Under the pieces are notes generated by a model, which was not told where the DNA came from, did not search any database, and was given only the letters and a program-made list of their open reading frames with translations. From NCBI GenBank assembly GCA_036261925.1, contig DATAJW010000013.1, forward strand, positions 22,544-86,543: a stretch of DNA of 64,000 nt, written 5' to 3'. The position numbers and the translations under genes were made by a program. The stretch comes from Minisyncoccota bacterium (GTDB lineage: Bacteria; Patescibacteriota; Minisyncoccia; Phycocordibacterales; Phycocordibacteraceae). The first letter of the stretch is position 1. Each line of letters begins with the position of its first letter. This document shows, piece after piece, positions 1 through 64,000 of the stretch.

Positions 1-378
1 GCTTCCGCATGATTGCAGCGAGCATCCGCTCACGAAGCTCTGGCCGCCAGCGGCGCTCCGCTGGCCGAAAGCGAAATAACCACAACGCGTCATTGACCTC
101 GCCCCGACAGGGTGTAAGGTGCATAAGGACCTGGTTCTTTGGGGGAACGCGTCACGCATCCAAGTCGGGGGCACCGATTTCAGTCCGTGCGGTTTTGCGA
201 CCGCTGCGATTTACAGGGCCCGCGGGCCACTTCTTACGCCGACGGACGGACGATAGCAACCAAACGCTTCGCTTGCGCCTTTCCAACCCTTAACCAGGTC
301 CACCCCCCTTCCGTTCATCATATCGACGCTCCTCCGGGAGCGTTTTTCCTTACCTCCCGGCAGTAGTACCATGTACGT

Positions 379-1071
379 ATGGCCAAGGAACGACCCGTCG
401 CCGTATTCGATATCGATGGGACGCTCTTCCGCTCCTCGCTCCTCATCGAGCTCGTGGAGGAGCTTATCCAGCGGGAGATATTCCCCGAGAAGGCGCGGCG
501 TTCGTACGAGGACGCGCGCACCGAATGGCTCAACCGGAAGGGGGAGTACGAGCCGTTCATCAAGAAGGTGATAGCGGCATTCGGCACCTACGCGAAGGGC
601 GTCGAGTACGGTGTCGTCGCCGATGTCGCCGGTGAGATCATCGAGGCGAAGCATAGCCGCGTGTACCGCTATACCCGCGACCTGCTCGACGACCTGAAGG
701 CCAAAGGCTACTTCCTCCTCGCGATATCCCATTCCCCGAAGTTCATCGTGGACGGGTTCGCGTACGAGCTCGGGTTCCACAAGTCCTACGGCACGTTCTA
801 CGAGACGGGCGCGACGAACCGCTTCACCGGCAGCATCGAGGACGAGCACCTCATCATGAACAAGGCAGCGGTACTCAAGCGCGCAGTCGAGAAGGAGAAC
901 CTGACGTTCAAGAACTCCTATGGGGTCGGCGATACCGAGAGCGATGTCTCCATGCTCACGATGGTCGAGAATCCCATCGCGTTCAATCCGAACCGTATCC
1001 TGTACCGCCACGCGAAGAAGAGCGGCTGGCCGATAGTCGTCGAGCGGAAGGACGTCATCTACGAGCTGTAG
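379..1071 (+). CDS. HAD-superfamily hydrolase, subfamily IB (phosphoserine-phosphatase-like)
   Basis: N-terminal DIDGTL motif (HAD motif I), later GDTESD; 230 aa. Confidence 0.7.
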   Translation: MAKERPVAVFDIDGTLFRSSLLIELVEELIQREIFPEKARRSYEDARTEWLNRKGEYEPFIKKVIAAFGTYAKGVEYGVVADVAGEIIEAKHSRVYRYTRDLLDDLKAKGYFLLAISHSPKFIVDGFAYELGFHKSYGTFYETGATNRFTGSIEDEHLIMNKAAVLKRAVEKENLTFKNSYGVGDTESDVSMLTMVENPIAFNPNRILYRHAKKSGWPIVVERKDVIYEL

Positions 1072-1093
1072 CGGTTTTTGATATACTGCGTAC

Positions 1094-1336
1094 ATGCATA
1101 AGAAACTGACCAGAAGCACTGAGCACCGCGTCATCGCGGGCGTCATGGGCGGCATCGCGGAGTTCGTCGATACGGACCCGAACGCTATCCGCCTCATCTA
1201 CGCGCTCCTCACGATATTCAGCGGGTTCATTCCGGGTATCATCGGCTACATCGTCGCGATGCTCATCCTCCCGGTGAAGGTGACCATTACGCCGTCTGAA
1301 CCAGTGCGCGGCGAGGATGACTCCGCAGCAGTTTAG
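1094..1336 (+). CDS. PspC-domain small membrane protein
   Basis: RVIAGVMGGIAEFVDTDPNAIRLIYALLTIF followed by a TM helix, typical PspC domain. Confidence 0.7.
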   Translation: MHKKLTRSTEHRVIAGVMGGIAEFVDTDPNAIRLIYALLTIFSGFIPGIIGYIVAMLILPVKVTITPSEPVRGEDDSAAV

Positions 1337-2126
1337 GATCCTCGTCTGGCGCCACTTCCGCAAGGAAGGGCGGCACGACTTGCCATGGCGTACGACGACG
1401 GACGCGTACCGCATCCTCGTCTCGGAGGTGATGCTGCAGCAGACGCAGGTGGAGCGGGTCGTCCCGTTCTACCTGGCGTTCTTGAAGAAATTCCCGACCG
1501 TACGGAAGCTCGCCGATGCATCGCTCTCCTCGGTACTCCAAAGCTGGCAGGGGCTCGGGTATAACCGACGCGCGAAGATGCTGCACGAGGCCGCGAAGAC
1601 GGTCGTTCGCGACTACCACGGGAAGATGCCGACGGACAGCGCGATACTCGAATCGCTTCCCGGCGTGGGTCCCTATACCGCGCGGGCAGTCGCCGCGTTC
1701 TCCGCGAACACGGACAGCATTTTCATAGAGACGAATATCCGCACAGCGGTAACGCATCATTTCTTCGGCGATAGGGAGCAGGTGGCGGACGCAGAAGTCA
1801 TCGCTGTCCTCGAGCAGGCCTATCCGAAAGGACGGGCGCGGGAGTGGTATGCGGCGCTCATGGATTATGGCTCCTTCCTTAAGCGTTCCGGCGTTCGGGT
1901 GAATGCACGCGCGAAAGGGTACGCGAAACAGAAGTCGTTCGCGGGGTCAGCGCGCGAAGCGCGCGGACGGATATTGAAAGCGCTCATCGATAGCCCGAAG
2001 ACTACTCACATCCTGACGAGCCAGCTTGGCCCCGAACGGAAGGAGCAGATGAAGGCCCAGCTCGCTGCGCTCGCCGCGGAAGGCCTTATCGAAAGGAAAG
2101 GCGAGAAGTACCAGCTCCCCGGCTAG
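1317..2126 (+). CDS. HhH-GPD base-excision DNA glycosylase (MutY/Nth-like, no Cys cluster visible)
   Basis: LPGVGPYTARAV HhH-GPD motif, QQTQVERV; no C-x-C Fe-S cluster seen. Confidence 0.65.
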   Translation: MTPQQFRILVWRHFRKEGRHDLPWRTTTDAYRILVSEVMLQQTQVERVVPFYLAFLKKFPTVRKLADASLSSVLQSWQGLGYNRRAKMLHEAAKTVVRDYHGKMPTDSAILESLPGVGPYTARAVAAFSANTDSIFIETNIRTAVTHHFFGDREQVADAEVIAVLEQAYPKGRAREWYAALMDYGSFLKRSGVRVNARAKGYAKQKSFAGSAREARGRILKALIDSPKTTHILTSQLGPERKEQMKAQLAALAAEGLIERKGEKYQLPG

Positions 2127-3277
2127 CGGATGTCCTGCATGCCGAGCGCAGCCCATGTCCCGAGCAACGCGATGGCTATGCCGGTGGATATGAAGAGCGT
2201 GCCATAGCCGGTGGTCGCGAGCAGGATGCTGCCGACCAAGGGCGCGACGAGCGCGCCTGCCGGGCGCATCATGCGTATCACGCTCACGGTGCTCGCGTCG
2301 CGCTCGTCGACCCTGCGGAAGAAGTGCCCCTCGACCATGGCTTCAGTGATGGCCGCCCCGACGCGGGTGAGGAGGAGGATGCCGAAGACGGCCGCGAGCG
2401 GGGTCGCGAGCGTGATGAGCGGCACGAGCGCGAACGCGCCGCCCATGATGAGGAATCCGGCGACGAGCATCTCCTTATCGCCGATGAACCGGTCCGCTAT
2501 CCAGCCGGCAGGGTACTCGAGGAAGACGAAGGGCAGGAGCGCGAACGCGAGAAGCCAGCCGAGATCGCTCCAGGGCATCCCGAGGACCGTATGGAGATAG
2601 AGCGGTATGTAGAGCGGCGCGAGATTGTAGAAGACCTGGAGCATGGCGTGCGCGAAGGTGACCGAACGCAGGTCCTTGTCGTTCATGATGCAGATGCAGG
2701 TCGCGGAAAGCCGCGATATGCGCGGCGGCGCGCCTTCCTGCGGCCGCTCGAACAGGAAGAGCATGATGAACGGGGTGAGCGACAGGCTCGCGGCGAGGAA
2801 GACGCCCCGGTAGTCGCTGCCGTCGCCGAGGATGGCGCCGATGAGGAGCGGCGCGAGGATGACCGCGACGCTGCTCGCGGTCAGGAACGCGGTGCGGATG
2901 CGGCCGGTCGAGCCCTCCTCCCTCACCGTCGCCTCGAGCAGGAGGTCGAGCTGGTAGGCGATGAACGGCGCGGTCGCGCAGACGAGCGCGAGGAGCCCTG
3001 CGGCGAATACGGGAATGGGATTCGCGGCGAGCAGGAGGAGCATGACCGCCTGCAGGAACGCGAGCGCGAGCGCGATGTTCCTCGATCCGAACCTCCTGAC
3101 GAGGCTCGGCATCCAGGGGAAGACCGCGAGGGTCACGACCGCGCCGAGCGAGATGACGAGCCCGGCCGCATCGTCGGACATGAACGTCGCGAGGTACGGT
3201 CCGATGATGTAGATGATGAGGAAGAAATGCCCGCCCGAGAGGAAATTCCCGAACGAGAGCAGGGCGCGCGGCGACAT
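2123..3277 (-). CDS. MFS transporter
   Basis: about 12 predicted TM segments, MFS-like topology, 384 aa. Confidence 0.65.
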   Translation of the reverse strand: MSPRALLSFGNFLSGGHFFLIIYIIGPYLATFMSDDAAGLVISLGAVVTLAVFPWMPSLVRRFGSRNIALALAFLQAVMLLLLAANPIPVFAAGLLALVCATAPFIAYQLDLLLEATVREEGSTGRIRTAFLTASSVAVILAPLLIGAILGDGSDYRGVFLAASLSLTPFIMLFLFERPQEGAPPRISRLSATCICIMNDKDLRSVTFAHAMLQVFYNLAPLYIPLYLHTVLGMPWSDLGWLLAFALLPFVFLEYPAGWIADRFIGDKEMLVAGFLIMGGAFALVPLITLATPLAAVFGILLLTRVGAAITEAMVEGHFFRRVDERDASTVSVIRMMRPAGALVAPLVGSILLATTGYGTLFISTGIAIALLGTWAALGMQDIR

Positions 3278-3327
3278 TGCGTTTCATTTTAGCATCACGG
3301 CAGCCATCCGCGCTGCGTTCGCAGGAA

Positions 3328-3363
3328 GATTCCAACCCTCTGAATCCTTACGGGTTAGATTCG
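3328..3363. repeat. Copy d of a about 40-nt conserved hairpin element (GATTCCAACCC-loop-GGGTTAGATTC)
   Basis: near-identical stem to copies at 41809, 47630, 53449. Confidence 0.6.
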
Positions 3364-3380
3364 CTTGCGTTGCTTCGTCA

Positions 3381-3413
3381 CGTAAAGCCCCGCACGAAGT
3401 GCGGGGCTTTACG
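3381..3413. terminator. perfect palindromic hairpin (CGTAAAGCCCCGCAC GAA GTGCGGGGCTTTACG), likely terminator downstream of RNase J
   Basis: 33-nt perfect inverted repeat seen in sequence. Confidence 0.6.
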
Positions 3414-3578
3414 TACGTTTCAGTTGGCCGACTGACGGTCGTTCGACCGATGAGAATCCTCGTGCAAACGCTTCTTATGCGAGGCAGGGGAAGACGGGCG
3501 CACGACGCGTATCGAGCATGCGAAGAGAGTGCTCGGCGGGGACCCGAGCGACGCAGAAGGAGCGTTTGAACGGATCCG

Positions 3579-5558
3579 CTACACCCCGATCAACACCGGG
3601 ATGACCATCGGCGCCTTGTTCGAGCGCGTGAACAGGTAGCCTGCCATCGTATCGGAGAGCGCGTTCTTCACGTGGTCGAGATCGACGGGGTTCATGCCCT
3701 GCGTGGAGTCCTCGACGGTCTTCTTGATGAGGAGGCGCGCCTGGTTGAGCATGTCCTGGTTCTCGCGCAGGTAGACGAAGCCGCGGCTGATGATGTCCGG
3801 CGACTTGCGGAGCTTCCCGGTCTTCAGGTTGACCGTCGCGATGATGACGAACATGCCGTCCTTCGCGAGCATCTGGCGGTCGCGGATGACGACCTCCTGC
3901 AGGTCGCTGATGGAGAAGCCGTCCACCGCGAGCGGGGAGCTCGGCACCTTCTGCTTGTGGATGTTCATGCGCTCGCCGTCCTCGATGTCGATGACCATGC
4001 CGTTGTCGGCGACGACGATGGATTCCTTCGGGCGTCCGGCCTGCTCCACGGCCTTCGCGTGCGAGGCGGTCATGGAGTAGTAGCCGTAGGCGGGCATGAA
4101 GAACTTGGCGTTGACTTGCTTGTTGATCCAGATGAGCTCGCCGGTGTTGCCGTGGCCGGTCGAGTGCACGTCGGAGGAACGGTAATGGATGAGGGTGACG
4201 CCGTTGCGGTACAGGTTGTCCTTCAGGGTCTGCACCGAGATCTCGTTGCCGGGGATGACGGAGGACGAGAGCACGATGGTATCGCGCGGGGTGAGCGTGA
4301 TGCTCTTGTGCTGCTTGGTCGCGATGCGCATGAGCGCGGCGAACTCCTCGCCCTGCGCGCCGGTCGAGAGGATGACGATCTTATCGGGCGGATAGTCGCC
4401 GATCTCCTGCGCGCTGATGATGGTCTCCTTCTTCACCTTGAGGAGGCCGGTCTTCTGCGCGATCTCGAGATTGGTCTTGATGGAGCGGCCTTCGGTGACG
4501 ATTTTCTTGCCGAGCGATTCCGCTATCTCGATGATGCGGACCATGCGCTCGAACTGCGAGGCGAAGGTACCGATGATGAGGCGGCCCTGCACGGTCTTGA
4601 TGATGCCCTCGAGGGTCTCGTGCACCTTGCGCTCGGGAACCGAGAATCCGTCGCGCTCCGCGTTCGTGGAGTCGGCGATGAACATGAGGTTCTTCTGCTT
4701 GGCGAGCACGCCCCAGGTATCGACTTCCTTCTGGGTCGGGATGCCGTTCTCGTGGTCGAGCTTGAGGTCGCCCGTGACGACGACGTTGCCGTACGGGGTC
4801 TCGATGGCGATGCCCATGGAATCCGGTATGGAGTGGGTCACGGCGAAGAACTGGACCTTCGTCGCGCCTATGGTCATGGTCTGGCCGGCCTCGACGACGA
4901 CGAGGTTCGGCTTGGGCATATCCGGATATTCCTCCTGGCGCTTCGCGATCATGACCGCGGTCAGGTTCTGGGTATAGATAGGCGGGTTGCCCATGCGCTC
5001 CATGAGGAACGGGATACCGCCGATGTGGTCGAGATGGCCGTGGGTGATGAACACGCCGCGGATGCGCTCCTTATGCTTCTCGAGGTAGGTGGTGTTCGGG
5101 AGCAGGTAATCGACGCCGGGATTGGAGCCCTCGGAGACGAACTGGAAGCCGACGTCGAAGACGAATATATCGTTGTTGGTCTCGACGCAGAACATGTTGC
5201 GGCCGACCTCCTCGACGCCGCCGAGCGGGATGACGCGGACGACCGACTTCGCGGGAGCCTCGGGAAGGTAGACGGGCACGTTCTTCGGTGCCGCTCCCTG
5301 GGATGGCCCGGAAGGACGGCGCAGCGTGCGGCGTATCTGGCGGGAGACGCGGCCGGGACGGCCGCCGCCCTGGGGAGCGCGCTCGCCGCGAGGCGCGCCC
5401 GGCGCGCGGCCCTGGCCGCCCCGTCCCTGGCCGCCGCGCGTGCGTGTGCGGGGACCGCGTTCAGGACGCGGGCCGCGTGGCGCGGGCGTGGCGGAGCTGC
5501 TAGGTGATCGCGGCGCGGGAGCAGGGGCCGGAGCCGGCGCGGAGGATGCATTCGACAT
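3579..5558 (-). CDS. rnj: Ribonuclease J (metallo-beta-lactamase / beta-CASP) with Arg/Gly/Pro-rich N-terminal extension
   Basis: HGHLDHIGG motif, beta-CASP region, RNase J C-terminal domain; first about 105 aa low-complexity PAPAPA/RGG. Confidence 0.85.
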   Translation of the reverse strand: MSNASSAPAPAPAPAPRSPSSSATPAPRGPRPERGPRTRTRGGQGRGGQGRAPGAPRGERAPQGGGRPGRVSRQIRRTLRRPSGPSQGAAPKNVPVYLPEAPAKSVVRVIPLGGVEEVGRNMFCVETNNDIFVFDVGFQFVSEGSNPGVDYLLPNTTYLEKHKERIRGVFITHGHLDHIGGIPFLMERMGNPPIYTQNLTAVMIAKRQEEYPDMPKPNLVVVEAGQTMTIGATKVQFFAVTHSIPDSMGIAIETPYGNVVVTGDLKLDHENGIPTQKEVDTWGVLAKQKNLMFIADSTNAERDGFSVPERKVHETLEGIIKTVQGRLIIGTFASQFERMVRIIEIAESLGKKIVTEGRSIKTNLEIAQKTGLLKVKKETIISAQEIGDYPPDKIVILSTGAQGEEFAALMRIATKQHKSITLTPRDTIVLSSSVIPGNEISVQTLKDNLYRNGVTLIHYRSSDVHSTGHGNTGELIWINKQVNAKFFMPAYGYYSMTASHAKAVEQAGRPKESIVVADNGMVIDIEDGERMNIHKQKVPSSPLAVDGFSISDLQEVVIRDRQMLAKDGMFVIIATVNLKTGKLRKSPDIISRGFVYLRENQDMLNQARLLIKKTVEDSTQGMNPVDLDHVKNALSDTMAGYLFTRSNKAPMVIPVLIGV

Positions 5559-5703
5559 AACTACGTGGGGTCTGATTAGTGGTGTGATGTATAGAGCGAG
5601 GATGCCCGGGTGTCGGCGGGTGCGCCGCGGGTCTCCTCTGCTTGCGAACAGCGGGCAGTAGGCGATGCGTAAGGCATCAAACGGGCCTACTACGTGCTAT
5701 TCG

Positions 5704-7413
5704 CTAGCGCGCGAGGAACGGCCAGATGTATTCGCTATGGCGGTGCCAGCCGTATACGGTGGCGAACCGGTCCGACGGCGAAGCTATCTGGGGAAGCACG
5801 ATGCCGTCCAAGTCGTTGGGTACAGCATACAGGAAGTCGGGGGCATGCGTAAAGGCTGCCGGGAAATCGCCCGCGATGAGGTTGCTCGCCGCCTGGATAT
5901 CGATGAGCGCCTGGGCGGGGTCGTTCTCGGTGCGCGCACGCGCGAGGAGCTCGTCCACGGTCGGATTCGCGTACCCGGCGATGTTGAGGCCGGGATCCGC
6001 GACCTGCCCCGAGTCCCAGAACGCGAAGAGGTCGCGGTCGCGGCCGATGACCTCGCCGAAGAGCAGCGCCTGGTACGCGCGCGGGCGTATGACGTCGCGC
6101 GTCAGGCTGCCGGAGTCGTAGAGCTCGACCGTGACGGGGATGCCGAGCGCCTCCCAGTCCTCCTTCACGAGGCTCGCGATGGTCTTCAGCTCGGGCACGC
6201 TCGAGGTCTTGAGCGTGATGCCGGGAAGCACGCGGCCAGCCTTTTCCCAGCCGACGCCTTCCGCGAACTTCCAGCCGGCGTCCGCGAGCGCCGCGCGCGC
6301 TTGCGTCATGCGCCCGCTCGGGTCGGGCGGAGTAGGGGACTCGATGCCGATGCCGGGCGGCACCGGCCCGAGGCTCGGCGTGCCGTAGCCACCGAGCACC
6401 TCGTTCACGATGCGCGTGCGGTCTATCGCGAGCGAGAGCGCCTCGCGTACGCCGTCGTCCCCGAAGTCCGTGTACTCGGCCGGGTTATAGAAGACGCCGA
6501 ACATGCGGGCGTAGGGCGCGCGGAGCGCGCCCGCGCGCTTGAAGCCGTACGCGCTCTCGACCGCGCCCCGGCGCAATGCCGCGGCGAGGTCGTCCGCGTT
6601 CGAGTAGAATCGGAGCGTGATGCGATCGAGGAACGGCCGGCCGGCCGTGAACCCCTCGAACGCCTCGAGACGGTATTCCTTTATGACGCCGTCGCGATCG
6701 CGGACGACGCGGGTGACCGCGAACGGGCCGGCGCCCACCGGACGCTCCATAAGCGGCGAGAAGGGGAACTGGTCGTTGCTCACGTCGCGCCAATGCCGTG
6801 CAGGCAGGATGCCGAGCGTCGTATCCTCGAGGAATGGCGCGTACGGCTGCGGCAGGATGAAGCGTACGGTACGCGCATCCACGACCTCCGCGCGGATGTT
6901 CGCCCAGTTCGCGTACTCGGGCGACTTCAAGTCCGGGTCCTGCGCCTTCTCGACGGTGAACACGACGTCCTCGCTCGTCACCGACGAGCCGTCGGAGAAC
7001 GTGGCGTCCGCACGGATGACGAAGGTGTAGGTACGGCCGTCCTCGGAGACGGCATAGCTCTCGGCGAGCCGGGGCTCGAGCAGGCCGTCCGCCCCGATGC
7101 CCATGAGCCCCGCGTACGTCAGCGCGGTGAGGTCCCGGTCGGCATCGGTGAGCGCGAGCAACGGATTCACGAAGCGCGGGTTCCCGACGACGCCTTCGGT
7201 GAGGCTGCCGCCTTCGGCGGGCACGCGGACGAGGAAGGATTTCTGGAGCGCGCGCAGCCCCACGAGGCAGGTAGCGACGAGCGCAATGCCGAGCACGGCG
7301 GCGATGAGCTTGTCGCCGGGCGCGAGCGTGCCTATGAACGCGAAGGCGCCGCGCATGCCGCGGCGTTCAGAGGTGCTCTCGAGTGAGGTAGGGAAGCGGT
7401 CGAATCGCTTCAT
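5704..7413 (-). CDS. ABC transporter substrate-binding protein, family 5 (peptide/nickel type)
   Basis: N-terminal TM/signal, SBP_bac_5-like length and motifs, 569 aa. Confidence 0.6.
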   Translation of the reverse strand: MKRFDRFPTSLESTSERRGMRGAFAFIGTLAPGDKLIAAVLGIALVATCLVGLRALQKSFLVRVPAEGGSLTEGVVGNPRFVNPLLALTDADRDLTALTYAGLMGIGADGLLEPRLAESYAVSEDGRTYTFVIRADATFSDGSSVTSEDVVFTVEKAQDPDLKSPEYANWANIRAEVVDARTVRFILPQPYAPFLEDTTLGILPARHWRDVSNDQFPFSPLMERPVGAGPFAVTRVVRDRDGVIKEYRLEAFEGFTAGRPFLDRITLRFYSNADDLAAALRRGAVESAYGFKRAGALRAPYARMFGVFYNPAEYTDFGDDGVREALSLAIDRTRIVNEVLGGYGTPSLGPVPPGIGIESPTPPDPSGRMTQARAALADAGWKFAEGVGWEKAGRVLPGITLKTSSVPELKTIASLVKEDWEALGIPVTVELYDSGSLTRDVIRPRAYQALLFGEVIGRDRDLFAFWDSGQVADPGLNIAGYANPTVDELLARARTENDPAQALIDIQAASNLIAGDFPAAFTHAPDFLYAVPNDLDGIVLPQIASPSDRFATVYGWHRHSEYIWPFLAR

Positions 7414-7437
7414 AGGGAAGGGTTGCTAGAGCGTGCC

Positions 7438-7668
7438 CTAGATAAGGAATCCGGCGATGGCGGTAAGGACGAAGAGAACCGCGATGACGATGGTCGCATT
7501 GAAGAGGAAGAGCTCCGCGCCGCGGCGCTTGTAGAAGGTGGAGGCGAAGTTGTCGCCGCCGAACGCGCCACCGAGCGAAGCGCCGCGATTCTGCAGCACG
7601 ATGCCGAGCACGAGCAGCACGGACAGCACTATCTGGATGTAGGGCAGGTATGCCGCGAGGTAGGCCAT
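7438..7668 (-). CDS. secG: Preprotein translocase subunit SecG (start chosen at internal Met)
   Basis: LGIVLQNRGASLGGAFGG...ATIVIAVLFV typical SecG; the tool ORF extends to 7815 but the upstream part is non-conserved. Confidence 0.6.
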   Translation of the reverse strand: MAYLAAYLPYIQIVLSVLLVLGIVLQNRGASLGGAFGGDNFASTFYKRRGAELFLFNATIVIAVLFVLTAIAGFLI

Positions 7669-7791
7669 AGGGTAGGGGAACCATAGCATATATAGGCCAT
7701 ATGAAAAGCCCCCGAGATGGATTTCTCGTCGGTAATTATCATGAATCAATACTTCCATGGCGAAGTCAAGTTGCAGGCATGCGGCGTTCGT

Positions 7792-7820
7792 TTGACGCCG
7801 TAGAGCCATCTTCATATACT
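7792..7820 (+). promoter_or_regulatory. sigma70-type promoter for groES (TTGACG-17-TATACT)
   Basis: -35 at 7792-7797, -10 at 7815-7820. Confidence 0.55.
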
Positions 7821-7830
7821 GTGGATAACT

Positions 7831-7864
7831 TTAGAGCGTCTTGAGGAAGCTCTAGGCGCTCTAA
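7831..7864 (+). promoter_or_regulatory. CIRCE-like inverted repeat (variant HrcA operator) upstream of groES
   Basis: TTAGAGCGTC-N14-GGCGCTCTAA inverted repeat immediately downstream of the -10. Confidence 0.45.
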
Positions 7865-7923
7865 AAGTGAAAACGGGCAATTTCTTTACTAAGCGCTAAT
7901 CGCAGCTGCGAACTTTCTTTCGT

Positions 7924-8232
7924 ATGGCAAAGACCGAAAAACTCTCTATCGCTCCGCTCGCTGACCGCGTCGTCATCGAGCCTTCCCCTAAGGAAACCGT
8001 GTCCGCATCCGGCATCATAATCCCGGACTCGGCCAGCCGAGAAAAGCCGGAGCAGGGAACCGTAGTCGCAGTCGGCCCCGGCCGCTATGACGACGGCGCC
8101 TTGGTCCCGATGACGCTCAAGTCCGGCGACACCGTCCTCTTCTCCAAGTACGGCTACGACGAGGTGAAGGTCGACGGCACCGACTACCTCATCCTCCCCG
8201 AGTCGAGCGTATTAGCAGTCATTAGCCACTAG
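7924..8232 (+). CDS. groES: Co-chaperonin GroES
   Basis: 102 aa, classic GroES sequence. Confidence 0.95.
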   Translation: MAKTEKLSIAPLADRVVIEPSPKETVSASGIIIPDSASREKPEQGTVVAVGPGRYDDGALVPMTLKSGDTVLFSKYGYDEVKVDGTDYLILPESSVLAVISH

Positions 8233-8300
8233 GCACTGGGCAGTTAGTAGGATTCGAACTTCCCTATTCTTCCCTAACGCCTGATTCCCTAACAAACTAA

Positions 8301-9947
<1,647 letters not shown>

Positions 9948-10013
9948 GAAGTAAGCAGTAGGTAGTAGGCAGGTTGAAGGGAATTGACTTCCCTGCCTGG
10001 CTATAAAAGATTC

Positions 10014-10045
10014 GAGGCGCGGTCCAGGGACCGCGCCTCTTTCAA
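10014..10045. terminator. intrinsic terminator hairpin after groEL (GAGGCGCGGTCCAGGGACCGCGCCTC + TTT)
   Basis: GC-rich stem followed by a T run. Confidence 0.7.
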
Positions 10046-10210
10046 TCCTCGTGCCCTCGGAATGAATCGATGAGCGTCGCGATGACCGGAACGATGTACA
10101 GGCCGGCGATCGCGGCAAGGCACGCGTAGGCCGCTACATGCGACTCCGTGAGGATGGCGACCGCGAGCACGATGAGCAGCGTCACGGGAAGTTCGAGCTC
10201 GTTTCGCATA
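10043..10210 (-). CDS. small hydrophobic protein (55 aa), strong SD
   Basis: GGAGAAAGGAG upstream of ATG at 10210; single TM; not in the ORF track (<60 aa). Confidence 0.35.
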
Positions 10211-10313
10211 AGATGCTCCTTTCTCCTTCCGGCACGCTACTACGCGGCTGGCGAAAGGGCAACGCGATGCCGTCACGATGAGTTCGCCGCAGGCTGTGCC
10301 TGCGGCGGGGATC

Positions 10314-10460
10314 TCAATCGAGGCGGTCGATCTCGTCCGCGCGGATGCTCCGGCGGCAGATGATCACGAAGATGGCGATGAAGACAAGTGCCGCCACCCA
10401 GCTCAAGGGTCCGAACAGGTGGTCGAGAAAGTACGACCAGTACTCCTGCAGCGCATAGAT
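10314..10460 (-). CDS. small membrane protein (49 aa) from internal Met, strong SD
   Basis: AAGGAGAA 7 nt upstream of MIYALQEYW...; one TM helix. Confidence 0.35.
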   Translation of the reverse strand: MYALQEYWSYFLDHLFGPLSWVAALVFIAIFVIICRRSIRADEIDRLD

Positions 10461-10587
10461 CATTGCCCGTTCTCCTTCCTTAGGTAGAGGAGTCCCAGCC
10501 CGGGATTCCGTCTGAATCCTAGTGCCGCGCGAAGGTTCTAGCAATACATCCTGATTTCGCTATACTCATATATATAACTACCTGCCT

Positions 10588-11148
10588 ATGACTATCCTCT
10601 ACATCGTGCTCGGCATTCTCGTGCTCGTGCTGCTCTGGGCCATCGTCGCCTACAACGGCTTCGTCTCGCTCCGCAATCGCGCCAAGGAGGCGTGGTCAGA
10701 TATCGAGGTGCAGATGAAGCGCCGTTACGATCTCATCCCGAACCTCGTGGAGACGGTGAAGGGCTACGCCGCGCATGAGCGCGCGACATTCGATAGCGTC
10801 ACTGCGGCGCGCGCCAACGCGATGAACGCGCAGACCGTCGCCGAGCACGCGGAGGCGGAGAACATGCTCTCGGGCGCGCTCAAGTCGCTCTTCGCGGTCT
10901 CCGAAGCGTATCCGGACCTCAAGGCGAATACGAATTTCCTCGAGCTCCAGCGCGAGATAAGCGATACCGAGAACAAGGTGATGGCCTCTCGCCGCTTCTA
11001 CAACCAGAACGTCCTGCAGCTCAACACGGCGGTCGAGCAGTTCCCGGGCAACGTGATCGCCGGACCGTTCGGCTTCGGCCAGATGGAGCTCTTCGAGCTC
11101 GCGGAAGGCGAGGAGGCAGCACGCCAGCCGGTGAAAGTTAGTTTTTAG
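10588..11148 (+). CDS. lemA: LemA family protein
   Basis: N-terminal TM plus conserved LemA core (RYDLIPNLVETVKGYA...FPGN). Confidence 0.85.
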   Translation: MTILYIVLGILVLVLLWAIVAYNGFVSLRNRAKEAWSDIEVQMKRRYDLIPNLVETVKGYAAHERATFDSVTAARANAMNAQTVAEHAEAENMLSGALKSLFAVSEAYPDLKANTNFLELQREISDTENKVMASRRFYNQNVLQLNTAVEQFPGNVIAGPFGFGQMELFELAEGEEAARQPVKVSF

Positions 11149-11527
11149 CCACTAGACGTTAGGGTATTAGGGAATGCAGACGTATCGGGACCTGATCGTT
11201 TGGCAACGAAGCATCGAACTCGTTACTGCCATCTATCAGCTCACGAACGCATACCCGAAATCCGAGCTCTTCGGCCTCACGAGTCAGATGCGGCGTGCAG
11301 CAGTATCCATACCCTCGAATATTGCCGAAGGATACGCGCGTAAATCCAGGAAAGAATACATTCAATTCCTGCGCATAGCAGAACTCGAAACGCAACTAAC
11401 AATCACCAGGAACCTTGCACTCGTCACGGAGGAGAAGCTCAAGGTATCCGAAGCGCTTCTGAACGAAACCATGCGTTTATTGAATAAGTTTATCTCTTCC
11501 CTAACGTCTAAACCCTAGTGGCTATAC
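11146..11527. mobile_element. Inverted-repeat-flanked about 380-bp insertion carrying a four-helix-bundle (23S rRNA IVS) protein gene
   Basis: left TAGCCACTAGACGTTAGGGTATTAGGGAA (11146-11175) and right TTCCCTAACGTCTAAACCCTAGTGGCTA (11498-11525) are imperfect inverted repeats; internal GC lower than the flanks; splits the usually adjacent lemA-htpX pair. Confidence 0.55.
11174..11518 (+). CDS. Four-helix-bundle protein (23S rRNA intervening-sequence protein family, TIGR02436-like)
   Basis: DLIVWQRSIELVTAIYQLTNAYPKSELFGLTSQMRRAAVSIPSNIAEGYARKS matches the conserved IVS-protein motif. Confidence 0.8.
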   Translation: MQTYRDLIVWQRSIELVTAIYQLTNAYPKSELFGLTSQMRRAAVSIPSNIAEGYARKSRKEYIQFLRIAELETQLTITRNLALVTEEKLKVSEALLNETMRLLNKFISSLTSKP

Positions 11528-11537
11528 CCTAATTCAT

Positions 11538-12431
11538 ATGGCAACGCTATACCAAGAACGCTCCGCCAACACCTGGAAGACCTGGAGCCTCATGGTCGGG
11601 TTCTTCCTGCTGGTCATCCTCGTCGGGTGGGGCGTCTCGTACTACTACGGCTCCCCCGTTATCCTCTATGGCGCGGTGGCGTTCGCGCTCGTCGGGAACG
11701 TGGGGAGCTACTGGTTCAGCGATAAGCTGGTGCTCTCGATGACGCACGCGAAGCCCGCGACGCGCGAGGAGCACTTCGATTTCTATACGGTGACCGAGAA
11801 CCTCGCCATCACCGCAGGCCTCCCGATGCCGAAGCTCTACGTGATAGAGGACCCGGCGCCCAACGCATTCGCGACGGGACGCGATGAGAAGCATGCAGTC
11901 GTCGCCGCGACGACCGGGCTCCTGTCGATGATGACCCGCACGGAGCTCGAAGGCGTCATCGCGCACGAGCTCTCGCACGTGAAGAACAAGGACATGCTCG
12001 TGATGACGGTCGCGGTCGTGCTCGCTGGGTTCCTGGCCATCATCGCTGACATCTTCCTGCGCATGAGCATGTTCGGCGGTGGCGACCGCGACAGCAAGGG
12101 GAACGCGCTCTTCATGGTTCTTGCCGTGGTCGGCATCGTTCTTGCGCCGATAGCAGCGCAGCTCATCCAGCTCGCTATCTCCCGCCGCCGCGAGTACCTC
12201 GCGGACGCGTCGGGCGCGCTCCTCACGCGTTACCCGGAGGGCCTCGCGTCCGCGCTCCAGAAGATTGGAAGCTACGGGGGAGCCATGAAGACCGCGAACC
12301 ACGCGACCGCGCACCTCTTCATCGGCAACCCGTTCGGCGCGCGCGCCGGCAACCTCATGAACAAGCTGTTCGCGACCCATCCGCCGGTGGAGGACCGCAT
12401 CAAGCAGCTGCTCCAGCCTGACGGACGGTAG
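11538..12431 (+). CDS. htpX: Zn metalloprotease HtpX (M48 family)
   Basis: HELSHV zinc motif, 4 TM, 297 aa. Confidence 0.85.
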   Translation: MATLYQERSANTWKTWSLMVGFFLLVILVGWGVSYYYGSPVILYGAVAFALVGNVGSYWFSDKLVLSMTHAKPATREEHFDFYTVTENLAITAGLPMPKLYVIEDPAPNAFATGRDEKHAVVAATTGLLSMMTRTELEGVIAHELSHVKNKDMLVMTVAVVLAGFLAIIADIFLRMSMFGGGDRDSKGNALFMVLAVVGIVLAPIAAQLIQLAISRRREYLADASGALLTRYPEGLASALQKIGSYGGAMKTANHATAHLFIGNPFGARAGNLMNKLFATHPPVEDRIKQLLQPDGR

Positions 12432-12460
12432 AGGGAATCCGTGCTATAAAAGTGCCATAC

Positions 12461-12547
12461 GGAGGCGTCGGATAGCGGTTTATTCCACCACCTTGGAAAG
12501 GTGGCAGGCTCGAAAGGGTCTCGAGAGTTCGAATCTCTCCGCCTCCG
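12461..12547 (+). tRNA. tRNA-Ser (anticodon GGA), long variable arm
   Basis: cloverleaf folded by hand: acceptor GGAGGCG/CGCCTCC, anticodon loop TTGGAAA, T-loop TTCGAAT. Confidence 0.8.
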
Positions 12548-12557
12548 CCGAATTGCG

Positions 12558-13418
12558 TTAGCGCGCAGGAACATCGAAATACCCCACGAGTTCACTCTCG
12601 ATGTGGTAGTGGTGCAGCTGCTTGTTGAACCGGTCCTCGATAGGTATCTGCGTCGGGTGGAACCCGGGCTTGAAGTAGAAGAGCCAGTACTTGAGGACGA
12701 GATAGTAGACTCCCCGCTTGCCGAGGAGATAGGGCATGCCGTTCCGCCAGACGCGCCACGAGAAGAGCAGCCGCTTCGCGGCAAGGAAGTCGATGATGCA
12801 GCGCGTATGCGCGATGAGGAAGGCGACGCTCACGAACGCGCCGATGAGGACGCGCATGACGTAGCCGCCGCCCTGCGCGCGGTACAGGTCTATCGCGGTC
12901 GAGCGGTGCTCCATCTCCTCGATGCAGTGCCAGCTCCAGACGCGGTCCATGCGCTCGTCCGTGTCCTCGCCCTCGAGCACGCCGATATCGATGACCTGCT
13001 TCGAGTACGTGGCGGTGAAGTGCTCGATGATCATGCAGGTCACGAGCCGCATCTTGAGGGTGAATATGCGTTCGAAGAACCGCAGCAGCACCTCGGTCTC
13101 CTTCACGTGCTTGGTCGCGGGGAAGCCTTGCGCGTCGAGGTAGCGGTTGTAGGCGTCGTGCATGAGGGCGTGCGCGGTCTCCTCGTGGATGAGTATCGCC
13201 GCCTGCTCCTTGAGCGCGGGATCGCTCACCCGCTCCCGCGCTTCCTCGACGGCACGGACGATGAACCGCTCGCCCTCCGGGACGGTCGCGGAGCTCGTGT
13301 TGAACGCGAAGGTGAGGAGTGCGTTATCCTTGAACCACCATTCCCGTATCGGCACTCCGTCGCGCACGAGCTTCTCTGCCGCTTCCCGTTCCCGCTCATT
13401 GATGATCGGCTCTTCCAT
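12558..13418 (-). CDS. predicted metal-dependent hydrolase (PF10118-like), hypothetical
   Basis: HCIEEMEH and HEETAH histidine-rich motifs; 286 aa. Confidence 0.4.
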   Translation of the reverse strand: MEEPIINEREREAAEKLVRDGVPIREWWFKDNALLTFAFNTSSATVPEGERFIVRAVEEARERVSDPALKEQAAILIHEETAHALMHDAYNRYLDAQGFPATKHVKETEVLLRFFERIFTLKMRLVTCMIIEHFTATYSKQVIDIGVLEGEDTDERMDRVWSWHCIEEMEHRSTAIDLYRAQGGGYVMRVLIGAFVSVAFLIAHTRCIIDFLAAKRLLFSWRVWRNGMPYLLGKRGVYYLVLKYWLFYFKPGFHPTQIPIEDRFNKQLHHYHIESELVGYFDVPAR

Positions 13419-13811
13419 CGTACGGAAAGTATAGCGCGCTGGCCTGCGCAGCTACACGCCCGCGTTGACGATGCCGCGCACCAAGGGCGATGTCCGATAG
13501 ATGTCCTTTATCGATCGACCGCCGTTCCACTACGGCAGACGCGCAGCGGTATCGGCGGTTCACGGCAGGAGGCGAGGCGGTGCGAACGGTAGGTGCGGCT
13601 AGACGCGAGCGGTCGCGGTTCCGAAACCTATCCACAGGTATGTCAAATCCCGCGCGCTTCATTGACCTATCATCATTGCAGTGGTACGAATGGTCGCAGA
13701 TACGTAGTCGTTCCGGTTGGGGCCGGACACGTGCATAGGCGCCCTTATATTCATTGGGCAGCGCCGCCATTTATCACGCGTACGAGGGCTCACGTTTAAC
13801 CTATTACTCCG

Positions 13812-16800
13812 ATGATCAAGAAAGATGCTCGCATGACGGCACTCCGCAAGACCCTTGCGGCGTTCAACGCTGCCGTACTGATGATTACCATGGTAGCGGT
13901 CAGCTCCCCTGTCGCGATAGCGCAGGAGACGCCGACAGATACCGCACCGGCCCAGGTAGAGGGACCGGTCACGTCGGACACGACGACCGATACGGACACC
14001 GACAAGAAGGATGCGACGGAACCGGCGCAGCCTCCGGCTGACGATACGCAGCCTCCGGCAACCGATCCCGGCACCGGTACGACCGGCGATGATGCGACCA
14101 ATCCCGAGAGCGGTGACCCAGCCGCTCCTAGCGACCCTGCGGTCGATACCGTCATCAAGGATGGCGGGAACGCGGTCATGACGTTCGTGGCGCCGCTCAT
14201 GGACGCGCTCCTGCTCGCGCCAGCAGCTGCGCTCGACCCGTTCCCGAGCACGAATGCGCAGAACCAGGTGAATGGGTACCCATATGTCGAGTTCGTGAGC
14301 GCCACTACGGATAGCGTCACGCTCAATTTCGTGAATCCGAAACCGCAGACCTATTATTTCGAGTATCGAATTGATGGTCTCGTACCAAGCGGTCGTCCAT
14401 CTAATTACAATCCCTGCAAGGAGTCGGCAACGCCTCTCAACGGCGCGTGTGGCGGGGCTCGGTATATCGCGGATGACGAGATTGCCTACCCCACTCACTC
14501 GGTAGCCGGAAACCTGACGAATCAGGTCACCATCCCGGCAGGCTCCACCGTCGAGATCCGCATGACATTCGGCCCAGAGCGTAACTACGATTTCGACTGG
14601 ATAACCTTCGATGTGGCAACGCCGCCCGATACGAGCAACATCAAGTTCGTCGGCAGCCCGAAGTACGTGCGCGCGAATAACGGGGGCGACCTCGCGGCGC
14701 AGCTCGTCACGCCCGACTCGACGACCGCGGTCAACTTCTTCATCGACGGGTCGGCAACCCCGGTTGCCGGTACGCTGCATGGGTCCGCGACGGCATCTAC
14801 CGATTGGTGGAGGCTCTACACGCCGCTTGCCCCGGGTGAGCACGCCATCACCGCGCAGGTAGAGATTGGCGGAGCCTGGTACGACGCAAGCGACACGGGA
14901 ACCGCGTATTCGCTCGATACGCCGTGGGCCCAGTACATCGTCCCGAATGCGGGACAGATGTTCCGTCCCGATGACATGGTCGTTCGGCTCAAGATCGATG
15001 ACCAGTTCGATCAGTTCAAGGAAGTCAGGGTAACGCTGAACAGCATCGTGCATACGGTACTGCGCTCCTCCTGCAATGACATCGGCGCAAGCGTATTGTG
15101 CGACCTTAAGGATCTCGGCCTCCCGGCCGGCACGTACTCCGCTTCCGCGACAATCTACACCAAGGCGAACAACCGGCTCGATAACCTGATGAGCGAGACG
15201 TTCACCATCGATGACCAGCGGCCGGTCGCGACGGGAATCCTCGTCGAGAATGCCGCACTCGGCGTCGTGACGAACACGGTGGTCGTATCGGCGAACGCGA
15301 CCGATGACCATGGCGTAGAGAGCGTGAACTTCTATGTCACCGAGCCGCGCAACGATGGCGTATGCACCGGAAACGGGACGAAGCTCGCGAGCGAGCGCGT
15401 GCTCGCGACCGATATAGATGGGAAGTATCGCGCAACGCTCGGCGTCGCGGGCCTCGCTGGCCCCTACTGCGTCACGGCGGTCGCGCGCGATGATGCCATG
15501 AACAACAGCCAGCTCATCCATCAGAAGGTCTCCATCGAGAACGCGGTGGTCGACAACGATGCGCCGAGCGTTCCGGTCATCATCGTCCCATCCAACGGTC
15601 AGGTCTTCACTTCCGCACCGATATTGAATGACTGGACGGACTCGACGGATGCGAGCGGGATAGATAAGTACGAAGTCGAGTATGTCTATTCGGATGGGCA
15701 CACCTTCAGCGGAGGCCCCTACCGCGAGACGGCAGGGAACGTGAGCCAGCGCAGCCATGCGCCAGGAGTGAGTGAACAGGGCGGCGTCACTATCCGCGTG
15801 CGCGCATACGATAATGCCGGCAACGTTAGCGGCTGGAGCGAGCCCGTCTTCTATGTGTACGACCAGGACGGTACCTATGTGAGCCGCATCATCTCGCCAG
15901 CTGATAGCGAAACCGTAAGTGGAGCGTCGTCTCTCACCGCGTTCTATGCGGACGAGAACGGCGACAATAACGACGGCGTGCAGTGGGCGGTCAGGAGCGG
16001 CGCGAGCTGCACCAACACGTCAGGTACGGTCTTCGGCAATGTCGACGGCCGCCATGACGCCGCTACCTGGGACCACGAGAACTTCGAGGCCTCGATCGAT
16101 ACTACGGCCATCGCGAACGGCGAGTACTGCTTCGTCTTCAATCCGACCGAGGATGCGGGCGACGCGAACCAGCGCCTGACGCGCGTCTTCTCGGTCCTTA
16201 ACGACGACAGCGTCCCGACGGTACCGGGCACCGAGACCATCACGGTCACCGGCACGACGGCATCCGGCGAGAACGATATCGGCGGTTGGTTCTTCAACCG
16301 CGACGCCTCGACGCAGTCCCCGTACGCATTCGCGACCGGTAACGCAAGCATCGGCTCGGGCAGCCTCTACGTCGAGCCGATCGAGAACGACATCAACGGC
16401 GATAGCGACAAGTTCATCGGCGAGCTCTTCCTCCAGAAGGCGCTCTCGGAGATCAACGGCATCTCGTTCGACTTCAAGATCGGCGCACCCGATGATACCG
16501 TCGCGGAGCAGTTCTACATGAACGTATACGCGACCTTCGGCGCATCGAGCGATACGAAGTACTACGATTGCCGGTACGATATCGTCGCGTCCTCCGGTTC
16601 GACCGCGGGCTACTCGACGGTCTCCTTCGATCCTAACGCTACCTACGCCCTCGTGACGCAATCGGGCAGCTCGCCGAGCGCCTGCCCGCAGAAGCCGTCC
16701 GACATGGGCGCTGGCGCGAAGGTGCGCGCCATCGCGCTTACGGTCGGGGACCAGAGCGACAACGACGCGGGCGTAAGCGGGTATCTCGATAACGTCATCG

Positions 16801-17291
16801 TGGATACCGATTCCATGGTCACGACGTATGACTTCGAGGCAGTTTCGGTTCCGGCAACCGTATCGCGCGGTAACGGCGGCGGAGGCGGTTCCGCCCGCGC
16901 TGCAGCGGCGAGCGCGGATGACGGCGACGATGAGGATGGCCGCGTGCTCGGCGCCTCGACGGACGCCGCCTGCAGCCCGCTCATCACGACGTTCATGGGC
17001 TTCGGCCGTCCGAACGATGCGGGCGAGGTGGGCCTCCTCCAGGACTTCCTCAATGCCCAGGCAGGCGCTGGCCTCCCGGTCACTGGCTTCTTCGGCGCGA
17101 TGACCCAGTCGGCGGTGCATGCGTACCAGAAGGCGCACTGGCAGGAGATCCTCCAGCCATGGTTCAGCGTGCCGGGTTCGGGCATCGCGGACGCGGACGA
17201 CTCGACCGGCTTCGTCGGCAAGATGACGCAGTGGAAGGTGAACATGACTCACTGCCCGGAGCTCGACCTTCCGACGCCAGAGCTCCCATAA
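13812..17291 (+). CDS. Giant secreted/surface protein (1159 aa) with C-terminal peptidoglycan-binding domain
   Basis: signal peptide; acidic T/P/D-rich linker; beta-rich repeats; C-terminal GEVGLLQDFLNAQAGAGLPVTGFFGAMTQSAVHAYQ resembles PG_binding_1. Confidence 0.7.
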   Translation: MIKKDARMTALRKTLAAFNAAVLMITMVAVSSPVAIAQETPTDTAPAQVEGPVTSDTTTDTDTDKKDATEPAQPPADDTQPPATDPGTGTTGDDATNPESGDPAAPSDPAVDTVIKDGGNAVMTFVAPLMDALLLAPAAALDPFPSTNAQNQVNGYPYVEFVSATTDSVTLNFVNPKPQTYYFEYRIDGLVPSGRPSNYNPCKESATPLNGACGGARYIADDEIAYPTHSVAGNLTNQVTIPAGSTVEIRMTFGPERNYDFDWITFDVATPPDTSNIKFVGSPKYVRANNGGDLAAQLVTPDSTTAVNFFIDGSATPVAGTLHGSATASTDWWRLYTPLAPGEHAITAQVEIGGAWYDASDTGTAYSLDTPWAQYIVPNAGQMFRPDDMVVRLKIDDQFDQFKEVRVTLNSIVHTVLRSSCNDIGASVLCDLKDLGLPAGTYSASATIYTKANNRLDNLMSETFTIDDQRPVATGILVENAALGVVTNTVVVSANATDDHGVESVNFYVTEPRNDGVCTGNGTKLASERVLATDIDGKYRATLGVAGLAGPYCVTAVARDDAMNNSQLIHQKVSIENAVVDNDAPSVPVIIVPSNGQVFTSAPILNDWTDSTDASGIDKYEVEYVYSDGHTFSGGPYRETAGNVSQRSHAPGVSEQGGVTIRVRAYDNAGNVSGWSEPVFYVYDQDGTYVSRIISPADSETVSGASSLTAFYADENGDNNDGVQWAVRSGASCTNTSGTVFGNVDGRHDAATWDHENFEASIDTTAIANGEYCFVFNPTEDAGDANQRLTRVFSVLNDDSVPTVPGTETITVTGTTASGENDIGGWFFNRDASTQSPYAFATGNASIGSGSLYVEPIENDINGDSDKFIGELFLQKALSEINGISFDFKIGAPDDTVAEQFYMNVYATFGASSDTKYYDCRYDIVASSGSTAGYSTVSFDPNATYALVTQSGSSPSACPQKPSDMGAGAKVRAIALTVGDQSDNDAGVSGYLDNVIVDTDSMVTTYDFEAVSVPATVSRGNGGGGGSARAAAASADDGDDEDGRVLGASTDAACSPLITTFMGFGRPNDAGEVGLLQDFLNAQAGAGLPVTGFFGAMTQSAVHAYQKAHWQEILQPWFSVPGSGIADADDSTGFVGKMTQWKVNMTHCPELDLPTPELP

Positions 17292-17302
17292 GGGACGCGT
17301 GA

Positions 17303-17335
17303 TACCGCAAAAACCGCGCCACACGGCGCGGTTTT
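17303..17335 (+). terminator. intrinsic terminator (AAAAACCGCGCCACACGGCGCGGTTTTTGT)
   Basis: stem plus T tract directly after the giant ORF. Confidence 0.75.
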
Positions 17336-17376
17336 TGTCTATACAGCGGGAGCTCCCGGTGCTATACTGCCTTCCG

Positions 17377-18408
17377 ATGGAAACGCCCCACCACGAGCGG
17401 CATCCGGCACGGCACGTCCTCGGGACGGCCGGCCTCATCGCGTTGACGCTCGCCGCGGTCGCGACGCTCGGCGCCGCGACGTTCTACGCGCGCACGTACC
17501 TCACCTCGACGCAGATGGCTGCGGTCATCTCCGCGGTTCTCGTCGACCTCGCGAACGACGACCGCACCGATGCCGCCCTGCCGGCGCTCACGGTGAATCC
17601 GAAACTGGTCGCCGCTGCGCAGGCAAAGGCGGACGATATGGCGGCGAAGAGCTACTTCGCGCATACGTCGCCCGATGGCACGACTTCGTGGCAGTGGTTC
17701 AAGGACGCGGGGTACGCGTACGCATCGGCGGGCGAGAATCTCGCGGTCGATTTCAACGATTCGGAGAACGTCGAGCGGGCGTGGATGGATTCGCCGACGC
17801 ACCGCGCGAATATCTTGAGCGGGAAGTTCACGGAGATCGGCATCGCGACCGCGGTCGGCGAGCTCGACGGCAAGCGCACGGTCTTCGTCGTGCAGATGTT
17901 CGGGAGGCCGGCCGCATCCCCGCTCCCGGTGCCGGTCGCGGCGGTCACGCCGCCCGCGCCGGAGGAGATAGCCATCGCCGCGGACGAGCCGGACGACGTG
18001 CTCGGCTCTACCGACGAAGCGCCGCACGCCGCGCTCATCGAGGATGAGGGGCTCGCCGCAGCCGTCGAGGGGGTCGCGGCACCGACGGCGCCTGAAGAAG
18101 CCGTCGCGCCGGCCGCCGAATCCGGCATGCCGCTGGTGGCGCCGGTCGCCGCACGCCACGCTCCCGTCTGGGGACTGGTCGCGGCCTCTCCGGAGCGCGC
18201 GCTCCGCGGCATCTATATCGCCTTCGCGTTCCTGCTGCTCGGCGCGCTCCTCATGATCACGCGCGTGGAGTTCAGGAAGCATCATTTCCGGCATGTCGCC
18301 GCCGCGAGCATCGCGCTCGTGATGCTGGGCGGGCTCTTCTTCGTCGCCGATACGTTCGTCTTCCCGGCGCCCGCCATCGGCCAGGCGGTCGCCTCGAGCA
18401 ATGGATAG
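17377..18408 (+). CDS. CAP/SCP/PR-1-like extracellular domain protein with C-terminal TM anchor
   Basis: YFAHTSPDG...GENLA...SPTHRANIL CAP motifs; start moved to the Met after the upstream terminator; TATACT 8 nt upstream of the ATG. Confidence 0.6.
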   Translation: METPHHERHPARHVLGTAGLIALTLAAVATLGAATFYARTYLTSTQMAAVISAVLVDLANDDRTDAALPALTVNPKLVAAAQAKADDMAAKSYFAHTSPDGTTSWQWFKDAGYAYASAGENLAVDFNDSENVERAWMDSPTHRANILSGKFTEIGIATAVGELDGKRTVFVVQMFGRPAASPLPVPVAAVTPPAPEEIAIAADEPDDVLGSTDEAPHAALIEDEGLAAAVEGVAAPTAPEEAVAPAAESGMPLVAPVAARHAPVWGLVAASPERALRGIYIAFAFLLLGALLMITRVEFRKHHFRHVAAASIALVMLGGLFFVADTFVFPAPAIGQAVASSNG

Positions 18409-18898
18409 GAAGCGCGCCATCGACCGGCGGGCGGCGATCGGCGCGGTCGCGCTCCTCGCGGTCCTTATCGTCTCGTCCTTCCTGTACCGGCAGGCGACCG
18501 CGCCATCGGTCGCGGAAGACGCATCCGTTCCGGCGCGCGCCGGAAACGCGCTCCCGTCCTCGATCGAGGTCGCCGATACGGAGGCGCTCCGCGAGCAGGG
18601 TCTCTCGGCCCGCGATTCGCTCGGCGACGACAGCGGCATGCTCTTCGTATTCCCGGCGTCCGGCCTCCACGGCTTCTGGATGAAGGATATGCGCTTCTCT
18701 ATCGACATGCTCTGGCTCGACGACGCGGGCGCCATCGTGCATGTCGTCTCGAACGCCGCGCCCGAGACGTATCCGGAGATCTTCACGCCGCCCGCGCCCG
18801 CGCGCTACGTGCTCGAGGTGCCGGCCGGCTACACTGCGCGGCGAGGGTGGGGGATCGGGACCGTGCTCGATTTGGGAGCGTACCAGGAAGAGAACTAG
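18401..18898 (+). CDS. DUF192 domain protein
   Basis: MLFVFP...FWMKDMRFSIDMLWLD conserved DUF192 core. Confidence 0.65.
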   Translation: MDRKRAIDRRAAIGAVALLAVLIVSSFLYRQATAPSVAEDASVPARAGNALPSSIEVADTEALREQGLSARDSLGDDSGMLFVFPASGLHGFWMKDMRFSIDMLWLDDAGAIVHVVSNAAPETYPEIFTPPAPARYVLEVPAGYTARRGWGIGTVLDLGAYQEEN

Positions 18899-18930
18899 AA
18901 ATCGATACCGGAAGACGGTACACTCTGCCT

Positions 18931-19251
18931 ATGCCTTTCCTGAATACCCGTCATACCGGCAGCGTACGAAGCCTCATCTATGAGGAGGATGGGGAGTGGT
19001 TCGGTGTCGCGCTCGAATTCAATATCGTCGAGACCGGCGATTCTCCCCAGGAAGTCTCTGTCCTCCTCGACGAAGCGATCCTCGGCTACATCGAAGCCGC
19101 GCAGAAGAACAAGTTGTCCATCAGTGTCCTGAACCAGGATACCGATCCCGTCTATGAATCCCTCTGGGAAGCCGGCAATTCCGAAAAGGAGGAAGAGCGA
19201 AAGAGGGTCTATAAAGTATCTGCGCAGACCATACCTGCGCTCGTAGCGTAA
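18931..19251 (+). CDS. hicB: HicB-family antitoxin (UPF0150)
   Basis: IYEEDGEWFGVALEFNIVETGDSPQEVSVLLDEAILGYIEAAQKN; AT-richer than surroundings. Confidence 0.55.
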   Translation: MPFLNTRHTGSVRSLIYEEDGEWFGVALEFNIVETGDSPQEVSVLLDEAILGYIEAAQKNKLSISVLNQDTDPVYESLWEAGNSEKEEERKRVYKVSAQTIPALVA

Positions 19252-19259
19252 TTCACTCC

Positions 19260-19493
19260 ATGCCGCGAGGTCTCAATAACTGGACTGCGGCAATGGTGAT
19301 GAGGTTCCTGAAGAAGAACGGATTCATGAATACGCATGAGCGCGGAAGCCATTTCTATTACTCAAAGAAATCGAACGCACGCAGCTACCTGGTCACCGTT
19401 CCGGTCCATGGAACCGATAGCATCCATCCGAAGACTATGAAATCGATCATCGCGCAGTCGGGCATACCCCAATCGGAATGGCTTAGGAAATAG
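19260..19493 (+). CDS. hicA: HicA-family toxin (YcfA-like mRNA interferase)
   Basis: MVMRFLKKNGF...RGSHFYY...SYLVTVPVHGTDSIHPKTMKSIIAQSGI matches the HicA pattern. Confidence 0.65.
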   Translation: MPRGLNNWTAAMVMRFLKKNGFMNTHERGSHFYYSKKSNARSYLVTVPVHGTDSIHPKTMKSIIAQSGIPQSEWLRK

Positions 19494-19516
19494 GGCGGAG
19501 ACCATTCCGGGCAAAG

Positions 19517-19546
19517 GAAGAACCCGCCGTGAGGCGGGTTCTTCCA
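19517..19546. terminator. hairpin GAAGAACCCGCC GTGA GGCGGGTTCTTC
   Basis: perfect 12-bp stem. Confidence 0.6.
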
Positions 19547-19552
19547 TGCAGC

Positions 19553-19997
19553 ATGGACCGGTCGATAAGCCGAATTCTGTAGCGCGCGCCCGCTACGGCA
19601 CGCACCGACGACCATCTATCTGGGACTGCTGTCGCCAGCAGCCTCGAGCGGCGCTCAACCTTGTGCGGAGCAGAAGGGAGCCCTCGACCACGCACCATTC
19701 CCGAAGGGAATTCCTATTTGGAAATTGGTGCTTGGAATGTGGAGCTTCCTTATGCTCCGCATAAGGTGCACGGCCTTGCACAGCGGTAAGGGTTTAGCCG
19801 TTTCAGTCGTACGTCGCCGTACGCCCGCTCTCAAGGAGAGCTCCTTCACCTTTCGGCTCCGGACGTTTCTGTTCGCACCTCGCGCCTCGCGGCGGGCAGG
19901 CGTTACCTGCTACCAGACTGCCCTCGCTTCAGCGTGGGCCTGTGTTCGGACTTTCCTCCATCGCCCGAAGGCGACAGCGGTCGTCTGACCGGTCCGG
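19553..19997 (-). ncRNA. rnpB: RNase P RNA (bacterial type A)
   Basis: reverse complement contains GGAGGAAAGTCCG (P4 5' strand), GGTAGCAGGTAACGCCTGCC, and ACAGAATTCGGCTTATCGACCGGTC (P4 3' strand and P1); P1 GGACCGGTC/GACCGGTCC. Confidence 0.8.
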
Positions 19998-20138
19998 TAT
20001 AATCATACCATCAAAATAGTCACTCGTACATGCCTGCGGTTCATGAAGCCGCGCATGGTTAGTCCCCATACGGCCCCGTCCGCAGCCCGTACAGGGGCTA
20101 TACTGGATTGCATTAGCAGGGCTGGGTAATTACGAACC

Positions 20139-22538
20139 ATGCAAGATTCAAACGCTACTTCCGCGGCCGCGCGCCGCCTCTCGTTCGACGGAGCCGCGAC
20201 CTGGGCGCTCGTCGCCACGGGCGCCGTCGCCGCAGTCGCTTTCATACCGGTCGCGACCGTACCGTTCCTTTATACGAAGGTCTCGCTCGTCGCGCTCGGC
20301 GTCCTCGTCGCGCTCGCGCTCTACGTGCTGGCGCGCCTGACGCGCGGCAACGTCGTGCTCCCCCCGCTCGCGCTCGTCGGCAGCCTCTGGCTCGTGCCGC
20401 TCGCGTACGCGGTGTCGACGCTCTTCTCGGGCGTCGCGCCCGCGAGCGCGTTCTTCGGCCGCGAGCTTGAGACCGATACGTTCGGCTTCGTCATCGTCAT
20501 GGCGGCGCTCGCGAGCCTCACCGCGCTCGCGTTCCGCAGGACGAAGCAGTATCGCGCGTTCTTCCTCGTGCTTGGCGGCGCGATCGCCGCGGTGCTCTTG
20601 GTGCAGCTGGCCTTCGTCGCGGTCGGCCGCATCGCGCCGTCGCTCGTCTCGCCGACGACGAACCTCGTCGGCTCGTTCCCTGACGTGGGCATGCTCGCCG
20701 GGCTCGGCATCGCGCTCGCGCTCCTCGCCCTGCGTCTCCTCACCCTTCCGGACCGGCTCCGCACCCTGCTGTACGCCTTCGGCGGCATCGCGCTCCTCAT
20801 CGTCGCCCTCGTGAACTCCGCGCTCATCTGGACCATGGTCGGCCTCGTCGCGCTCGGCCTCTTCATCGAAGCCATCATGCGCCATCGCGCGGGAAGCGCG
20901 GCGGACGAGGACCTCGACGGCGTCGCGCTCATGCTCGCGGACAGCGATGGCGAGACCAAGGCTACGGAGTCGCACTCGCTCCTCGCGCCCCTCGTCACCC
21001 TCGCGCTCGCGCTCTTCTTCGTCATCGGCGGCTCGACCATCGGCAACGCGCTCGTTTCCGCCTTTGGCGCGAACGCCATCGACGTCCGCCCGTCGTGGCA
21101 GTCCACGTTCAACGTCGGTAGCCACACCTACGCGTCCTCGCCGCTCTTCGGCTCGGGACCGGGCACGTTCGGCGAACAGTGGCTCAAGTTCCGCGACCGC
21201 AGCATCAACGATACGGTCTTCTGGAACATCGACTTCACATCGGGCATCGGCAGCATCCCGACCTCGTTCATCACGACCGGCATACTCGGCGCGCTTGCAT
21301 GGCTCGGGTTCCTCGGCATGTTCATCGTCATCGGCGGCCGCACATTGCTGTTCCGCCTGCCGAAGGAGGCGTTCGCACGCTTCGTCGCCATCGCCTCGTT
21401 CGTGGGAACGCTCTACGTGCTCGCGCTCTCCGTATTCACCGTGCCCGGCCCGGTCGTCGCGACATTCGGCTTCCTGCTCGCCGGCCTCTTCATATCGTCC
21501 TTGCGGCACGCGAGCCGCTCGCAGGAATGGGGCATCGTCTTCTCGAAGAACCCGCGCATCGGCTTCGCCATCGTATTCGGCCTGACGCTCCTGCTCCTCG
21601 CGTCCATACTCGCCGCGTACGTGGTCACCGAGCGCTACCTGGCATCGATCGCGTACGCCGAAGGCGCGCAGGCGCTCGCGCAGGGCGACCTCGCGCAGGC
21701 GGATGACGCCGTCGGCCGCTCCATCGCCTTCGCGCCATCCGATCGCGCGTACCAGCTCGCGGCCGCCGTCGGCATCGCGCGCATGAACCAGGTGGCGAGC
21801 GATACCACGCTCGCGCCGGCTGACGCGCAGCAGTCCTTCCAGACCGCGCTCTCGGGCTCCATACAGGCCGCGCTTACCGCGACCAAGCTCGGGCCGAACA
21901 ACTACCAGAACTGGGCGATGCTCGGCAACGTGTACCAGACCGTCGTGCCGCTGCGCATCGAGGGCGCGTACGATAACGCGAAGACCGCGTACGACCGCGC
22001 AGTGAGCCTCAACCCGACCTCACCGGCGCTCCCGTACGTCATCGCGCAGCTCGAGATCGCGCAGGGCGATGCCGCCGCCGCGGAGGAGCAGCTCGTGAAC
22101 GCCATCAACCTGAAGCGCGACTACACGCAGGCCATCTTCCTGCTTTCGCAGCTCGCGGTGCAGCAGGGCCGCGCCGCCGAGGCGCTCCAAGCCGCCGAGG
22201 CCGCCGCGTACTTCGCGCCGAACGACCCGACCGTCCTCTTCCAGGTGGGCATACTCCGCTCGGCGAACAGCGATACGGACGGCGCCATCATCGCGCTCTC
22301 CCGCGCCGTCGAGCTGAACCCGCAGTACGCGAACGCGCGCTTCTTCCTCGGCGTCATGCGTGCCCTCAAGGGCGACTACGCTGCGGCTGCGACGGAGCTC
22401 GAAGCGGTCGCCGCGCTCTCGGAGGAGAATGCCGACGCGGTGGCCGCGGACCTCGCGGCGCTGCGCAATGGCGAGAACCCGTTCCCGCCGTCGCGCCTGG
22501 GCGCGCTCGGCATCCCGGTAACGCCGGTAACGCCGTAA
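20139..22538 (+). CDS. O-antigen ligase/polymerase-like polytopic membrane protein with C-terminal TPR repeats
   Basis: more than 10 TM helices with a Wzy_C-like region, then TPR-like A/L-rich repeats; 799 aa. Confidence 0.55.
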   Translation: MQDSNATSAAARRLSFDGAATWALVATGAVAAVAFIPVATVPFLYTKVSLVALGVLVALALYVLARLTRGNVVLPPLALVGSLWLVPLAYAVSTLFSGVAPASAFFGRELETDTFGFVIVMAALASLTALAFRRTKQYRAFFLVLGGAIAAVLLVQLAFVAVGRIAPSLVSPTTNLVGSFPDVGMLAGLGIALALLALRLLTLPDRLRTLLYAFGGIALLIVALVNSALIWTMVGLVALGLFIEAIMRHRAGSAADEDLDGVALMLADSDGETKATESHSLLAPLVTLALALFFVIGGSTIGNALVSAFGANAIDVRPSWQSTFNVGSHTYASSPLFGSGPGTFGEQWLKFRDRSINDTVFWNIDFTSGIGSIPTSFITTGILGALAWLGFLGMFIVIGGRTLLFRLPKEAFARFVAIASFVGTLYVLALSVFTVPGPVVATFGFLLAGLFISSLRHASRSQEWGIVFSKNPRIGFAIVFGLTLLLLASILAAYVVTERYLASIAYAEGAQALAQGDLAQADDAVGRSIAFAPSDRAYQLAAAVGIARMNQVASDTTLAPADAQQSFQTALSGSIQAALTATKLGPNNYQNWAMLGNVYQTVVPLRIEGAYDNAKTAYDRAVSLNPTSPALPYVIAQLEIAQGDAAAAEEQLVNAINLKRDYTQAIFLLSQLAVQQGRAAEALQAAEAAAYFAPNDPTVLFQVGILRSANSDTDGAIIALSRAVELNPQYANARFFLGVMRALKGDYAAAATELEAVAALSEENADAVAADLAALRNGENPFPPSRLGALGIPVTPVTP

Positions 22539-22579
22539 TGCATCCCACGCAGGCGTTCCGCGGTTATCGCTAGGGCATC

Positions 22580-24262
22580 ATGGTGCGCACGATATTGAAA
22601 AGCCTCACGGCACCGGTACGCGGCCTGCATCAGGCCGCGTACTTGCTTGCCGGGCTCACGCTCGCGAGCCAGGTCCTCGCGCTCCTGCGCGACCGCCTGT
22701 TCGCGCACCAGTTCGGCGCGGGCCTGACGCTCGACCTGTACTACGCCGCGTTCAAGGTGCCGGACCTCGTGTTCGCGCTCGTGGCGTCGCTCGTCTCCGC
22801 GTACGTGCTCATACCCCGCATCGCGGGCGCCTCGCGCGACGAGACGAGGAACCTGCTCTCGCACACCGCATCCTTCCTGTTCATCGGCGGCGGCGTGCTC
22901 TGCCTCGGCATCGCCTGGTTCGCGCCCGCGCTCCTGTCGTTCCTGTTCCCCTCGCTCATGACCAGCGGGAGCGGACCCGAGTTCGTGGCGCTCACCCGCA
23001 TCCTGCTCATCCAGCCGATACTCCTCGGCCTCTCGGGCATCGTCACGAGCGTGACGCAGGTCAGGCGCCGGTTCGCGCTCTTCGCGCTCTCGCCGGTGCT
23101 CTACAACCTGGGCATCATCGCGGGCGCCTACTTCCTCTATCCGGTCTACGGCCTCATGGGCATCGGGTACGGCGTCATCGCGGGCGCGGTACTGCATCTC
23201 TTCATCCACCTGCCGCTCCTCGCGCGCGCGCGGGTCCTGCCGCGCCCGGTCGTCCCGAAGCTCTCCATCATCATCGGCATCGCGAAGGATTCCATACCGC
23301 GCTCGCTTGCGCTCGGGATGGGCGCCGTGAGCGCGCTCGCGCTCGCGGCGCTCGCGGCATCCTCCGGCGAAGGCAATGTCGCGGTCTATACGCTCGCGAG
23401 CAACCTCGAGGCGGTACCGCTCTCGCTCATCGGCGCGTCCTACGCAACCGCCGCGTTCCCGGTGCTCGCGGAGCACATGAACGCGAAGCGCTTCGACGGG
23501 TTCAAGGCGACCCTGTCCGCGGCGGCGCGCCACATCATCTTCTGGTCGGCGATCATCTCGGTGCTGATGCTGGTGCTGCGCGCGCACGCCGTGCGCATCA
23601 TCCTGGGCTCGGGCGCGTTCGATTGGGATGCTACCCGGCTCACCGCAGCGGTCCTCGCCATCCTCGTGCTCGGCCTCATCGCGCAAGGGCTCGTGCTGCT
23701 CTGCTCGCGCGCGTTCTATGCGGCAGGGAAGTCCTGGAACCCGCTCCTCATCCAGGCGGCGGGCGCCATGCTCTCGGTCCTTGCTGCGGCGGGCCTCCTG
23801 CACCTCATCTCGGCATTGCCGGCGGTCAGGTATTTCATGGAAGCCTTGCTGCGCGTCGAGGACGTGCCGGGCACCGGCGTACTCGCGATCGCCATCGGCG
23901 CCGCGTTCGGCCAACTCGTCATGGCCGTCATCGCGCTCGTTACCTTGCGCGACGTGGCGGAGGGCGTCGCTCGCTCGCTCGCTCGCTCGCTCTGCGAAGG
24001 CCTCGGCGCCGCGATACTTGGCGGCGCGGCAGCGTACGGCGTGCTCTCCTTCACCGGCTCCATCGCGCCCCTGACCACGCTCCTCATCGTCTTTGCGGAG
24101 GCCGCCTTAGCTGGTATCGTGGGCTTACTCGTCGCTGGGGCGGTCCTCGCACTCCTTGAGAACCGGGAATTCCGGGACCTCATCGAGACCTTGAAGAAGC
24201 TCACTTCCACCAAGGCGCTGAAGCCCCACGGCCAAGTCCTCAATGACCGACCGGATACGTAA
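22580..24262 (+). CDS. murJ: Lipid II flippase MurJ (MviN)
   Basis: 14-TM MOP superfamily pattern (LRDRLFAHQFGAG...DLYYAAFKVPD). Confidence 0.75.
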   Translation: MVRTILKSLTAPVRGLHQAAYLLAGLTLASQVLALLRDRLFAHQFGAGLTLDLYYAAFKVPDLVFALVASLVSAYVLIPRIAGASRDETRNLLSHTASFLFIGGGVLCLGIAWFAPALLSFLFPSLMTSGSGPEFVALTRILLIQPILLGLSGIVTSVTQVRRRFALFALSPVLYNLGIIAGAYFLYPVYGLMGIGYGVIAGAVLHLFIHLPLLARARVLPRPVVPKLSIIIGIAKDSIPRSLALGMGAVSALALAALAASSGEGNVAVYTLASNLEAVPLSLIGASYATAAFPVLAEHMNAKRFDGFKATLSAAARHIIFWSAIISVLMLVLRAHAVRIILGSGAFDWDATRLTAAVLAILVLGLIAQGLVLLCSRAFYAAGKSWNPLLIQAAGAMLSVLAAAGLLHLISALPAVRYFMEALLRVEDVPGTGVLAIAIGAAFGQLVMAVIALVTLRDVAEGVARSLARSLCEGLGAAILGGAAAYGVLSFTGSIAPLTTLLIVFAEAALAGIVGLLVAGAVLALLENREFRDLIETLKKLTSTKALKPHGQVLNDRPDT

Positions 24263-26036
24263 TTTCTCGATCATCGCGCACATCGATCATGGAATGTCGA
24301 CCCTCGCGGACCGGCTTCTTGAGCGTACCGGCACCATAGAAGCCCGGAAGATGCGCGACCAGGTGCTCGACAAGATGGATCTCGAGCGGGAGCGCGGCAT
24401 TACCATCAAGATGCAGCCTGCCCGCATGAAGCATGTCGGCTCGGACGGGCAGGAGTACATCCTGAATCTGATCGATACCCCGGGGCACATCGACTTCGCA
24501 TACGAGGTATCGCGCGCGCTCTCGGCGGTCGAGGGGGTCATCCTCCTCGTCGACTCCACGCAGGGCATACAAGCGCAGACGCTGACCACCCTCGATATGG
24601 CGAAGAAGGCTGGCTGCGTCATCATTCCCGTCATCTCGAAGATCGACGCGCCGGCCGCGCGTCCGGATGATGTCTCGCTCGAGCTCGCCGAGCTGCTTTC
24701 CATAGATCCGGATACCGTTCTTGCGGTCTCCGGCCGTACCGGCGCGGGCGTTACCGAGCTCCTCGAGGCTATCGTCTCGCGCATACCGGCGCCGAGGGTG
24801 GGCGAGGGCAATCCGCGCGCGCTCATCTTCGACTTCTCGTACTCGACGCACCGCGGCATCACGGTCTTCGCGCGCGTCTTCGACGGGGAATTCAAGAAGG
24901 GCGACGTGCTGCGCTTCGCGGCGGCGGGCGAGCGCTTCACCGCGCTCGAGACCGGCATCTTCATGCCGGACGAGCTTCCGACCGAGAAGCTCACGGCCGG
25001 CGAGATCGGCTACCTCGTGACGGGCGTGAAGAAGGCGGGCGTCGTCAATGTGGGCGACACGGTCATCCCGAACGCGGGCTCCACCGAGGGACTCGAAGGC
25101 TTCGAGAAGCCGCGTCCGGTGGTCTGGGCCTCGGTGTACCCGGAGAGCCAGGACGACCTGACCGAGCTGCGGCAGTCGCTCGAGCGCCTGCGCCTCTCCG
25201 ACTCCTCGCTCTCGTTCGAGGAGGAATCCTCCGGCATGCTCGGCCGCGGATTCCGCTGCGGTTTCCTCGGCATGCTCCATCTCGAGATCATCGTCGAGCG
25301 GCTGAAGCGCGAGTTCGACCTCGAGCTCGTCGTGACCATCCCGACCATCGCGTACACCGTGACCGACAAGCGCGGCAAGAAGGAGGTCATCTATACGCCG
25401 TCCAAGTTCCCCGCCTATGGCGAGACCGACGCCATCGAGGAGCCGTGGGTGAAGGTCGTCCTCATGACGCCGTCCGAGACGCTCTCGAGCATGCTCCAAC
25501 TCTTCCAGGACCATGAGGGCGCCGTGCTCTCGACCGAGACGCATGCCGATGGCCGCATCGAGCTCAAAGTGGAGATGCCGCTGCGCGAGCTTATGCGGGG
25601 GTTCTTCGACAAGGTGAAGAATGCTTCCTCCGGCTATGCGTCGCTCTCGTACGAGCTCATGGACGAGCGCGCCGCTGACGTGGTGAAGCTCGAGATATTC
25701 GTCGCGGAGGAGCCGGTGCCGGCGTTCGCGCGCGTCGTCTCCCGCCGCCGCGTGGAGGAGGAAGGCGAGCGCATGGTGCAGAAGCTCCATGAGATACTCC
25801 CGCGCCAGCAGTTCGTTACGAAGATACAGGCGCACGCGCTCGGCCGCATCGTCGCGTCGCGCTCCATCTCCGCGTTCCGCAAGGACGTCACCGGGTATCT
25901 CTACGGCGGCGATATCACGCGCAAGATGAAGCTCTTGGAGAAGCAGAAGAAGGGGAAGAAGCGGCGGGGCGTCCACGCAAAAATGGACATCCCACAAGAT
26001 GTCTTCATGAAAATGGTCCAGGAAAGCGAGCGATAG
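24243..26036 (+). CDS. lepA: Elongation factor 4 (LepA)
   Basis: IRNFSIIAHIDHGMSTL G1 motif, DTPGHIDF, LepA C-terminal domain; 597 aa. Confidence 0.95.
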   Translation: MTDRIRNFSIIAHIDHGMSTLADRLLERTGTIEARKMRDQVLDKMDLERERGITIKMQPARMKHVGSDGQEYILNLIDTPGHIDFAYEVSRALSAVEGVILLVDSTQGIQAQTLTTLDMAKKAGCVIIPVISKIDAPAARPDDVSLELAELLSIDPDTVLAVSGRTGAGVTELLEAIVSRIPAPRVGEGNPRALIFDFSYSTHRGITVFARVFDGEFKKGDVLRFAAAGERFTALETGIFMPDELPTEKLTAGEIGYLVTGVKKAGVVNVGDTVIPNAGSTEGLEGFEKPRPVVWASVYPESQDDLTELRQSLERLRLSDSSLSFEEESSGMLGRGFRCGFLGMLHLEIIVERLKREFDLELVVTIPTIAYTVTDKRGKKEVIYTPSKFPAYGETDAIEEPWVKVVLMTPSETLSSMLQLFQDHEGAVLSTETHADGRIELKVEMPLRELMRGFFDKVKNASSGYASLSYELMDERAADVVKLEIFVAEEPVPAFARVVSRRRVEEEGERMVQKLHEILPRQQFVTKIQAHALGRIVASRSISAFRKDVTGYLYGGDITRKMKLLEKQKKGKKRRGVHAKMDIPQDVFMKMVQESER

Positions 26037-26215
26037 AGACCACTCGATAAGGTCGAATCTACATCGTTACGGGTCCCAGTTCCTCTCTACGTCGTACTTC
26101 TAGTACGCCTTCGTTCGTCGCTTCCCGCGCCGCGCATCTGGCCCCCTTTCTCGCCCTGACTGATCCCGCTTCGTGTGGGTCGAAGGTTCGTTAGGGGTAG
26201 CGGTATACTGGAGGA

Positions 26216-26575
26216 ATGCCCCGTCGGCCGACCAAGAAGCGGATGAAGGAGTACGTCATAGCGGCGGCGCTCTCGCTGGCCGTCATATGGCTCCTCTGGC
26301 TCATCTGGGGCATCGCCCGGAAGGAGGAAATCGCCCGTCAGGCGGTCAAGAATACCCAGATAGAGCTTGCCGAGCTCAAGGACCGGAAAGCCGTCCTGGA
26401 GGCGAATATGGCCGAATTAGCGACCGATAGGGGTCAGGAGGCGACCCTCCGGCAGACCTATAACGTAGCCCTCCCGGGCGAGGAGGTAGTCATCGTGGTG
26501 CCGCCGAAGAAGGAGCCGGAGCCGGTGGTACTTCCGTGGTATAAAAAAGTCCTCGGATTCTTCGGCTTCTGGTAA
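26216..26575 (+). CDS. Septum-formation initiator (FtsB/DivIC-like) small bitopic protein
   Basis: N-terminal TM then coiled coil (ELAELKDRKAVLEANMAEL); TATACT 6 nt before the ATG. Confidence 0.45.
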   Translation: MPRRPTKKRMKEYVIAAALSLAVIWLLWLIWGIARKEEIARQAVKNTQIELAELKDRKAVLEANMAELATDRGQEATLRQTYNVALPGEEVVIVVPPKKEPEPVVLPWYKKVLGFFGFW

Positions 26576-26709
26576 GTCGGCTTCCTAAAAGGTCCATCTG
26601 CTTTGTTGCGGGTCCCACTGATTCCTCTCACCGTATGCTTGATACGTTTCGAGGAATCAGTTTCCCGCGCCTCGCATCTGGATCCTTTTAGAAAGCCTCC
26701 GAAATACAA

Positions 26710-26783
26710 GCGGAATTAGTTCAGTGGCAGAACGAGTGCTTCCCAAGCACTAGGCACGGGTTCGATTCCCGTATTCCGCACCC
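26710..26783 (+). tRNA. tRNA-Gly (anticodon CCC)
   Basis: acceptor GCGGAAT/ATTCCGC, anticodon loop TTCCCAA, T-loop TTCGATT. Confidence 0.8.
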
Positions 26784-26824
26784 GTCAAAATGGTATACTG
26801 TCGCCATAACCCACAATCGAACGT

Positions 26825-27097
26825 ATGGACACTCCCGTCACCATTTACACCACCCCGACCTGCCACTTCTGCCAGATGAGCAAGGAGTACTTCAAGGCGC
26901 ACGACGTCGCGTACACCGAGCATAATGTCGCGGCGGACCTCGAGAAGCGCCAGGAGATGATAGACAAGAGCGGCCAGATGGGCGTGCCGGTCATATTCAT
27001 CGGTGAGGAGATGATCATCGGCTTCGACAAGAAGCGCTTCGACGAGCTTCTCGGTACCGGCGGAGCGCCAGCGGCAGAAGAAGCCCCAGCAGCCTAG
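26825..27097 (+). CDS. Glutaredoxin/NrdH-like thiol-disulfide oxidoreductase
   Basis: TPTCHFC CxxC motif, GVPVIFIG, 90 aa. Confidence 0.75.
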   Translation: MDTPVTIYTTPTCHFCQMSKEYFKAHDVAYTEHNVAADLEKRQEMIDKSGQMGVPVIFIGEEMIIGFDKKRFDELLGTGGAPAAEEAPAA

Positions 27098-27107
27098 CAA
27101 AGAAACA

Positions 27108-27140
27108 AAACCCCGCGGCTGAATGCCGCGGGGTTTTGTG
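27108..27140 (+). terminator. intrinsic terminator AAAACCCCGCGGCTGAATGCCGCGGGGTTTTG
   Basis: stem flanked by A/T runs. Confidence 0.75.
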
Positions 27141-27240
27141 CTAGTCTCCGACATAGCTCTCGTATGCTCTGCATGCAACCATACGAAAGCTCGTTCGGCG
27201 CATATCGATATAGCCTAGATATGTTGATATGATTTCACTT

Positions 27241-27312
27241 CGCTCTCGTAGTTCAATGGATAGAATAGAGGTTTCCTAAACCTTCGATTCAGGTTCGACT
27301 CCTGACGAGAGC
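27241..27312 (+). tRNA. tRNA-Arg (anticodon CCT)
   Basis: acceptor GCTCTCG/CGAGAGC, anticodon loop TTCCTAA, T-loop TTCGACT; 72 nt. Confidence 0.8.
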
Positions 27313-27376
27313 ACAAAACGATTGACAATAGCCTCATTTATTGTTTGCATGCTTATGGCATGCACAGGAGGGTCGA

Positions 27377-27634
27377 ATGACCAAGCGGGACTCGAATCAT
27401 CTCGGTCCAAGAACGACAGAGGCATTTGAGGAGCGGGCCGCCGAGGCCAAGAGCCTGATCGAGAGACGGGCCGAACGAGCGAGGGAATTCAAGCTCAAGG
27501 ATCCGGTCGTCCATGAAGTGGATGGCGAACGCAAACCCGGCGTCGTTATCGGCTTCGGATCGGCCGGCCGGGTCTTGGTGAGATTCCGGGTCGGACGGGA
27601 ACAATGGTGCGACCCGCTCAATCTGAAGAAGTGA
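27377..27634 (+). CDS. hypothetical small protein (85 aa) in AT-richer segment, strong SD
   Basis: AGGAGGG 6 nt upstream of the ATG at 27377; no recognisable domain. Confidence 0.4.
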   Translation: MTKRDSNHLGPRTTEAFEERAAEAKSLIERRAERAREFKLKDPVVHEVDGERKPGVVIGFGSAGRVLVRFRVGREQWCDPLNLKK

Positions 27635-27667
27635 CCTTCTGATCAGCGGCCGCTGATCAGAAGGTCA
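27628..27667. terminator. 38-nt perfect palindrome GTGACCTTCTGATCAGCGGCCGCTGATCAGAAGGTCAC
   Basis: overlaps the stop codon of the 27377 ORF. Confidence 0.55.
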
Positions 27668-27727
27668 CAAGACTTGAAGGACGTGGCGAAAGCCGCGTCC
27701 TTTTCGTAATGGTAGACTTGGGGGCAT

Positions 27728-28036
27728 ATGAACGAAGAGATGGCCGAGCTGAAGGACTTGCTCGAGGAGAACCTGGAAGTCGCGAAGGACAATAATCGCC
27801 TGCTGAAGCTGATACGCCGCGATGCGACCCTCGGCCTCATCGCGAAGGTCGTCCTGTGGCTCGTGCTCCTTGGCGTACCGCTCCTGTTCCTGGGCTCGTA
27901 CCTGGGTCCGCTCCTCGAATCCATGGCCCGGACGCCCGGCGCGACGCCGGCAGGCGTCGGGATATTCGGCCTCCCGTCGCCGGAGCAGGCCCAGGAATTG
28001 CTCGAGGAATACAAGTCGCTCTACGAGGTTCAGTAG
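27728..28036 (+). CDS. hypothetical membrane protein (coiled-coil N-terminus, 2 TM)
   Basis: ORF with hydrophobic core LIAKVVLWLVLLGVPLLFLGSYLGPLL. Confidence 0.4.
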   Translation: MNEEMAELKDLLEENLEVAKDNNRLLKLIRRDATLGLIAKVVLWLVLLGVPLLFLGSYLGPLLESMARTPGATPAGVGIFGLPSPEQAQELLEEYKSLYEVQ

Positions 28037-28076
28037 AGCGTGAAAACCGCCATCCGGTGTGCTAGGATGGCGAAGA

Positions 28077-28258
28077 CGCTTGGGTAAGAAGCTTGCTACG
28101 CAACTTCTTTCCGGGCGCTCGCTCGGCGAGCAAGAATATACCTTCGGGCGCATTCTTGTTGCCTCGCTTGGGTAAGAAGCTTGCTACGCAACTTCTTTCC
28201 CTACGCTCGTTCGACAAATGAGAATATGCCCTTCCGGGCGCATTCTCATCGTCTCACT
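28077..28258 (+). repeat. Two tandem about 90-nt repeats, each beginning with the first 9-10 nt of tRNA-Phe (CGCTTGGGTA) and containing 2-3 hairpins
   Basis: unit 1 at 28077-28164, unit 2 at 28165-28258; shared CGCTTGGGTAAGAAGCTTGCTACGCAACTTCTTTCC. Confidence 0.7.
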
Positions 28259-28259
28259 C

Positions 28260-28332
28260 GCTTGGGTAGCTCAGTTGGTAGAGCACTCCCCTGAAGAGGG
28301 AGGGGTCACCGGTTCGACCCCGGTCCCAAGCA
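28260..28332 (+). tRNA. tRNA-Phe (anticodon GAA)
   Basis: acceptor GCTTGGG/CCCAAGC, anticodon loop CTGAAGA, T-loop TTCGACC; 73 nt. Confidence 0.85.
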
Positions 28333-28354
28333 CTAAAGGGTTTATAGTAGAGGC

Positions 28355-29434
28355 ATGAACCGCCTCCTCGCCTGGGCGCAGAAGAACGAACGGCGCCTGG
28401 GCGGCGTGCTGTTCCTCGGCGGCTTCGTGACGGACCTCCTCACGTTCACGCTCCTCGAGGTCTCGTACGTGAACCTGTTCTTCATCGCGTACCTCGCGCT
28501 CGCGAGCGTCTGCGTCTTCGGCTCGCATCTCCTGTTCGCGCGCAAGCGCGAGGGGCAGTCGAAGCTCGAGCGGGCGCTCGCGGTCCTGTTCTCCCTCGGC
28601 TCGCAGTACGCCATCGGCGGCATCCTCTCGGGCTGCCTCATCTTCTATACGAAGAGCGCGGTGCTCTCGGTATCCTGGCCGTTCATCGTCCTGCTCGCGC
28701 TCGTATTCATCGGGAACGAATACTTCAGGAAATATCGCGAGCACCTGATATTCCAGACGGTGCTCCTCTATTTCGCGCTCTACGCGTACGCGATATTCGC
28801 GCTCCCTATCTACCTGCATGCGCTCGGCCCGTGGATATTCGCCGCGAGCACTGCCGCATCGCTCGCGGTGTTCGCGGCATTCCTCTTCCTGCTCAAGCAG
28901 GCTTCTGCGTCGCGCCTCCGGCAGAGCCTGAAGCCGATACTCCTCTCGGTCGCCAGCATGACCGTCGCCATAGTCGGCGCGTACGCGACGGCCGCGATAC
29001 CGCCGATACCGCTCACCTTGCCGGAAAGCGGCATGTACCACGGGCTCGTCCGCAGCGGCGGCGACTACGTGGTCCTCGCGGAAGAGGCGAAGCCCTGGTG
29101 GGATCCGCGCCCGCAGACGCTGCACCTGACCGAAGGCGGCACCGCGTACGCATACGCGTCGGTGTTCGCGCCGACCCGATTCTCCGCGTCGGTCGTCCAC
29201 CACTGGGAGCGGTACGATGCGGCTGCCGGGAAATGGGTGAACGAGGGCCGGATATCGTTCGGCATAGCGGGCGGCCGCGATGGCGGGTACCGCGGCTACT
29301 CGGAGCGTTCCGGGCTCTCGCCCGGGAAGTGGCGCGTCTCGGTGGAGACGCCTGCGGGCCAGACCATAGGGCGGATACCGTTCGTCGTCGAGCGGGTGAT
29401 GGTGCAGCCAGCGCTCCATGAAGAGACGCATTAG
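28355..29434 (+). CDS. polytopic membrane protein with C-terminal soluble domain, hypothetical
   Basis: about 6 TM helices then a beta-rich C-terminal region; TATAGT 6 nt upstream of the ATG; the overlapping antisense 391-aa ORF was rejected. Confidence 0.5.
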   Translation: MNRLLAWAQKNERRLGGVLFLGGFVTDLLTFTLLEVSYVNLFFIAYLALASVCVFGSHLLFARKREGQSKLERALAVLFSLGSQYAIGGILSGCLIFYTKSAVLSVSWPFIVLLALVFIGNEYFRKYREHLIFQTVLLYFALYAYAIFALPIYLHALGPWIFAASTAASLAVFAAFLFLLKQASASRLRQSLKPILLSVASMTVAIVGAYATAAIPPIPLTLPESGMYHGLVRSGGDYVVLAEEAKPWWDPRPQTLHLTEGGTAYAYASVFAPTRFSASVVHHWERYDAAAGKWVNEGRISFGIAGGRDGGYRGYSERSGLSPGKWRVSVETPAGQTIGRIPFVVERVMVQPALHEETH

Positions 29435-29531
29435 TGCGTTAGCCACTCGCCATTAGTACTTAGGGAAGAAGGCCCTGGAACTTCGTTCCAGGGCCTATCC
29501 TACTAACTGCCTAACCCCTAGTGGCTAAAAA

Positions 29532-30020
29532 CTAGCTCGCTTTGATCTTCAGCTTCGTCTGTCGCGTCTTATCGAGCTTCGGCAGGACGATGTTGAGCAG
29601 GCCGTCCTTGGCGGCAGCGGATGCGAGGTCGACGTCCACCTCCTGCGGCAGGAGGATGGTGCGCGAGAAGGTTCCCCAGAAGAGCTCGCGGGTGAAGTAA
29701 TCGGAGTCGGCGAGCTGCTCGCGCTCGTCGCGCGAGCCGTCGATGACGACCATGTCGCGGCTGATGGAGACATTGAGGTCGTCGGGGCGGACGCCGGCAA
29801 CGAAGGTGCGGATGACGATCTCGGTCGCGGTCTGGTAGACGTCGACGGGGAGCTGGCCCTCGCTCGGCTCGTCCTCGTGCAGCGTCGCGAGCGGAACGTT
29901 CTGCGCCAATGAATCCCGGGCACGCACGGGCTCGCGGCGGGGAAGCTCGTCCTCGTAGTCGTAGTCGTCGGCAAGCGGCACGGAACCCGCGAGGCGATCG
30001 AGGAGGGAGCGTTTTTTCAT
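29532..30020 (-). CDS. Hsp20/alpha-crystallin family small heat-shock protein
   Basis: alpha-crystallin domain (PVDVYQTATEIVIRTFVAGVRPDDLNVSISRDMVVIDGSR...GLLNIVLPK). Confidence 0.8.
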   Translation of the reverse strand: MKKRSLLDRLAGSVPLADDYDYEDELPRREPVRARDSLAQNVPLATLHEDEPSEGQLPVDVYQTATEIVIRTFVAGVRPDDLNVSISRDMVVIDGSRDEREQLADSDYFTRELFWGTFSRTILLPQEVDVDLASAAAKDGLLNIVLPKLDKTRQTKLKIKAS

Positions 30021-30021
30021 A

Positions 30022-30780
30022 TCAGCAGGTGTTTTTCGGTAATCGCTTGTAACGGGCGTAGCGCAGCAGTTCGAACAGGGCGAAGAATACGACGATGCCC
30101 GACCAAACCAGGAAGAACGCCAGAAGCGTGTGCGAGGCGGTCTCCTTGATTATAAGGAAGTTGAAAATCGCATGCAACGCGATAGCAAGGACAAGTCCCG
30201 CGCTCGCGGCCGCGGCGCGCACGATGAGGGGCTTCCGGAACGCGAACGCGAGCGAGAATCCTATCGCGGAGGAGGCGATGACATGCAGCAGGGTCGCGCC
30301 GATGAAGCGGAGATTGTTCGAGAGGAGGCTGCCGACGATATCGCCCTCGGTGAGCGGCACGATGAGGAAGAGGGTATTCTCGAGCGCCGCGAATCCGAGC
30401 GCGACCGATAGCATATAGATGACGAGGTCGACCGGCTCGTCGACCTGCTGGCGCCAGAGTATGAAGAGGGCGGCGAGGGCGTATTTCACCGTCTCCTCGA
30501 TGACGGCCCAGGCGAGCACGATGGGCAGCTGGAAGGTCGGGTCGAGCGCGAAACGGTCGAAGAGCGAGATGCCGGGAAAGAGGCTCGGCAGGAACGCGCG
30601 GGCCATATGCTCGAGCGGGAGCACGAGGGGCACGGCGAGCATGCCGGTCATGAGCGCGAGGATGATGAGCGGCCGCGGCTCGGGGCAGCGGGAATCCTCC
30701 TTCAGGAGGAAATAGAGCCAGACGAGCGCGGGGAGCACGCCGCCGAGGAATGCGTAGATCGCTATTTCAGCGGTAGGCAT
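30022..30780 (-). CDS. prsW: PrsW-family intramembrane metalloprotease
   Basis: AVIEETVKYA (EExxK) and HAIFNF motifs, about 7 TM. Confidence 0.55.
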   Translation of the reverse strand: MPTAEIAIYAFLGGVLPALVWLYFLLKEDSRCPEPRPLIILALMTGMLAVPLVLPLEHMARAFLPSLFPGISLFDRFALDPTFQLPIVLAWAVIEETVKYALAALFILWRQQVDEPVDLVIYMLSVALGFAALENTLFLIVPLTEGDIVGSLLSNNLRFIGATLLHVIASSAIGFSLAFAFRKPLIVRAAAASAGLVLAIALHAIFNFLIIKETASHTLLAFFLVWSGIVVFFALFELLRYARYKRLPKNTC

Positions 30781-30801
30781 GGTGCCCCCATTATAGCCCC
30801 T

Positions 30802-32976
30802 CTACGCAGCGGGGGATGCGGGAACGGGCCATGGGGCGACCATGAGGAATCCCTCGGTATCCTCGAGATTCTGCCAGATTTCTTCGGTTACGAACGGCAT
30901 GAACGGATGGAGGAGGATCAGGACGGAGCGGAGCAGCGATACGAGAAGCACTCGGCGCGACGCTTTCGCGGTCTCGTCCTCGCCCGCGAAGATCACTTTC
31001 GACTCCTCGAGCAGCACGTCCGCGAGACGATGCCATATGTAGTGGTATATCTTCTCCGAGGCCAGGTAGAGGCGGTACGCGTCGAGGTCAGCCGTGATAT
31101 CCGCGGCGAGCGCATCGAGCTCATCGCGCAGCGCTCGGTCGGTATCGGTGAGCGGGGCATTCGGGTCCGACTCGTCGGTATTCTCCAGGATGAAGCGGGT
31201 GATGTTCCACAGCTTGTTGCCGAAGTGCTTGTAGCCCTTGATCTTGTCTTCGGACATCCTCGAATCGGTGCCGGGCGTGTTCCCGACCAGGAGCGCCATG
31301 CGTGCCGCGTCGGCGCCGAACTTGCCGACGACCTCGATCGGGTCGATGCCGTTCCCGAGCGACTTGGAGAATTTCCGGCCCTGCGCGTCGCGAATGATGC
31401 CGTGCAGGTAGACGGTCCTGAATGGCACCTGGCCGAGCGCGAAGCCCGACATGAGTATCATGCGCGCGACCCAGAAGAAGAGGATCTCGTACGCGGTCTC
31501 GAGGACGTCGGTCGGATGGAACTTCGCGAGGTCCTTGGTCGCTTCGGGCCAGCCGAGCGTGGAGAAGGTCCAGGAACCGGATGAGAACCACGTATCGAGG
31601 GTGTCCTCATCCTGCGTCCAGCCTTCGCCTGGCGGCAAGAAGCCGACGGCGATCTCCTCGCCGCGGTACCACACGGGTACCCGGTGGCCGTACCAGATCT
31701 GGCGGGAGATGCACCACGGGCGCAGGTTATCGATCCAATGGAAATAGGTCTTGTTGAAATGCTCGGGAACGATGGAGATGGCGCTCGATTCGACCGCGGT
31801 GCGGAGCAGCTTCTTGAGCGTGATCGGCACGCCCGCTGCTATGCCCGGGATTTCCGAATGGTCGAGCGCGAATTCCTTTTCGGTATCGACGAACCACTGG
31901 AGCTTTATCTGCGGCTCGATGACGCCTCCGGTGCGCTCGGCGGTCGATACGTTATGGGTGTAGTCCTCGATGCGATCGACGAGGCCCTTCTCGGACAGCT
32001 TCTCGATTATCTTGTCGCGCGCTTCGCCTATCTTCATGCCGGCGAATTCGCCCGCTATAGGCAGGAGCTTGCCGTACCAGTCGATGACCTGCTCCTTGTC
32101 GAGGCCGTGCTTCTCGGCGAGCTCGAAGTCCACGGCAGAATGCCAGGGCGTGATCGTCATGACGCCCGTGCCGAATCCTGGATCGACCGCCTCGTCCTTG
32201 ATGATGGTCGCCTCGATGGGGCCGTTGATCCATTCGACGGTGAGCTTCTGTCCATGCGCGTATTCAGCGTAGCGCGCGTCATCGGGGTGCATCACGACGT
32301 ACTTGTCGCCGAACTTGGTCTCGGGGCGCGCGGTGCCGATGACGAACGGCCCGTACTTGAGGTAATAGAACTTATCCTTGCGCTCCTCATAGACGATCTC
32401 ATCGTCGGAGATGGTGGTCTGGCCCTTCGGGTCCCAGTTCACGATGCGGTGGCCGCGGTAGATGAGCCCTGCGTCGTACATGCGCTTGAACATGGTGTTC
32501 ACGGCGAAATTGCGCTTCTCGTCGAAAGTGAACGCTTCGCGCGACCAGTCGCAGGAGGAACCCATCACGCGTATCTGGCTGCGGATGGTGGAGCGGCTGC
32601 CCTCCACGAACTCATCGATGCGGCGTACCAGCTCCTCGCGCCCCAAGTCGTGCCGGCTCTTCTTCTCGCTCTTCGCTATGTCCTTCTCGACGCGCGCCTG
32701 GGTCGCGATAGCGGCATGGTCGGTCCCAGGTAGCCAGAGCGCGGCGAATCCCTGCATGCGCTTGAAGCGGATGAGCACGTCCTCGACCGTCAGGCCGAGC
32801 GCATGGCCCATATGGAGGACGCCCGTCGCGTTGGGCGGCGGCATCATGATGGTGTAGGGGGTCGGACGGTCGCCCGGGAGATTGTCCGGGTTGAATAGTC
32901 CGCTTTCTTCCCAGGCCTCGTAGATGCGGCCCTCGGTCTCCTGGGAATTGTACGGCTTGAGGAATTTGCTATCCAT
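30802..32976 (-). CDS. valS: Valyl-tRNA synthetase (short form, 724 aa)
   Basis: PPPNATGVLHMGH (HIGH), KFSKSLGN (KMSKS), editing domain; lacks the long C-terminal coiled coil. Confidence 0.9.
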   Translation of the reverse strand: MDSKFLKPYNSQETEGRIYEAWEESGLFNPDNLPGDRPTPYTIMMPPPNATGVLHMGHALGLTVEDVLIRFKRMQGFAALWLPGTDHAAIATQARVEKDIAKSEKKSRHDLGREELVRRIDEFVEGSRSTIRSQIRVMGSSCDWSREAFTFDEKRNFAVNTMFKRMYDAGLIYRGHRIVNWDPKGQTTISDDEIVYEERKDKFYYLKYGPFVIGTARPETKFGDKYVVMHPDDARYAEYAHGQKLTVEWINGPIEATIIKDEAVDPGFGTGVMTITPWHSAVDFELAEKHGLDKEQVIDWYGKLLPIAGEFAGMKIGEARDKIIEKLSEKGLVDRIEDYTHNVSTAERTGGVIEPQIKLQWFVDTEKEFALDHSEIPGIAAGVPITLKKLLRTAVESSAISIVPEHFNKTYFHWIDNLRPWCISRQIWYGHRVPVWYRGEEIAVGFLPPGEGWTQDEDTLDTWFSSGSWTFSTLGWPEATKDLAKFHPTDVLETAYEILFFWVARMILMSGFALGQVPFRTVYLHGIIRDAQGRKFSKSLGNGIDPIEVVGKFGADAARMALLVGNTPGTDSRMSEDKIKGYKHFGNKLWNITRFILENTDESDPNAPLTDTDRALRDELDALAADITADLDAYRLYLASEKIYHYIWHRLADVLLEESKVIFAGEDETAKASRRVLLVSLLRSVLILLHPFMPFVTEEIWQNLEDTEGFLMVAPWPVPASPAA

Positions 32977-33009
32977 TATCTATGGAATATAGCAAATCCA
33001 TGGCTTTTT

Positions 33010-34263
33010 TCACGCTTCGGCTAAGGAGCGGTTGCCGTCGGCGATAAGGGTCTCGAGGGGTATGAAATCGCCCCGTGCCGCGCGGTAGAAGCCGGCGATG
33101 CCGATCATGATGGCATTGTCGCCGGTGAGCTCGACCGACGGGATGCAGAGGCGCACGCCGTCGTGGCGTTCGGCTATGGATTTCACGAACACCTCGCGCA
33201 GGTACTCGTTCGCGGACACGCCGCCGCCGATGGCGAGCGTGCGGCTGCCGGTGCTCTCGAGCGCGGTCGCGGTCTTCTTGAGAAGCACGTCGGCGACCGC
33301 GTCCTCGAACGCGCGCGCGAGCCGCTCCTTCTCGGCTTCCGATACTTCGCCGCGCTCCTTGAGGAGGTAGAGGACGGCGGTCTTGAGTCCGGAGAACGAG
33401 AAGTCGAGGTCATCCGAGTTCAGCATCGGGCGCGGCAAGATGAACTCTTCCCGACCATCTTTCATCGAGGACGGACCTCGATGAGGAAGAACCTGGCTGG
33501 AATCTTCATCAAGGACGGACCTTGATGAAGCCGCGCGTGCGCGGGCGGCGAGCTTGCCTACTTCAGGACCGCCTGGATAGGGAAGGTCGAGCATGCGGGC
33601 GACCTTATCGAACGCCTCGCCAACCGCGTCGTCACGGGTCTGCCCGATCTTCTCGTACGACAGCCAGTCCTTCATGAGCACGAGCTCGGTGTGGCCGCCC
33701 GATATGAGGAGCGCAAGGAGCGGAAGCTCGATGTCCCGTATCGCGTAGGTCCGGTCGCCCTCGCTCGTGACGAGCGAGGAGAGGATGTGGCCTTCCAAGT
33801 GGTTCACGCCAGCAACGGGAATGTCCCAGGCTATGGAAAGCGCCTTCGCGAAGTTGACGCCGACCCAGAGCGCGGGCGCGAGGCCGGGGCCGTGCGTGAC
33901 GGCGATGGCGTCGATGGGCGGCTTCTCCACCGATTCGATGAATGCGAAGAATGCGTCCGCGAGGCCGGGCTCGCGCTCGAGCGTCGTCGCGATGCGCTCG
34001 CGCGCGCCGGCATCGAGCGGCTGCAGGCTCTCGCGCATGAGCTCCGCCTCCTCGAGCGCGCTAGCTAAGAGCGGCACGAGGTTCTTCGCGTGCTCGCGCT
34101 TGGCAACCGCAGGGAAGACGCCGCCGAACTCGCGGTGGATATCTATCTGGGAAAGGAGCGCATTCCCAAGGACGGTGAATGTCGCGCGCTCCTCATTGCC
34201 CTCGCCCGCAAGGAGGGAGACCGCAGTCTCGTCGCACGAGGTCTCAATCGAGAGCAGTTTCAT
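33010..34263 (-). CDS. tsaD: tRNA N6-adenosine threonylcarbamoyltransferase TsaD (Kae1/YgjD)
   Basis: MKLLSIETSCDETAVSLL N-terminus, HxEGH motif; the tool ORF has a 39-aa non-conserved 5' extension. Confidence 0.85.
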   Translation of the reverse strand: MKLLSIETSCDETAVSLLAGEGNEERATFTVLGNALLSQIDIHREFGGVFPAVAKREHAKNLVPLLASALEEAELMRESLQPLDAGARERIATTLEREPGLADAFFAFIESVEKPPIDAIAVTHGPGLAPALWVGVNFAKALSIAWDIPVAGVNHLEGHILSSLVTSEGDRTYAIRDIELPLLALLISGGHTELVLMKDWLSYEKIGQTRDDAVGEAFDKVARMLDLPYPGGPEVGKLAARARAASSRSVLDEDSSQVLPHRGPSSMKDGREEFILPRPMLNSDDLDFSFSGLKTAVLYLLKERGEVSEAEKERLARAFEDAVADVLLKKTATALESTGSRTLAIGGGVSANEYLREVFVKSIAERHDGVRLCIPSVELTGDNAIMIGIAGFYRAARGDFIPLETLIADGNRSLAEA

Positions 34264-35104
34264 CGTTTTCGACCATCGTCCAGGGAACCGGACCGCCCGC
34301 GGGGATGAGGAAGCCGGATGAGCTCGGATGCCCGTTCCCGCCGTACTTCTGCGCGATGAGGGAGACGTCGACGCTGCCATCGCCGCGTATCGAGACGCCG
34401 TACCCCTTCGGGTGCGCGGCGACCACGAGCGCGAACGGCCCCTTCTTCCTCGCGAGCAGGTTCCCGACGAGCGATTTCATCGGCTTGAAGGGGTGCGCGG
34501 TGGCGAAATAGCATTCGTAACCCTCGAACTCGACGAGCTGGGCCTTGTCGGCGGCCAGCTCGGCGAGGAGCTCGAAGTACTCGGCGTAGGCGCGCGCTTT
34601 CTCGAGGAGCTTCCCGCCGGCGACCGCGTCGTCGAGCGTCAAAGCGAGCGCGTCCCATTCCTCGAACGTGAACGGGCGTACGGAAAGGTAGGAGAGGACG
34701 GGACGCGTATCGGGAAGCGCGAAGCGGAAGAGATCATCGTCTTCGACATGCGCGAGCAGCTTCGGGAGCGGCGTGCCGGGATGGAAGAAGTTCCAGGCGA
34801 TGGAGGCGCCGGAACGGTCGTTATCGAATACGTGGTTCGGCATGGACTCGACGACCGCGCGTACGCCGTTGTGGTGGTCGAGCACGGTCACGCTGTTCGC
34901 TTCAGCGACGATAGCGTCCATCTCCTCCTGGTCATAGGAGAAATCGATGAAATAGAGGTCGTTCCCGGCGATGACATCCGGGTGCGGCTCACCGCGATGG
35001 AGGGGGATGTAGTCGGCGGCATCGCCGAACCTCTTCCAGGCTGCGTAGGCGCCGCCGAAGCCGTCGGGGCAGCCGCCGTGATACAGAACTATAGTTTTAG
35101 GCAT
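34244..35104 (-). CDS. DHH-family phosphoesterase (NrnA-like)
   Basis: LYHGGCPDGFGGA, DHH and DHHA1-like regions; start placed at MPKTIV because the 5' extension runs through tRNA-Val. Confidence 0.65.
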   Translation of the reverse strand: MPKTIVLYHGGCPDGFGGAYAAWKRFGDAADYIPLHRGEPHPDVIAGNDLYFIDFSYDQEEMDAIVAEANSVTVLDHHNGVRAVVESMPNHVFDNDRSGASIAWNFFHPGTPLPKLLAHVEDDDLFRFALPDTRPVLSYLSVRPFTFEEWDALALTLDDAVAGGKLLEKARAYAEYFELLAELAADKAQLVEFEGYECYFATAHPFKPMKSLVGNLLARKKGPFALVVAAHPKGYGVSIRGDGSVDVSLIAQKYGGNGHPSSSGFLIPAGGPVPWTMVENDETALD

Positions 35105-35106
35105 TG

Positions 35107-35179
35107 TGCGCGATACAGGATTCGAACCTGTGACCCTCTCAACGTCAATGAGATGCTCTACCAACTGAGCTAACCGCGC
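35107..35179 (-). tRNA. tRNA-Val (anticodon GAC)
   Basis: reverse complement GCGCGGTTAGCTCAGTTGGTAGAGCATCTCATTGACGTTGAGAGGGTCACAGGTTCGAATCCTGTATCGCGCA; coordinates plus or minus 2. Confidence 0.8.
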
Positions 35180-35191
35180 GTATGGGAACAC

Positions 35192-35848
35192 GTGCAGAAT
35201 ACCGTTTTTGCGGCTAGTATTCAAGCCATGGAGCTCATCCGACTGTCGGATATCTCATTGAATGAGGCGGCCGCTAAAGCGGCCGCTGTCCTGCGTGACG
35301 GCGGCATCGTGCTCTTCCCGACCGATACCCTGTACGGCCTCGCGGTGGACATCGCGAACCCGGATGCGGTGGAGCGATTGCGCCAGCTCAAGAGCCGGGA
35401 GCGCCGCAAGCCGTTCTCGGTCATCGTTCCCGACGTCGAGCATATCGAGAAGCATGCCGAGCTGCATTCGGATGCGCGCGCGCTCGCGGAGACGCACTTG
35501 CCGGGCGCGCTCACGCTCGTGCTGCCCGCGAAGCGGCACATCTCGCCCGACGTGACGCTGAACGGGACCATCGGCATCCGCGTGCCGAACGACGCCTTTT
35601 CCCTCGCGCTGGCGCAGGTCTTCGGGAAGCCCTACTCCGCGACGAGCGCGAACGAGACGCGTCTCACGACGCCCGCGACCGCGCACGGGGTCATCGAGCA
35701 CTTCAAGCTGAAGGCGCATCTCATCTCGCTCGTCGTCGATGCGGGAGCGCGCGCCGGCGGCGTGCCGTCGACGGTCGTGACGTTCATCGATGGAAGGCCG
35801 TACGTTACGCGCGAGGGAGCTATTTCGCGCGAGGATCTCGGCCTTTAA
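35192..35848 (+). CDS. tsaC: L-threonylcarbamoyladenylate synthase TsaC/YrdC/Sua5 family
   Basis: VLFPTDTLYGLAVD...KPFSVIV...SANETRLTTPATAH YrdC motifs; true start possibly MELIRL (35228). Confidence 0.8.
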   Translation: MQNTVFAASIQAMELIRLSDISLNEAAAKAAAVLRDGGIVLFPTDTLYGLAVDIANPDAVERLRQLKSRERRKPFSVIVPDVEHIEKHAELHSDARALAETHLPGALTLVLPAKRHISPDVTLNGTIGIRVPNDAFSLALAQVFGKPYSATSANETRLTTPATAHGVIEHFKLKAHLISLVVDAGARAGGVPSTVVTFIDGRPYVTREGAISREDLGL

Positions 35849-35964
35849 ACTGCAACTATTTGCCTCCAACTACAGAGTCCTGGTATATACCGTCCATCAC
35901 TCCTTTTATCCTTGATAGATACAATCTACCCGGGATGCGAACCGCTACGGTGCCCTCTCTATTG

Positions 35965-36036
35965 TGACCCCACGGGGAATCGAACCCCGATTTCCTGCGT
36001 GAAAGGCGGGCGTCCTAACCGTTAGACGATGGGGCC
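35965..36036 (-). tRNA. tRNA-Glu (anticodon TTC)
   Basis: reverse complement GGCCCCATCGTCTAACGGTTAGGACGCCCGCCTTTCACGCAGGAAATCGGGGTTCGATTCCCCGTGGGGTC. Confidence 0.8.
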
Positions 36037-36098
36037 TTCATTCACTCGAATATCCTACATTTTTAAGGCTGAAAATGCTAGGATACGTTGGTTCTCTT

Positions 36099-36188
36099 GG
36101 AGAGGTGGCTGAGTGGTCGAAGGCACCGCACTCGAAATGCGGCGTACGGGAAACTGTACCGAGAGTTCGAATCTCTCCCTCTCCGCCA
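36099..36188 (+). tRNA. tRNA-Ser (anticodon CGA), CCA encoded
   Basis: acceptor GGAGAGG/CCTCTCC, anticodon loop CTCGAAA, long variable arm, T-loop TTCGAAT. Confidence 0.8.
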
Positions 36189-36190
36189 AA

Positions 36191-36228
36191 AGCAGAATAC
36201 CGGACGCATGCGCGTCCGGTATTCTGCT
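36191..36228. terminator. bidirectional terminator palindrome GCAGAATACCGGACGCATGCGCGTCCGGTATTCTGC
   Basis: perfect 16-bp stem. Confidence 0.7.
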
Positions 36229-36244
36229 TCAGATGGCGTGGAAC

Positions 36245-36643
36245 CTATGCGCGAGCGGCGAGCAGGCCGCGGTACGTATCGCGATACCTCCAGATAAGAT
36301 AGAGGTTGATGAGCAGCATGATATCGGCGAGGACGGCGCCGCCGGTGAACAGGCCGCCATCGAGCACGAGGTGGAAGCCGACGACGTTCAGGGTGATGGG
36401 CAGCACGATGAGCGCGGCGAGCCCCTCGCGCCTGGTCCACAGCGCGATGACCGCGATGACGTGCGCGACGGCCATCATGACATTGATATACCGCGCATCC
36501 ATCAGCATCTGGATGAACGCGAATGCGGCATCGGTGTTATAGAGGTCGCGCGTCGCCTCGCCCAGTACGCCGAACAGGCCGAGGACCGGCATCGCGAGAA
36601 TCAGAGTGAAGACGGCCTTCAGGACGATGTCTACTATCTTCAT
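36245..36643 (-). CDS. small polytopic membrane protein (DoxX-like?), hypothetical
   Basis: 4 TM helices, 132 aa. Confidence 0.45.
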   Translation of the reverse strand: MKIVDIVLKAVFTLILAMPVLGLFGVLGEATRDLYNTDAAFAFIQMLMDARYINVMMAVAHVIAVIALWTRREGLAALIVLPITLNVVGFHLVLDGGLFTGGAVLADIMLLINLYLIWRYRDTYRGLLAARA

Positions 36644-36725
36644 ACGAAGGGTGTTATCGGGTAAGCCTCACTAAATGTAATACGGCCCCGGCTCGGAATG
36701 GCGCTCGTCCACAAAAGAAAGAGCG

Positions 36726-37430
36726 GTGCCAGCCGTCTCCATCCCTATGGGCCCATTCCGCTTCGACGTGACACCAAAGGAAGCGGTCGCCCTCCAGAAG
36801 GAGCTGCGCGAACGCGTCAGGCTCGGGCCGCTCGAACGTCAGCCGGAGCGTATCGGCGGCTGCGACGTCTCGATGAACCGGTTCGCGAAGGAGGGATTCG
36901 CGGGATTCGTGACGCTTGCGTATCCGGAGCTCTCCGTCATCGACCATGCCGCGGTCGAGTCATCGATACCGTTCCCGTACGTGCCCGGCCTGCTGTCGTT
37001 CCGCGAGATACCGATGCTCATGCGCGCATGGGAGAAGCTCGGGACGAAGCCTGATGCGCTCATGGTCGATGGCATCGGCATCGCGCATCCGCGCCGGCTC
37101 GGCATCGCGTCGCATCTCGGGCTCATGCTCGGCATCCCGACCATCGGCATCGCCAAGAGCGTGCTCACCGGCTCCTATGAGGAGCCGGGAATCGAGGCCG
37201 GCTCGACGTCGCCGCTCATCGACCGCAAGACGAACGAGACCATCGGTATGGCTGTCCGTACCAAGCGGGGAGTGAAGCCCATCTTCGTCTCTCCTGGCCA
37301 CCTCATCACGCTCGACGAGTCCGTAGAGCTCGCGCTTTCTTGCGTACGTAAGCATCGCCTTCCGGAACCGACGCGTCAGGCGCACCTCACCGTCAACGAC
37401 TACCGGATCGAGAAAATGCGGATTTCGTAA
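36726..37430 (+). CDS. nfi: Endonuclease V
   Basis: IGGCDVS...PYVPGLLSFREIP...DGIGIAHPRRLGIASHLG catalytic motifs. Confidence 0.85.
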   Translation: MPAVSIPMGPFRFDVTPKEAVALQKELRERVRLGPLERQPERIGGCDVSMNRFAKEGFAGFVTLAYPELSVIDHAAVESSIPFPYVPGLLSFREIPMLMRAWEKLGTKPDALMVDGIGIAHPRRLGIASHLGLMLGIPTIGIAKSVLTGSYEEPGIEAGSTSPLIDRKTNETIGMAVRTKRGVKPIFVSPGHLITLDESVELALSCVRKHRLPEPTRQAHLTVNDYRIEKMRIS

Positions 37431-37488
37431 ACCCGCTATACCGAGGGCCAGCTCACGGAACCGGCCATCGGGTATACTGCTCGTATCT

Positions 37489-38682
37489 ATGCAGCCCAAG
37501 GAGTGCGCGGAATGCGGTTCGGGAGCCATATACCATCGGCTCACCTATATCAGTATCGTCATCGACGAGTTAATGGCGGGCCTCCTGCCGACGCCCTCGG
37601 GCTCGAACTGGTTCAGCAGGGCCGTGCAGGCCGTCGAGCGGCGAGCGACACCGTACCTGCTCGAAGCCTTCATGGCCATCGGCCTTGCGACGCGGGTCAC
37701 GGAACCGGATGACCGGACGCAGCTGCTTGCGCTCATGCTCTGGAACGAGGCCAGGGAGCGGGATATACGGGTCGAGGAGGTACGGCTCTTCGGCCTGCCG
37801 CGCAACATCTTCCTCGCCACGTATCCGGATGGCCGGAAGGTAGCGTACGAGGGCATTCCGCTGCCGCCCGAGGATATCGAGCGGGTCGCGTGGATGGACG
37901 ACAAGGCCGAGCTCAAGAAGCGGTTCCGCAAGCTCGGGCTCCCGGTAGCGCACGGAGGCGACGCACGCACGCTCCGCACGGCACGCGCCCTCTTCGCGGC
38001 CATGACGCCGCCGGCTATCGCGAAGCCTTACTCGGGTTCGGCGTCGCGTCATACGACGCTCCATATCACTGACGAGCACGAGCTCGCGCGCGCATTCCGG
38101 GTCGCGGTCGAGGTGGCGCCGCGAGCGGTCATCGAGGAGGAGCTGGTCGGATCCGTCTATCGCGCGACGGTCGTCGACGGGAAGTTCGCCGCCGCTATCA
38201 GGCGCGACCAACCGTACGTCGTCGGCGACGGTACGCGCACCGTCCGGGAGCTTGTCGCGGAGGCGAATACGCATCCGGCGCGCAGCGGCCCCTATTTCCA
38301 TGCAATCAAGCTTGATGAGGCGGCCGAAGGCGAACTCGCCTGGCAAGGACTCGATCTCGACGCGATTCCCGAAGCCGGGAGGAACGTCACGCTCCACCAG
38401 AAGATAAACTGGTCGGTCGGCGGCACGACCGCGGACGTCACGGACGACGTGCACCCCGATAACATCGCGCTTTTCGAGGAGACGGCGCGCGTGCTGAAGG
38501 CACCTATCGTGGGCATCGATTTCATCATCGCGGATATCGGCCGCTCGTGGAAGGAGCTCGAGCGCTGCGGCATCCTCGAGACGAACAGCATGCCCTTCTT
38601 CGATAACCACCATCTCCCGTTCGAAGGAAAGCCGCGCAATGTCGCGGCCGCCATCTGGGATATGAACATCGCCCGTCTTTGA
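37489..38682 (+). CDS. ATP-grasp enzyme resembling the N-terminal/ATP-grasp half of cyanophycin synthetase (no Mur-ligase M domain)
   Basis: YVVGDGTRTVRELV, INWSVGGTTADVTDDVHPDN, IVGIDFIIADIG, GILETNSMPFF closely parallel the CphA G-domain. Confidence 0.6.
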   Translation: MQPKECAECGSGAIYHRLTYISIVIDELMAGLLPTPSGSNWFSRAVQAVERRATPYLLEAFMAIGLATRVTEPDDRTQLLALMLWNEARERDIRVEEVRLFGLPRNIFLATYPDGRKVAYEGIPLPPEDIERVAWMDDKAELKKRFRKLGLPVAHGGDARTLRTARALFAAMTPPAIAKPYSGSASRHTTLHITDEHELARAFRVAVEVAPRAVIEEELVGSVYRATVVDGKFAAAIRRDQPYVVGDGTRTVRELVAEANTHPARSGPYFHAIKLDEAAEGELAWQGLDLDAIPEAGRNVTLHQKINWSVGGTTADVTDDVHPDNIALFEETARVLKAPIVGIDFIIADIGRSWKELERCGILETNSMPFFDNHHLPFEGKPRNVAAAIWDMNIARL

Positions 38683-38744
38683 CAGGGGCATGGTGTGCGG
38701 GGTAGTTTCGAGGAAGGAACCGAACCTTACTAGAGGGGAACATC

Positions 38745-39266
38745 ATGGAACATCCGGGAATCGATCCGGAGGGGAAAAGCGAGGGCGAGCTCTTGGCCCG
38801 CGTGCGCGATGCGGTCGATCCGCGCCGGCACGATGGGGCAGGGTCGGCCATCGGCAAGCTGGAACCAGCAGTGCGGCTCGACATGCTCGAGCTCCTCGCG
38901 CGCGACGGGCACTGCATGCGCACGTGCGCGGTCGCTGTCTTCCGCACTTCCTGGCTCACGCGCGACACGAAGAGCTGGGAGGCGTGGGAACGCTTCGCAG
39001 CCGAGGCGCGGCGCAAGGTCGTCATCGTCATCGTGGACATCGGCGAGGACATGCTCGGCGCTCTGACGCGCGCCCGCAAGCTCGTTGAAAGCGGCGCGAT
39101 ATATGTAAGCGTGCTGACGAGCCAGGTGAACCTGACCCAAGAGATGCTCGGCGTGCTCGTGGACGGCATGGACCTGCGCCTGACCGACCCGCCCATTTTC
39201 AGCACGAAAGGGCATGAGCGCGTAAAGCTCCTCATTCCAGCGCCTCCGAAAGCGGAAGCTGCATAA
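38745..39266 (+). CDS. hypothetical protein (173 aa)
   Basis: ORF with good codon usage; no recognisable domain. Confidence 0.4.
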   Translation: MEHPGIDPEGKSEGELLARVRDAVDPRRHDGAGSAIGKLEPAVRLDMLELLARDGHCMRTCAVAVFRTSWLTRDTKSWEAWERFAAEARRKVVIVIVDIGEDMLGALTRARKLVESGAIYVSVLTSQVNLTQEMLGVLVDGMDLRLTDPPIFSTKGHERVKLLIPAPPKAEAA

Positions 39267-39271
39267 TACCT

Positions 39272-39300
39272 AGAAGGTCCCCATCCGGGGACCTTCTTTC
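39272..39300. terminator. bidirectional terminator AGAAGGTCCCCATCCGGGGACCTTCT + TTCCTTTTT
   Basis: stem plus T tract between convergent genes. Confidence 0.75.
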
Positions 39301-39321
39301 CTTTTTACGTACTGGCAGGTG

Positions 39322-40248
39322 CTACGAGTGCGCCATCAGCCACTGGTAGATATCCTCGAGCGCCTTCACGGCGTCGCCGGCGGCGATATTATTTTGATGA
39401 TACAGCTCGTCGGTACAGTCACCGGCGGCCCAGATGCCCGGAACGGAGGTCTTCTGGTCGCGGGCGTTCGTGACGACGCGGCCGACGTCATCGAGATCCA
39501 CGACGCCCTTCGCGAAATCGGTGTTCGGTATGACGCCGACTTCCACGAAGACGCCGGTCACGGGAAGCTCCCGGACTTCGCCCGTCTTCTTGTCGCGGAC
39601 GGAGAGCCCGGACACGAACTTCTCGCCATGCACCTCGACGGGCTCGGTGTCGGTGAGCGCGACGAGGTTCGGATGCGCGAGAACCTTCTCCGTCGTGATG
39701 GCTTCCGCCTTGAAGGCATCGCGGCGATGGATGAGCGTGACCGATTTCGCGTACGCGAGGAGCTGCGCGGCGGTCTCGAATCCGGCATTGCCGCCGCCGA
39801 TGACGGCGACGTCAGCCCCGGCGAAGAGCGGGCCATCGCAGGACGCGCAGTAGGTGACGCCCTTGTTCTCGAAGGTGTCCGCACCCGGAACCAGGAGCTT
39901 CTTCCTGCCGGCACCCGAGGCGATGAGCACCGCGCGCGCGGAGAACGTCTTGCCGTCGCGGGTCGCCACCGTAAAGCCGCCATCCATTCTCTCGAGCTTC
40001 TCCACGCGGTCGCCGATGACGCGCTCGACGATATCGCCGGCATACGCCTCGAGGTGGCCGCCGAGCGCGTGCGCGAGCTCCGCTCCCGGTATGTTCACCG
40101 TGCCTATCCAATTCTCGATGCCTTCGGAGACGGTCGACTGGCCGCCGACCTCCTCGGCGATGAGTACCGACTTCAGGCGCTTCCTTGCGGCATAGACGCC
40201 CGCTGCGATGCCGGCAGGCCCGCCGCCGATGATGATGAGATCGTTCAT
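39322..40248 (-). CDS. trxB: Thioredoxin-disulfide reductase
   Basis: IIGGGPAG FAD motif, CASC redox centre, GGGNAG NADPH motif. Confidence 0.9.
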   Translation of the reverse strand: MNDLIIIGGGPAGIAAGVYAARKRLKSVLIAEEVGGQSTVSEGIENWIGTVNIPGAELAHALGGHLEAYAGDIVERVIGDRVEKLERMDGGFTVATRDGKTFSARAVLIASGAGRKKLLVPGADTFENKGVTYCASCDGPLFAGADVAVIGGGNAGFETAAQLLAYAKSVTLIHRRDAFKAEAITTEKVLAHPNLVALTDTEPVEVHGEKFVSGLSVRDKKTGEVRELPVTGVFVEVGVIPNTDFAKGVVDLDDVGRVVTNARDQKTSVPGIWAAGDCTDELYHQNNIAAGDAVKALEDIYQWLMAHS

Positions 40249-40354
40249 AGTAGTAAGCAGTATGCAGTAGACAGTAGGCAGGAACAAGTGGGACAGGAAA
40301 ATGGCGCAGCTTCGCTGCGCCATTTCTACATGCTACCTACCGCTTACTGCCTAC

Positions 40355-41617
40355 TTATTTCTTGTGACGACGGAGGAACGAAGGAATCGCCCCCCACGCC
40401 TCCTCCTCTTCAGGAGCGGGCGGCGTGAGCGGCTTGGCTTCGTCGCGAGCGGACGGCTTGGCGGTCACGACCGGCTCCTCCTTGCGGGGAAGCTCGGCCT
40501 CCTCCTCGATGTTCTCGAGAACCGCCTCGGGCAGCTGTTCCTCGCGCGACGACGGCTTCATGATGGCGTTGAATATCTTGCCGCGGGTCTCTTCCTGCGT
40601 CTCGGCAGGCATGGCGAAGAGCGAACGCTCGGCCGTCGGGGTGGTGTGCTCGGTCTCGAGCTCGGGGAAGCCGGTCGCGATGACGATGATGCGGATCTGG
40701 CCCTTCTTGAGCTTCTCGTCGCGCATGATACCGAAGATGACCTTCGCGCTCTTGTCGACGGAGTCGGAGACGACCTTCGCGGCCTCCTGGACCTCGAGGA
40801 TGCCGAGATCCTCGGAACCCGCGACGACGAAGAGCACGCCCTTCGCGCCCGTGATGGAGACGTCGAGGAGCGGGGAATTGACGGCCATGGCGGCGGCGTC
40901 CTGCGCGCGGCGGTCGCCGTCGGCGATGCCGATGCCCATGAGGGCGGGGCCTGCGCCCTCCATGATGGCCTTGATATCGTTGAAGTCGGTATTGATCTCG
41001 CCGGGCGTCGTGATGATATCGGAAACGCCCTCGACGGCCTGGCGGAGTATCTCGTCGGCCATGGCGAACGCGCTCTTCGCGGTCGTCTGCGCCTCGACGA
41101 TGGAGAGGAGCTTATCGTTCGGGATGACGATGAAGGCGTCGACTTCCTTCTTGAGCTCGGCGAGGCCCTGCTCGGCGATGTCCTTGCGCTGCATGCCCTC
41201 GAACGCGAACGGCTTGGTCACGACCGCGACGGTGAGCGCGCCGATCTCCTTCGCGATCTTCGCGACGATCGCGCTCGCACCCGTGCCGGTGCCGCCACCC
41301 ATGCCGCAGGTGATGAACACCATGTCCGATCCCTGGAGCGCCTCGAGTATCTCCTGGCGCGTCTCTTCCGCTGCGCGGCGGCCGAGCTCGGGGTTCATGC
41401 CCGCGCCGAGGCCCTTGGTGAGGTTCTTGCCGATGTGGATCTTCTTCTTCGCGAGCGAGCGGTGGAGGTCCTGCGCGTCGGTGTTGATGGCCACGAACTC
41501 CACGCCCTTCACCTTGGAGTTGATCATGTGGTTCACGGCGTTGTTGCCGGAGCCGCCGCACCCGACTACCCGTATGCGGGCAAAGGTCTCGATCTCGGAT
41601 TCTACGCGCTTTGACAT
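40355..41617 (-). CDS. ftsZ: Cell division GTPase FtsZ
   Basis: GGGTGTG tubulin signature, 420 aa. Confidence 0.97.
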   Translation of the reverse strand: MSKRVESEIETFARIRVVGCGGSGNNAVNHMINSKVKGVEFVAINTDAQDLHRSLAKKKIHIGKNLTKGLGAGMNPELGRRAAEETRQEILEALQGSDMVFITCGMGGGTGTGASAIVAKIAKEIGALTVAVVTKPFAFEGMQRKDIAEQGLAELKKEVDAFIVIPNDKLLSIVEAQTTAKSAFAMADEILRQAVEGVSDIITTPGEINTDFNDIKAIMEGAGPALMGIGIADGDRRAQDAAAMAVNSPLLDVSITGAKGVLFVVAGSEDLGILEVQEAAKVVSDSVDKSAKVIFGIMRDEKLKKGQIRIIVIATGFPELETEHTTPTAERSLFAMPAETQEETRGKIFNAIMKPSSREEQLPEAVLENIEEEAELPRKEEPVVTAKPSARDEAKPLTPPAPEEEEAWGAIPSFLRRHKK

Positions 41618-41808
41618 ATGAGGGATATAGGGCCGCTAAAAAGGCTGGGCTCATCATACCAGCTGATTTCAGCCTGCAAAGGGTGACAAATCCTTAGGCC
41701 GTGCTGTATTTTCTCCGCCAAAATGCCCGTTCTCGCTCACGACCGCAAGCGAGAACGGACGCATTTCGCCCACGAGTCGCACGATCCCGCAATGCTACGG
41801 AGCGAGCC

Positions 41809-41851
41809 GTTCAATCTAACCCGTCAAGGTACTCCAGGGTTGAGATTGAAC
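41809..41851. repeat. Copy a of the about 40-nt conserved hairpin element (GTTCAATCTAACCC-loop-GGGTTGAGATTGAAC)
   Basis: between ftsA and ftsZ. Confidence 0.6.
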
Positions 41852-41865
41852 GGTGAGCGGAGCCC

Positions 41866-43032
41866 TTAGGGGAGAAACTGCTTGAAGAACCGCTGTACCG
41901 CCCCCGCGACATCCCCCGCGGACCGCTTCTTCGGGGTCTCGGTGTCGCCGGTGAGCCCCCAGAGCGCGAGGCCGTACGCGACCGCCCAGGTCGCGTCGCG
42001 GACCTTCACTTCCGGCGAGATGCGCATGTCGGCGATGCGCGACGGGAGGTTCAGCGTACCCTTCGCGATGTCGGTGATAGAGCCTTGCCCAGCGCCGCCG
42101 CCCGAGATGATGATGCCTGCAGGGAGGGTGCGTCCGCGGCCGAGCTGCTTCAGGTGCTTGTCGATGAGCTCGAACATGGCGCGGAAGCGCGCGGTGACTA
42201 TTTCCTCCACCTTGCGGCGCGGATACATGGAACCCGAGAGGCGGCCGAGCTTCAGGCGCTCCGCGTCCTCGAGCGATACCTTGAAGCCGAGCGCGAGGTC
42301 GTCGGTGATGTGCGTGGAGCCGATAGGGAAGACCTTCACGGATACCGGAAGGCCCTCGTCGTACACCACGATTGAGACGGTCTCGGCCCCGATGTTGGCG
42401 AGGACGCAGCCCTTCATCTTCTGGTCCTTGGTGAGGGTGACATAGGAACCCGCGAGCGGGGACGCCATGCGGTCGATGACCTCGATATCGGCCGCCTCGG
42501 TCGCGGTCTCGAGCAGCTCGGCATGCTGCGTGAGGCAGGTGATGAAGAGGTAGTCGGCCTCAAGGCGGGTGCCCTTGAGGCCGACCGGCTCACCGAGCGA
42601 CTTCGTGCCGTCGACGCGGAACTCGAGCGGTATCTCGTGGAGCACGGTGCGGTTGAGGAAGTTCGGACGGGCCGCTTCCCGCGCGGCCTCCCGGGTCTTC
42701 TCGATATCGAGATCGGTTATCTCCTGGTCGGCGCGGGATATGACCGTCTCGCCCGAGGCGCGGACCTCGTCGAGAGAGATGCCGCCGATGGCGAGGAAGC
42801 CTTTCTTGATGGGAACCTGCGCGGTCTGCTCGGCCTGCTGGCGCGCAGCACGGACGGATTCCGCCGCGTCCTCCGCATCGACGACATAGCCGTGGCGCAA
42901 GCCCCGCGTCTCCGCGATGCCCGTCCCGATGATGCGCAGCACCGGCCCTTCCTGGCTAGCCAGCTCCTCGACGACCACCACCTTGGTGTGGTGGGTGCCG
43001 ATATCAATGCCGGTTGCTATGCGTCGTGCCAT
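41866..43032 (-). CDS. ftsA: Cell division protein FtsA (start at internal Met)
   Basis: MARRIATGIDIGTHHTKVVVVE actin-fold N-terminus; the tool ORF has a 69-aa non-conserved extension. Confidence 0.85.
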   Translation of the reverse strand: MARRIATGIDIGTHHTKVVVVEELASQEGPVLRIIGTGIAETRGLRHGYVVDAEDAAESVRAARQQAEQTAQVPIKKGFLAIGGISLDEVRASGETVISRADQEITDLDIEKTREAAREAARPNFLNRTVLHEIPLEFRVDGTKSLGEPVGLKGTRLEADYLFITCLTQHAELLETATEAADIEVIDRMASPLAGSYVTLTKDQKMKGCVLANIGAETVSIVVYDEGLPVSVKVFPIGSTHITDDLALGFKVSLEDAERLKLGRLSGSMYPRRKVEEIVTARFRAMFELIDKHLKQLGRGRTLPAGIIISGGGAGQGSITDIAKGTLNLPSRIADMRISPEVKVRDATWAVAYGLALWGLTGDTETPKKRSAGDVAGAVQRFFKQFLP

Positions 43033-43423
43033 GTACAGGGGGAATGTGGATGAGGCGAGCGAGAAGCGCTCGCTCTTCACGTTCCATTGTAGGGCCGTGA
43101 CGCTTCCCGGCCAAATGCAGGAGCCCGTGGATAAAAAGGAATCCGACGAATGCGGTGTACGAAAGCCCGTAGTCGGGCGCCTGCTTCTTCGCGACCTCGA
43201 GGCAGATGATGATCTCGCCGCTCTTGTTCCCGGTCTCATACGAGAGGACGTTCGGGACGTAGTCCTTGTTGCGGAGCTTTACGTTGATGCTCTGCGCACG
43301 CTGCTGTCCCGCGAACACGAGGGAGATGTCCCAGCCGGGAAGGGCAGCATCGAGCGCTTTCTTATATGGAAAAGCAGGCTGAGGGCGCCGGGTGAAGTTT
43401 CGAGTGTCGAGCGAACTTTTCAT
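43004..43423 (-). CDS. ybeY: Endoribonuclease YbeY
   Basis: VLSY...IIICLEV...HGLLHLAGKRHG (H3xH5xH zinc motif). Confidence 0.7.
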   Translation of the reverse strand: MKSSLDTRNFTRRPQPAFPYKKALDAALPGWDISLVFAGQQRAQSINVKLRNKDYVPNVLSYETGNKSGEIIICLEVAKKQAPDYGLSYTAFVGFLFIHGLLHLAGKRHGPTMEREERALLARLIHIPPVHGTTHSNRH

Positions 43424-43562
43424 ATCGCTAAGGATACCAGAGCGTCTCTATAAACTTTCATATCCGAGGCGCGGGTGAATGGGAACCACAGGCGTACTAG
43501 CAGTACGACGAAGGGGCCCGTTCGGGCCCCGTAACGAAGGAGAGGGAAGTTTTAGAACGCTC

Positions 43563-43823
43563 TTACTTGCGGCCGCGAGTCTTGCGAGCAGCCGGGTCAA
43601 TCTTACCAAGCTTTACTTGCTCGTTGTAATCGGCGCGGCGGCCGGCAGCGACGATAGCGCGCGCGTGCTCGACGTTCTTCGACTTCGTGCGGCTGTAGTA
43701 GCGGCGCTTGCGGAGCGCGCGGACGAGGCCGAGGCCCTGGCCACGGCGGGAAAAGCGGCGGATAAGCGAGGCTGAACTCTCGTTCTTCCCGCGCTTAACC
43801 TCTACGCGTACGGCGTTTTGCAT
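43563..43823 (-). CDS. rpsU: 30S ribosomal protein S21 (start at internal Met)
   Basis: VEVKRGKNESSASLIRRFSRRGQGLGLVRALRKRRYY pattern; the 79-aa extension on the tool ORF is non-conserved. Confidence 0.55.
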   Translation of the reverse strand: MQNAVRVEVKRGKNESSASLIRRFSRRGQGLGLVRALRKRRYYSRTKSKNVEHARAIVAAGRRADYNEQVKLGKIDPAARKTRGRK

Positions 43824-43917
43824 ACGTGTGACAGTAGCATAAATGGCCCTTTTCTGTCTACCGGGTAACGAAAACGCCCGGTCCAATTGCTTGGACCGGG
43901 CGGTAGACCGGTAGCTG

Positions 43918-44220
43918 TCACGCTTTCTCGAGCGCACGCCAGCCAGCCATGAAGGCGAGGGTGCCGACGATGGCGAAGAAGGTCGGGGCGTATGTGCCGA
44001 TAAGTCCATCGCCGAGGAAGCGGGATTGAGGACCGACCGGCAGGGTCTGATCGGCGCCAAGCGAGATGAGCGCCGAGCCGTAATGTCCGGCGTCCACGAT
44101 CATCCGGACGAGTTCATGGCCCGCGAACGCGCTGAGGGCGAGCAGGCCGGCGCCGATCATGAGGAGACTGACCCCGTAGAACCTGTTAGAACCTTTCTTC
44201 TTCGATGCGGCAACGTTCAT
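43918..44220 (-). CDS. small membrane protein, hypothetical (100 aa)
   Basis: 3 predicted TM helices. Confidence 0.4.
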   Translation of the reverse strand: MNVAASKKKGSNRFYGVSLLMIGAGLLALSAFAGHELVRMIVDAGHYGSALISLGADQTLPVGPQSRFLGDGLIGTYAPTFFAIVGTLAFMAGWRALEKA

Positions 44221-44303
44221 GTATGGCCTCCTTTAGCGCCATGGTTTGTCTGTATATACTATAGTCTAAACTATAACTTTTGTCAAGTTTATCGGGATGG
44301 CTC

Positions 44304-45449
44304 CTATCCAACCACCTTCAGATGCGCGATGAGGGAATCGAGCGGGATATGGGACTCGGTATGGGTGGCGCGCTCGCGGAGGATGACGGAGCGCTCGAGC
44401 GCTTCCTTGCGGCCCATGATGAGGAGATAGGGCGCGTTCGTGATGTCGGCGAGGCGCATCTGCTCGGTCAGGGAGGCGATGCCGATGGACTGGATGAGCG
44501 GAACGCGGGCGCGGCGGAGCTCGTCAGCGATCTTCATGCTCTCGCGCTTGGCCTCGTCGCCGATATGCACGAAGACGAAGCGGGGAGTACCGCGCTGCTT
44601 CACGGCCGGTATCGGCTCGCGGTTCTCGACATTGATGCGTATGACGGCGCCCATGGACGGGACATGGGACTTGAAGAACGTGCGCGCGAAATCGGTGTAG
44701 CGGGAGCCCCAGGCATGGAGCGCATCGTCGCCCTGTATCTCGAAGCAGGTCTCCGCCCAGGACGCGCCACGCGAAAGGAGCCCGGGCGCGAGGTCATACG
44801 GCGTCTCGGTCGCTTCGAGGTACTCGAGGACGCTCTCGAAGTGCTTACGGCTCGATTCTGAAAGATGGTCGGTAGGCGAGGGGAGCTCGTCCGCGTCCTC
44901 GCCCGACGCGAGGAGCTCGGCGGCCTCGAAGACATCCCGCTTGGCGCAGTCGACGCAGTCGGCGGGCAGCGTCGGCCCCTGCTTGCGGAAGAATTGCGTG
45001 AGCTCGCGCGCGAAACGGCTGCGGGTCTCGCGGTCGCCCATGCTGTTGAGGCGCAGGCGCGGCTCGCCCTTGGCGAGGTCCTGCATGAGCGCGCGCACGG
45101 CGCGTATGAGGACCGCATCCGCTATCGCATTCTCGACGCCGAGCACATGGAACTGCACGACGATCTGCTTGGGCGACGGGCGCCCGTAGGCGGCGTTGGT
45201 GTGCCAGAGGAAGAGCGGCTGGAGCGTGGACGGTTCGAGTCCCGCATCGCGTACCTGCTTCAGGAGGCTCGCGACCTCGCGCGCGGCCGGATCGAGCGCC
45301 TCGAGCGCTATCGAATCGGGATACGGGCCCTTCGCGCCCTTGCCGCGGTTGCCGGCAGCCAGTGCCGAGAGCGGCGTGAAGCCATAGTAGGTACCGATAG
45401 CGTGCGCGCGCTTCAGGACGTCGGATGGCTCGTGCGCAAGGGTGCTCAT
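44304..45449 (-). CDS. Histidyl-tRNA synthetase-like class II aaRS paralog (HisRS/HisZ family), catalytic motifs degenerate
   Basis: C-terminal anticodon-binding domain (PRFVFVHIGDEAK...LIMGRKE) and GSRYTDF (motif-3-like) present; the motif-2 FRYERPQ.GRYR arginines are replaced (LWHTNAAYGRPSPKQIVVQF). Confidence 0.55.
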   Translation of the reverse strand: MSTLAHEPSDVLKRAHAIGTYYGFTPLSALAAGNRGKGAKGPYPDSIALEALDPAAREVASLLKQVRDAGLEPSTLQPLFLWHTNAAYGRPSPKQIVVQFHVLGVENAIADAVLIRAVRALMQDLAKGEPRLRLNSMGDRETRSRFARELTQFFRKQGPTLPADCVDCAKRDVFEAAELLASGEDADELPSPTDHLSESSRKHFESVLEYLEATETPYDLAPGLLSRGASWAETCFEIQGDDALHAWGSRYTDFARTFFKSHVPSMGAVIRINVENREPIPAVKQRGTPRFVFVHIGDEAKRESMKIADELRRARVPLIQSIGIASLTEQMRLADITNAPYLLIMGRKEALERSVILRERATHTESHIPLDSLIAHLKVVG

Positions 45450-45997
45450 TGCGTTTCGTGTACGGCGCCCGGCAGTACGCCGACCACATCGGCAGGCAGC
45501 AGGCGGATGTAGGCGCGGCCCATCAGGTCCTCGCGCGGGAGAGCGCCCCAGACGCGGGAATCGGAGCTGCGCGGCCGATTGTCGCCCATGACGAAGAATT
45601 CGTCGGACGCGAGCGCGGTATCGAGGCTGTAGGTGGCGTCCTCGGCGACGACGTAGGACTCATCGAGCTCGATGACGGAGCCGTCGGCGCGCGTGATGCT
45701 CGTCTTGCCGGCCTCGATGTGCACGGTCTCGCCCGGCAGGCCGATGATGCGCTTGATGTAGAAGACCTTGGGGTCGTTCGGGTAACGGAACACCACGACG
45801 TCGCCGCGTTTCGGGTCGCCGAAGCGGTACGAGAGCTCGTCGACGATGAGATAATCGCCGCTCTCGAACGTCGGATGCATGCTCTCGCCCTCGACGACGA
45901 ACGGCTGCGCGACGAACAGCCGTATCGGGATGACGATGACGATCGCGAGGATGATGAATGTAAGGATCTCCTTGAACGCTTGCCCGAGGAATTGCAT
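45446..45997 (-). CDS. lepB: Signal peptidase I
   Basis: SMHPTF (Ser box), RGDVVVFRYP, GDNRPRSSDSR; 183 aa. Confidence 0.9.
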   Translation of the reverse strand: MQFLGQAFKEILTFIILAIVIVIPIRLFVAQPFVVEGESMHPTFESGDYLIVDELSYRFGDPKRGDVVVFRYPNDPKVFYIKRIIGLPGETVHIEAGKTSITRADGSVIELDESYVVAEDATYSLDTALASDEFFVMGDNRPRSSDSRVWGALPREDLMGRAYIRLLPADVVGVLPGAVHETQ

Positions 45998-46090
45998 GTG
46001 AGGGTATTGTAAGCCTCATGGTGCGTGCGTCAACTTTTCGCGCGTGCGCACCGAGCGCGCACGGACGTATCGCGCACGCTGCGCGGCTGC

Positions 46091-46096
46091 TACAAT
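46091..46096 (+). promoter_or_regulatory. -10 box TACAAT 6 nt upstream of the pth start codon (leaderless-type promoter)
   Basis: seen in sequence; the same arrangement occurs at several other genes. Confidence 0.4.
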
Positions 46097-46102
46097 CCCT
46101 TC

Positions 46103-46702
46103 ATGGCATACGTGATACTCGGTCTCGGCAATCCGGGAGGCGAATACGCGAAGACGCGGCACAACGCGGGGCGCATGGCCGTCGAGCTCCTCGCGGAAAC
46201 GGAAGGATTCGAGTTCGCGGAGAAGAAGAATGCGCAGGCGCTCGTCGCGACCGGCACGCTCGGCGGCGAGAAGGCCGTCCTCGCGCTCCCCGAGACGTTC
46301 ATGAACCACTCGGGCACGGCCGCAGGCGCGCTCGTGAAATCGAAGGCCGCCGCGAAGAAGCTCCTCGTGATACGCGACGAGCTCGACCTGCCGCTCGGCA
46401 CCATAAAAATGACCGTGCACGGCCGGGGCTCGGGCGGGCACAAGGGCGTCGAGAGCGTCATGCGGGCGCTCAAGACGAAGGACTTCGTGCAGATGAAGAT
46501 CGGCATCTCGCCATCGACGCCTACGGGGAAGCTGAAGAAGCCCGCGATGGGCGAGAAGGTCATTACGCACGTCATCGGGAAGTTCAAGCCGGCAGAGGAG
46601 GCGCTCCTCAAGAAGACGCTCGAGCGCGCCGCGAATGCCGCGCGCCTGTTCGCCACCGAGGGCCTCGAGAGGGCGATGCTTGCGGCTAATACGCGCGCCT
46701 GA
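46103..46702 (+). CDS. pth: Peptidyl-tRNA hydrolase
   Basis: MAYVILGLGNPGGEYAKTRHNAG N-terminus, HNG catalytic motif. Confidence 0.9.
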   Translation: MAYVILGLGNPGGEYAKTRHNAGRMAVELLAETEGFEFAEKKNAQALVATGTLGGEKAVLALPETFMNHSGTAAGALVKSKAAAKKLLVIRDELDLPLGTIKMTVHGRGSGGHKGVESVMRALKTKDFVQMKIGISPSTPTGKLKKPAMGEKVITHVIGKFKPAEEALLKKTLERAANAARLFATEGLERAMLAANTRA

Positions 46703-46790
46703 ACCCCGCCCACGGAGCTATTGCATGGCGCACCGGGAAGGCGCATAGTGCGGGCGGATACTTCTGTCCGTTCACAGCGAGGAGACCACC

Positions 46791-47543
46791 ATGACGGCAC
46801 CGTCTCTTCAAGAGATCGATCGCCAGCTGCCGCTTCTCTATACCAACACGCTCGTGCGGTACGAGCCGCTTCCTATCCGCGGCAAGCGCAACCTGCTCAT
46901 GCTGCTCGACCTGCATGCGGTCCCGCATGCGACTGAATGGGGGGACGGGTACTCCCGCACGCTCCCGCAGCTCATCCGCGATATGCGCCGAGGCGAAGCG
47001 ACCATCGTGCTCTACTATCCGAGCATCGCGGGCTTCCAAGAAGATCACGCGTACCTGACGCGGATGATACGGACGGTATCGATCCGCATCACGTACGACC
47101 TGCCCGATCCGACGCCGCTCAACCCCGAGCATGTGCGGCCGCTCGTGCTGCGCGAATACCGCACGGCCGCAGGCGGCGCGCTCCATCCGCGGAAGTTCCC
47201 GAATCCGAGCGAGACGATGGTGCGGAAGGACCGGACGCAGCACCATACGATCCTGCGGTTGCTGCGCGAGGAGCTCGGCATCCGCATCACGCACCGCCAG
47301 TTCCGGAGCCTGATCGTCCCGAACCTGACGTTCATGCCTTCGGCGCTGCGCGAGTTCGAGGACCAATGCGCGGGACGGCAGACCGAGCTCGCTATCCACG
47401 CCTCGGATAAGTATCCGGGACTCTGGACGCACAACGAGGTCTGGCACTACCTGCTCAAGCTTCCGACGCAGTTCTACCAGCCGGACGGGTACCGCGAGGA
47501 CCAGAACGTCAGCTTATGGGAAGATGCCGAGCACAAAGACTGA
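46791..47543 (+). CDS. hypothetical protein (250 aa), partial Nudix-like REELGI signature only
   Basis: ORF preceded by GAGGAGA SD; followed by two terminator hairpins (47545-47570, 47581-47607). Confidence 0.45.
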   Translation: MTAPSLQEIDRQLPLLYTNTLVRYEPLPIRGKRNLLMLLDLHAVPHATEWGDGYSRTLPQLIRDMRRGEATIVLYYPSIAGFQEDHAYLTRMIRTVSIRITYDLPDPTPLNPEHVRPLVLREYRTAAGGALHPRKFPNPSETMVRKDRTQHHTILRLLREELGIRITHRQFRSLIVPNLTFMPSALREFEDQCAGRQTELAIHASDKYPGLWTHNEVWHYLLKLPTQFYQPDGYREDQNVSLWEDAEHKD

Positions 47544-47629
47544 ACCCCGATCTCGCGATCGGGGTTCCTTGTATACGAGCAGGGCCCGGCGCTTCGCGCC
47601 GGGCCCTGCTGCATAAGAGCGAGCGGATG

Positions 47630-47666
47630 CTAATCTAACCCGTCAAGTTCCTACAGGGTTGAGATT
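47630..47666. repeat. Copy b of the about 40-nt conserved hairpin element (AATCTAACCC-loop-GGGTTGAGATT)
   Basis: between the convergent 46791 ORF and the S1 gene. Confidence 0.6.
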
Positions 47667-47679
47667 CGCATCCCGAGCG

Positions 47680-48807
47680 CTACTTTTTCTTGCCGACGTA
47701 GGAAAGCGTCATGCGCTGGTCCTTCGGCTCGAAGAGCGTGATGGTGAACGGGTACGTCTTGCCGAGCTCGAGCGCGTCGCGGAGCGCCGCAGGGGACTCG
47801 AATTCGCTGATGTGCACGAGGCCGGCGACGCCCTCCTCGATGGACGCGAGCGCGCCGTGCTTGTTGTACTTGATGACGACGCCCTGCACCTCCATGCCCT
47901 TCTTGTAGCGGTCGCTCGCGACCTTCCACGGATTCTCCTTGAGCGCCTTGATGGAGAGGGAGACCTTGCCGTCCTTCACCTCGATGACCTTCACCTTCAC
48001 GGCGTCGCCGACGGAGAAGAGCGCGCGCGGGTCCTCGACGAGGCCCCAGTCGAGCTCGCTGATGTGCACGAGGCCCTCGAGGCCCTGCTCGAGCTTCACG
48101 AAGACGCCGAAGTCGACGGCACCCGTGACCTCGCCCTCGACGACGTCGCCCACCTGGTACTTATCGACGAGCGATGCCTTCTCCTCGTCCTCGCTGCCTG
48201 CGCGCTCGGAGAAGATGAGCTTGCCCTCCTTCGGATCGGCCGTGATGATGCGGACCGAGAGCGGCTGGCCGGCGAGCTTCTGCAGCTCGGCGAAGATCTT
48301 GTCCTTATCGCCTTCAGGCACGCGCGGGTAATGCTCCTTCGAGAGCTGGGAGGCAGGGAGGAAGCCCTGGATGCCCTGCCACGAGAGGATGAGGCCGCCC
48401 TTGTTCGCCTCGTCGACGGTGAGGGTGTAGACGGTTTCCGCGGCGATGGCCTGCTCGGCCTCGCCCCAGATAGCGGCCTGGCGCGCCTCCTTGAGGGAGA
48501 GCTCGATGTAGCCCTCGATACCGGACGGATCGACGACCTTCGCGGTGATGGTGTCGCCCGGGTTCGACTTGCGGAGCACGTCGGCGGCATTGAGGTACTC
48601 GCGCCCGTAGATGATGCCGCTACCGAACGGCGGCAGGTCGACATAGAGACGGCCGCGCACGAGCTCGATGATGGTACCTTCAATCAGATCCCCGACCTTA
48701 GGCGGGGTGGCTATGTCGTCGACCTTGGAAGCCATCGGGTGGCTCGGGTCGATGACGAGGGTGCTTGCGGGAATCACAGGCGCCTTCTTAACTTCTTCTT
48801 CTGGCAT
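47680..48807 (-). CDS. rpsA: 30S ribosomal protein S1 (short, four S1 domains)
   Basis: repeated S1 OB-fold motifs (G..V.G.V....FGAFV). Confidence 0.8.
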   Translation of the reverse strand: MPEEEVKKAPVIPASTLVIDPSHPMASKVDDIATPPKVGDLIEGTIIELVRGRLYVDLPPFGSGIIYGREYLNAADVLRKSNPGDTITAKVVDPSGIEGYIELSLKEARQAAIWGEAEQAIAAETVYTLTVDEANKGGLILSWQGIQGFLPASQLSKEHYPRVPEGDKDKIFAELQKLAGQPLSVRIITADPKEGKLIFSERAGSEDEEKASLVDKYQVGDVVEGEVTGAVDFGVFVKLEQGLEGLVHISELDWGLVEDPRALFSVGDAVKVKVIEVKDGKVSLSIKALKENPWKVASDRYKKGMEVQGVVIKYNKHGALASIEEGVAGLVHISEFESPAALRDALELGKTYPFTITLFEPKDQRMTLSYVGKKK

Positions 48808-49401
48808 GGATATGGGCGGGCGCGCGGATTTGCGGCAAGTACTGGGGAGAGGAAGTTAGTTACTAGCCATTAGGGTTTTAGTAGGAAGGATTCCTGACTA
48901 ACTGCCTAACGACTAGTGGCTAACGACTGGCACCCCAGGGATAGCTTGCTCGCGGCTACTAGACGCGCCTGCGATGAAGGGTTTATACCACTATATAGGT
49001 AAAAGAAAAAGCCCCCGACCTGCGTCGGGGCTTTGCGGCAGCGTAGGTCTCCGTAAAAGGAAAGAGCCCGGGGTTAGCGGGCTCTTGGAGTATCTTCCGT
49101 CTCCGGAAGCTGTCGATGGTGCGACCTGCGGGCGCAGGAACCGGGATAGTCCCGGCAGCGCTCCCCTGCGGCTTCCTTCTGGAGAAGCTCATCCAGGGTC
49201 GCTTTCGCGAGCAGGTCGGCTTCCGCGCGATTGCGCGGCCGCGGATGGATCCGGTGCATAGCAGCTCCGTGTGAAGTGAAAGAACTGGGATTCAGGCGAG
49301 ATAGGCGGGGATGACAACTTTCCCGGAAGCATCCCCGCCTCCTCGCGCATGGCTCGCGGCCTCGTGGGACCGACTGCCGCTCGCCGCGCAAGCTCGGCCG
49401 C

Positions 49402-49545
49402 TTAGTGGACGATGCGGTCCTCCGGATGCGGGCCGGTACGGTCCTTGTCGGTCGCGTCGTTCGGGCGGGATTCGCCTTCGCGGATGCTCCTGACCGCTTC
49501 GTCGAAGGCCGGGTCGCGTTCTTCGTGCGCTTCGGTCTGGCCCAT
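49402..49545 (-). CDS. small acidic protein (47 aa) with strong SD, hypothetical
   Basis: CAGGAGGAGACCGC-ATG; not in the ORF track because shorter than 60 aa. Confidence 0.3.
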   Translation of the reverse strand: MGQTEAHEERDPAFDEAVRSIREGESRPNDATDKDRTGPHPEDRIVH

Positions 49546-49947
49546 GCGGTCTCCTCCTGAAATGAAAATCTGCCCGGTGGCAGATATGGGAACATCATAC
49601 GGAAATGGGGTGGAAAGTCAATGAAGCAGCCGCGCGAAGCGCGGCTGGGGTGCGAAGGGGAGCGGGTACTCCGACTGGCGACGAGGATTTCGACGCCAGT
49701 CGGAGTTCGTGGGGCGTCAATGTTGCGGGAATCGTGCTCCTTTTCAAATGTGCGAGCCGCATGGCTCAAGGTTCATGGGCGCCGTCCTCAATGAAGAGTC
49801 GGGCGGGGTGAAGTGGTCGTCGTCCGTCGTTCGACTAGTGGCCCAGGTGACCGTTGCTCATATGAGCTCCTTTCTATGTGACGCAGGAAAGTGACACCTC
49901 CTGACGCTATCATGAAGGCATCGAATACGGTATAATTGTCCACATAT

Positions 49948-50592
49948 ATGGTCATAACCCACCACGGCGGGCAGTGCTTCAAGGTCACCTTCGGGGACTT
50001 CACCCTGGTCTTCGATCCCATCTCGAAGAAGGGTACGCTGCCTGCGGTCCGCTTCGGCGCGGACATCGCGCTCGTCTCCCGTAACCACCCGGACATGAAC
50101 GGCGTCGAGGAGGTATCCTCCGCGAGCAAGGAGCCGTTCGCGATTACCGGCCCCGGCGAGTACGAGCACTCCGGCGTCACCATCCAGGGTTTCCTCACGA
50201 AGAGCCAGTACGGCCTGCCGAAGGGCACGCTCGACGCGGTGAATACCGTCTATTCGGTATCCTTGGAAGGCATGACGCTCGTGCACCTCGGCGCGCTCTC
50301 GGATGCTGTGCTCTCGCATGAGGCGCGCGAAGCCATCGATGAGATCGACGTCCTCTTCGTGCCGGTCGGGGGCGATGGCGTGCTCTCGGCCGCGGAAGCA
50401 AGCAAGCTCGCGGTCTCCCTCGAGCCGCACATCATCATCCCGATGCACCACGACGGCATGGGCGAGCCGAAGGCGCTCGAGGCCTTCCTCAAAGAGGAGG
50501 GCAGCAAGGACGCGGAACGCGTCGATAAGCTGACCTTGAAGAAGAAGGAGGCAGCCGAGAAGGACGGTGCTATCATCGTGATATCCGCATAA
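49948..50592 (+). CDS. MBL-fold metal-dependent hydrolase (UPF0173-like)
   Basis: HHG...D...H pattern, VLFVPVGGD, IPMHH; TATAAT at 49931-49936. Confidence 0.6.
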   Translation: MVITHHGGQCFKVTFGDFTLVFDPISKKGTLPAVRFGADIALVSRNHPDMNGVEEVSSASKEPFAITGPGEYEHSGVTIQGFLTKSQYGLPKGTLDAVNTVYSVSLEGMTLVHLGALSDAVLSHEAREAIDEIDVLFVPVGGDGVLSAAEASKLAVSLEPHIIIPMHHDGMGEPKALEAFLKEEGSKDAERVDKLTLKKKEAAEKDGAIIVISA

Positions 50593-50594
50593 GT

Positions 50595-50960
50595 ATGGCT
50601 CGTACCGTCACCGACCACCTTGAGCACCTGCGCGCGAAGCCGCACCACGTGCGCCGGCAGATATCCTTCCTCGCGGCGCTCGTCGTGACCGGGCTCGTGA
50701 CCGCTGGCTGGCTCGGCGCGATGGCGACCTCGGGCAGTTTCGCGCTCGATACGACGACGCTCGCCGATGGCGGCGCCGAAGGCGCCACGCTCACGAACGC
50801 CCGCAACGATTTCTCCTCGCTCCTCGGCGCGGCGGGCGCCGCCATTGGCGCGACATCCTCGCCGCGCGAGATAACGGTCGTCGACGTGAAGTCGTGGAGC
50901 AGCCTCGAGGAAGCGCCGGACAACCAGAACGATACGACGCAGACGACGCTTCATTTCTAA
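50595..50960 (+). CDS. hypothetical membrane-anchored protein (121 aa)
   Basis: N-terminal TM, abuts the MBL gene. Confidence 0.4.
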   Translation: MARTVTDHLEHLRAKPHHVRRQISFLAALVVTGLVTAGWLGAMATSGSFALDTTTLADGGAEGATLTNARNDFSSLLGAAGAAIGATSSPREITVVDVKSWSSLEEAPDNQNDTTQTTLHF

Positions 50961-50963
50961 TAC

Positions 50964-53432
<2,469 letters not shown>

Positions 53433-53448
53433 GGCTTCACTCGCACTC

Positions 53449-53487
53449 CGAATCTCAACCCTCTAAATTCTTACGGGTTAGATTCGG
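53449..53487. repeat. Copy c of the about 40-nt conserved hairpin element (GAATCTCAACCC-loop-GGGTTAGATTC)
   Basis: 16 nt after the gyrA stop. Confidence 0.6.
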
Positions 53488-53531
53488 AGGCGTCGTTCCG
53501 TCGATTTTAGTATTCAAGGGCGCGGGGTAGT

Positions 53532-53918
53532 ATGGAGGGGTTATTTAGTAAAGCTATTCGTATGGGACCAGAAGGAATGGGCGACATCGGGCCGAAGCAG
53601 TACACGACCGGCAGGCCGGAAGCGGCGCCGGCTTCGACGGAAGCCTCGGATGCGGACGTATTCGAGGCGAGCTTCTCGCCGCAGATGGGCGCGCTCTACC
53701 GGCAGGCAGGCGAGGTTGGTGCCGACGTGCCGGCAATCGTCGCCAAGATGAACGCGCTCGGCGAGGGTCAGATCGCGGAGGACGCGTACGATGGGCTCTC
53801 GCTCGCCGACCGCGAGATGCTCGAGCCGCGCACCGTCATGCTCGCGAACGGCCACTCGCTCTCGTACACCCGCAACAAGCGCGGCGTGTTCGAGTTCTCG
53901 AGCGAGACGGCAGGGTAG
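53532..53918 (+). CDS. hypothetical protein (128 aa)
   Basis: ORF followed by a strong terminator at 53925-53970. Confidence 0.35.
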   Translation: MEGLFSKAIRMGPEGMGDIGPKQYTTGRPEAAPASTEASDADVFEASFSPQMGALYRQAGEVGADVPAIVAKMNALGEGQIAEDAYDGLSLADREMLEPRTVMLANGHSLSYTRNKRGVFEFSSETAG

Positions 53919-53976
53919 GCAGCAGGGGTGTTGATGCACGGGCCGCCCGGAGGGCGGCCCGTGCTATTTTTAAGGC

Positions 53977-54507
53977 ATGCGATTCAGCGACCCGCAGGGA
54001 AACGTGCTGCAGCTCGGGCTGACCGAAGGCATGAAGGTCGGCGACCTCGGCGCAGGCTCCGGCCATTACGCGGTGGCGGCCGCAGGCATCGTAGGTAGCG
54101 CGGGCCATGTCTATGCCGTCGATATTCAGGAGGACGTGCTGAAGCACGTCCGGGATTTCGCGAGCGAGCGCGGCATGCGCAACGTCTCGACCATCTGGGG
54201 CAACTTCGAGCGCGTCGGCGGCACCACGCTCAAGGACCAGGCGCTCGACGCCGTCATCCTCTCGAATACGCTGTTCCAGCTCGACCACCGCGAGGGCGCG
54301 CTCGCCGAGATCAAGCGCATCCTGAAGCCCGGCGGACGGCTGCTCGTCGTCGATTGGGCGGGTGCCTACGGCGGCATGGGGCCGCTCCCGCACCGCGTCG
54401 TGCCCGAGCATGCGGCGGAGGAGCTGTTCATCACCAGCGGCTTCCACAAGCTGAAGGCATTTCGCGGCGGGCCGCACCATTATTCCCTGGTGTTTACGGC
54501 CCCATAG
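53977..54507 (+). CDS. Class I SAM-dependent methyltransferase
   Basis: DLGAGSGHYA motif I, VDIQ motif II, ILKPGGRLLVVDW. Confidence 0.7.
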   Translation: MRFSDPQGNVLQLGLTEGMKVGDLGAGSGHYAVAAAGIVGSAGHVYAVDIQEDVLKHVRDFASERGMRNVSTIWGNFERVGGTTLKDQALDAVILSNTLFQLDHREGALAEIKRILKPGGRLLVVDWAGAYGGMGPLPHRVVPEHAAEELFITSGFHKLKAFRGGPHHYSLVFTAP

Positions 54508-54539
54508 CGGAACCGGGAAAATCGACTAACCTAAGACGT

Positions 54540-55847
54540 ATGAGCGAAATGAAACCGTTCCAGATAATCCTGCTCTCGGTCTTCGGACTGGTGGCGCTCC
54601 TCGGCCTGTTCCTGTTCGCGAACTTCCAGGGCTTCGGCCGCAACGCGGATGCGGTGGGCACGGTAACCATCTGGGGCACGCTGCCGCAGCGCTCGTTCGA
54701 CGCGACGCTCAATGAACTCAAGGATGCCCGCAAGGAATACGCGAACGTCAGCTACGTCGAGCGCCAGGCATCGACCTTCAACGCCGACCTGGCGGACGCC
54801 ATCGCGTCAGGCTCGGGGCCCGACCTCATCCTCATTTCCCAGGAGGAGCTGGTCGGCGAAGTGACCCGGCTGACGCTCGTGCCGTACTCCTCCATCTCCG
54901 AGCGTACCTTCCGCGACTCGTACCTGCCGGTATTCGAGCTCTTCCTCACGAGCGGAGGTACGTACGGCATCCCGTTCGCGGTCGACCCGCTCATGCTGTT
55001 CTACAACCGTACGCTGCTCGCGACCGCGGGCGCCGCCCGCCCGCCCGCTACCTGGGAGGCGGTCACTGGCCTCTCGCCCGCGATAACGCGCGCGACCGAT
55101 GCGCAGACGGTCACCCGCAGCCTCGTGCCGCTCGGCACCTACCAGAACGTCACGAACGCGCGCGCTATCCTCTCGCTGCTGTTCTTCCAGTCCGGCAACG
55201 GCGTCTCCGGCGGCTCGCTCGAAGGCGGCCTCTCCTCGACGCTCGCCGCGAGCGGGAGCGAGAGCTACGGCTCCACGCCGGTCGAATCCGCGCTCAACTT
55301 CTATACGGAGTTCGCGAATCCGGCGAAGACGACCTACACCTGGAATCGCTCGCTGCCCGAGTCCCGCCAGATGTTCCTCACCGGCGACCTCGCGCTCTAT
55401 CCCGGATTCGCATCCGAGCAGCGCGCGCTCGCGAGCGCGAACCCGAACCTCGATTTCGATATGGCGCCGATGCCGCAGCCGGGGACGGCAACGGTACGCA
55501 CCGCATATGCCCGCGCGTACGCGTTCGCGCTGCCGAAGGCGTCCCGGAACACGTCGGGCGCGTACGAGGTAGCGCTCGCGCTCGCCGGGAAGGGCGTCAA
55601 CGCCGCGTTCGCCCGCTCGCTCGGCATGGCGCCTGCCTCCCGCGCCGATCTCACGCCGTCGAACGCGAGCATCTTCGAGCCGGTCTTCTATCCGGAGGCG
55701 CTGACCGCAAAGGGCTGGCTATCCCCACTGCCGGGGCGAACCGATGCGATATTCGCGGCTATGATAGATAACGTGAACAGCGGCCGGCAGAGCGTGAAGC
55801 AGGCGCTCTCGACCGCCGACCAGGCGCTTACCGCCGCTTTCCGCTAA
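54540..55847 (+). CDS. membrane-anchored extracellular solute-binding-protein-like protein
   Basis: N-terminal TM then an SBP_bac_1-like alpha/beta domain; start moved to MSEMKPF. Confidence 0.45.
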   Translation: MSEMKPFQIILLSVFGLVALLGLFLFANFQGFGRNADAVGTVTIWGTLPQRSFDATLNELKDARKEYANVSYVERQASTFNADLADAIASGSGPDLILISQEELVGEVTRLTLVPYSSISERTFRDSYLPVFELFLTSGGTYGIPFAVDPLMLFYNRTLLATAGAARPPATWEAVTGLSPAITRATDAQTVTRSLVPLGTYQNVTNARAILSLLFFQSGNGVSGGSLEGGLSSTLAASGSESYGSTPVESALNFYTEFANPAKTTYTWNRSLPESRQMFLTGDLALYPGFASEQRALASANPNLDFDMAPMPQPGTATVRTAYARAYAFALPKASRNTSGAYEVALALAGKGVNAAFARSLGMAPASRADLTPSNASIFEPVFYPEALTAKGWLSPLPGRTDAIFAAMIDNVNSGRQSVKQALSTADQALTAAFR

Positions 55848-55849
55848 CC

Positions 55850-56434
55850 ATGACCCGACTCCATTCGTTCCGCGCGCTTCTCGTCCTCGGCATGCTCGCG
55901 TTCTCCTTCGCGGCGCCTATGCCCGTGGCGTATGCCGCCGACCAATGCAACCCATCGAGCCCGAGCTCATGTCCGAGCGGGCAGCAGTGCAAGAAAGTGA
56001 ACGATGAAGACGCGACATGCGTCGCTATCGAATGCACGCCTGCCTGCAAATCCACGGAAGTCTGCTTCCTCGGCAATACCTGCATTGCGAAGTCGAGCAC
56101 TACCAATCCCGGCGGGACCGAGGGAACTACTAATCCTGGCGGAACCCAGGGAACCGCAAATTCTGGCGCAGGCAGACTCCAGAACCCGCTCAATAATATA
56201 AATAGCATAGACGATCTGCTCGGCGCGGTTCTCGGCGCGGTCGTGCGCATCGGCTCCATCATCCTCGTGCTCGCGCTCGTCTATATCGGCTTCCTCTTCG
56301 TCGTCGCCCAAGGGAACGAGGAAAAGCTCAAGAGCGCTCGGACCGCGCTTCTTTGGACGGTGATTGGCGGTCTCATCCTGCTTGGCGCCACGGCGATAAA
56401 GGAGGTCATAACCGCGACCGTGGACGCGCTATGA
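55850..56434 (+). CDS. Pilin-like two-TM protein paralog 1 (TrbC/VirB2-like core) with N-terminal Cys-rich secreted domain and TNPGGT repeats
   Basis: signal peptide; 10 Cys in about 50 aa; C-terminal core homologous to the four downstream ORFs. Confidence 0.6.
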   Translation: MTRLHSFRALLVLGMLAFSFAAPMPVAYAADQCNPSSPSSCPSGQQCKKVNDEDATCVAIECTPACKSTEVCFLGNTCIAKSSTTNPGGTEGTTNPGGTQGTANSGAGRLQNPLNNINSIDDLLGAVLGAVVRIGSIILVLALVYIGFLFVVAQGNEEKLKSARTALLWTVIGGLILLGATAIKEVITATVDAL

Positions 56435-56901
56435 TGCCGCGTACGTTCATCGCGCTGCTCTTCATCGCTGGCCTGTCCGGCGCGTCCCCGGTTCCTGCGC
56501 TCGCCCAGACCTGCACCCCTGGCTGCGGGTCAGGGACGATATGCGCGTACACCAATCTCGCGGAGACGCAGACGGGATGCATCATCGCCGCCCAGGATGA
56601 CGGAACGGTCGATGAGGTCGTCGTGGAGGCGGCGGGAGGCGGCTCCGGCCGCTCGTTCGCGGAGTTCGTATATGACGTAATCGTACCGCTCTTCAATGAC
56701 GGCATCATCCCGCTCCTGTATGCGCTCGCCTTCCTCTTCTTCCTCATCGGCGTCGTTCGGTACTTCTTCCTCGAGAGCGAGGAGAACCGCGAGAAAGGCA
56801 AGGGCATGATGCTCTGGGGCATCATCGGCCTCGCGGTCATATTCTCGGTCTGGGGGCTGGTGCAGCTCCTCCTCGCCACGTTCTCGCTCGGTAGCGCATA
56901 G
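56431..56901 (+). CDS. Pilin-like two-TM protein paralog 2 with N-terminal Cys-containing domain
   Basis: core IIPLLYALAFLFFLIGVVRYFFLESEENREKGKGMMLWGIIGLAVIFSVWGLVQLL. Confidence 0.6.
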   Translation: MMPRTFIALLFIAGLSGASPVPALAQTCTPGCGSGTICAYTNLAETQTGCIIAAQDDGTVDEVVVEAAGGGSGRSFAEFVYDVIVPLFNDGIIPLLYALAFLFFLIGVVRYFFLESEENREKGKGMMLWGIIGLAVIFSVWGLVQLLLATFSLGSA

Positions 56902-56928
56902 CACTTATTCCCTAATCACCATTCCGTC

Positions 56929-57360
56929 ATGCCTCCTTCGAACCAAGCTCCAAGCACGCTGCAGGGATTCTTCCCCTGGATCATCGCGTTCATCGATACG
57001 TATATCGTGCCGCTCATCTTCGCGCTCGCGTTCGTCGTCTTCCTCTGGGGCGTCTTCCAGTACTTCATCGCCGGAGGCGCCGATGAGGAGAAGCGGGAAA
57101 AAGGAAAGAGATTCGTCGCGTACGGACTGGTCGGTTTCTTCGTGATGGTGTCGGTCTGGGGCCTCGTGAACTTGCTGGTCGGCTCGTTCGGCTTCAATAA
57201 GTCCGCGCCGCCGGTGCCGCGCTTCGGCGCGCCTTCGAGCGCCAATCCTGCGCCGAACACGCCTACCGGCACGTCAGGCATCTCATGCCAGACGGCATTC
57301 GATTGCGGCGGTCTCGCCTGCCTGAACGGCTTCTGCGCATCGAGCAACGGGAACAACTGA
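56929..57360 (+). CDS. Pilin-like two-TM protein paralog 3 with C-terminal Cys-rich tail
   Basis: core IVPLIFALAFVVFLWGVFQYFIAGGADEEKREKGKRFVAYGLVGFFVMVSVWGLVNLL; tail CQTAFDCGGLACLNGFC. Confidence 0.6.
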   Translation: MPPSNQAPSTLQGFFPWIIAFIDTYIVPLIFALAFVVFLWGVFQYFIAGGADEEKREKGKRFVAYGLVGFFVMVSVWGLVNLLVGSFGFNKSAPPVPRFGAPSSANPAPNTPTGTSGISCQTAFDCGGLACLNGFCASSNGNN

Positions 57361-57453
57361 TAGCTGATAGCCGTTTTCCACATGCGGCCAAGGCCTCTAT
57401 TGACGGGCTGCCGTGGCGTTCTATCCTATAGGAGTACTTAGTAATCACTATCT

Positions 57454-57816
57454 ATGAAGAAACTCGGTTATATCGGTGCGGCCCTCGCGCTCCCGTTCCT
57501 CGCATTCGCGCAGACCATCAATGGCCAGAGCGGCCTCGGCGGCCTCGGCCAGAGCCTCATCGCCTTTATCAATACGATCGTCGTGCCGCTCATCTTCGCG
57601 CTCGCGTTCATCGTCTTCATCTGGGGCGTCTTCCAGTACTTCATCGCTGGCGGGCACGACGAGGAGAAGAAGGAGAAGGGCAAGAGCCTCATGCTCTACG
57701 GCCTCATCGGTTTCTTCGTGATGGTATCGGTTTGGGGCCTCGTGAACATCCTCACGGGTACCTTCAATCTCCGCGACACGCCGCCGCCGTACCCTGACGT
57801 ACCGGTCAACAACTAG
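57454..57816 (+). CDS. Pilin-like two-TM protein paralog 4
   Basis: signal peptide plus core nearly identical to paralog 3. Confidence 0.6.
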   Translation: MKKLGYIGAALALPFLAFAQTINGQSGLGGLGQSLIAFINTIVVPLIFALAFIVFIWGVFQYFIAGGHDEEKKEKGKSLMLYGLIGFFVMVSVWGLVNILTGTFNLRDTPPPYPDVPVNN

Positions 57817-57875
57817 GCGCAGTTCTCCACCAGAGGAAGCCGCCCGTTCGGGCGGCTTCTTGCTATGATACGGAT

Positions 57876-58133
57876 ATGGATAAGCTCAATGAGTTCATAA
57901 CGAACGTGGAGCGGGAGATACTCACCCCGATAGTCACCCTCCTCGCCCTGTTCGCGTTCGCGGTCTTCGTCTGGGGCATCGTGCAGTTCATCGCGAACGC
58001 GGGCGATGAGGAGAAACGCAAGACCGGCCAGATGCACATGTTCTGGGGCATCATCGGCCTCGTCATCATATTCGGCGCGAACGCCATAATACGGCTCATG
58101 GCGAATACGGTGGGTGCGGACGTTCCGTTCTAG
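57876..58133 (+). CDS. Pilin-like two-TM protein paralog 5 (core only, 85 aa)
   Basis: core ILTPIVTLLALFAFAVFVWGIVQFIANAGDEEKRKTGQMHMFWGIIGLVIIFGANAII. Confidence 0.55.
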   Translation: MDKLNEFITNVEREILTPIVTLLALFAFAVFVWGIVQFIANAGDEEKRKTGQMHMFWGIIGLVIIFGANAIIRLMANTVGADVPF

Positions 58134-58139
58134 CAACCA

Positions 58140-58180
58140 TAAGAAAAGCCCCGCATGAGAATGCGGGGCTTTGAAAGATC
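58140..58180. terminator. bidirectional terminator AAAAGCCCCGCATGAGAATGCGGGGCTTT
   Basis: stem flanked by A and T runs. Confidence 0.8.
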
Positions 58181-58195
58181 AGGTACCGATGCTTG

Positions 58196-58708
58196 CTACT
58201 CGGAATCCGCGGCTTCGGCTTGCGCCCTCGCTGCATGTTCCGGTTCGAAGCGGATGAGGAGCTTCTTCGGGCTCGAGTCGAGCGATTGGTAGAGCTCGGC
58301 CGTGCCGCCATTCGGACAGCTGTCTTGAATGGCTCCGAAGAGGTCCTTGCATCGGATACGGACGCCGTCGGTGTTATTCCGGAATATGGTGTATCCGGGA
58401 CGGATCCTGGCTTCGTATTCGGTCGTGCCGGCCGCCGGCGCCGTCACCACCTGCCACTCCGGGGAGGGCAGGGATTCTGGCGCGGTTGCTGCCGGTATCG
58501 TCGCGGTCGTCTGCGTACTGCGCGCAGCTTCGACCTGTCCAGGCTCTTTCGAGCCATGTACGAGATGCTTGCCTCCGACCCAGTCGATCAAGAAGAAGAT
58601 CGCTCCGACGGCCGCGAAAAGCAGGCCGATTCGTAAGGCCCACTTCTTCATTCCTTCGGTCGAACCTCCGGAACCATGCTTGGAGCCAGATGAAGCGCCA
58701 TGAGCCAT
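58196..58708 (-). CDS. membrane-anchored protein, possibly NfeD-like partner of the SPFH protein
   Basis: N-terminal TM, beta-rich C-terminus; 12 nt from the upstream SPFH gene. Confidence 0.35.
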   Translation of the reverse strand: MAHGASSGSKHGSGGSTEGMKKWALRIGLLFAAVGAIFFLIDWVGGKHLVHGSKEPGQVEAARSTQTTATIPAATAPESLPSPEWQVVTAPAAGTTEYEARIRPGYTIFRNNTDGVRIRCKDLFGAIQDSCPNGGTAELYQSLDSSPKKLLIRFEPEHAARAQAEAADSE

Positions 58709-58719
58709 GTTGAGTTCCT

Positions 58720-59916
58720 CTAGTCCTTGTTGTTGGTGAAGATAGCGGCCGCGTCGACAAGCGGATTGCCGCTTCTGACGATGGTCTCTTTGGCTCGGCC
58801 ACGGTTGATGCGGACAAGCTCAAGCGCGCGCTCCAAGGAGAGCGTTTCTCCTCGGCTGGTGGCGTCGGCAATATATGCCCTCGCCAGCTCGAGCTCGGTA
58901 TCGAAGTCCTTCCTTTCCGCTCGACGCTGCGCGTCTTCGCGGGCGGACAATTCGGCGTCTGCGCCGAGCGCGCTGCTCGGTTCGATGCGGACGACGTTGA
59001 GGCGGGTGATCTGGATGCCCAGGTCGACCACATCCCCGACGCCGTTCTCGCGAACGATGCGCAGGAAGACCTCCATTTCCCGTTGCCGGTTATGCAAGTC
59101 ATCTTTCGGGGCGGCATGGATATACCGCAACGGCTCGTCGATGGCGGGCAGCAGCCTATACTTATCGGGTGCGATTGCGAAATCCTCTTCCGCTATCTTG
59201 CCGTCCGTACGAGGCAGTGTACGCAACTTCGCGTCGCTGACCATCATCAAGAGGCTCGCCGCGAGCGGCGCCTTGAGGAAAACGAATTCCTCCCAGGTAT
59301 AGTCGCTCGCGAACACACGCGTCTCTTCGCCGATGATGTCGCAGAGGATCTTCTTGACCCCCTCCTCGCCGCCGGAGTTGAGATACTTGATGATGCGATC
59401 GGCGTCGACATCCTCGCCGCCGTGCAGGCCATCAGCATCGGGCTCGATGGTAATGGCCACTTCGACGGTGACTGCAGCGCCGGCAGCGGCCGTATCCGAT
59501 CCGGTATTCGCGCGGCATCGGACATCTTCATAGGTGAAGTTCCTGTTCATCCGCTCGACTTTGACCGGATTCACTCCCACCATGAAGGGGAAGTACGGGG
59601 CGAGCAGATGCGTCCCTTCCGGAATGAGGACGCGGATGCGCCTATTCCAGAACGTGAGGATGCCCTTATGCGGCGGATCCTCGGGAACGCGCACGAACCC
59701 GAACGCGATCATCAGCGCACCGATAGCGCCGATAGCCGCGAAGTACCGCGGGCCGACGAGAAGGTAGTAGGTGCCGAGCAGGATGAAGCCGATAGCGCTT
59801 GCCCAAAGGATCGTCGTGATCCTTTGGAGAAATGCACGGTCGACTATTACCGCCACCAGCATCGCCACCTGAATGGCTAGCCAGAGCTTGAGTACCAGAG
59901 GCATAGCGCCCTCCAA
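58720..59916 (-). CDS. SPFH/band-7 (stomatin/prohibitin-like) domain protein
   Basis: N-terminal 2 TM, SPFH core (GILTFWNRRIRVLIPEGTHLLAPYFPFMVGV...), C-terminal coiled coil. Confidence 0.5.
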   Translation of the reverse strand: MEGAMPLVLKLWLAIQVAMLVAVIVDRAFLQRITTILWASAIGFILLGTYYLLVGPRYFAAIGAIGALMIAFGFVRVPEDPPHKGILTFWNRRIRVLIPEGTHLLAPYFPFMVGVNPVKVERMNRNFTYEDVRCRANTGSDTAAAGAAVTVEVAITIEPDADGLHGGEDVDADRIIKYLNSGGEEGVKKILCDIIGEETRVFASDYTWEEFVFLKAPLAASLLMMVSDAKLRTLPRTDGKIAEEDFAIAPDKYRLLPAIDEPLRYIHAAPKDDLHNRQREMEVFLRIVRENGVGDVVDLGIQITRLNVVRIEPSSALGADAELSAREDAQRRAERKDFDTELELARAYIADATSRGETLSLERALELVRINRGRAKETIVRSGNPLVDAAAIFTNNKD

Positions 59917-60036
59917 GATTCGTTTGACCTGTCAAAGGCCGTTCCACCTGCTATAATAGCACAATATATAGTGTTTTGTCAAGGTGCTCCCAGCAATCGA
60001 ATACCGAGGCCAGTGCCGGCTATTTCATGGAAATGT

Positions 60037-60100
60037 ACTGGAGAGAGGACTCGCACCAGCACCCCCGAAGGCCCAACCTACGGATGGAAGACGGGACCAA
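60037..60100 (-). pseudogene. tRNA-Leu-like 3' fragment (T-arm variant plus acceptor CTCCAG), partner of the 5' fragment at 60225-60270
   Basis: ...CCTTCGGGGGTGCTGGTGCGAGTCCTCTCTCCAG parallels the tRNA-Leu 3' end with substitutions. Confidence 0.35.
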
Positions 60101-60138
60101 CCATCTTCCATTCCCGCGGCAATTCGTTATGCACACAG

Positions 60139-60219
60139 TGCCGAGGAGAGGACTCGAACCTCCACCCCCGAAGGGACCTGCTCCTAAGGCAGGCGCGCCT
60201 ACCATTTCGCCACCTCGGC
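60139..60219 (-). tRNA. tRNA-Leu (anticodon TAG), long variable arm
   Basis: reverse complement GCCGAGGTGGCGAAATGGTAGGCGCGCCTGCCTTAGGAGCAGGTCCCTTCGGGGGTGGAGGTTCGAGTCCTCTCCTCGGCA. Confidence 0.75.
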
Positions 60220-60224
60220 ACTCT

Positions 60225-60270
60225 ATGCACAACTCGCGTCTACCATTTCGCCACTCCAGCGTTCCGGTAT
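60225..60270 (-). pseudogene. tRNA-Leu-like 5' fragment (acceptor GCTGGAG plus D-arm TGGCGAAATGGTAGACGC)
   Basis: D-arm identical to tRNA-Leu(TAG) except for 1 nt; acceptor complementary to the 3' fragment at 60037-60060. Confidence 0.35.
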
Positions 60271-60325
60271 CTTATCAGAAAAAGACGAAAGCCGGACGAA
60301 TCCGGCTCCGGTCTTTCACTTTGAT

Positions 60326-60401
60326 TGGTCCGCCTGCCTGGGCTCGAACCAGGGACCATCTCCTTAAGAGGGAGTTGCTCTACCAACTGAGCTACAGGCG
60401 G
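60326..60401 (-). tRNA. tRNA-Lys (anticodon CTT), CCA encoded
   Basis: reverse complement CCGCCTGTAGCTCAGTTGGTAGAGCAACTCCCTCTTAAGGAGATGGTCCCTGGTTCGAGCCCAGGCAGGCGGACCA. Confidence 0.85.
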
Positions 60402-60452
60402 ATGTCCGAAGGACTTTCGGATTCTAGCGTCTTCATGAAAAATAGTAAACAG

Positions 60453-61595
60453 CTATTCGACGACCCGGCGGAGATGCGGCGGGACATGGACGAGCACCTC
60501 GTACGGGATGGTGCCGATACGTTCCGCTATGTTGGCGACCGAGTTCGGATGCTCGGGCGTCCGGCTGATCGCGATGACCCGGTCGCCCTGCGCGACGCCG
60601 CCCGCTCCGGTGATGTCGAGCGTGGTCATGTTCATGGAAACGCGTCCGGCGATGGGGCAGTCCTCCTCCCGGATGCGCATGCTGCCGGCGCTCGAGAGGC
60701 GTCGGTCGATGCCTTCGTAGTAGCCGACCGGGACGGTCGCGATGCGTGACGGCTGCCCGGCGATGAACGTCGCGTTATACCCGACGGCGTCGCCTGCGGG
60801 AATATCCCTGATGCTTGTCACGAGCGAGCGCAGCTCGAGCACCGGCTTCACTGCCGATTTCCCGCCGGGCGCGGTATCGAACCCGTAGAGGCCGATGCCG
60901 ACGCGCGCGACGTTCGCGCGGCATTCGGCGGAGAAACGCACGCCCTTGGTGGCGGCTATGTGCCGGAACTCGAGCGCCGGATAGGCGGCTTCGACGAGCG
61001 CGAGGGTCTCCATCCAGGCGGCGAGCTGCGTGCGGCTGAACGCTTCGTCCTCGCTATCGGCGTCGGCCAGATGGGTGGCGATGCCGACGACCTTCGCATG
61101 CGGACTCTTCTTGAGCGCTTCGAGCGCGCGCGGAAGGTGCGCTCTCGTGATGCCTTGGCGGTGCATGCCGGTATCCACCTTTACGTGAAGCCGGACATCA
61201 TGCGTAAGGAGCGGCAGGAGCTCGGCAAGCTGCTCTCGGTCGGTGAGCGCGAAATCGACGTGCGCCAGCCGCGAGCGCGCCATATCGCGCGGCCGCACGT
61301 AGCCCATGACGACGACGCGCGAGCGTATGCCGGCCTGGCGCAGGCGGTGCGCCTCGTACAAGGAATCCACCATGAAGAACGCTATATCCTCCGTGTCGAG
61401 GAGACGCGCGATCAAGCCGAGGTCGTGGCCGTACGCGTTCGACTTGAGGACGGGCGCTATGCGGACGCCCGGATGCCGCTCCTGGTACATGCGCAGGTTA
61501 TGGAGCAGGTTCGCGCGCGAAATGGATACCTCGACCAAGGGCGCATAGCCCGAAAGCCGGCGCTCTAGCGTACGGAAGCGTTCGAGGATTCTCAT
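60453..61595 (-). CDS. alr: Alanine racemase (start at internal Met)
   Basis: VLKSNAYGHG PLP-Lys motif region, C-terminal beta domain; the ATG abuts the tRNA-Leu(TAA) 3' end. Confidence 0.85.
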   Translation of the reverse strand: MRILERFRTLERRLSGYAPLVEVSISRANLLHNLRMYQERHPGVRIAPVLKSNAYGHDLGLIARLLDTEDIAFFMVDSLYEAHRLRQAGIRSRVVVMGYVRPRDMARSRLAHVDFALTDREQLAELLPLLTHDVRLHVKVDTGMHRQGITRAHLPRALEALKKSPHAKVVGIATHLADADSEDEAFSRTQLAAWMETLALVEAAYPALEFRHIAATKGVRFSAECRANVARVGIGLYGFDTAPGGKSAVKPVLELRSLVTSIRDIPAGDAVGYNATFIAGQPSRIATVPVGYYEGIDRRLSSAGSMRIREEDCPIAGRVSMNMTTLDITGAGGVAQGDRVIAISRTPEHPNSVANIAERIGTIPYEVLVHVPPHLRRVVE

Positions 61596-61597
61596 GG

Positions 61598-61682
61598 TAC
61601 CGGGGGCGGGACTCGAACCCGCACGGCATCGCTGCCAAGAGTGTTTAAGACTCTCATGTCTAACCAATTCCATCACCCCGGC
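61598..61682 (-). tRNA. tRNA-Leu (anticodon TAA), long variable arm
   Basis: reverse complement GCCGGGGTGATGGAATTGGTTAGACATGAGAGTCTTAAACACTCTTGGCAGCGATGCCGTGCGGGTTCGAGTCCCGCCCCCGGTA. Confidence 0.8.
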
Positions 61683-61707
61683 TTCGGGGTTATTTTTACC
61701 ATATGTC

Positions 61708-61781
61708 GGAGGCCCGAGCGGGAATCGAACCCGCGCATAACGCTTTTGCAGAGCGCCGTGTTACCGCTTCACCATCGGGCC
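61708..61781 (-). tRNA. tRNA-Cys (anticodon GCA), U73 discriminator
   Basis: reverse complement GGCCCGATGGTGAAGCGGTAACACGGCGCTCTGCAAAAGCGTTATGCGCGGGTTCGATTCCCGCTCGGGCCTCC. Confidence 0.8.
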
Positions 61782-62492
61782 CTTCCTCTCCAATTCCGAA
61801 TCCAAATCCTTCAGTCTAAGCCCTCGGATATTGAAGTACTTCGTAAATATACCGTACTTTCTTTCAAGAGCTAATCCAACGAGTTCCGGCGTTGAATACA
61901 TAAGCTTGAAGAGTCGTATGCTATCGCGTGCGCCGTACCGCAGTTGGTATGTGCCCTTGCTGCTGCCATGAGCAAACAGTCCCTTGCCCGTTACGCCAGC
62001 TTCATGGACAAGACGTTCATGCATGGATGAAAGGAATGCGCGACTCCCAGAGGTGAAGATGCTCAACAGTCGCTTGGGGTTCCCGTTCGGTGCCCGTTCA
62101 ATGCATACGCACCCATCGCCATCGAAATAGCCGAGTACGAATGCGGGGAAGTAGAATAGCGGAATATGCGGCAATACCATCGTGAGTGATTTTGCAGGTG
62201 TCATACCGATTTCAATGAGCGCATCATATAAGGCATGGCTTCCGATTGAAAGACAGTAGGCCAGCTTACGATTCTCCGATCTATCCTCGACGCGTATCGT
62301 ATGCTGCGACTTCATGAGGTCGCGGATTAGAGCGATTCGATCCCTATCAGTGCTCAGCACCCGAACGTATTTGCCCCTGATATTCTGTGAATACTGCATG
62401 TTCCCATCCGCATATAGATATCCCAGCACGTATGCCATGGATACCGACCATGAATCGAAAAATGCTTCGTCTACGGGAGTTTTCTTACCCAT
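61761..62492 (-). CDS. Double-motif LAGLIDADG homing endonuclease, free-standing, in AT-rich island
   Basis: two LAGLIDADG motifs (VLGYLYADGN and VLGYFDGDGCV); GC clearly lower than flanks; 3' end overlaps the tRNA-Cys 5' end by about 20 nt. Confidence 0.75.
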   Translation of the reverse strand: MGKKTPVDEAFFDSWSVSMAYVLGYLYADGNMQYSQNIRGKYVRVLSTDRDRIALIRDLMKSQHTIRVEDRSENRKLAYCLSIGSHALYDALIEIGMTPAKSLTMVLPHIPLFYFPAFVLGYFDGDGCVCIERAPNGNPKRLLSIFTSGSRAFLSSMHERLVHEAGVTGKGLFAHGSSKGTYQLRYGARDSIRLFKLMYSTPELVGLALERKYGIFTKYFNIRGLRLKDLDSELERKGPMVKR

Positions 62493-62551
62493 ATTCCTAA
62501 TGATAAGGAATGTGGATAGATAAAAGCTGAAGAAAAAATAAGAAAGCTAAA

Positions 62552-62875
62552 CTAGCTCTCGCGGGAGATATCGTCGAGATGCTGGCGATTGCGCTCGCCG
62601 TGGTCTATCTCGAAGCGTATGAACGGGAGCCGCGAGAAGCGGGTGGTCTTCTTGAGCTCGTTGCGGAAGAGGTCCTTGTGGCGCATGAGGAAATTGATGG
62701 CCTGGTCGTCCTGGCCCTCGGGGAAGACGCTGACGAATATGGTCGCGTTCTTGCGGTCCTTGGAAAGATGCGCGCGCGTCGGCGTGATAAGGGTCTCGCG
62801 ACCCGCCTCGCGCGCGATGTAGCGGCCAGCGGCCTCTATGAGTATGGAAACGGCTCGGTTGTCGCGGTCGCTCAT
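62552..62875 (-). CDS. rbfA: Ribosome-binding factor A
   Basis: RbfA KH-like pattern (ATIFVSVFPEG...LKKTTRFSRLPFIRFEID). Confidence 0.8.
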   Translation of the reverse strand: MSDRDNRAVSILIEAAGRYIAREAGRETLITPTRAHLSKDRKNATIFVSVFPEGQDDQAINFLMRHKDLFRNELKKTTRFSRLPFIRFEIDHGERNRQHLDDISRES

Positions 62876-62877
62876 GA

Positions 62878-64000
62878 CTATTTCTCTATCATGCGATAGG
62901 CGAAGAGCGTGTCGCCCGGGGCAGCCTCCGCCTTCCCGTCGATCTGCAGGCCGAACTCGCCCTCGACATGGATCTCCTTCACGTCGGCGCGCGCCACCTG
63001 GAGGTTCGTGAGCTTCGCGGTGCCGATAGGGAGGCCGCGACGGTCGACCTTCACCATATCGCCCACTTCAAGAGCGCCCGATATCCAGCGCGCGCCGAGC
63101 GTCTGCTTGGTGCCGGTCGCATTGAAGGCCTTGAGCACCTTCGCCTCGCCCGTTATCTCCTCGACGGTGATGCGCGGCGCGCTTGCCGCGACGAGCTTCT
63201 CGATGTGCTCCTTGAGGTCGTAGATGATGGAGAAGGTCTCGATAGCGACCTGGCTTCGGTCCGCGAGGTCGCGCGCGTTCGAGTCGGTGCCGACGTTGAA
63301 TGCGATGATGTTCGCGCCGCCGGCCATCGCGAGCTTCACGTCGCCTTCAGAGACCGCGCCGAGGCCCTCGCCGATGATGCGGACGACGACGCGCTCGTGC
63401 TCGACCTTCGCGAGCTCGTGCTTGATGGCTTCCACGCTGCCGGAGACGTCCGCCTTGAGGATGAGGGGGAGCAGCGCGGTGCCTTCGGGCAGCGCCGCGT
63501 CGCGCGCCTTCGGCGCGTCCGCCGCGATGGCCGCGGCGAGCTTCTCGGCCTCCTTCTTGTTCGCGACCGCGAGGAACGGGGTGCCTGCCGCTGGCAGCGC
63601 GTTCCATCCGGCGATACGGACCGGCTGGGAGGCCTTCGCATCCTTGATGCGGGTTCCCTTGAAGTCCTCGATGAAACGGATCGGCGCGATAGCGGTGCTC
63701 GCGATGGCGTAGGTGCCGGTCGCGAGGGTACCTTCCTTGAGGATGAGGGTCGCGGTCTGGCCCTGCCTTGGATCCTGCGAGGATTCGAGCACGTAGCCGG
63801 ATGCGGCGGCGTCCGGATCGTAGGTGAGTTCGGCGAGGTCCGCGGTGAGAAGCACGAGGTCGAGCAGCTCCGGAATGCCGTCGCCGGACTTCGAGGAGAC
63901 CGACGCATAGGGCACCGAGCCGCCGAGACCTTCGAGGTAGATGCCTGCCTCGATGACGCCCATCTTCACGCGCTCGAGGTCGGCGCCATTCTTGTCCATC
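62878..64000 (-). CDS. infB: Translation initiation factor IF-2, C-terminal part (gene continues beyond window end)
   Basis: IF-2 domains C1/C2; ORF open at the window edge; infB-rbfA order conserved. Confidence 0.85.
   Translation of the reverse strand, partial: MDKNGADLERVKMGVIEAGIYLEGLGGSVPYASVSSKSGDGIPELLDLVLLTADLAELTYDPDAAASGYVLESSQDPRQGQTATLILKEGTLATGTYAIASTAIAPIRFIEDFKGTRIKDAKASQPVRIAGWNALPAAGTPFLAVANKKEAEKLAAAIAADAPKARDAALPEGTALLPLILKADVSGSVEAIKHELAKVEHERVVVRIIGEGLGAVSEGDVKLAMAGGANIIAFNVGTDSNARDLADRSQVAIETFSIIYDLKEHIEKLVAASAPRITVEEITGEAKVLKAFNATGTKQTLGARWISGALEVGDMVKVDRRGLPIGTAKLTNLQVARADVKEIHVEGEFGLQIDGKAEAAPGDTLFAYRMIEK

Follow-up and report, generated by a model that had tools for sequence, protein, structure and literature searches.

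Patescibacteria (CPR) of one lineage carry small palindromic elements that are dispersed in their genomes and belong to a family not catalogued before; each copy forms a long imperfect hairpin. Four copies lie in the 64,000-nucleotide stretch of DNA analysed here (the window), and further ones occur in related MAGs and metagenomes. The family is characterized by a covarying fold, a placement rule with respect to terminators, a presence/absence polymorphism among related genomes and an extreme conservation of its core. CPR genomes are tiny and streamlined and, to our knowledge, neither small dispersed repeats nor non-coding regulatory elements have been described in these bacteria. A survey of the literature on Saccharibacteria, Patescibacteria and Parcubacteria yielded no description of such an element, and Rfam 15 returned no family at the gathering threshold at any copy, with noise alone around copies c4 and c1 at the looser limits of E<=10 or E<=5. 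The interpretation that we favour, to which a probability of about one half is assigned, is that the family constitutes a new structured dispersed repeat of the REP/BOX/Correia type, located beside terminators and usually forming a stem-loop in the 3'-UTR.

The existence of the repeat is firmly established by pattern and covariance searches. The exact pattern AATCTCAACCC-N10-18-GGGTTAGATT is found three times in the window (c2, c3 and c4), with a chance expectation of 0.00 in 100 dinucleotide shuffles, while the remaining copy, c1, displays the variant core GATTCCAACCC...GGGTTAGATTC. With its filters off, a covariance model recovers these four copies and no fifth one with the scores listed in the table; its best unrelated hit in the window reaches 9.5 bits, and the same four sites score at most 21 bits on the other strand. 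Likewise, GGGTTAGATT is restricted in the window to the four hairpins, and its one-mismatch matches are tRNA T-arms. Two further identities were considered for this word and discarded, namely a DNA uptake sequence, as the 10-mer is confined to the four hairpins, and a tRNA-like T-arm, since the word is one mismatch away from the tRNA sequence GGGTTCGATT but has no acceptor or T-stem context. These searches confirm the four near-identical hairpins of the preliminary description and their locations, including those in the ftsA/ftsZ spacer, between convergent genes and 16 nt past the stop codon of gyrA, and they show no others in the window.

Table. Positions of the four elements, their hairpin cores, the neighbouring hairpins and the adjacent genes in the window (full elements with scores in the covariance model)
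Feature	Position	Strand	Description
c1, full element	3313..3377	+	53.2 bits; most diverged copy; P1 CGCA../..TGCG; P2 GATTC[C]AACCC/GGGTTAGATTC; loop TCTGAATCCTTAC
c1, P2 hairpin core	3328-3362	+	
Bidirectional terminator-type hairpin	3383..3412		AAAGCCCCGCAC GAAG GTGCGGGGCTTT; faces the c1 3' end
MFS transporter gene	3277..2123	-	start codon at 3277
RNase J gene	5558..3579	-	
c2, full element	41799..41860	-	65.7 bits; box CCGCTCA; P1 CCGTTC/GAACGG; loop TGGAGTACCTTGAC; 3' box CTCGCTCC
c2, P2 hairpin core	41813-41847	-	
Intrinsic-terminator-like hairpin	41720..41764	-	CCGTTCTCGCT/AGCGAGAACGG then GCATTTTGG; downstream of c2
ftsA	43239..41866	-	stop codon TAA at 41866-41868
ftsZ	41617..40355	-	
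c3, full element	47617..47679	-	73.6 bits; box CGCTCGG; P1 GGATGC/GCATCC; loop TGTAGGAACTTGAC; 3' box GCTCGCTC
c3, P2 hairpin core	47632-47666	-	
GC-rich palindromic hairpin	47578..47610		AGCAGGGCCCGGCGC..GCGCCGGGCCCTGCT; 6 nt past c3
S1-domain gene	48807..47680	-	stop codon TAG at 47680-47682
Convergent ORF	46791-47543	+	backed by GC3
c4, full element	53438..53499	+	78.2 bits; box/P0 CACTC; P1 GCACTCCG/CGGAG-GCG; P2 AATCT[C]AACCC/GGGTTAGATT; loop TCTAAATTCTTAC; 3' box GTCGTTCC
c4, P2 hairpin core	53451-53484	+	
gyrA	50964..53432	+	stop codon TAG at 53430-53432
Next ORF	from 53532	+	

The genes of the window were fixed by Pfam and by codon-position GC (GC3). All four copies are intergenic, two on each strand, and AT-richer than their surroundings in a window whose G+C content amounts to 60-68%. 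Copy c4 is located between two cistrons, gyrA and the next ORF on the same strand, and begins 5 nt 3' of the gyrA stop codon. Copy c3 abuts the stop codon of the S1-domain gene and faces a convergent ORF; the GC-rich hairpin between these convergent genes fills the terminator position, which is occupied by a plain terminator in relatives. Copy c2, situated 5 nt 3' of the ftsA stop codon, runs in the same sense as both ftsA and ftsZ and is followed by an intrinsic-terminator-like hairpin, which shares P1 and box words with c2 and precedes the conserved promoter region of ftsZ. A translation-coupled attenuator, in which a freed 3' arm pairs with the terminator, was discarded, given that such shared words occur in c2 only and not in c3 or in the copies L002 and L007 from outside the window. 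Finally, c1 is oriented opposite to both of its neighbours, RNase J and an MFS transporter gene. Seen from RNase J, it is found beyond the terminator, a bidirectional hairpin closing the 3' region of that gene, and the MFS start codon follows about 27 nt further on.

The hairpin of 36-40 nt that had been reported as the repeat unit is the tip of a stem-loop of about 62 nt. The fold starts from a basal helix of 2-4 bp (P0), above which lies a conserved symmetric 2x2 mismatch that reads TC/TC on the AATCTCAACCC-reading strand and GA/GA on the other. It continues with a lower stem of 6-12 bp (P1), whose sequence is unique to each copy while its complementarity is kept, and ends in a near-invariant upper helix (P2), AATCT[C]AACCC/GGGTTAGATT, with a bulged C. 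Semi-conserved boxes, (C)CGCTCG on the 5' side and CTCGCTCC on the 3' side, are found outside P1. Over the whole family the apical loop comprises 11-14 nt, varies between genomes and is expandable; in the window it measures 13-14 nt, and two classes can be distinguished there, TCTAAATTCTTAC-like loops (c1 and c4) and TG..CTTGAC loops (c2 and c3). By inspection, loop class B and the flipped complement of class A agree at 8 of 12 positions. With respect to the initial account of the repeat, the single-nucleotide bulge stands, as a bulged C in the 5' arm of c2-c4, while the unit length of about 40 nt and the loop range of 13-16 nt are to be corrected to the values above, and the loop pattern thought to be common to the four copies holds only in part because of the division into two classes.

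The flanks of the core vary from copy to copy, yet both flanks of any aligned copy are complementary to each other. RNAalifold predicts a single stem of 17-20 bp. The pairing was quantified in 23 distinct copies, drawn from the window and related Patescibacteria MAGs and metagenomes and aligned with the structure as a guide. Standard pairs occupy 90-91.5% of the cells of this alignment, compared with 73-74% after shuffling (0 of 500 shuffles as high), the covariation score amounts to 0.41-0.43 versus 0.10-0.12 for shuffles, and compensatory double changes are found at 14 of the 20 pairs, a number matched by 0 of 500 shuffles. In controls in which the pairing partner is slid along, the pairing falls to 47-52% or less, with about 47-52% for a shift of one column. 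In P0, double changes convert GC to AU in four copies and CG to UA in another four, and the GC of the 5' box pairs with that of the 3' box in a covarying manner (CACTC/TCGTTC in c4 and L009, CGTTC/TCACTC in L006). Even the near-invariant P2 presents Watson-Crick replacements, which read AATCCCAACCC/GGGTTGGATT in L025, GATTTCAACCC/GGGTTAAATC in L008b and AATCAAATCC/GGATTTGATT in L018b; the loop of L008b is, moreover, enlarged by about 60 nt. To judge from these data, the hairpin fold is under selection. The flanks CGCTCGC...GCTCGCTCC, with the words CGCTCG and CTCGCTC, resemble direct repeats but covary as a helix and, therefore, do not represent a target-site duplication. At two loci (L007 945..826 and L012 3254-3420), a box-flanked stem bears a terminator-like tip in place of the core, at a similar type of site.

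The elements occupy a well-defined position with respect to genes and terminators. In most cases (proximal copies) the order is stop codon, element, terminator. Where the end of the upstream gene is present, P0 of these copies starts 1-7 nt past the stop codon, with the exception of L001 (14 nt), and in at least 11 distinct copies the core starts 13-27 nt past the stop codon of the co-oriented gene. The upstream genes include rpoC (L001 and L010), ftsZ (L002, L009 and L025), rplL (L005), RNase J (L006), a pilB-type ATPase gene (L011), rpsO (L013) and a mechanosensitive channel gene (L018), in addition to gyrA, ftsA and the S1-domain gene of the window. The adjoining stop codons are TAG, the commonest stop in the window, or TAA, and never TGA, which leaves no place for a bacterial SECIS or recoding hairpin dependent on an in-frame UGA. 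In a minority of distal copies (c1, L003, L004, L012a, L017 and L008a) the order is gene, terminator, reversed element and start of the next gene; three of these, c1, L003 and L004, are orthologous and lie reversed between the RNase J gene and its next neighbour. At none of the three was a sigma-70-like promoter found that could serve the canonical strand. About 18 of the 23 copies have a separate hairpin with an A-run, GC-stem and T-run within 90 nt on their 3' side, and c1, c2 and c3 have a neighbouring terminator-type hairpin on that side in the window. In turn, the hairpins flagged on the 5' side of the 23 copies are all within adjacent coding sequence and devoid of A-run and T-run arms. 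Thus, proximal and distal copies obey a single polarity rule, by which the 3' end of the element points toward the terminator hairpin.

Outside the window, a scan with the exact pattern retrieved 8 loci in species-representative genomes, all of them MAGs labelled Candidatus Saccharibacteria or Paceibacterota, and 14 loci in metagenomes. One match, L019, is within an ORF of a contig with 33% GC and was taken as unrelated or due to chance. In the collections scanned, exact-core copies are confined to CPR MAGs and metagenomes, with no matches in collections of phages, plasmids and viral contigs. Several MAGs carry multiple copies, and the density in the window is 4 per 64 kb. Syntenic loci were obtained through FtsZ homologues with 84-85% identity. 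In these relatives the sites of c3, after the S1-domain gene, and of c2, in the ftsA-ftsZ spacer, are empty and consist of stop codon and terminator only. In the window both sites have the element in addition, and the c2 site also has an extra terminator. After ftsZ, the element is present in L002, L009 and L025, and the site is empty in the window, L023 and L027. Around RNase J, no copies were found in about 66 kb from three relatives, at loci picked blind to the element, where a plain terminator comes after RNase J, and none were seen in about 110 kb from an intermediate clade (the L030, L031, L024 and L027 genomes). The element-bearing genomes are non-monophyletic in the RNase J identity matrix: identity is 0.92 between the window and the L025/L029 species and 0.81 for the distant L004/L006 pair, and both the window and this pair carry elements.

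Despite this scattered occurrence, one and the same 34-nt core, loop included, is shared by c4, L002, L004, L005, L009 and L018, compared with 74-82% identity for ftsZ DNA among the window, L002, L009, L023, L025 and L027. A core more conserved than the coding DNA of ftsZ implies a conserved trans-acting partner. All three copies in CAYWEI01 (at the rpoC end, at the RNase J-MFS site and at L007) display TGTAGGAAC.. loops, and the orthologous rpoC and RNase J sites of other genomes display TCTAAATTC.. loops; loop type thus tracks the genome and not the locus. Taken together, patchiness, identical cores and genome-specific loops point to the dynamics of a repeat family, unlike those of a fixed, vertically inherited regulatory site. 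Such dynamics would probably comprise gain and loss, homogenization within genomes or co-evolution with a partner, and a strong constraint on the recognition module.

The two strands of the element do not appear to be equivalent. Among the non-Watson-Crick cells of the usual copies, the mRNA-sense strand shows 20 A.C against 7 G.U (binomial p=0.019, for copies that partly share ancestry). For 17 of 21 copies, RNA folding gives the opposite strand the more stable structure, by a margin exceeding 9 kcal/mol in L001, L003, L004 and L005. On the opposite strand, which yields a full-length hairpin for long elements, the TC/TC mismatch becomes a tandem GA/GA in a pyrimidine-GA-purine context, a motif that is stable in DNA. 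The asymmetry is tied to the orientation of the element and not to local transcription, inasmuch as L003 and L004 display the same bias although their better-folding strand is the transcribed one. Copy c1 is near balance, with 3 G.U versus 2 A.C in the covariance-model alignment and folding energies for its two strands of -22.9 and -21.7 kcal/mol. Simple mutation biases, whether due to deamination or coupled to transcription, would be expected to produce the opposite sign.

According to the favoured interpretation, the element would be a repeat of the REP/BOX/Correia kind, structure-dependent and non-autonomous, which may spread or become homogenized within genomes and may be recognized by a dedicated protein that reads the invariant P2 helix and its bulge. 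In its usual position the element would be transcribed together with the gene, giving a stem-loop in the 3'-UTR with its start inside the footprint of the terminating ribosome. This stem-loop could act on the stability or processing of mRNA 3' ends and, because the base of the hairpin falls within the ribosome footprint at the stop codon, also on the terminating ribosome. Several points speak against this interpretation. Neither a transposase nor a binding protein was identified, and terminal inverted repeats with a target-site duplication are absent. The compensated P1 stems specific to each copy would be hard to obtain by simple copy-and-paste and argue for a presumably long residence under structural constraint. 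The A.C excess falls on the mRNA-sense strand, and it is the opposite strand that folds more stably and forms the tandem GA/GA. Finally, since the reversed copies c1, L003 and L004 are conserved and have no canonical-strand promoter, a 3'-UTR role in mRNA sense alone cannot cover all copies.

The alternative that best withstands these data, although an unlikely one, is that the family is a selfish single-stranded-DNA element without host function that targets terminator hairpins, in the way of REP/RAYT or of palindromic elements derived from IS200/IS605 or, as regards the choice of site, of group IIC introns. An enzyme of the HUH type, or a similar one, would recognize the folded strand and insert it beside the terminator with fixed polarity, both sides of which would be usable in mirror orientation because terminators are near-palindromic. 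Such a process would fit the mirror rule, by which the 3' end faces the terminator in proximal and distal copies alike, the patchy distribution with its empty sites and the identity of cores between diverged genomes. It would also fit a strand asymmetry that belongs to the element and not to the host transcript, as well as the stability of tandem GA/GA in DNA. Several observations speak against it, however. The orientations in the window (+,-,-,+) track genes and their transcription and not one fork direction, which disfavours an IS608-style lagging-strand mechanism and led us to discard the lagging-strand single-stranded-DNA model; the better-folding strand is the template strand, i.e., the leading-strand template for replication-oriented genes, the reverse of the IS608 model. 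Moreover, there is neither a GTAG/CGTC tag nor, in the loci with listed genes, a Y1 transposase, and the compensated P1 stems of immobile copies would need selection at the level of the host.

A rather improbable alternative is a vertically inherited cis-regulatory RNA, that is, a protein-binding 3'-UTR regulon instead of a mobile repeat, which would coordinate cell division, transcription, translation and RNA decay through ftsA, ftsZ, gyrA, rpoC, rplL, rpsO, RNase J and S1. Consistent with it, some gene ends recur between genomes (ftsZ in 3, rpoC in 2 and the RNase J neighbourhood in 4), strong covariation coexists with an invariant P2 and loop, and the start of the element at 1-7 nt past the stop codon is tight. 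However, vertical inheritance would not leave orthologous sites empty in equally close relatives, or one whole sub-clade without any element in about 110 kb, and a loop type specific to genomes instead of loci, the conservation of reversed copies and the A.C excess on the mRNA strand also argue against it.

Decidedly improbable, in turn, is the proposal that the functional strand is the opposite one (AATCTAACCC...GGGTTGAGATT, with flanks GCGAG...CGAGC). This strand, either a hairpin in RNA or, in DNA, a cruciform or a structure of the template strand, would serve as a barrier or processing site for read-through of the adjacent bidirectional terminator toward the gene 3' end. The greater stability of this strand and the tandem GA/GA that it hosts agree with the proposal, as do the perfect 22-24-bp stems of L003 and L004, which exist only with the G.U pairs of that strand, and the location of this strand downstream of a terminator, in the local direction of transcription, at c1, L003, L004, L012a and L017. 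Nevertheless, no such transcript is expected between co-directional genes (ftsA to ftsZ, gyrA to the next ORF, rpsO and rpoC), no consistent U-tract follows the hairpin on that strand by inspection, and the asymmetry is only moderately significant once related copies are discounted.

Finally, plain Rho-independent terminators that share sequence by chance can practically be set aside, since the elements do form hairpins at gene 3' ends but combine loops of 13-14 nt with an AT-rich, bulged stem and have no T-run or U-tract directly on their 3' side (flanks CTCGCTCCGTAGC, CTCGCTCTTATGC and GTCGTTCCGTCG), differing thereby from the GC-rich stem, 3-8-nt loop and immediate T-tract of an intrinsic terminator; a separate canonical terminator follows in the majority of copies, a terminator scan flags the neighbouring hairpins alone, and relatives end the same genes without the element. 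The suggestion of the preliminary description that the repeat is a sequence-specific structured element and not a generic terminator agrees with these features, with the identical cores elsewhere and with the compensatory changes; its overall interpretation is partly supported, the longer covarying stem-loop with its basal mismatches, the patchy distribution with empty orthologous sites and the orientation rule being features that it does not contain. Each of the four roles it put forward (protein-binding site, processing signal, small-RNA module or insertion hotspot) is a candidate.

Returning to the favoured reading of a structured dispersed repeat, it may be asked what machinery reads it. 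No transposase or binding protein for the element was identified in the gene lists of the FtsZ- and RNase J-anchored loci. It is a doubtful possibility that the element serves a novel structure-reading machinery of CPR bacteria as its recognition module, this machinery being either a polarity-fixed mobilizer that homes to terminators or an RNA-binding regulator of 3' ends. The first form would represent a new targeting logic for non-autonomous elements and would account for the mirror orientation as well as for an asymmetry intrinsic to the strands; the second would link the 3' ends of cell-division, transcription and RNA-decay genes in organisms whose regulatory repertoires are minimal. Identification of the partner would expose a new mechanism of mobilization or a layer of post-transcriptional control in genetically intractable organisms. 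In addition, the covariance model can serve as a lineage marker and as an aid for annotating 3' UTRs and terminators in MAGs.

Several known systems share individual traits with the CPR element. Integron attC sites are also placed directly 3' of an ORF in fixed orientation, conserve structure more than sequence and possess an extrahelical base and a variable apex; their better-folding strand is likewise the complement of the coding strand, and the P2 word ATCT[C]AAC / GTTAGAT fits RYYYAAC/GTTRRRY. This identity was nevertheless rejected, since attC sites are characterized by a length of 57-141 nt with basal R''/R' and further L''/L' boxes, in cassette arrays with or near intI, and in the CPR element the boxes are internal and not basal, about 17 nt apart and without an L box; moreover, each copy stands alone after a housekeeping gene instead of belonging to a cassette array, and no integrase was seen. 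TIGR-Tas systems consist of tandem units with two unpaired spacers of 8-12 nt, box C/D flanks and an adjacent tas gene (PMC12045711). The copies described here are dispersed singles that form no array, and their variable P1 segments are mutually complementary, so a TIGR array unit was discarded. A MITE was rejected as well, the ends of the CPR element (P1) being its variable part, without terminal inverted repeats and target-site duplication.

The closest known kind is that of the small dispersed palindromic repeats (REP/BIME/REPIN, the BOX/RUP/SPRITE repeats of pneumococci, Correia of Neisseria and ERIC of enterobacteria). BOX, RUP and SPRITE are small non-coding repeats whose transcripts fold into stable hairpins. 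They are enriched downstream of coding sequences and, in the case of SPRITE, lie near 3' ends; they are co-transcribed with their neighbours, vary in presence among related genomes and have been proposed to be parasitic and sometimes co-opted (PMC3049150). The CPR element resembles these repeats, and also Correia and ERIC, as a small hairpin located 3' of coding sequences with variable presence, and has no sequence similarity to any of them. BOX, RUP, Correia and ERIC differ from it in their conserved terminal inverted repeats, accompanied in RUP and Correia by a known partner IS and by target-site duplications; SPRITE is itself terminator-like, whereas the CPR element adjoins a terminator with fixed polarity.

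REP, BIME and REPIN elements, which occur in proteobacteria and are mobilized by RAYT (TnpA-REP), are short imperfect intergenic palindromes, often located just past stop codons, within operons and in both orientations, which fold as single strands, are homogenized within a genome and, in the case of REP/BIME, affect mRNA stability (PMC3733652, PMC3116915). The hallmark of REP/RAYT systems is a GTAG or CGTC tetranucleotide at the end of the palindrome (PMC3733652). In the 23-copy alignment GTAG appears solely as stop-codon context (c3 and L013) with no consistent tag, and a PF01797-type gene (RAYT, Y1 HUH), which REPs typically flank in such systems, is absent from the gene lists of the FtsZ- and RNase J-anchored loci, which are genome fragments. 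Apart from mRNA stability, a REP that lies within about 15 nt of a stop codon also affects translation, as Liang, Rudd and Deutscher reportedly found in 2015. REP elements conserve their whole stem, whereas the CPR element conserves its apical helix only, with a covarying lower stem, and is further distinguished by its conserved basal 2x2 mismatch, its lower copy density and its CPR host. Beyond these differences, the CPR element is, as REP and BIME are, an imperfect intergenic palindrome past stop codons that occurs in both orientations and folds as a single strand, and with four copies in 64 kb and multiple copies per MAG it shares with REP/RAYT the condition of a high-copy dispersed extragenic palindrome.

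The element copy c2, located between ftsA and ftsZ, is followed downstream by a terminator composed of the words that make up its own box and lower stem, CCGTTC-TCGCT / AGCGA-GAACGG. Relatives have neither the element nor this terminator in their ftsA-ftsZ spacer, and the terminator may be a rearranged partial element. Moreover, an imperfect hairpin of ~126 nt begins 2-3 nt past the stop codon of RNase J in the window and in the distant genome L004, and its conservation includes 10 compensatory pairs. This hairpin is absent from the RNase J loci of three nearer relatives (L029, L030, and L031), where the gene is followed by a plain terminator, and no match to it was found in Rfam. It could constitute a structured 3' UTR of RNase J or an sRNA.

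The window also contains another family of dispersed repeats, with the sequence ACTAACTGCCTAAC..CTAGTGGCTAA and five intergenic copies in both orientations, one of them located immediately upstream of the S1-domain gene. In addition, a tandem duplication (CGCTTGGGTAAGAAGCTTGCTACGCAACTTCTTTCC...) with a spacing of 88 nt and 85% identity is placed immediately upstream of the tRNA at 28260. Both units contain a hairpin, and the covariance model of the element matches the duplication weakly, at 9.5 bits. The RNase P RNA and the ten tRNA genes of the window are ordinary. Stop-codon usage in the 47 GC3-supported ORFs of the window is dominated by TAG (26, versus 14 TAA and 7 TGA), a preference that is unusual for bacteria.

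Coordinates of structured features and repeats in the window and in related loci
Feature	Sequence	Positions	Strand	Score
RNase J 3' hairpin	window	3450-3576	-	
RNase J 3' hairpin	L004	7379-7505		
ACTAACTGCCTAAC..CTAGTGGCTAA repeat	window	8216-8253	-	
ACTAACTGCCTAAC..CTAGTGGCTAA repeat	window	11136-11170	-	
ACTAACTGCCTAAC..CTAGTGGCTAA repeat	window	11499-11533		
ACTAACTGCCTAAC..CTAGTGGCTAA repeat	window	29502-29536		
ACTAACTGCCTAAC..CTAGTGGCTAA repeat	window	48897-48931		
RNase P RNA, class A	window	19550-19996	-	117 bits
CGCTTGGGTAAGAAGCTTGCTACGCAACTTCTTTCC... unit	window	28077-28142		
CGCTTGGGTAAGAAGCTTGCTACGCAACTTCTTTCC... unit	window	28165-28230		
Terminator downstream of c2	window	41720-41764	-	
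Box-flanked hairpin	L007	826-945	-	
Box-flanked hairpin	L012	3254-3420	+	
First tail-to-tail element	L008	1767-1850	+	
Second tail-to-tail element	L008	1840-1971	-	

In the loci L007 and L012, long hairpins flanked by the boxes CGCTCGC ... TCGCTC start 2-4 nt past a stop codon and carry at their tip a bidirectional terminator in place of the AATCTCAACCC core. The hairpin of L007 is situated between a mechanosensitive-channel gene and the downstream 23S rRNA, the same site that is occupied in L018 by a core-bearing copy. Furthermore, downstream of a single gene, L008 harbors two elements in a tail-to-tail arrangement, of which the second displays a diverged core and a loop carrying an inserted 60-nt hairpin. 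This pair lacks a separate terminator and forms an inverted doublet that is REPIN-like.

Follow-up and report, generated by a model that had tools for sequence, protein, structure and literature searches.

The intervening-sequence (IVS) protein family is very common, and three structures of its members have been solved; to our knowledge, the family has no known function outside diversity-generating retroelements (DGRs). Over-represented intergenic heptamer repeats have been reported repeatedly in bacteria, and we know of no explanation for them. In REPtrons, a RAYT gene, which encodes a Y1/HUH transposase, is flanked by REPs, each of which is a single extragenic palindrome of 20 to 40 nt. In the IVS of Coxiella, a terminal stem of 28 bp closes off an S23p ORF, which is directly preceded on its 5' side by tandem heptamers of variable copy number, and RNase III cleaves at the first heptamer repeat in vitro (PMC4990558). 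The intergenic GGGAATC heptamers of Xanthomonas come in convergent pairs of arrays in which the G-rich strand leads (Rehm et al. 2015, PMC4692102); in Xanthomonas campestris the arrays number 186, with about 70 inverted pairs among them, and one array overlaps the start of XCC0516 (PMC4692102). Intergenic tandem 7-nt units are also represented by the TAACTGA repeats of Beggiatoaceae and the heptamer repeats of cyanobacteria (PMC4679880). A term search of these two heptamer-repeat papers (PMC4692102, PMC4679880) returned no mention of the four-helix-bundle (4HB), or S23p, family. The homologous Avd pentamer of DGR ribonucleoproteins binds RNA stem-loops (bioRxiv 10.1101/2023.10.23.563531).

Here we analyzed a 4HB cassette in the window, by which we mean the whole 64-kb stretch of DNA. 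The genes lemA, 4HB and htpX lie in that order on the same strand, in a neighborhood comprising groEL, lemA, htpX, tRNA-Ser and Metal_hydrol, and the cassette ends are formed by two repeat arrays.

10588..11148, forward strand: lemA, 186 aa (PF04011, 201.7 bits)
11138..11173, forward strand: left (5') array, five units TTAGTTT, TTAGCCA, CTAGACG, TTAGGGT, ATTAGGGA
11174..11518, forward strand: 4HB gene, 114 aa (PF05635, 113 bits; TIGR02436, 108.2 bits)
11377..11381, forward strand: junction of an in-frame 15-bp deletion; the L161 allele carries the 15 bp
11497..11533, forward strand: right (3') array, five units TTCCCTAAC, GTCTAAA, CCCTAGT, GGCTATA, CCCTAAT
11538..12431, forward strand: htpX, M48 metalloprotease, 297 aa (PF01435 and NCBIfam HtpX models)

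As the preliminary description had stated, an AT-richer insert separates lemA from htpX (GC, 49% versus 62% in the surroundings; 0.46 to 0.50 over 11200-11599 and 0.60 to 0.69 on either side), and its left repeat, at 11146-11174, contains the lemA stop codon (11146-11148). This stop codon and the GTT AGT TTT preceding it, four codons in all, are within the left array. At the other end, the 4HB stop codon (11516-11518) and the last codons of the gene are encoded by the right array, which stops 4 nt short of the htpX ATG. The sole cargo is the 114-aa gene, and its profile matches to PF05635 and TIGR02436 confirm that it is of the TIGR02436-type 4HB family. No sigma-70-like promoter was found in the cassette, both of the two terminator-like matches were within htpX, and an Rfam scan of 7800-12700 (E up to 1) gave tRNA-Ser as its sole match and no known RNA family.

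Both profile scores of the encoded protein exceed the cut-offs (33.8 bits for PF05635 and 24 bits for TIGR02436), placing it in the family named "23S rRNA IVS protein" or "S23p". Its closest solved homologue is XCC0516 (PDB 2GSC; E 1.2e-19), and its nearest non-self homologue is 68% identical. The AF2 model of the monomer (pLDDT 89.9) has four main helices and was matched by Foldseek to 2GSC (TM 0.88, rmsd 1.5 Å), next to 2RLD and then to the bAvd entries 4DWL and 8UB7; it is a four-helix bundle like XCC0516, BT_0352 or bAvd. The protein thus shares its fold and superfamily with Avd, to which the weak PF22296 match also points. A DGR was nevertheless rejected, because neither a reverse transcriptase nor a TR/VR pair lies nearby and the DivGenRetAVD model (NF033474) scored 31.4 against a cut-off of 80. 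From the family motif GxxRxxxSxxxNxxE (PMC3936711), the part R-x3-S-x3-N-x2-E is present as R41, S45, N49 and E52, invariant or nearly so among 26 sequences, and the first G is Q38 in the subfamily of this protein. The conserved C-terminal tail of the homologues, SSL(V/T)(A/S)KP, is encoded by right-array-type units. L161, which is the same organism from another run, is 100% identical across about 700 nt except for the 15-bp deletion. This deletion costs the window protein five residues, AYGSG (equivalently YGSGA), which include the near-invariant Gly-Ser turn between helices 2 and 3, with G and S at least 90% conserved in 25 homologues. Because this turn is missing, the function of the window allele is in doubt and the allele is possibly defective; its family membership is unaffected.

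The ends of the insert had been described as imperfect inverted repeats of about 28 bp. Both strings are present (11146-11174 and 11497-11524), but they are really inverted period-7 arrays that extend further out. In the left array, NTAGNNN units form a period-7 chain with TAG starting at 11139, 11146, 11153, 11160 and 11168, and in the right array, NNNCTAN units have CTA starting at 11501, 11508, 11515, 11522 and 11529. A repeat search returned arms at 11138-11162 and 11508-11532 (25 nt, 76% complementary) as well as a perfect 12/12 pair at 11153-11164 and 11499-11510. The sequence TAGCCACTAG, with at most one mismatch, occurs 7 times against 1.1 expected, a count reached in 0 of 100 shuffles, and TAG-N4-TAG-N4-TAG occurs 10 times against 0.07 expected. 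The inverted-repeat score of the pair is 10.5, whereas the 95th percentile of 317 shifted controls is 9.0 and their highest score 15.5; the pair is modest as a plain inverted repeat because its arms differ by one whole 7-nt unit. The cassette ends are therefore inverted, but as arrays of a short unit with a one-unit indel between the arms, with no defined terminal inverted repeat.

Two known types of element were considered for these arrays and rejected. CIRCE, the HrcA operator, was suggested by the resemblance of TTAGCCACTAG to TTAGCACTC and by the two elements that touch groESL and htpX, and was dropped informally; it is mismatched by the arm spacing and the period-7 structure, and ftsZ and rpsA have such elements as well. 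Heptamers elsewhere have been viewed as G-quadruplex or translational elements (PMC4692102, PMC4679880). In contrast, the arrays analyzed here, with TAGCCAC and TAGGGTT units, are too poor in G-runs for a G-quadruplex, which requires four or more; only two GGG runs are present in the left array.

The spacing of lemA and htpX was compared in relatives. The two genes, said previously to be normally adjacent, have a gap of less than 80 bp in 33 of 74 relatives, but the rest hold MazG, NUDIX, DUF2207 or unknown genes between them. In the closest relatives (HtpX 85 to 90% identical), the spacer is 33 to 64 bp long and lacks the 4HB gene: the spacer of L175 (HtpX 90% and LemA 93% identical) is 64 bp long and non-palindromic, and L001, L002 and L004 (HtpX about 85%) have gaps of 33 to 42 bp. 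The gene is absent from L175 (90%) and from at least 8 other nearest relatives at 80 to 86%. Compared with L175, the last three sense codons of lemA each carry a synonymous C-to-T change, giving TTAGTTTTTAG. When HtpX and LemA were looked up by exact sequence, L161 was the only match, and its arrangement is identical. Judged by the DNA of these relatives, the comparison shows that this Paceibacterota lineage acquired the cassette between lemA and htpX, relative to its nearest relatives, and bears out the earlier view of the segment as an addition. L175 is empty at the site but too distant for dating the event. Its spacer bears a weak resemblance to the right array (a score matched by 7 of 500 shuffles) and has no hairpin (z -0.9), and a cassette remnant in L175 was rejected.

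The opposite history, in which the 4HB gene was always at lemA-htpX and was lost in the sampled relatives, draws on two loci from other lineages, L063 and L073, where a PF05635 gene lies directly upstream of htpX; L073 also carries a CTAGTGGCTA unit. However, these genes are only 43% and 54% identical to that of the window, and the nearest relatives of L063 and L073 are without them, just as all of the nearest relatives of the window locus lack the gene. The GC deficit of the insert also argues against an ancestral arrangement, which we regard as very improbable.

We compared 78 loci encoding PF05635 homologues, mostly metagenomic, with shifted windows as controls. The 4HB gene lies between inverted arrays of period 7, 8 or 14 in 69 of the 78 loci (88%). 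The median inverted-repeat score of the flanks was 15.2 against 7.0 for the shifted controls, with 69 loci above the control 95th percentile. The best autocorrelation lag was 7, 8 or 14 in 66 upstream and 59 downstream flanks of the 78, and the lag-7/8 match threshold (0.5) was passed by 35 upstream and 25 downstream flanks compared with 1 of 348 control windows. The same layout of array, gene and inverted array was also observed in Riemerella, Picosynechococcus and Azospirillum plasmids, partly in Nostoc plasmids, and in several viral contigs. Exceptions were the roughly 12% of loci without arrays, including Calothrix PCC 7716, and one viral contig in which the arrays are direct, not inverted. 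The 4HB gene is about 8 GC points under its surroundings in 68 of 71 loci, and the median gap to the neighboring ORF is 46 nt upstream and 42 nt downstream. The neighbors are co-oriented with the 4HB gene on both sides in 24 loci and opposed to it on both sides in 1. The array units are genome-specific. At the level of sequence, this comparison shows the array-gene-inverted-array design to be general across the PF05635 family.

The preliminary description had asked whether other 4HB genes carry the same kind of termini, and had allowed that the repeats might be generic intergenic ones with no association with 4HB genes elsewhere. The unit is indeed a generic intergenic repeat of this genome, but the supposed lack of association is false, given that 69 of the 78 loci exceed the control 95th percentile. 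No statement that inverted heptamer arrays are a general feature of the flanks of PF05635 genes turned up in a full-text literature search, although one may exist elsewhere. The locus and the 78-locus comparison tie the IVS protein family to heptamer arrays, the gene being typically bracketed by genome-specific 7- to 8-nt units, with ORF-less palindromes of the cassette units scattered through the same genomes. If true, this link would explain the look of rRNA intervening sequences, as the rRNA-borne subset of a general cassette, and it makes the function of both gene and arrays experimentally testable.

Outside the cassette, at least four palindromes without an ORF are built from the 7-nt units in the window.

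8222..8310, no strand assigned: ORF-less element in the groES-groEL spacer, with a left arm of the TAGCCAC type and a right arm of the TTCCCTA type; degenerate
29440..29534, no strand assigned: ORF-less palindrome flanked by the 3' ends of hsp20 and of a DUF2914 gene
40249..40355, no strand assigned: ORF-less palindrome of CAGTA-type 7-nt units (TRF period 7), lying between ftsZ and a thioredoxin-reductase-like gene (minus strand)
48857..48922, no strand assigned: ORF-less palindrome 50 nt upstream of the S1 (rpsA) gene, which is on the minus strand

The groES-groEL element folds weakly (z -1.0); an orthologue with the same unit lies at L006 3244-3352, and a GGGAATC pair is likewise found in the groES-groEL spacer of Xanthomonas. 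The element at hsp20 has a GC-rich inner hairpin (fold, -42.4 kcal/mol; z -5.1), that at ftsZ also has an inner hairpin (z -6.1), and that upstream of rpsA folds at -33 kcal/mol (z -6.9). Sites of TAGCCACTAG are at 8223, 11146, 11515, 29518 and 48913, and the 17-mer at 11139-11155 in the left array recurs without change at 29518-29534 of the minus strand. Arrays of a cassette's unit elsewhere in its own locus were detected in 18 scan windows over 257 kb, versus 0 over 862 kb of controls. In L157, truncated ORF-less copies with the same arrays adjoin the full cassette, and the internally deleted copies retain the array, the leader and the first codons. Relative to L075 (HtpX 91% identity, gap 0), L071 carries an inserted ORF-less palindrome.

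Such elements could be host regulatory hairpins (processing sites, terminators or thermometer-like leaders) of stress genes and genes with high expression, with the 4HB gene having landed in the loop of an existing hairpin or between two of them by chance. The abundance and positions of the ORF-less copies are in keeping with this, as at least four per 64 kb are found, at groES-groEL, the hsp20 3' end, ftsZ-trxB and upstream of rpsA; the groES-groEL palindrome has been kept in position in L006, TTCCCTA directly precedes start codons, and the weak likeness of the L175 spacer to the right array (7 of 500 shuffles) points the same way. However, chance bracketing is excluded because the bracket recurs around 88% of the homologous genes, whose genomes are unrelated and whose units differ widely. 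Furthermore, the lemA-htpX spacers of the nearest relatives are non-palindromic, and the ORF-less elements of L157 derive from cassettes via internal deletion. We consider an origin in host hairpins quite unlikely.

The two arrays of the cassette are predicted to pair with each other in the transcript.

11127..11542, forward strand: predicted long-range closing stem, 37 pairs, 11127-11173 with 11493-11542

This stem is present in both the MFE and the centroid structures (mean pair probability, 0.90) and is interrupted by one 7-nt bulge of one unit at 11510-11516; the htpX start codon is inside its predicted outer part. The fold energy is -125 kcal/mol, compared with -104.9 ± 5.5 for shuffles (z -3.65). 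Arm-arm mismatches gave no RNA-specific signal, with 44 G.U versus 53 A.C in the sense transcript (p 0.42), and were mostly transversions. An ERLEFLGD-type RNase III signature is absent from the 64-kb window, which is uninformative.

The cassette resembles the ORF-containing 23S IVS of Coxiella burnetii and Leptospira in holding the same protein family inside the element, in having inverted ends that form a closing stem of about 28 to 37 bp, and, as it appears for the cassette, in being read from the host transcript with no promoter of its own. With the Coxiella IVS it also shares tandem heptamers 5' of the ORF, here five units with TAG in 7-nt phase. In contrast to the IVS, whose host is a 23S or 16S rRNA helix, the host here is the protein-coding lemA-htpX operon, and both arms are whole repeat arrays, unlike those of rRNA IVS. 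We hypothesized, and give an even chance to, the reading that this is an IVS-type cassette outside rRNA, whose array stem is a working cis element that is cleaved and/or protein-bound in the lemA-htpX message. The cassette would lack its own promoter, depending on host transcription as its co-orientation with close neighbors suggests, and would be transcribed as part of that message, in which the G-rich 5' array would pair with the C-rich 3' array to form an imperfect stem of about 37 bp enclosing the ORF. Three further sites would be covered by this stem: the stop codon of lemA, the ribosome-binding region of the 4HB gene and the start codon of htpX. RNase III excision has been demonstrated for rRNA IVS and, by analogy with the Coxiella 23S IVS, the stem may be a double-stranded RNA site that this enzyme cuts; the encoded 4HB protein, which is of the pentamer type, may also bind the stem. 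Either event would make the insert independent of the host message and govern how the flanking genes are translated. Spread of such a cassette would be slow, and the ORF-less palindromes would be decayed or ORF-less members of the cassette family. Against this reading count the arm mismatches with no RNA-specific signal, the imperfect arms, the possibly defective window allele, the loci with no arrays or with direct ones, and the constant polarity and conserved unit sequence of the arrays, which exceed what pairing alone requires. A universal role of the arrays as three-frame stop insulators was rejected, as all-frame stops were found in 51 of 75 upstream and 42 of 75 downstream arms and many array units are without any stop codon.

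Orthologous cassettes elsewhere are syntenic, with dN/dS values of 0.06 to 0.10 that indicate purifying selection, and their flanks are conserved as much as, or more than, 4-fold degenerate sites. Together, these observations suggest that the protein and the arrays are maintained and functional, and therefore not merely a selfish passenger. No target-site duplication was recognizable at the cassette; the array extends into the 3' end of lemA, which leaves the cassette boundaries indistinct. Neither a transposase in or beside the cassettes nor a second near-identical copy of the cassette was found. The best non-self homologue being 68% identical and similar cassette pairs being syntenic, a recent horizontal copy was rejected, and on this comparative evidence the cassette is not rapidly mobile. 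The gain, the 4HB-only cargo, the similar inverted flanks of homologous genes in many other bacteria, the L157 truncated copies and the GC deficit speak for the small mobile cassette that had been proposed, whereas the classical terminal inverted repeats, target-site duplication, transposase and near-identical copy that would go with it were not found. To call the locus direct evidence that the family spreads as a selfish or mobilizable module was too strong, as the data give a gain and an architecture but no mechanism of movement.

Like MITEs, the cassette is small and intergenic, has inverted ends and several copies per genome, and varies in presence among relatives; unlike them, it has array ends and a conserved, co-oriented cargo, and no target-site duplication or partner transposase was found for it. 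It may be a mobile element at the DNA level, in which a transposase or recombinase acting in trans recognizes the arrays as subterminal repeat ends, the ORF-less palindromes are MITE-like derivatives and the 4HB gene is cargo. Inverted multi-copy subterminal motifs of fixed inside/outside polarity are seen in transposons with repeated binding sites, and the empty sites of relatives, the L071 palindrome inserted relative to L075, the L157 truncated copies, the GC deficit of the gene and the arm mismatches without strand asymmetry are all compatible with such an element. Set against this are the lack of a recognizable target-site duplication and of a transposase in or beside the cassettes, the syntenic placement of similar pairs with no near-identical copies in differing contexts, and features of which a cargo model has no need, namely co-orientation (24 versus 1), dN/dS of about 0.1 and conserved flanks. 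We judge a DNA-level element unlikely.

REPtrons share with the window dispersed genome-specific palindromes and one gene flanked by inverted repeat copies. In the cassette, the product of the flanked gene is a PF05635 protein, small, helical and of the pentamer type, rather than a Y1/HUH transposase, and the repeat is a short-period array, whereas a REP is a single palindrome. By this likeness, the 4HB pentamer could be a trans factor that recognizes the 7- to 8-nt units in RNA or DNA, with the ORF-less palindromes as its targets for regulation, protection or propagation. The genome-specific units are common to cassette and ORF-less palindromes, the unit sequence is conserved beyond pairing, and unit similarity grows with protein similarity (Spearman 0.31), although this correlation is confounded by host phylogeny. 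The GGGAATC array overlapping the XCC0516 start, among the 186 arrays and about 70 inverted pairs of X. campestris (PMC4692102), and the binding of RNA stem-loops by the homologue Avd also fit a trans factor. In contrast, a C-rich TTCCCT motif is present in the groEL leaders of relatives with no 4HB gene in the DNA examined. A trans-acting role of this kind is, in our estimate, unlikely.

A broader proposal, which we make tentatively and hold to be unlikely, is that PF05635 genes and intergenic heptamer palindromes, including Xanthomonas GGGAATC and maybe those of cyanobacteria and Beggiatoa, are one widespread system, in which an Avd-like pentamer recognizes, maintains or propagates its cognate 7- to 8-nt units. 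The ORF-less palindromes may then be dispersed targets or derivatives of this pentamer. As pure speculation, G-rich strands that point inward, 5' to 3', on both sides would be the expected trace of reiterative, telomere-like 3'-end extension at a DNA break, and the arrays would have originated from Avd plus a polymerase. The polarity of the arrays, G-rich 5' and C-rich 3', was observed in 68 and 66 of the 78 loci, respectively.

The 114-aa four-helix-bundle (4HB) gene between lemA and htpX is bracketed by inverted arrays of a short-period unit, in a cassette design that is general and kin to palindromes lacking an ORF. The host belongs to Candidatus Paceibacterota (Patescibacteria), and the GC content, 63% for the window, dips to 0.46-0.50 in the insert. 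The genes at the locus are as follows:

10588-11148, + strand: lemA (PF04011)
11174-11518, + strand: 114-aa ORF, the 4HB gene (PF05635, TIGR02436)
11538-12431, + strand: htpX (PF01435)
12461-12549, + strand: tRNA-Ser

The 4HB ORF scored 113 bits against PF05635 (cut-off, 33.8) and 108 bits against TIGR02436 (cut-off, 24), and it is the sole 4HB gene of the 64-kb window. The sole PDB sequence match of the protein was XCC0516 of Xanthomonas campestris (2GSC; E 1.2e-19). The AlphaFold model predicts a four-helix bundle (pLDDT 89.9) closest to 2GSC (TM 0.88) and then to BT_0352 (2RLD) and the diversity-generating retroelement (DGR) protein bAvd (4DWL, 8UB7). The window allele carries a 15-bp in-frame deletion (junction, 11377-11381) that costs the protein five residues (AYGSG or, equivalently, YGSGA), among them a Gly-Ser kept in at least 90% of homologues. 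A separate sequencing run recovered an allele from this organism (L161, 227-586) that retains these residues and is otherwise identical; with the deletion, modelling still predicted a bundle, with a drop in confidence at residues 51-70.

The preliminary description had reported imperfect inverted repeats of ~28 bp. Both quoted strings were found, at 11146-11174 and 11497-11524, and a repeat search recovered the inverted pair, but its members are arrays of a 7-nt unit rather than simple repeats. TAG recurs at 11139, 11146, 11153, 11160, and 11168 in the left array (units TTAGTTT, TTAGCCA, CTAGACG, TTAGGGT, and ATTAGGGA), and CTA recurs at 11501, 11508, 11515, 11522, and 11529 in the right array. 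The window contains 10 instances of phased TAG-N4-TAG-N4-TAG, versus 0.07 expected. The lemA stop codon and last three sense codons fall within the left array, the 4HB stop codon and final codons fall within the right array, and the htpX ATG lies 4 nt past the end of the latter. RNA folding of 11125-11545 predicted 37 long-range pairs between 11127-11173 and 11493-11542, forming a closing stem with a mean pair probability of 0.90 and only one bulge, of 7 nt, equal to one unit; the fold energy was -125 kcal/mol, versus -104.9 +/- 5.5 for shuffles.

The view that lemA and htpX are normally adjacent held in part. Of the 74 relatives in which lemA precedes htpX, the gap was below 80 bp in 33, but the others hold genes there (MazG, NUDIX, DUF2207, or unknown). 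The junction is a variable slot across the Paceibacterota loci (L001-L080), with MazG-like, NUDIX, DUF2207, and several unknown small genes, and PF05635 genes occur at it in three separate lineages. None of the nearest relatives of the window has a 4HB gene there: the spacer is 64 bp, with no hairpin, in L175 (HtpX 90% and LemA 93% identical), 45 bp in L176 (86%), and 33-42 bp in L001, L002, and L004 (HtpX 84-85%). The insert is thus an added segment, as first described; the cassette was gained in this lineage, and an ancestral lemA-4HB-htpX arrangement is unlikely. Two distant lineages (L063 and L073) have other, divergent PF05635 genes (43% and 54% identical) directly upstream of htpX; each has its own arrays, and the nearest relatives of each lineage lack the gene, which suggests that the junction acquired such genes independently. 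In another relative, L071, the junction holds an ORF-less heptamer palindrome, and the spacer is zero in L075 (91% identical). Relative to L175, each of the three sense codons that end lemA carries one synonymous C-to-T change, yielding TTAGTTTTTAG and the 17-mer TAGTTTTTAGCCACTAG. Since such changes occur at ~6% per site gene-wide (lemA GC3, 0.86), the array seems to have been extended into lemA with the protein unchanged. The sequence comparison suggests that conversion or selection may have carried it into the coding region.

The unit TAGCCACTAG, exact or with one mismatch, occurs at seven sites in four intergenic regions of the window. The ORF-less elements are as follows:

8222-8310: groES-groEL spacer; fold z -1.0 (degenerate)
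29440-29534: spacer flanked by the 3' ends of hsp20 and a DUF2914 gene; fold z -5.1
40249-40355: ftsZ to a thioredoxin-reductase-like gene; CAGTA-type units; fold z -6.1
48857-48922: upstream of rpsA; fold z -6.9

Identical copies of TAGTTTTTAGCCACTAG lie at 11139-11155 (+) and 29518-29534 (-), each time where the preceding gene (lemA or hsp20) has its stop codon. The preliminary description had allowed that the repeats might be generic and have no link to 4HB genes elsewhere. They are generic, in that the ORF-less elements share their units, but the absence of a link proved false when we collected 80 metagenomic loci with 4HB homologues (46-65% identical; host GC, 25 to 65%). The 90-nt flanks on the two sides of the gene were scored for complementarity to each other, and window pairs of identical layout displaced by 0.7-1.5 kb served as the control. 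The median inverted-flank score was 15.2, versus 7.0 for shifted controls, and 69 of 78 loci exceeded the control 95th percentile of 9.0; a chance juxtaposition of gene and arrays is unlikely. The arms are tandem arrays of period 7, 8, or 14, with units such as (AGGGATT)8, AGGTGTCR, AGGCACAA, TAGCGTT, TTTAGGG, and TAGGGTA/TAGCCAA. Autocorrelation peaked at lag 7, 8, or 14 in 66/78 upstream and 59/78 downstream flanks, and 35 upstream and 25 downstream flanks attained the lag-7/8 match threshold (0.5), versus 1 of 348 control windows. Arms were G-rich at the 5' side (68/78) and C-rich at the 3' side (66/78); the two arms of one locus agree in unit sequence, and genomes differ from each other. 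Extra same-unit arrays within loci occupied 18 scan windows in 257 kb, versus 0 in 862 kb with arms and loci mismatched.

The design is also present in several IMG/VR contigs and on annotated plasmids of Riemerella anatipestifer, Azospirillum lipoferum, and Picosynechococcus PCC 7003, in the last between cas10/cmr2 and cmr3. It is partial on Nostoc PCC 7120 plasmids, and arrays were absent at ~12% of loci and in Calothrix PCC 7716. The Nostoc plasmids gamma and alpha (L162 and L163) are both annotated with the 4HB protein WP_010994075.1, in differing neighbourhoods next to transposase genes, sharing ~0.9 kb (87% identity), with a C-rich CTTCTGC array downstream. One IMG/VR contig (L174) is an exception to the design, its CGATTGT arrays being direct, not inverted.

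The closest cassette pairs in the sample were syntenic orthologues (dN/dS, 0.06-0.10), with no copies in new contexts. Their 60-nt flanks were conserved as well as or better than 4-fold degenerate sites, as in the L131/L151 pair, whose downstream flank is 95% identical, versus 54% at 4-fold sites. Protein and flanks are thus maintained, and by these sequence comparisons the orthologous metagenomic cassettes appear to be long-lived, functional residents. The preliminary interpretation is supported in part: the segment is a gained, repeat-bracketed 4HB cassette, but transposition hallmarks were not found, and the ends are the generic repeat arrays of the genome. The GC content of 4HB genes averages 8 points under that of the surroundings (68/71 loci), yet follows host GC (r 0.85). 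In a Bacteroidota-like arg operon (L157, 1637-3420), a full cassette is preceded in consecutive spacers by three partial copies, two of them a ~180-bp tandem duplication, that retain array, leader, and first codons, the rest of the gene being gone; cassettes can therefore give rise to ORF-less elements.

Cassettes are co-oriented with their host operons, with both neighbours on the 4HB gene strand at 24 loci and both opposed at 1, and lie a median of 46 nt from the upstream ORF and 42 nt from the next. Because no promoter-like site was found in the cassette, we infer read-through from lemA-htpX, in whose message the cassette would be transcribed. In that RNA the two arrays are predicted to pair into a long stem. 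The Coxiella burnetii 23S intervening sequence (IVS) contains an S23p ORF, inverted ends that form a 28-bp closing stem, and a tandem run, variable in copy number, of three or four GACAGAT heptamers that closely precedes the ORF; in vitro, RNase III cleaves the IVS where the first of these repeats begins (PMC4990558). The window cassette likewise combines an S23p/4HB ORF, a closing stem (37 pairs predicted), and upstream heptamers, and is best classed as a non-rRNA cassette of the IVS type. PF05635 genes are known in CPR rRNA insertions and within cas operons, and the pentamer of Avd, a 4HB homologue, binds RNA stem-loops in DGR ribonucleoproteins and places the duplex for the reverse transcriptase (bioRxiv 10.1101/2023.10.23.563531). 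By analogy, the most likely reading is that the stem would serve as the functional cis element, subject to RNase III cleavage like that of rRNA IVSs and/or bound by the pentamer.

Arm mismatches showed no G.U excess (44 G.U versus 53 A.C), and transversions predominated. Unit sequence was conserved past pairing needs, the homologue tail SSLVAKP being encoded by CTAGTGG/CTAAACC units. Together with the constant polarity, the lack of a G.U excess and this conservation argue against a purely RNA-pairing role and leave room for two rivals, each less likely than the stem reading. One is a DNA-level element with the arrays as subterminal binding sites, the missing transposition hallmarks counting against it; the other is a REPtron-like system whose repeat units would be recognised by the 4HB protein.

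Xanthomonas has 186 GGGAATC heptamer arrays, ~70 as convergent inverted pairs, described without an explanation (Rehm et al. 2015, PMC4692102). In the supplement of that study, array 15 spans the start of XCC0516; "S23" has no match in its text and supplements. TAACTGA heptamers are described from Beggiatoaceae, cyanobacteria, and Bacteroidetes, with an S23 link absent (PMC4679880), and full-text searches returned no paper that states a general association between PF05635 and inverted heptamer arrays. The pattern ties the IVS protein family to bacterial heptamer-repeat palindromes and is directly testable.

Heat-shock genes adjoin three of six array elements in the window (groES-groEL, 8222-8310; lemA-htpX, 11138-11533; hsp20 3' end, 29440-29534), with a chance of ~0.02 by post hoc estimate, and the Xanthomonas groES-groEL spacer likewise holds an inverted heptamer pair (16/17 in the supplement of Rehm et al. 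2015, PMC4692102). A temperature-sensitive hairpin role for these elements is conceivable. The C-rich TTCCCTA occurs 13 times in the window, versus 2.9 expected (sites include 8258-8310, 7413-7419 [-], and 11497-11503), and frequently abuts start codons, such as those of groEL and a solute-binding protein. The groEL leaders of many relatives (groES-groEL spacers, L001-L056) carry one to three ACTTCCCT or AATTCCCT motifs with the G-rich partner arm absent, and the motif may serve the whole clade as a leader signal, with no tie to 4HB genes. Other repeats in the window comprise an 88-bp unit (28077-28246; 1.9 copies, 85% identity) directly upstream of tRNA-Phe (28260-28333) and a 27-bp tandem repeat within a coding region (56099-56168; 2.1-2.4 copies, 81-86% identity).

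Follow-up and report, generated by a model that had tools for sequence, protein, structure and literature searches.

A hisS ortholog without the class II catalytic residues is maintained under strong purifying selection in Paceibacteria

We found that the gene at the hisS locus in a 64-kb stretch of Paceibacteria (CPR) DNA, referred to here as the window, encodes a relative of histidyl-tRNA synthetase (HisRS) that has lost the residues needed for class II and HisRS catalysis and has kept the insertion domain and the anticodon-binding domain (ABD). The gene is a positional ortholog of hisS, belongs to a widely distributed family and is under strong purifying selection. Few enzymes are as highly conserved as the aminoacyl-tRNA synthetases, and hisS is routinely used as a single-copy marker in phylogenetics. 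The reading that we favor, with moderate confidence, is that the product is a non-catalytic, tRNA-binding pseudo-synthetase encoded at the hisS locus and that tRNA-His is charged by another enzyme.

The reading frame proposed in the initial annotation of this DNA was recovered at the same place and strand:

44304..45449, minus strand, coding sequence of the HisRS-like protein (381 aa), a degenerate HisRS ortholog

The only Pfam domain found in the product was HGTP_anticodon (PF03129; residues 294-378, E 6.6e-08, 33 bits against a cutoff of 21), which agrees with the annotated retention of the HisRS ABD. Pfam tRNA-synt_His (PF13393) gave no match to the window protein at E <= 1, and the score against the HisRS equivalog model TIGR00442 was 82.9 bits, below the cutoff of 286.75. 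Judged by such models, the protein falls outside all curated definitions of HisRS. Its closest sequence matches in the PDB were bacterial HisRS (E 5.6e-15 and weaker, ~1e-15 to 1e-10).

We analyzed the genes surrounding the HisRS-like gene in the window and in related loci. The relevant features of the window are:

45446..45997, minus strand, lepB (signal peptidase I), directly upstream (Pfam Peptidase_S26, E 1e-44)
45446..45449, minus strand, 4-nt ATGA in which the start codon of the HisRS-like gene overlaps the lepB stop codon, read as caATGAgc
46006..46033, minus strand, sigma-70-like promoter match upstream of lepB, TTGACG-16-TACAAT (consensus scan, pattern match only)
43563..43823, minus strand, S21-like small ribosomal protein gene, the downstream neighbor (Pfam Ribosomal_S21, 21.3 bits, under the cutoff of 27)

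The lepB gene was located immediately upstream in all 84 close related loci and in 61 out of 61 distant metagenomic loci, and the 4-nt ATGA overlap was also present in 66 of 84 related loci. On the downstream side, S21 was found in 77 of 84 loci, the set S21, ybeY, ftsA, and ftsZ in 70-77 of 84, and ybeY in 52 of 55 metagenomic loci. Distant degenerate members of the family (P0135, P0218, and P0163) were found in the same block, pth-lepB-X-S21-ybeY-ftsA-ftsZ-trxB. In three independent Paceibacteria loci (L089/L090, L091, and L092), the block pth-lepB-hisS-S21-ybeY-ftsA-ftsZ-trxB contained a canonical HisRS; two of the three also had gyrA and S1 farther upstream. Since canonical hisS fills the identical slot, the window gene is a positional ortholog of hisS and not an additional paralog, as it had been described. 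The overlap with lepB, from which co-translation in an operon had been suggested, is indeed 4 nt long, but it offers no clue to a new function: lepB and hisS are also adjacent in lineages with the canonical enzyme, and the coupling is therefore inherited. As annotated, histidine-biosynthesis genes, including hisG, were absent among the ~50 window ORFs scanned with Pfam; none appeared in the gene lists of the related loci either.

To characterize the protein, we compared its motifs with those of canonical HisRS in HMMER and MAFFT alignments. Canonical residues are numbered as in E. coli HisRS, for which a 424-aa sequence was used to verify the positions. From the N to the C terminus, the segments are:

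45366..45389, minus strand, motif-1-like segment YYGFTPLS (residues 21-28), corresponding to the class II dimer-interface region
45132..45218, minus strand, remnant of the motif-2 beta-hairpin (residues 78-106), PLFLWHTNAAYGRPSPKQIVVQFHVLGVE, without fRxE and the loop arginines
44784..45041, minus strand, HisRS insertion domain (residues 137-222), containing the conserved PSPTDHLSExSRKHFExVLEYLE
44757..44774, minus strand, HisA remnant SRGASW (residues 226-231; canonical RGLDYY), placed by alignment
44697..44708, minus strand, HisB motif kept as GSRY (residues 248-251), aligned to E. coli G285 and R287
44628..44657, minus strand, motif-3 remnant SMGAVIRINV (residues 265-274), with V274 at the canonical Arg position
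44307..44582, minus strand, HGTP anticodon-binding domain (residues 290-381), Pfam PF03129

The motif-1-like segment is well kept: G23 and F24 were invariant or nearly so among 90 family members, and canonical CPR HisRS read VYYGFKPIETP at this place. In motif 2, the window protein has AAYGRPSPKQIVVQF in place of FRHERPQKGRYRQF. Both alignments placed non-basic residues at the positions of R113, E115, R121, and R123, and the replacement of the motif-2 arginines noted in the initial annotation is thus real. The QP and IADA anchors are separated by 32 residues in the window protein and by 38 in P0334, a canonical Paceibacteria HisRS, which makes the hairpin 6 residues shorter; in the AF2 model, strands at residues 79-84 and 95-103 are joined by a 10-residue loop. 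The E83/T85 loop LRPEGTAG has become LDPAAREV. The loop had been correctly reported as absent but was labeled HisA, which we take to be RGLDYY, the motif containing R259 (E. coli numbering). At that motif, a gapless alignment places S226 at the R259 position, and R227 could stand for R259 only if a 1-residue deletion is assumed. The HisB motif, canonically GGRYD, is retained as GSRY(T/N)(D/E), with G248 and R250 invariant in 90 diverse members. This motif explains the segment GSRYTDF, formerly read as motif-3-like, which aligns with GGRYDGL (E. coli 285-291) and belongs to the HisB histidine loop. The true motif 3 has lost its class II arginine (E. coli R311 in GxGxGxER); R271 sits 3 residues earlier than V274, and the AF2 model contains no helix after the motif-3 strand.

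Four basic residues lie near the lost arginines in the window subclade, namely R90, which is invariant, K94, R227, and R271. It had been proposed that catalytic arginines present in shifted positions, together with the lack of any other hisS in the genome, would overturn the assignment as a pseudo-synthetase. R90, R227, and R271 are indeed 1-3 residues off the canonical positions in the window subclade, but they are not conserved in the wider degenerate clade. Even inside the subclade, two of them vary: among 85 orthologs, the R227 position was R in 71, H in 8, K in 4, and N in 1, and the R271 position was R in 81, K in 2, Q in 1, and H in 1. With the residues needed for class II and HisRS catalysis absent, the initial view that the protein resembles a pseudo-synthetase rather than a working HisRS is supported.

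Compared with canonical Paceibacteria HisRS (TIGR00442, class IIa; P0334, ~435 aa), which occupies the same slot pth-lepB-hisS-S21-ybeY-ftsA-ftsZ, the window protein has the same order of domains (class II core, insertion domain, HGTP anticodon-binding domain) and shares the motifs YYGF.P, INSxGD, LSE.SR.HF.EVL.YLE, and G.RY as well as ABD motifs such as GQKEA. It differs in being ~55 residues shorter, with a truncated motif-2 hairpin, and in the loss of the LRPE(Y/G)T loop, RGLDYY (R259), and the motif-3 arginine. The canonical Paceibacteria enzymes carry PF13393, PF00587, and PF03129 and the motifs VRPEYT, FRH(D/E)xPQRGRxRQF, RG(L/Q)(D/S)YY, GGGRYD, and motif-3 (E/D)R.

We then modeled the structure of the window protein. 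AF2 run on a 90-sequence alignment gave a confident model (pLDDT 95.0, pTM 0.93), compared with a pLDDT of 36.6 from the single sequence. The top Foldseek matches of the model were HisRS, led by 4rdx (E 2.8e-21). Global TM-scores were low because the domain orientation differs. The protein as modeled has the three-dimensional fold of HisRS.

Relatives of the window protein were found to be numerous. The close set, obtained by protein search, comprised at least 120 clusters at 68-77% identity. Organism names among the matches listed were Patescibacteria, Paceibacteria, or Parcubacteria, except for one labeled Bacillota, and the sources labeled the proteins 'histidyl-tRNA synthetase' or 'His/Gly/Thr/Pro-type tRNA ligase C-terminal domain-containing protein'. 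When GTDB species genomes were scanned, relatives were identified in at least 257, and we fetched the best 80. Near-complete assemblies with the degenerate gene include LFCN01 (C7867-004, 686-kb contig), CAVXAH01 (595 kb), CAWKPH01 (688 kb), JAZKIU01 (640 kb), DASPLI01 (743 kb), DASWXP01 (622 kb), ERZ1292625 contig 3 (680 kb), Ga0208770_1000001 (519 kb), and the MAG of HEX2792400.1. Metagenomes scanned with a low-GC subgroup of distant members as seed yielded at least 481 confirmed stretches, and in all 80 metagenomic loci fetched, motifs 2 and 3, the LRPE loop, and RGLDYY were missing. HMMER, run exhaustively against 1.84 billion cluster representatives, returned 232 clusters at E <= 1e-30, a number that rose to 706 when the threshold was relaxed to E <= 1e-10. 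The top 150 clusters (clustered at 50% identity) were all family members, and the 80 sequences read from them (26-50% identity, ~375-470 aa) were all without the canonical motif 2. Pfam detected the ABD in each of 90 family members and a weak tRNA-synt_His match in 37. The ORF was intact in 172 out of 172 related loci. As the degeneracy is common to 85 close orthologs, 80 distant representatives, and 80 metagenomic loci, it does not reflect chance or sequencing error.

We next examined conservation and selection. Among close relatives, the median dN/dS was 0.030 (Nei-Gojobori, 23 pairs), with each domain below 0.06, and purifying selection on the gene is strong. The median identity of orthologs to the window protein was 69%, close to that of lepB (68%) and pth (67%). 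Over longer range the gene evolved faster than its neighbors, with 33% identity between the window and L088 versus 44-70% for pth, lepB, FtsZ, and S1. Empirical substitution counts showed little directional (GC) bias. In the 85 close orthologs, G89, R90, P93, Q99-F100-H101, W231, G248, and R250 were invariant. Eight residues were invariant in the 90-sequence alignment (F24, G138, P190, L196, G248, R250, G346, and E349); E. coli HisRS has all eight, and ATP-binding residues are not among them. In canonical Paceibacteria HisRS, R81, E83, T85, R121, R123, Q127, E131, R259, and R311 were conserved in 7 out of 7 sequences and F125 in 6 out of 7, whereas the columns for R113 and E115 contained gaps or misalignments. 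In the degenerate clade, conservation was seen at none of these positions.

Conservation was distributed unevenly along the protein. The former active-site pocket did not differ significantly from the rest in the 85 close orthologs (entropy 0.90 vs 1.03), and in 79 distant members it was the more variable part (2.70 vs 2.38). The ABD had the lowest entropy and was the best-conserved region, and the insertion domain also had low column entropy in both the close and the distant sets. For close and distant degenerate members, respectively, identity to P0334 was 16% and 19% in the N-terminal active-site core, where E. coli and canonical CPR HisRS are 31% identical; 35% and 31% in the insertion domain (E. 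coli versus canonical CPR, 36%); and 33% and 47% in the ABD (E. coli versus canonical CPR, 18.5%).

The loss of the ATP-binding and histidine-activating signatures, the lack of a conserved replacement across the family, and a pocket that is not a hot-spot of conservation all point away from canonical catalysis, and aminoacylation activity has probably been lost. The ABD and insertion domain, kept and constrained at a dN/dS of ~0.03, argue for a functional, non-catalytic protein that probably binds tRNA-His. The family would thus descend from hisS in a large Paceibacteria clade in which class II histidine activation was lost, and a HisRS-shaped protein would have been kept under strong selection with its ABD and insertion domain intact. 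As predicted from domain conservation, it would most likely still bind tRNA, probably tRNA-His through the ABD. Its role could be in tRNA sensing, sequestration, or chaperoning, or as a partner subunit. Histidine usage is normal (~2.2-2.5%), which indicates that His-tRNA is still needed, and histidylation of tRNA-His would then fall to a replacement HisRS that presumably exists elsewhere in the genome. The window organism is a small, symbiont-like bacterium.

Several observations weigh against the pseudo-synthetase reading. Carrying a dead and a live synthetase together would be costly for genomes of ~0.6-0.8 Mb, and tblastn searches, for which E. coli HisRS and the canonical P0334 served as queries, revealed no second HisRS in the 64-kb window or in the flanks of up to 10 kb on either side of the gene at 172 related loci (~2.3 Mb in total) drawn from GTDB genomes, metagenomes, and assemblies. 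We also looked for tRNA-His genes, with the G-1/C73 pair in mind, and found none in the window or in any related locus recovered. In addition, the degenerate core itself has a dN/dS of ~0.03 and basic residues nearby, and the pocket may therefore still bind something.

An unlikely but viable alternative is that the HisRS-shaped scaffold serves a function unrelated to tRNA-His, with a small molecule in the old pocket or with the ABD turned to another RNA or a protein partner, in the manner of the Pol gamma accessory subunit. Purifying selection on the degenerate core in the close clade is consistent with this, as are the clade-specific invariant residues that line the former pocket (W82, H83, G89, R90, Q99-F100-H101, and W231). 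These pocket residues are not common to the whole degenerate family, however, and the ABD retains a lineage-specific resemblance (up to 47%) to that of canonical CPR HisRS, for which the same ligand, the anticodon arm of tRNA-His, is the simplest explanation.

It is also improbable, in our assessment, that the protein is the sole histidyl-tRNA synthetase of these cells, with a rebuilt active site in which shifted basic residues such as R90, K94, R227, and R271 take the place of the motif-2 and motif-3 arginines, unless a partner does so in trans. Several findings fit such an enzyme: its gene occupies the ancestral hisS locus, no other HisRS turned up in the window or within +-10 kb in the 172 loci, the whole protein including the core is under strong purifying selection, and histidine usage is normal. 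At the residue level, the 85 close orthologs all have R90 and mostly keep R227 and R271, and the HisB G-x-R-Y is kept together with an aromatic residue at the Y264 position. Against it, a class II adenylate-forming enzyme without the motif-2 arginine is not known. Conservation of the candidate substitutes does not extend to the wider degenerate clade, where both the length and the sequence of the motif-2 region vary, and some close orthologs have H, K, N, or Q in place of R227 and R271. The positions homologous to the active site are not the most conserved ones, the opposite of the pattern expected of an enzyme. We regard it as unlikely that these Paceibacteria have no canonical HisRS, with the motif-less ortholog as their only HisRS homolog and with His-tRNA(His) made either by a class II scaffold that does not have the universal motif-2 and motif-3 arginines, through a rebuilt or trans-completed site, or by an undescribed route.

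A decaying, functionless relic of hisS is very unlikely. The loss of the catalytic motifs, the faster long-range evolution relative to the neighbors (33% vs 44-70% identity), and the longer root-to-tip distance in an NJ tree (2.84 vs 1.70 for canonical sequences) would be expected of a relic, but an intact ORF is present at every one of the 172 related loci, dN/dS is ~0.03, the AF2 model is confident, and the translationally coupled start is conserved. The HisZ-type assignment suggested by the initial annotation, that is, a regulatory subunit of ATP phosphoribosyltransferase, can be set aside as extremely improbable: HisZ (TIGR00443) has no ABD, acts with HisG to make histidine, and exists as a true paralog beside a working HisRS, whereas the window protein keeps the ABD, does not match TIGR00443 at E <= 1 in an NCBIfam scan, has no hisG or other his genes among the ~50 window ORFs scanned, is closer to real HisRS in structure and sequence, and is encoded at the hisS locus.

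HisZ is the only bacterial HisRS paralog listed in reviews (PMC9437257, PMC5388404, PMC11580382), and a full-text search of the literature found no description of a degenerate HisRS from CPR. Outside bacteria, the HisRS-like module of GCN2 resembles the window protein in combining an inactive HisRS-like core with an ABD. The GCN2 module is part of a large eukaryotic kinase (an eIF2-alpha kinase with other effectors), in contrast to the stand-alone bacterial protein of 381 aa found here, for which GCN2-type binding of uncharged tRNA is predicted from the conserved ABD. The accessory subunit of mitochondrial DNA polymerase gamma is likewise a class II pseudo-synthetase that keeps an ABD-like module. 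It is GlyRS/ProRS-like and eukaryotic, and it binds the polymerase and DNA; the window protein shows no sign of such a role.

In a very large clade of uncultured bacteria, then, all catalytic signatures have disappeared from the ortholog of hisS, yet the protein is strongly selected and its tRNA-binding parts are intact, which raises the question of how cells with a degenerate hisS charge tRNA-His. If a second HisRS exists, the family would be a full-length pseudo-HisRS of a class new to bacteria, comparable to the GCN2 sensor module but stand-alone, and would show cleanly how an essential enzyme can be displaced and repurposed in minimal genomes. If there is none, the textbook mechanism of class II aminoacylation would not apply to these organisms. 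The label 'histidyl-tRNA synthetase' used in some sources, IMG among them, hides this problem in metabolic reconstructions, and since the curated HisRS models miss the degenerate proteins, marker-gene counts for CPR genomes are affected.

We constructed a rough NJ tree of degenerate and canonical sequences. The 89 degenerate sequences formed one clade that excluded the canonical ones. The root-to-tip length was 2.84 for degenerate and 1.70 for canonical sequences, and long-branch effects are possible. One further protein, P0256, has an intermediate form: it is located in the same genomic slot and keeps LRPD and the motif-3 ER, with R113, E115, and R259 lost. Its nearest relatives (~50% identity) are fully canonical Paceibacteria HisRS of ~435 aa, and it grouped with the canonical sequences in the tree. 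This placement suggests a second, independent degeneration of hisS.

Another HisRS-family protein with altered catalytic residues, P0256, was found at locus L086, in the slot next to lepB that the HisRS-like gene of the window occupies.

L086 10001-11305: HisRS-family protein P0256, 434 aa, in the same lepB slot (Logan SRR34217545)

P0256 still has a match to the Pfam family tRNA-synt_His and retains LRPD and the ER of motif 3, and has lost R113, E115, and R259 (E. coli HisRS numbering). It groups with canonical HisRS enzymes, with which it shares ~50% identity. Its catalytic residues thus appear to have degenerated separately from those of the main degenerate family, as a second event at a later date.

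The organism of the window is an unusually GC-rich member of Paceibacteria, with ~63% GC (0.57-0.69 along the window) and GC3 up to 0.9. The loci fetched from a metagenome scan seeded with a distant low-GC subgroup of the degenerate family (L093-L172) have a GC content of 0.28-0.57. The degenerate HisRS-like family occurs across genomes of 28% to 63% GC.

Downstream of the HisRS-like gene lie the following genes of the conserved block and one additional ORF.

43918-44220 (-): 100-aa ORF, predicted hydrophobic, GC3 0.78
43563-43823 (-): S21-like gene, 86 aa, with a sub-threshold match to Pfam Ribosomal_S21
43004-43423 (-): ybeY
41866-43239 (-): ftsA, longest ORF 457 aa

The 100-aa ORF, located between the S21-like gene and the HisRS-like gene, had no Pfam match. 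Of 84 related loci, a single one (L046) showed a homolog, and the ORF therefore looks like a lineage-specific insertion in an otherwise conserved block. It has a promoter-like site of its own and a strong terminator-like hairpin (flanking sites 44258-44286 and 43875-43902). The 86-aa gene scored 21.3 against a Ribosomal_S21 threshold of 27 bits, but is kept in 77 loci at 66-92% identity and therefore appears to encode a divergent S21. The longest ftsA ORF overlaps ybeY by ~235 nt. Since ftsA orthologs are ~388 aa long and their alignment begins around 43020, the true start is probably near that position, which would leave an overlap of a few codons with the end of ybeY.

The remaining features are located elsewhere in the window.

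46791-47543 (+): 250-aa ORF, well supported by GC3
37489-38682 (+): 397-aa ORF, well supported by GC3
13812-17291 (+): 1159-aa protein with a signal-like N-terminus
30802-32976 (-): class I synthetase, 724 aa, with a ValRS-like N-terminus, tRNA-synt_1, and Anticodon_1
35964-36188: divergent tRNA-Glu(UUC)/tRNA-Ser(CGA) pair, ~8 kb from the HisRS-like gene

Neither the 250-aa nor the 397-aa ORF had a Pfam match; the former stands between pth and S1, in place of the alpha/beta-hydrolase gene of the related locus L001. The 1159-aa protein, whose sole domain match is a weak peptidoglycan-binding domain near the C-terminus, is a large predicted secreted or surface protein. The class I synthetase gives a split match to the catalytic-domain profile, in which residues 18-441 correspond to profile positions 2-251. 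The protein is markedly shorter than typical ValRS and may therefore lack a domain or have one in reduced form. Most related loci have the tRNA pair at an equivalent position (e.g., L006, 18145-18380), so its placement is conserved.

Follow-up and report, generated by a model that had tools for sequence, protein, structure and literature searches.

Five consecutive same-strand genes at positions 55850-58133 (+ strand) of a 64 kb window, the whole stretch of DNA analyzed here, encode small two-helix proteins of the T4SS_pilin family. They are probably the VirB2-like pilin set of a type IV secretion system (T4SS) in a Patescibacteria member of the class Paceibacteria, with the fourth protein as the major subunit of a filament or conduit. 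The locus is a well-conserved, already annotated example of the known Patescibacteria pilin arrays rather than a system of a new type: GenBank names all five proteins "pilin" (HEX2792412-416, Candidatus Paceibacterota MAG). A large part of bacterial diversity falls within the Patescibacteria, which are host-dependent. Both their T4SS and its pilins proved essential in the only species tested, and a pilus would be the first for a T4SS of a monoderm. The locus sharpens the picture for Paceibacteria, the largest class, in which the array appears to be built of five ancient components that keep a fixed order and are not interchangeable.

Family membership and topology of the array

The five proteins, here W1-W5, are 194, 156, 143, 120, and 85 aa long. 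An earlier note on this DNA had described five consecutive ORFs sharing a core of a hydrophobic helix, a charged DEEK.EKGK loop, and a second hydrophobic helix, and the ORF positions, alignment, and hydropathy all agree with that description. The same note had the genes overlapping or abutting one another, which is true of W1 and W2 (ATGA overlap) but not of the others, which are separated by gaps of 27, 93, and 59 nt. Pairwise identity among the proteins is 17-40% except for W3 and W4 (62%), and direct DNA repeats connect the cores of the genes. The likeness of the cores is far above chance, as all five proteins exceed the gathering score of a single Pfam family.

That family is PF18895 (T4SS_pilin), with scores of 27.6 (W1), 43.4 (W2), 43.6 (W3), 44.4 (W4), and 49.5 bits (W5) against a gathering score of 26.6, and nearly all homologues carry the PF18895 label in precomputed annotation. 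The TrbC/VirB2 family (PF04956) gave 17.8 bits (E 0.004) for both W1 and W5, short of its gathering score of 27.9 bits, and searching it with W2, W3, and W4 returned no match. W1 nevertheless belongs to the most TrbC-like subfamily, of which 25/26 members match PF04956 at E ≤ 0.01 (best 1.1e-6). The previous classification as TrbC/VirB2-type pilins is therefore upheld by PF18895 and the W1 subfamily but not by the PF04956 cut-off, and the profile matches point to a kinship with TrbC/VirB2 that is real but remote. All five proteins also had sub-threshold matches (E 4e-10 to 2e-5) to NF045849, a mycoplasma ICE pilin-like conjugal transfer family with a cut-off of 40 bits: 39.2 for W5, 33.5 for W4, 29.0 for W1, 24.1 for W2, and 23.9 for W3. 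Fold searches returned generic helical hairpins only, with no solved pilin among the top matches, and ortholog profiles of W4 and W1 had no match when searched against PDB sequences.

Hydropathy gave a signal peptide plus two transmembrane helices for W1, W2, and W4, and two transmembrane helices only for W3 and W5. By sequence inspection, AxA-type sites follow the N-terminal hydrophobic segment in W1 (AYA|A), W2 (ALA|Q), and W4 (AFA|Q) and are absent from W3 and W5. A helical hairpin, with a short polar loop linking two long hydrophobic helices, is present both in hydropathy and in the AF2 models of W4 and W1. Every cysteine sits in a segment predicted by hydropathy to be outside, and the counts are even: eight in W1, four in W2, and four in W3, which corrects previous counts of 10 for W1 and five for W3 and leaves that for W2 unchanged. 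The N- and C-terminal add-ons are thus predicted to lie outside the cell, a placement that fits the even cysteine counts and a surface-display role.

The add-ons differ by position. W1 (55850..56434, +) combines a signal peptide (cleavage ~AYA|A), an 8-Cys beta-hairpin ectodomain, a disordered TNPGGT repeat linker, a conserved NPL motif, and the helical hairpin; its AF2 model has strands at residues 45-80, a linker at 84-103 with pLDDT < 50, and helices at 120-152 and 157-193. W2 (56431..56901, +; 156 aa counted from the ATG, the mechanical ORF beginning at a TTG at 56353) has a signal peptide, a 4-Cys module (QTCTPGCGSGTICAY...), and the two-helix core. W3 (56929..57360, +) has no signal peptide, though many of its orthologs carry one, and its core is followed by an (R)P.LP.F-type motif and a C-terminal 4-Cys tail. 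W4 (57454..57816, +), the candidate major subunit, is Cys-free and consists of a signal peptide, the core (helices 28-65 and 70-103 in its AF2 model), and a conserved P.YP.AP tail. W5 (57876..58133, +) is a minimal pilin with the core only and no signal peptide. The TNPGGTEGT/TNPGGTQGT repeat of W1, the proline-rich tail of W4, and the core-only state of W5 had all been reported before, and inspection bore them out.

Orthology and conservation across relatives

The array was found in 80 related species at the same chromosomal site, and all 80 loci belong to Patescibacteria. Array size among related loci was most often five genes (46 loci) or six (27 loci). The first place was always held by the W1 type and the last always by W5, whose position was kept in 46/46 five-gene loci. 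In these 46 loci, the same-position gene of another genome was the best match for 225/230 pilins, and no pilin had its best match within its own genome. Nothing pointed to array genes having recently duplicated or undergone gene conversion. By this comparison the five genes are ancient, distinct orthologous groups with a fixed order and site across at least 80 species. The cores of W3 and W4 share 83% nucleotide identity over 196 nt, and we considered gene conversion or recent duplication between the two; this was rejected because each best-matches the same position in other genomes, W3 being orthologous to position 3 there despite its 62% identity to W4.

Aligned regions are under purifying selection, with dN/dS of about 0.05-0.2 against the closest relative (L082), though these values are rough and limited as a test of positive selection because dS is 0.8-2.4 for most pairs and several are near saturation. 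W4 is the most conserved gene of the neighbourhood (96% identity to L082, dN/dS 0.045), with both the lowest dN (0.02) and the lowest dS (0.45) among the nine genes compared with L082. It has ~1500 homologues, the best 120 of which share 60-85% identity. In its conservation W4 behaves like a major subunit.

The add-ons of positions 1-3, that is the Cys-rich modules, repeat linkers, and tails, can be present or absent between close relatives. The entire 8-Cys module of W1 is absent from one relative whose methyltransferase is 94% identical. A Cys module homologous to that of W2 was found in L016, L019, L042, L082, and L083 but not in most other relatives, and the W3 tail has homologues in L003 and L082, with a different tail in its place in L083. 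Rapid turnover thus appears limited to the ectodomain or tail of positions 1-3, and these three pilins bear fast-changing outward modules. The earlier note had read the array as diversifying paralogs of a rapidly evolving family with shuffled modules. Diversification of the paralogs is not supported, given the fixed positional orthogroups and the purifying dN/dS values in the aligned parts; rapid evolution does not hold for the genes as a whole, while turnover of the outward add-ons at positions 1-3 does.

Neighbouring genes, T4SS machinery, and alternative readings

Upstream, a terminator-like hairpin with a T-run (53936..53964, +; 13 pairs, 12 of them GC, tail TATTTTT; -31.7 kcal/mol, z -4.6) ends the preceding gene and forms the 5' boundary of a unit that contains the array. 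Next come a small class I SAM-dependent methyltransferase of 176 aa (53977..54507, +; Pfam Methyltransf_31/11/25; GenBank HEX2792410.1) and a membrane-anchored homologue of family-1 (MalE-like) solute-binding proteins (SBPs) of 435 aa (54540..55847, +; Pfam SBP_bac_8, E 4.5e-16). The Pfam matches agree with what had been proposed for these two genes. In 74/82 loci an ortholog of the methyltransferase precedes the first pilin by ~1300 nt, and that of L082 is 94% identical. The SBP homologue ends its stop codon 2 nt ahead of the W1 start codon, and its ortholog adjoins the first pilin in 77/82 loci, its end falling within -25 to +55 nt in 74/82. Across the clade it keeps a constant length of ~434 aa at 55-69% identity. 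Only same-clade proteins were among the matches listed in a search with it, at ≥54% identity, with distant PDB matches to maltose and sugar SBPs. It is an orphan: no ABC permease or ATPase lies beside it. The methyltransferase, the SBP homologue, and the pilins form an operon-like unit, a linkage that is new here. Downstream, an SPFH/NfeD pair had been suggested, for which there was no Pfam match in the window. The same-position downstream gene carries Band_7 only in relatives L001 and L082, and orthology of this gene is not established because the L082 protein aligns with that of the window at only 25% identity.

Scanning all sizeable genes of the 64 kb window, which belongs to a 93 kb contig, found no VirB4, VirD4, VirB6, or other T4SS component, in line with the previous statement that the window lacks a T4SS ATPase. 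For the relatives, large ORFs (≥380 aa) of 81 loci, those of the 80 species plus L001, were clustered and the ten unexplained representatives scanned; these were ATP synthase, PPDK, DNA polymerase III alpha, tRNA synthetase, a PriA-like protein, or of no family, and this search of large ORFs up to 10 kb from the array in the 80 relatives gave no VirB4 or VirD4. No T4SS cluster (VirB3, VirB4, VirB6) holds or adjoins the array in the window, nor was one seen among the large ORF clusters within 10 kb in relatives. The pilin set is tied to a methyltransferase and an orphan homologue of sugar-binding proteins, at a distance from virB4. Its link to a T4SS therefore comes from the family name and the literature and not from this genome.

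In that literature, 441 arrays of VirB2-like pilins with 2-11 genes each were described in Patescibacteria, defined by at least two pilin genes in tandem or one non-pilin gene apart (Quinonero-Coronel et al. 2025, PMC12102498). Our five consecutive genes fit this definition, and they resemble the published arrays in PF18895, phylum, tandem same-strand arrangement, and Sec signal peptides on some members. Most pairs here share 17-40% identity, compared with a mean of 25% in published arrays, and the W3-W4 pair, at 62%, exceeds the published maximum of 54% (PMC12102498). Published arrays are commonest in Microgenomatia and Saccharimonadia (PMC12102498), whereas this one is in Paceibacteria, and that study makes no mention of the fixed order of five orthogroups or their association with an SBP homologue and a methyltransferase. 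VirB4 occurs in 2,417/3,035 Patescibacteria genomes, in Paceibacteria usually near dnaA/dnaN, and pilins lie away from virB4 in 813/1,948 assemblies (PMC12102498). The six-pilin array of Ca. Southlakia epibionticum ML1, which is essential by Tn-seq, is located inside its T4SS locus (Wang et al. 2023, PMC10633639; PMC12857230), unlike the array here with no virB4 within 64 kb. The TM7x 'Sec-secreted array' is another Patescibacteria example. No pilus of such proteins has been reported for any patescibacterium (PMC12857230), and what the T4SS does in Saccharibacteria, the sole group tested, is described as completely unknown.

More distant systems share parts of this architecture. The TrbC/VirB2 pilins (PF04956) of Gram-negative T4SSs have a signal peptide, which W3 and W5 lack, followed by the same two-helix hairpin with a short polar loop. 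Those systems use one major pilin plus VirB5, whereas here there are five distinct subunits, some with Cys-rich ectodomains or tails, in a monoderm host without an outer membrane and with no adjacent VirB3, VirB4, or VirB6. The Mbov_0395/MMCAP2_0565 family (NF045849) is similar in its ~80 aa length, two-helix core, and monoderm host, and W4 and W5 match it better than TrbC. The mycoplasma Mbov_0395 protein, however, is encoded by a single gene on a mobile element and not by a five-gene chromosomal array; we found no literature specific to this family.

Under the pilin-set reading that we favor, each protein would form a helical hairpin inserted in the cytoplasmic membrane, with W1, W2, and W4 using a cleavable Sec signal peptide and W3 and W5 having only a short N-terminus and no signal peptide. 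The two ends would face the outside of the cell and the DEEK.EKGK loop the cytoplasm. The subunits would then be extracted by a VirB4-type ATPase machine whose genes lie elsewhere in the genome, and polymerized into a filament or an envelope-spanning conduit that serves the epibiotic contact with a host. All five would be ancient distinct components and not interchangeable variants. Conservation, together with weak signal matches, suggests W4 as the major structural subunit and W1-W3 as minor ones, with W5 as a minimal core subunit; the Cys-rich modules, repeat linkers, and Cys tail of W1-W3 may provide lineage-specific surfaces for adhesion or host recognition. The membrane-anchored MalE-like protein and the small methyltransferase would be co-transcribed with the array and are likely accessory factors. 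These roles offer testable leads for epibiont-host contact.

The same proteins could serve a T4SS without an extended pilus, as a short channel lining embedded in the membrane or wall or as an assembly scaffold, which may be what the mycoplasma ICE pilin-like protein does. Patescibacterial VirB4 is nested in the monoderm MPF-FATA class, whose known systems have no pili (PMC12102498), no pilus has been observed, and NF045849 matches all five proteins, with W5 nearly at the cut-off and far above its TrbC score. We still regard this as unlikely, since every NF045849 score is under the cut-off and five distinct conserved subunits, three with sizeable outward domains and linkers, better suit a surface structure. 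Dispensing with the T4SS altogether, the methyltransferase, SBP homologue, and pilins might form a self-contained envelope module, e.g. a two-helix pore or scaffold with a MalE-like protein that captures host glycans. The constant SBP-pilin adjacency, usually with overlapping or nearly overlapping stop and start codons, would suit such a module, as would the orphan state of the SBP homologue, the absence of T4SS genes among the large ORFs within 10 kb in 80 relatives, and weak sub-threshold matches of W5 to small transporter subunits such as DctQ. Against it stand the T4SS_pilin matches of all five proteins and the TrbC matches of the W1 subfamily; family-1 SBPs are known as partners of ABC importers and not of two-helix proteins, and DctQ-type matches are typical noise from hydrophobic composition. 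The adjacency may also mirror general gene-order conservation because synteny in the clade extends over the whole region that runs from a beta-lactamase-fold gene via gyrA to infB. We judge a T4SS-free module to be distinctly unlikely.

Arrays of divergent VirB2 genes in a row are also known from the virulence T4SSs of Bartonella and Anaplasma phagocytophilum, where the copies are thought to be interchangeable variants with a proposed role in surface variation or host interaction, and the same was suggested for Patescibacteria (PMC12102498). The five genes would then be alternative major pilins for antigenic or host-range variation. Low paralog identity, near the published mean, and variable surface-exposed parts are compatible with this. 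Each position, however, is a separate orthogroup in the same order in at least 46 species with no best match in its own genome, architectures are position-specific, and selection on the aligned regions is purifying; these features indicate non-redundant roles and not an interchangeable pool, leave antigenic variation a highly improbable explanation here, and argue against reading such arrays in this way. Finally, holins and bacteriocin-immunity proteins, too, are typically small and have two transmembrane helices with a charged loop. We rejected such unrelated membrane proteins on family matches and gene context, and this reading is effectively refuted: W1-W5 match a pilin family significantly and no holin or immunity family in Pfam or NCBIfam, the neighbours are housekeeping genes with no phage, lysis, or bacteriocin genes in the window, the locus belongs to the conserved chromosomal core of 80 species, and cleavable signal peptides and large ectodomains are foreign to holins.

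A further possibility, very doubtful, is that methyltransferase, MalE-like protein, and pilins constitute a dedicated, unrecognized machine. Host glycans or other molecules would be taken up through a five-component VirB2-like filament or conduit, on which the anchored binding protein would dock or which it would prime. The cytoplasmic DEEK.EKGK loop would be modified by the methyltransferase and, once the subunits had assembled, would line the lumen, with the machine working far from or even without a VirB4 cluster. If true, this would be the first concrete mechanistic handle on the purpose of patescibacterial T4SS pilins.

Predicted transcription signals within and after the array

The 93-nt gap 5' of W4 contains a putative sigma-70-like promoter (TTGACG-16-TATCCT, 57400..57427, +; 9/12 consensus matches). 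Directly 3' of W4 is a GC-rich hairpin (57834..57861, +) with a 12-bp stem and a weak U-tract (-24.2 kcal/mol, z -2.4), possibly an attenuator, a terminator, or an mRNA stabilizer. Because of these two elements, the array is probably not a single simple transcript. A bidirectional terminator-like hairpin (58145..58172; -23.7 kcal/mol, z -6.0) separates the array from the convergent gene downstream; none of 200 shuffles was equally stable, and this end hairpin, which the earlier note had called a strong bidirectional terminator, is real.

Pilin genes and family membership

Five consecutive plus-strand ORFs occupied 55850-58133, as the earlier note had claimed: W1 (55850-56434, 194 aa), W2 (56431-56901, 156 aa, counted from an ATG sharing the sequence ATGA with the W1 stop codon), W3 (56929-57360, 143 aa), W4 (57454-57816, 120 aa), and W5 (57876-58133, 85 aa). 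Codon-position GC identified the pilin frames as coding (GC3 0.72-0.87, GC2 0.33-0.50) and the opposite-strand ORFs at the array as shadows. Window G+C was 57-69%, which is high for Patescibacteria, and consequently long spurious ORFs that are shadows, not genes, lie opposite almost every gene. The genes had been described as overlapping or abutting, which was true of W1/W2, but the remaining gaps were 27, 93, and 59 nt. The strong hairpin reported at the array end was found 3' of W5 (-23.7 kcal/mol, z -6.0). A GC-rich 12-bp hairpin (-24 kcal/mol) directly followed W4, and a promoter-like sequence match preceded this gene. None of W1-W5 had an obvious Shine-Dalgarno sequence at normal spacing. 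The tail of the W4-W5 hairpin (57860-57878) reads TGCTATGAT, an extended -10-like motif ending 6 nt 5' of the W5 ATG, and the W5 transcript might therefore be nearly leaderless.

All five proteins exceeded the curated cut-off of PF18895 ("Type IV secretion system pilin"; 27.6-49.5 vs 26.6 bits), bearing out the pilin call, and we consider membership in the pilin family near certain. The proposed relationship to TrbC/VirB2 (PF04956), the classical T4SS pilin family, held in part: within the array only W1 and W5 matched, and below threshold (17.8 vs 27.9 bits), but W1-type homologues did match. In 26 W1-type proteins scanned singly, PF18895 was found in 26/26 and TrbC at E ≤ 0.01 in 25/26 (best 1.1e-6), so that position 1 links the array to classical VirB2 pilins. 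NCBIfam NF045849 (Mbov_0395 family, pilin-like conjugal transfer proteins of mycoplasma ICEs) had sub-threshold matches from all five, the best being W5 at 39.2 vs a cut-off of 40 bits, and both W4 and W5 matched it better than TrbC. Monoderm MPF-FATA-type systems are described in the literature as being without pilins. The likeness to NF045849 hints that VirB2-like proteins may be present in such systems, and is relevant to whether the ancestors of monoderm-type T4SSs possessed them. PDB sequence searches returned no match, and fold searches were uninformative because the two-helix hairpin matched hundreds of unrelated coiled coils.

GenBank labels the five consecutive array genes (HEX2792412.1-HEX2792416.1) "pilin", and W4 was 100% identical to a "pilin" encoded on a 93,362-bp contig of a Candidatus Paceibacterota MAG. 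The observation is thus real and the call right, and this array type is already described and annotated. Quinonero-Coronel et al. 2025 surveyed PF18895 and PF04956 and reported that 383 Patescibacteria assemblies contain 441 VirB2 arrays, each with 2-11 pilin genes and with a mean within-array identity of 25% (PMC12102498).

Positional orthologs and ectodomain turnover

Alignment of W1-W5 confirmed the common core of a hydrophobic helix, a DEEK.EKGK-type loop, and a second hydrophobic helix, with pairwise identities of 17-40% except for W3-W4 (62%). A hydropathy scan gave each of the five proteins two membrane helices, with an additional signal-like segment in W1, W2, and W4 but not in W3 or W5. 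Cysteines numbered 8 in W1 and 4 in W3, rather than the 10 and 5 counted earlier, and every Cys in W1-W5 fell in predicted extramembrane parts. The predicted topology is a hairpin with both termini and all Cys outside, and three of the five have a predicted signal peptide. AlphaFold2 models of W4 (mean pLDDT 74) and W1 (72) gave the expected long helical hairpin, preceded in W1 by a small beta-hairpin Cys module (~31-80, moderate confidence) and a disordered repeat linker (84-103).

We scanned one genome per species for relatives of W4 and found them encoded at 80 loci, all in Patescibacteria; these, the window, and one further locus (L001) made up the 82 loci compared. An iterated HMM search recovered 428 pilin ORFs, always on a single strand, with five pilins in 46/82 loci and six in 27/82. 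When each pilin was typed by its closest window paralog, the order W1-W2-W3-W4-W5 occurred in 35 loci, and, leaving aside loci truncated by a contig end, essentially all arrays began with the W1 type and finished with the W5 type. Among the 230 pilins of the 46 five-gene loci, the best non-self match was in 225 cases the pilin at the corresponding position in another genome, and never a paralog from the same genome. The fixed order and same-position matches define W1-W5 as ancient orthologous groups, so the rapidly shuffling paralog family proposed earlier was mostly not borne out. The W3 and W4 cores share 83% nucleotide identity, yet neither recent duplication nor gene conversion was indicated. 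The sixth pilin (27 loci within L002-L081) was usually an extra W4-like gene mid-array, giving orders such as W1 W2 W3 W4 W4 W5 and W1 W4 W4 W4 W4 W5. The array middle tolerates copy-number change and the ends do not.

Amino acid identity to the closest relative, a Logan contig (L082), was highest for W4 (96%), followed among the pilins by W5 (86%), W2 (78%), W3 (73%), and W1 (72%, plus a 43-residue gap that removed the whole Cys module); the upstream methyltransferase and solute-binding protein (SBP) had 94% and 88%. Values of dN/dS against L082 were 0.05-0.2 (Nei-Gojobori, aligned codons) and are rough because dS was near saturation for several genes. Fast change was confined to the outward-facing add-ons. 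Position 1 invariably combined a signal peptide with a low-complexity G/T/S/P linker, and had at least 4 Cys in only 10/35 colinear loci. Position 2 had a CxPxCGxGxxC module in 4/35, and position 3 had a variable tail after a conserved (R)P.LP.F-type motif, the tail carrying at least 4 Cys in 9/35. Positions 4 and 5 were constant in length and without Cys. Of the claimed shuffling of Cys-rich modules, the rapid turnover of add-ons stands, but the modules were homologous where present (e.g., the W2 module shared with L016, L019, and L042, and the W3 tail shared with L003 and L082) and are gained and lost, not newly invented each time. W4 is the most conserved gene, with its own signal elements, and the ectodomains of W1-W3 are variable.

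Operon-like unit and possible assembly

The pilins are fused in an operon-like arrangement to a methyltransferase (53977-54507, +; HEX2792410.1, methyltransferase domain protein) and a MalE-like SBP homologue (54540-55847, +; HEX2792411.1, extracellular solute-binding protein). A strong terminator (53936-53964, -31.7 kcal/mol) lies 5' of the methyltransferase, which sets the unit at 53977-58133. A membrane-anchored SBP ortholog was directly 5' of the first pilin in 77/82 loci, ending -25 to +55 nt from the pilin start in 74 of those (gap of 2 nt in the window), and the small methyltransferase was at a constant distance of ~1300 nt in 74/82. Stop/start codon overlap was frequent in this linkage. 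The SBP is a distant MalE-family protein of fixed length with 55-69% identity across the clade, and no ABC permease or ATPase was beside it. Of the five loci without the SBP, four had arrays lying at contig edges. The remaining one, L070 (9917-10692), was the sole internal locus with just two pilin genes; both the SBP and methyltransferase neighbors were absent and an F-type ATP synthase alpha/beta subunit was ~2 kb away, an exception to the conserved context.

The reported absence of a T4SS ATPase from the 64-kb window was confirmed, and no channel protein was found there either, nor was either among large ORFs lying up to 10 kb from the array in the 80 relatives. VirB4 occurred in 2,417/3,035 genomes of the Patescibacteria survey, with Paceibacteria virB4 near dnaA/dnaN (PMC12102498), which makes the array a separate locus, consistent with the 813/1,948 assemblies that have pilins away from virB4 (PMC12102498). 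In Southlakia epibionticum, the run of pilin genes within the T4SS cluster is essential (Wang et al. 2023, PMC10633639), and a 2025 review considered patescibacterial systems unique among monoderm T4SSs in their potential for making a pilus (PMC12857230). Their function has been termed completely unknown (PMC11665869). In the literature consulted, we found no counterpart for the fixed order of five orthogroups, a candidate major subunit, the conserved SBP/methyltransferase fusion away from virB4, or the mycoplasma ICE family likeness; the 2025 survey does not mention the SBP and methyltransferase linkage (PMC12102498).

We favor, with some confidence, a T4SS pilin set as the overall reading, combining family membership with assembly. 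Sec or YidC would insert the subunits into the membrane, and a VirB4 machine encoded elsewhere would pull them out and, where the cell contacts its host, build them into a filament or a conduit spanning the wall. W4 would be the bulk subunit and W1-W3 minor subunits displaying lineage-specific surfaces, probably disulfide-stabilized. For this assembly model the balance is about even. That the pilins line a T4SS channel without forming a pilus is favored by their near-threshold similarity to the mycoplasma ICE proteins, but we consider it unlikely. Less probable still is a module centered on the SBP homologue that works independently of a T4SS. Positional orthology speaks against the five pilins being interchangeable antigenic variants, which we regard as very improbable, and we give almost no credence to holin or immunity proteins.

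Flanks and other features of the window

gyrA was farther upstream at variable distance in 66/82 loci, and rbfA and infB were downstream on the other strand in 47/82. An SPFH/NfeD pair had been assigned to 58196-59916 (minus), where the window genes had no Pfam match at E ≤ 0.001. Same-position genes in L001 and L082 carried Band_7. The window protein there was 25% identical to that of L082 and 55% to that of L083, for which no Pfam match is on record. Sequence change in this flank is far more rapid than in the array.

The remainder of the window carried ordinary housekeeping genes of the chromosome: GroEL, RNase J, LepA, MurJ, an aminoacyl-tRNA synthetase, TsaD, Sua5, FtsZ, FtsA, Pth, S1, GyrA, Alr, RbfA, IF-2, RNase P RNA, and 11 tRNAs. 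The RNase P RNA (bacterial class A, 19550-19996, minus) was 447 nt vs a 367-position model and scored 117 bits vs a cut-off of 100, which points to substantial insertions or to divergence. At 13812-18898, a protein of 1159 aa weakly matched peptidoglycan-binding and bacterial Ig domains; next to it came a 369-aa member of the CAP/cysteine-rich secretory family and then a DUF192 protein, and this region is a possible cell-surface or host-interaction cluster.
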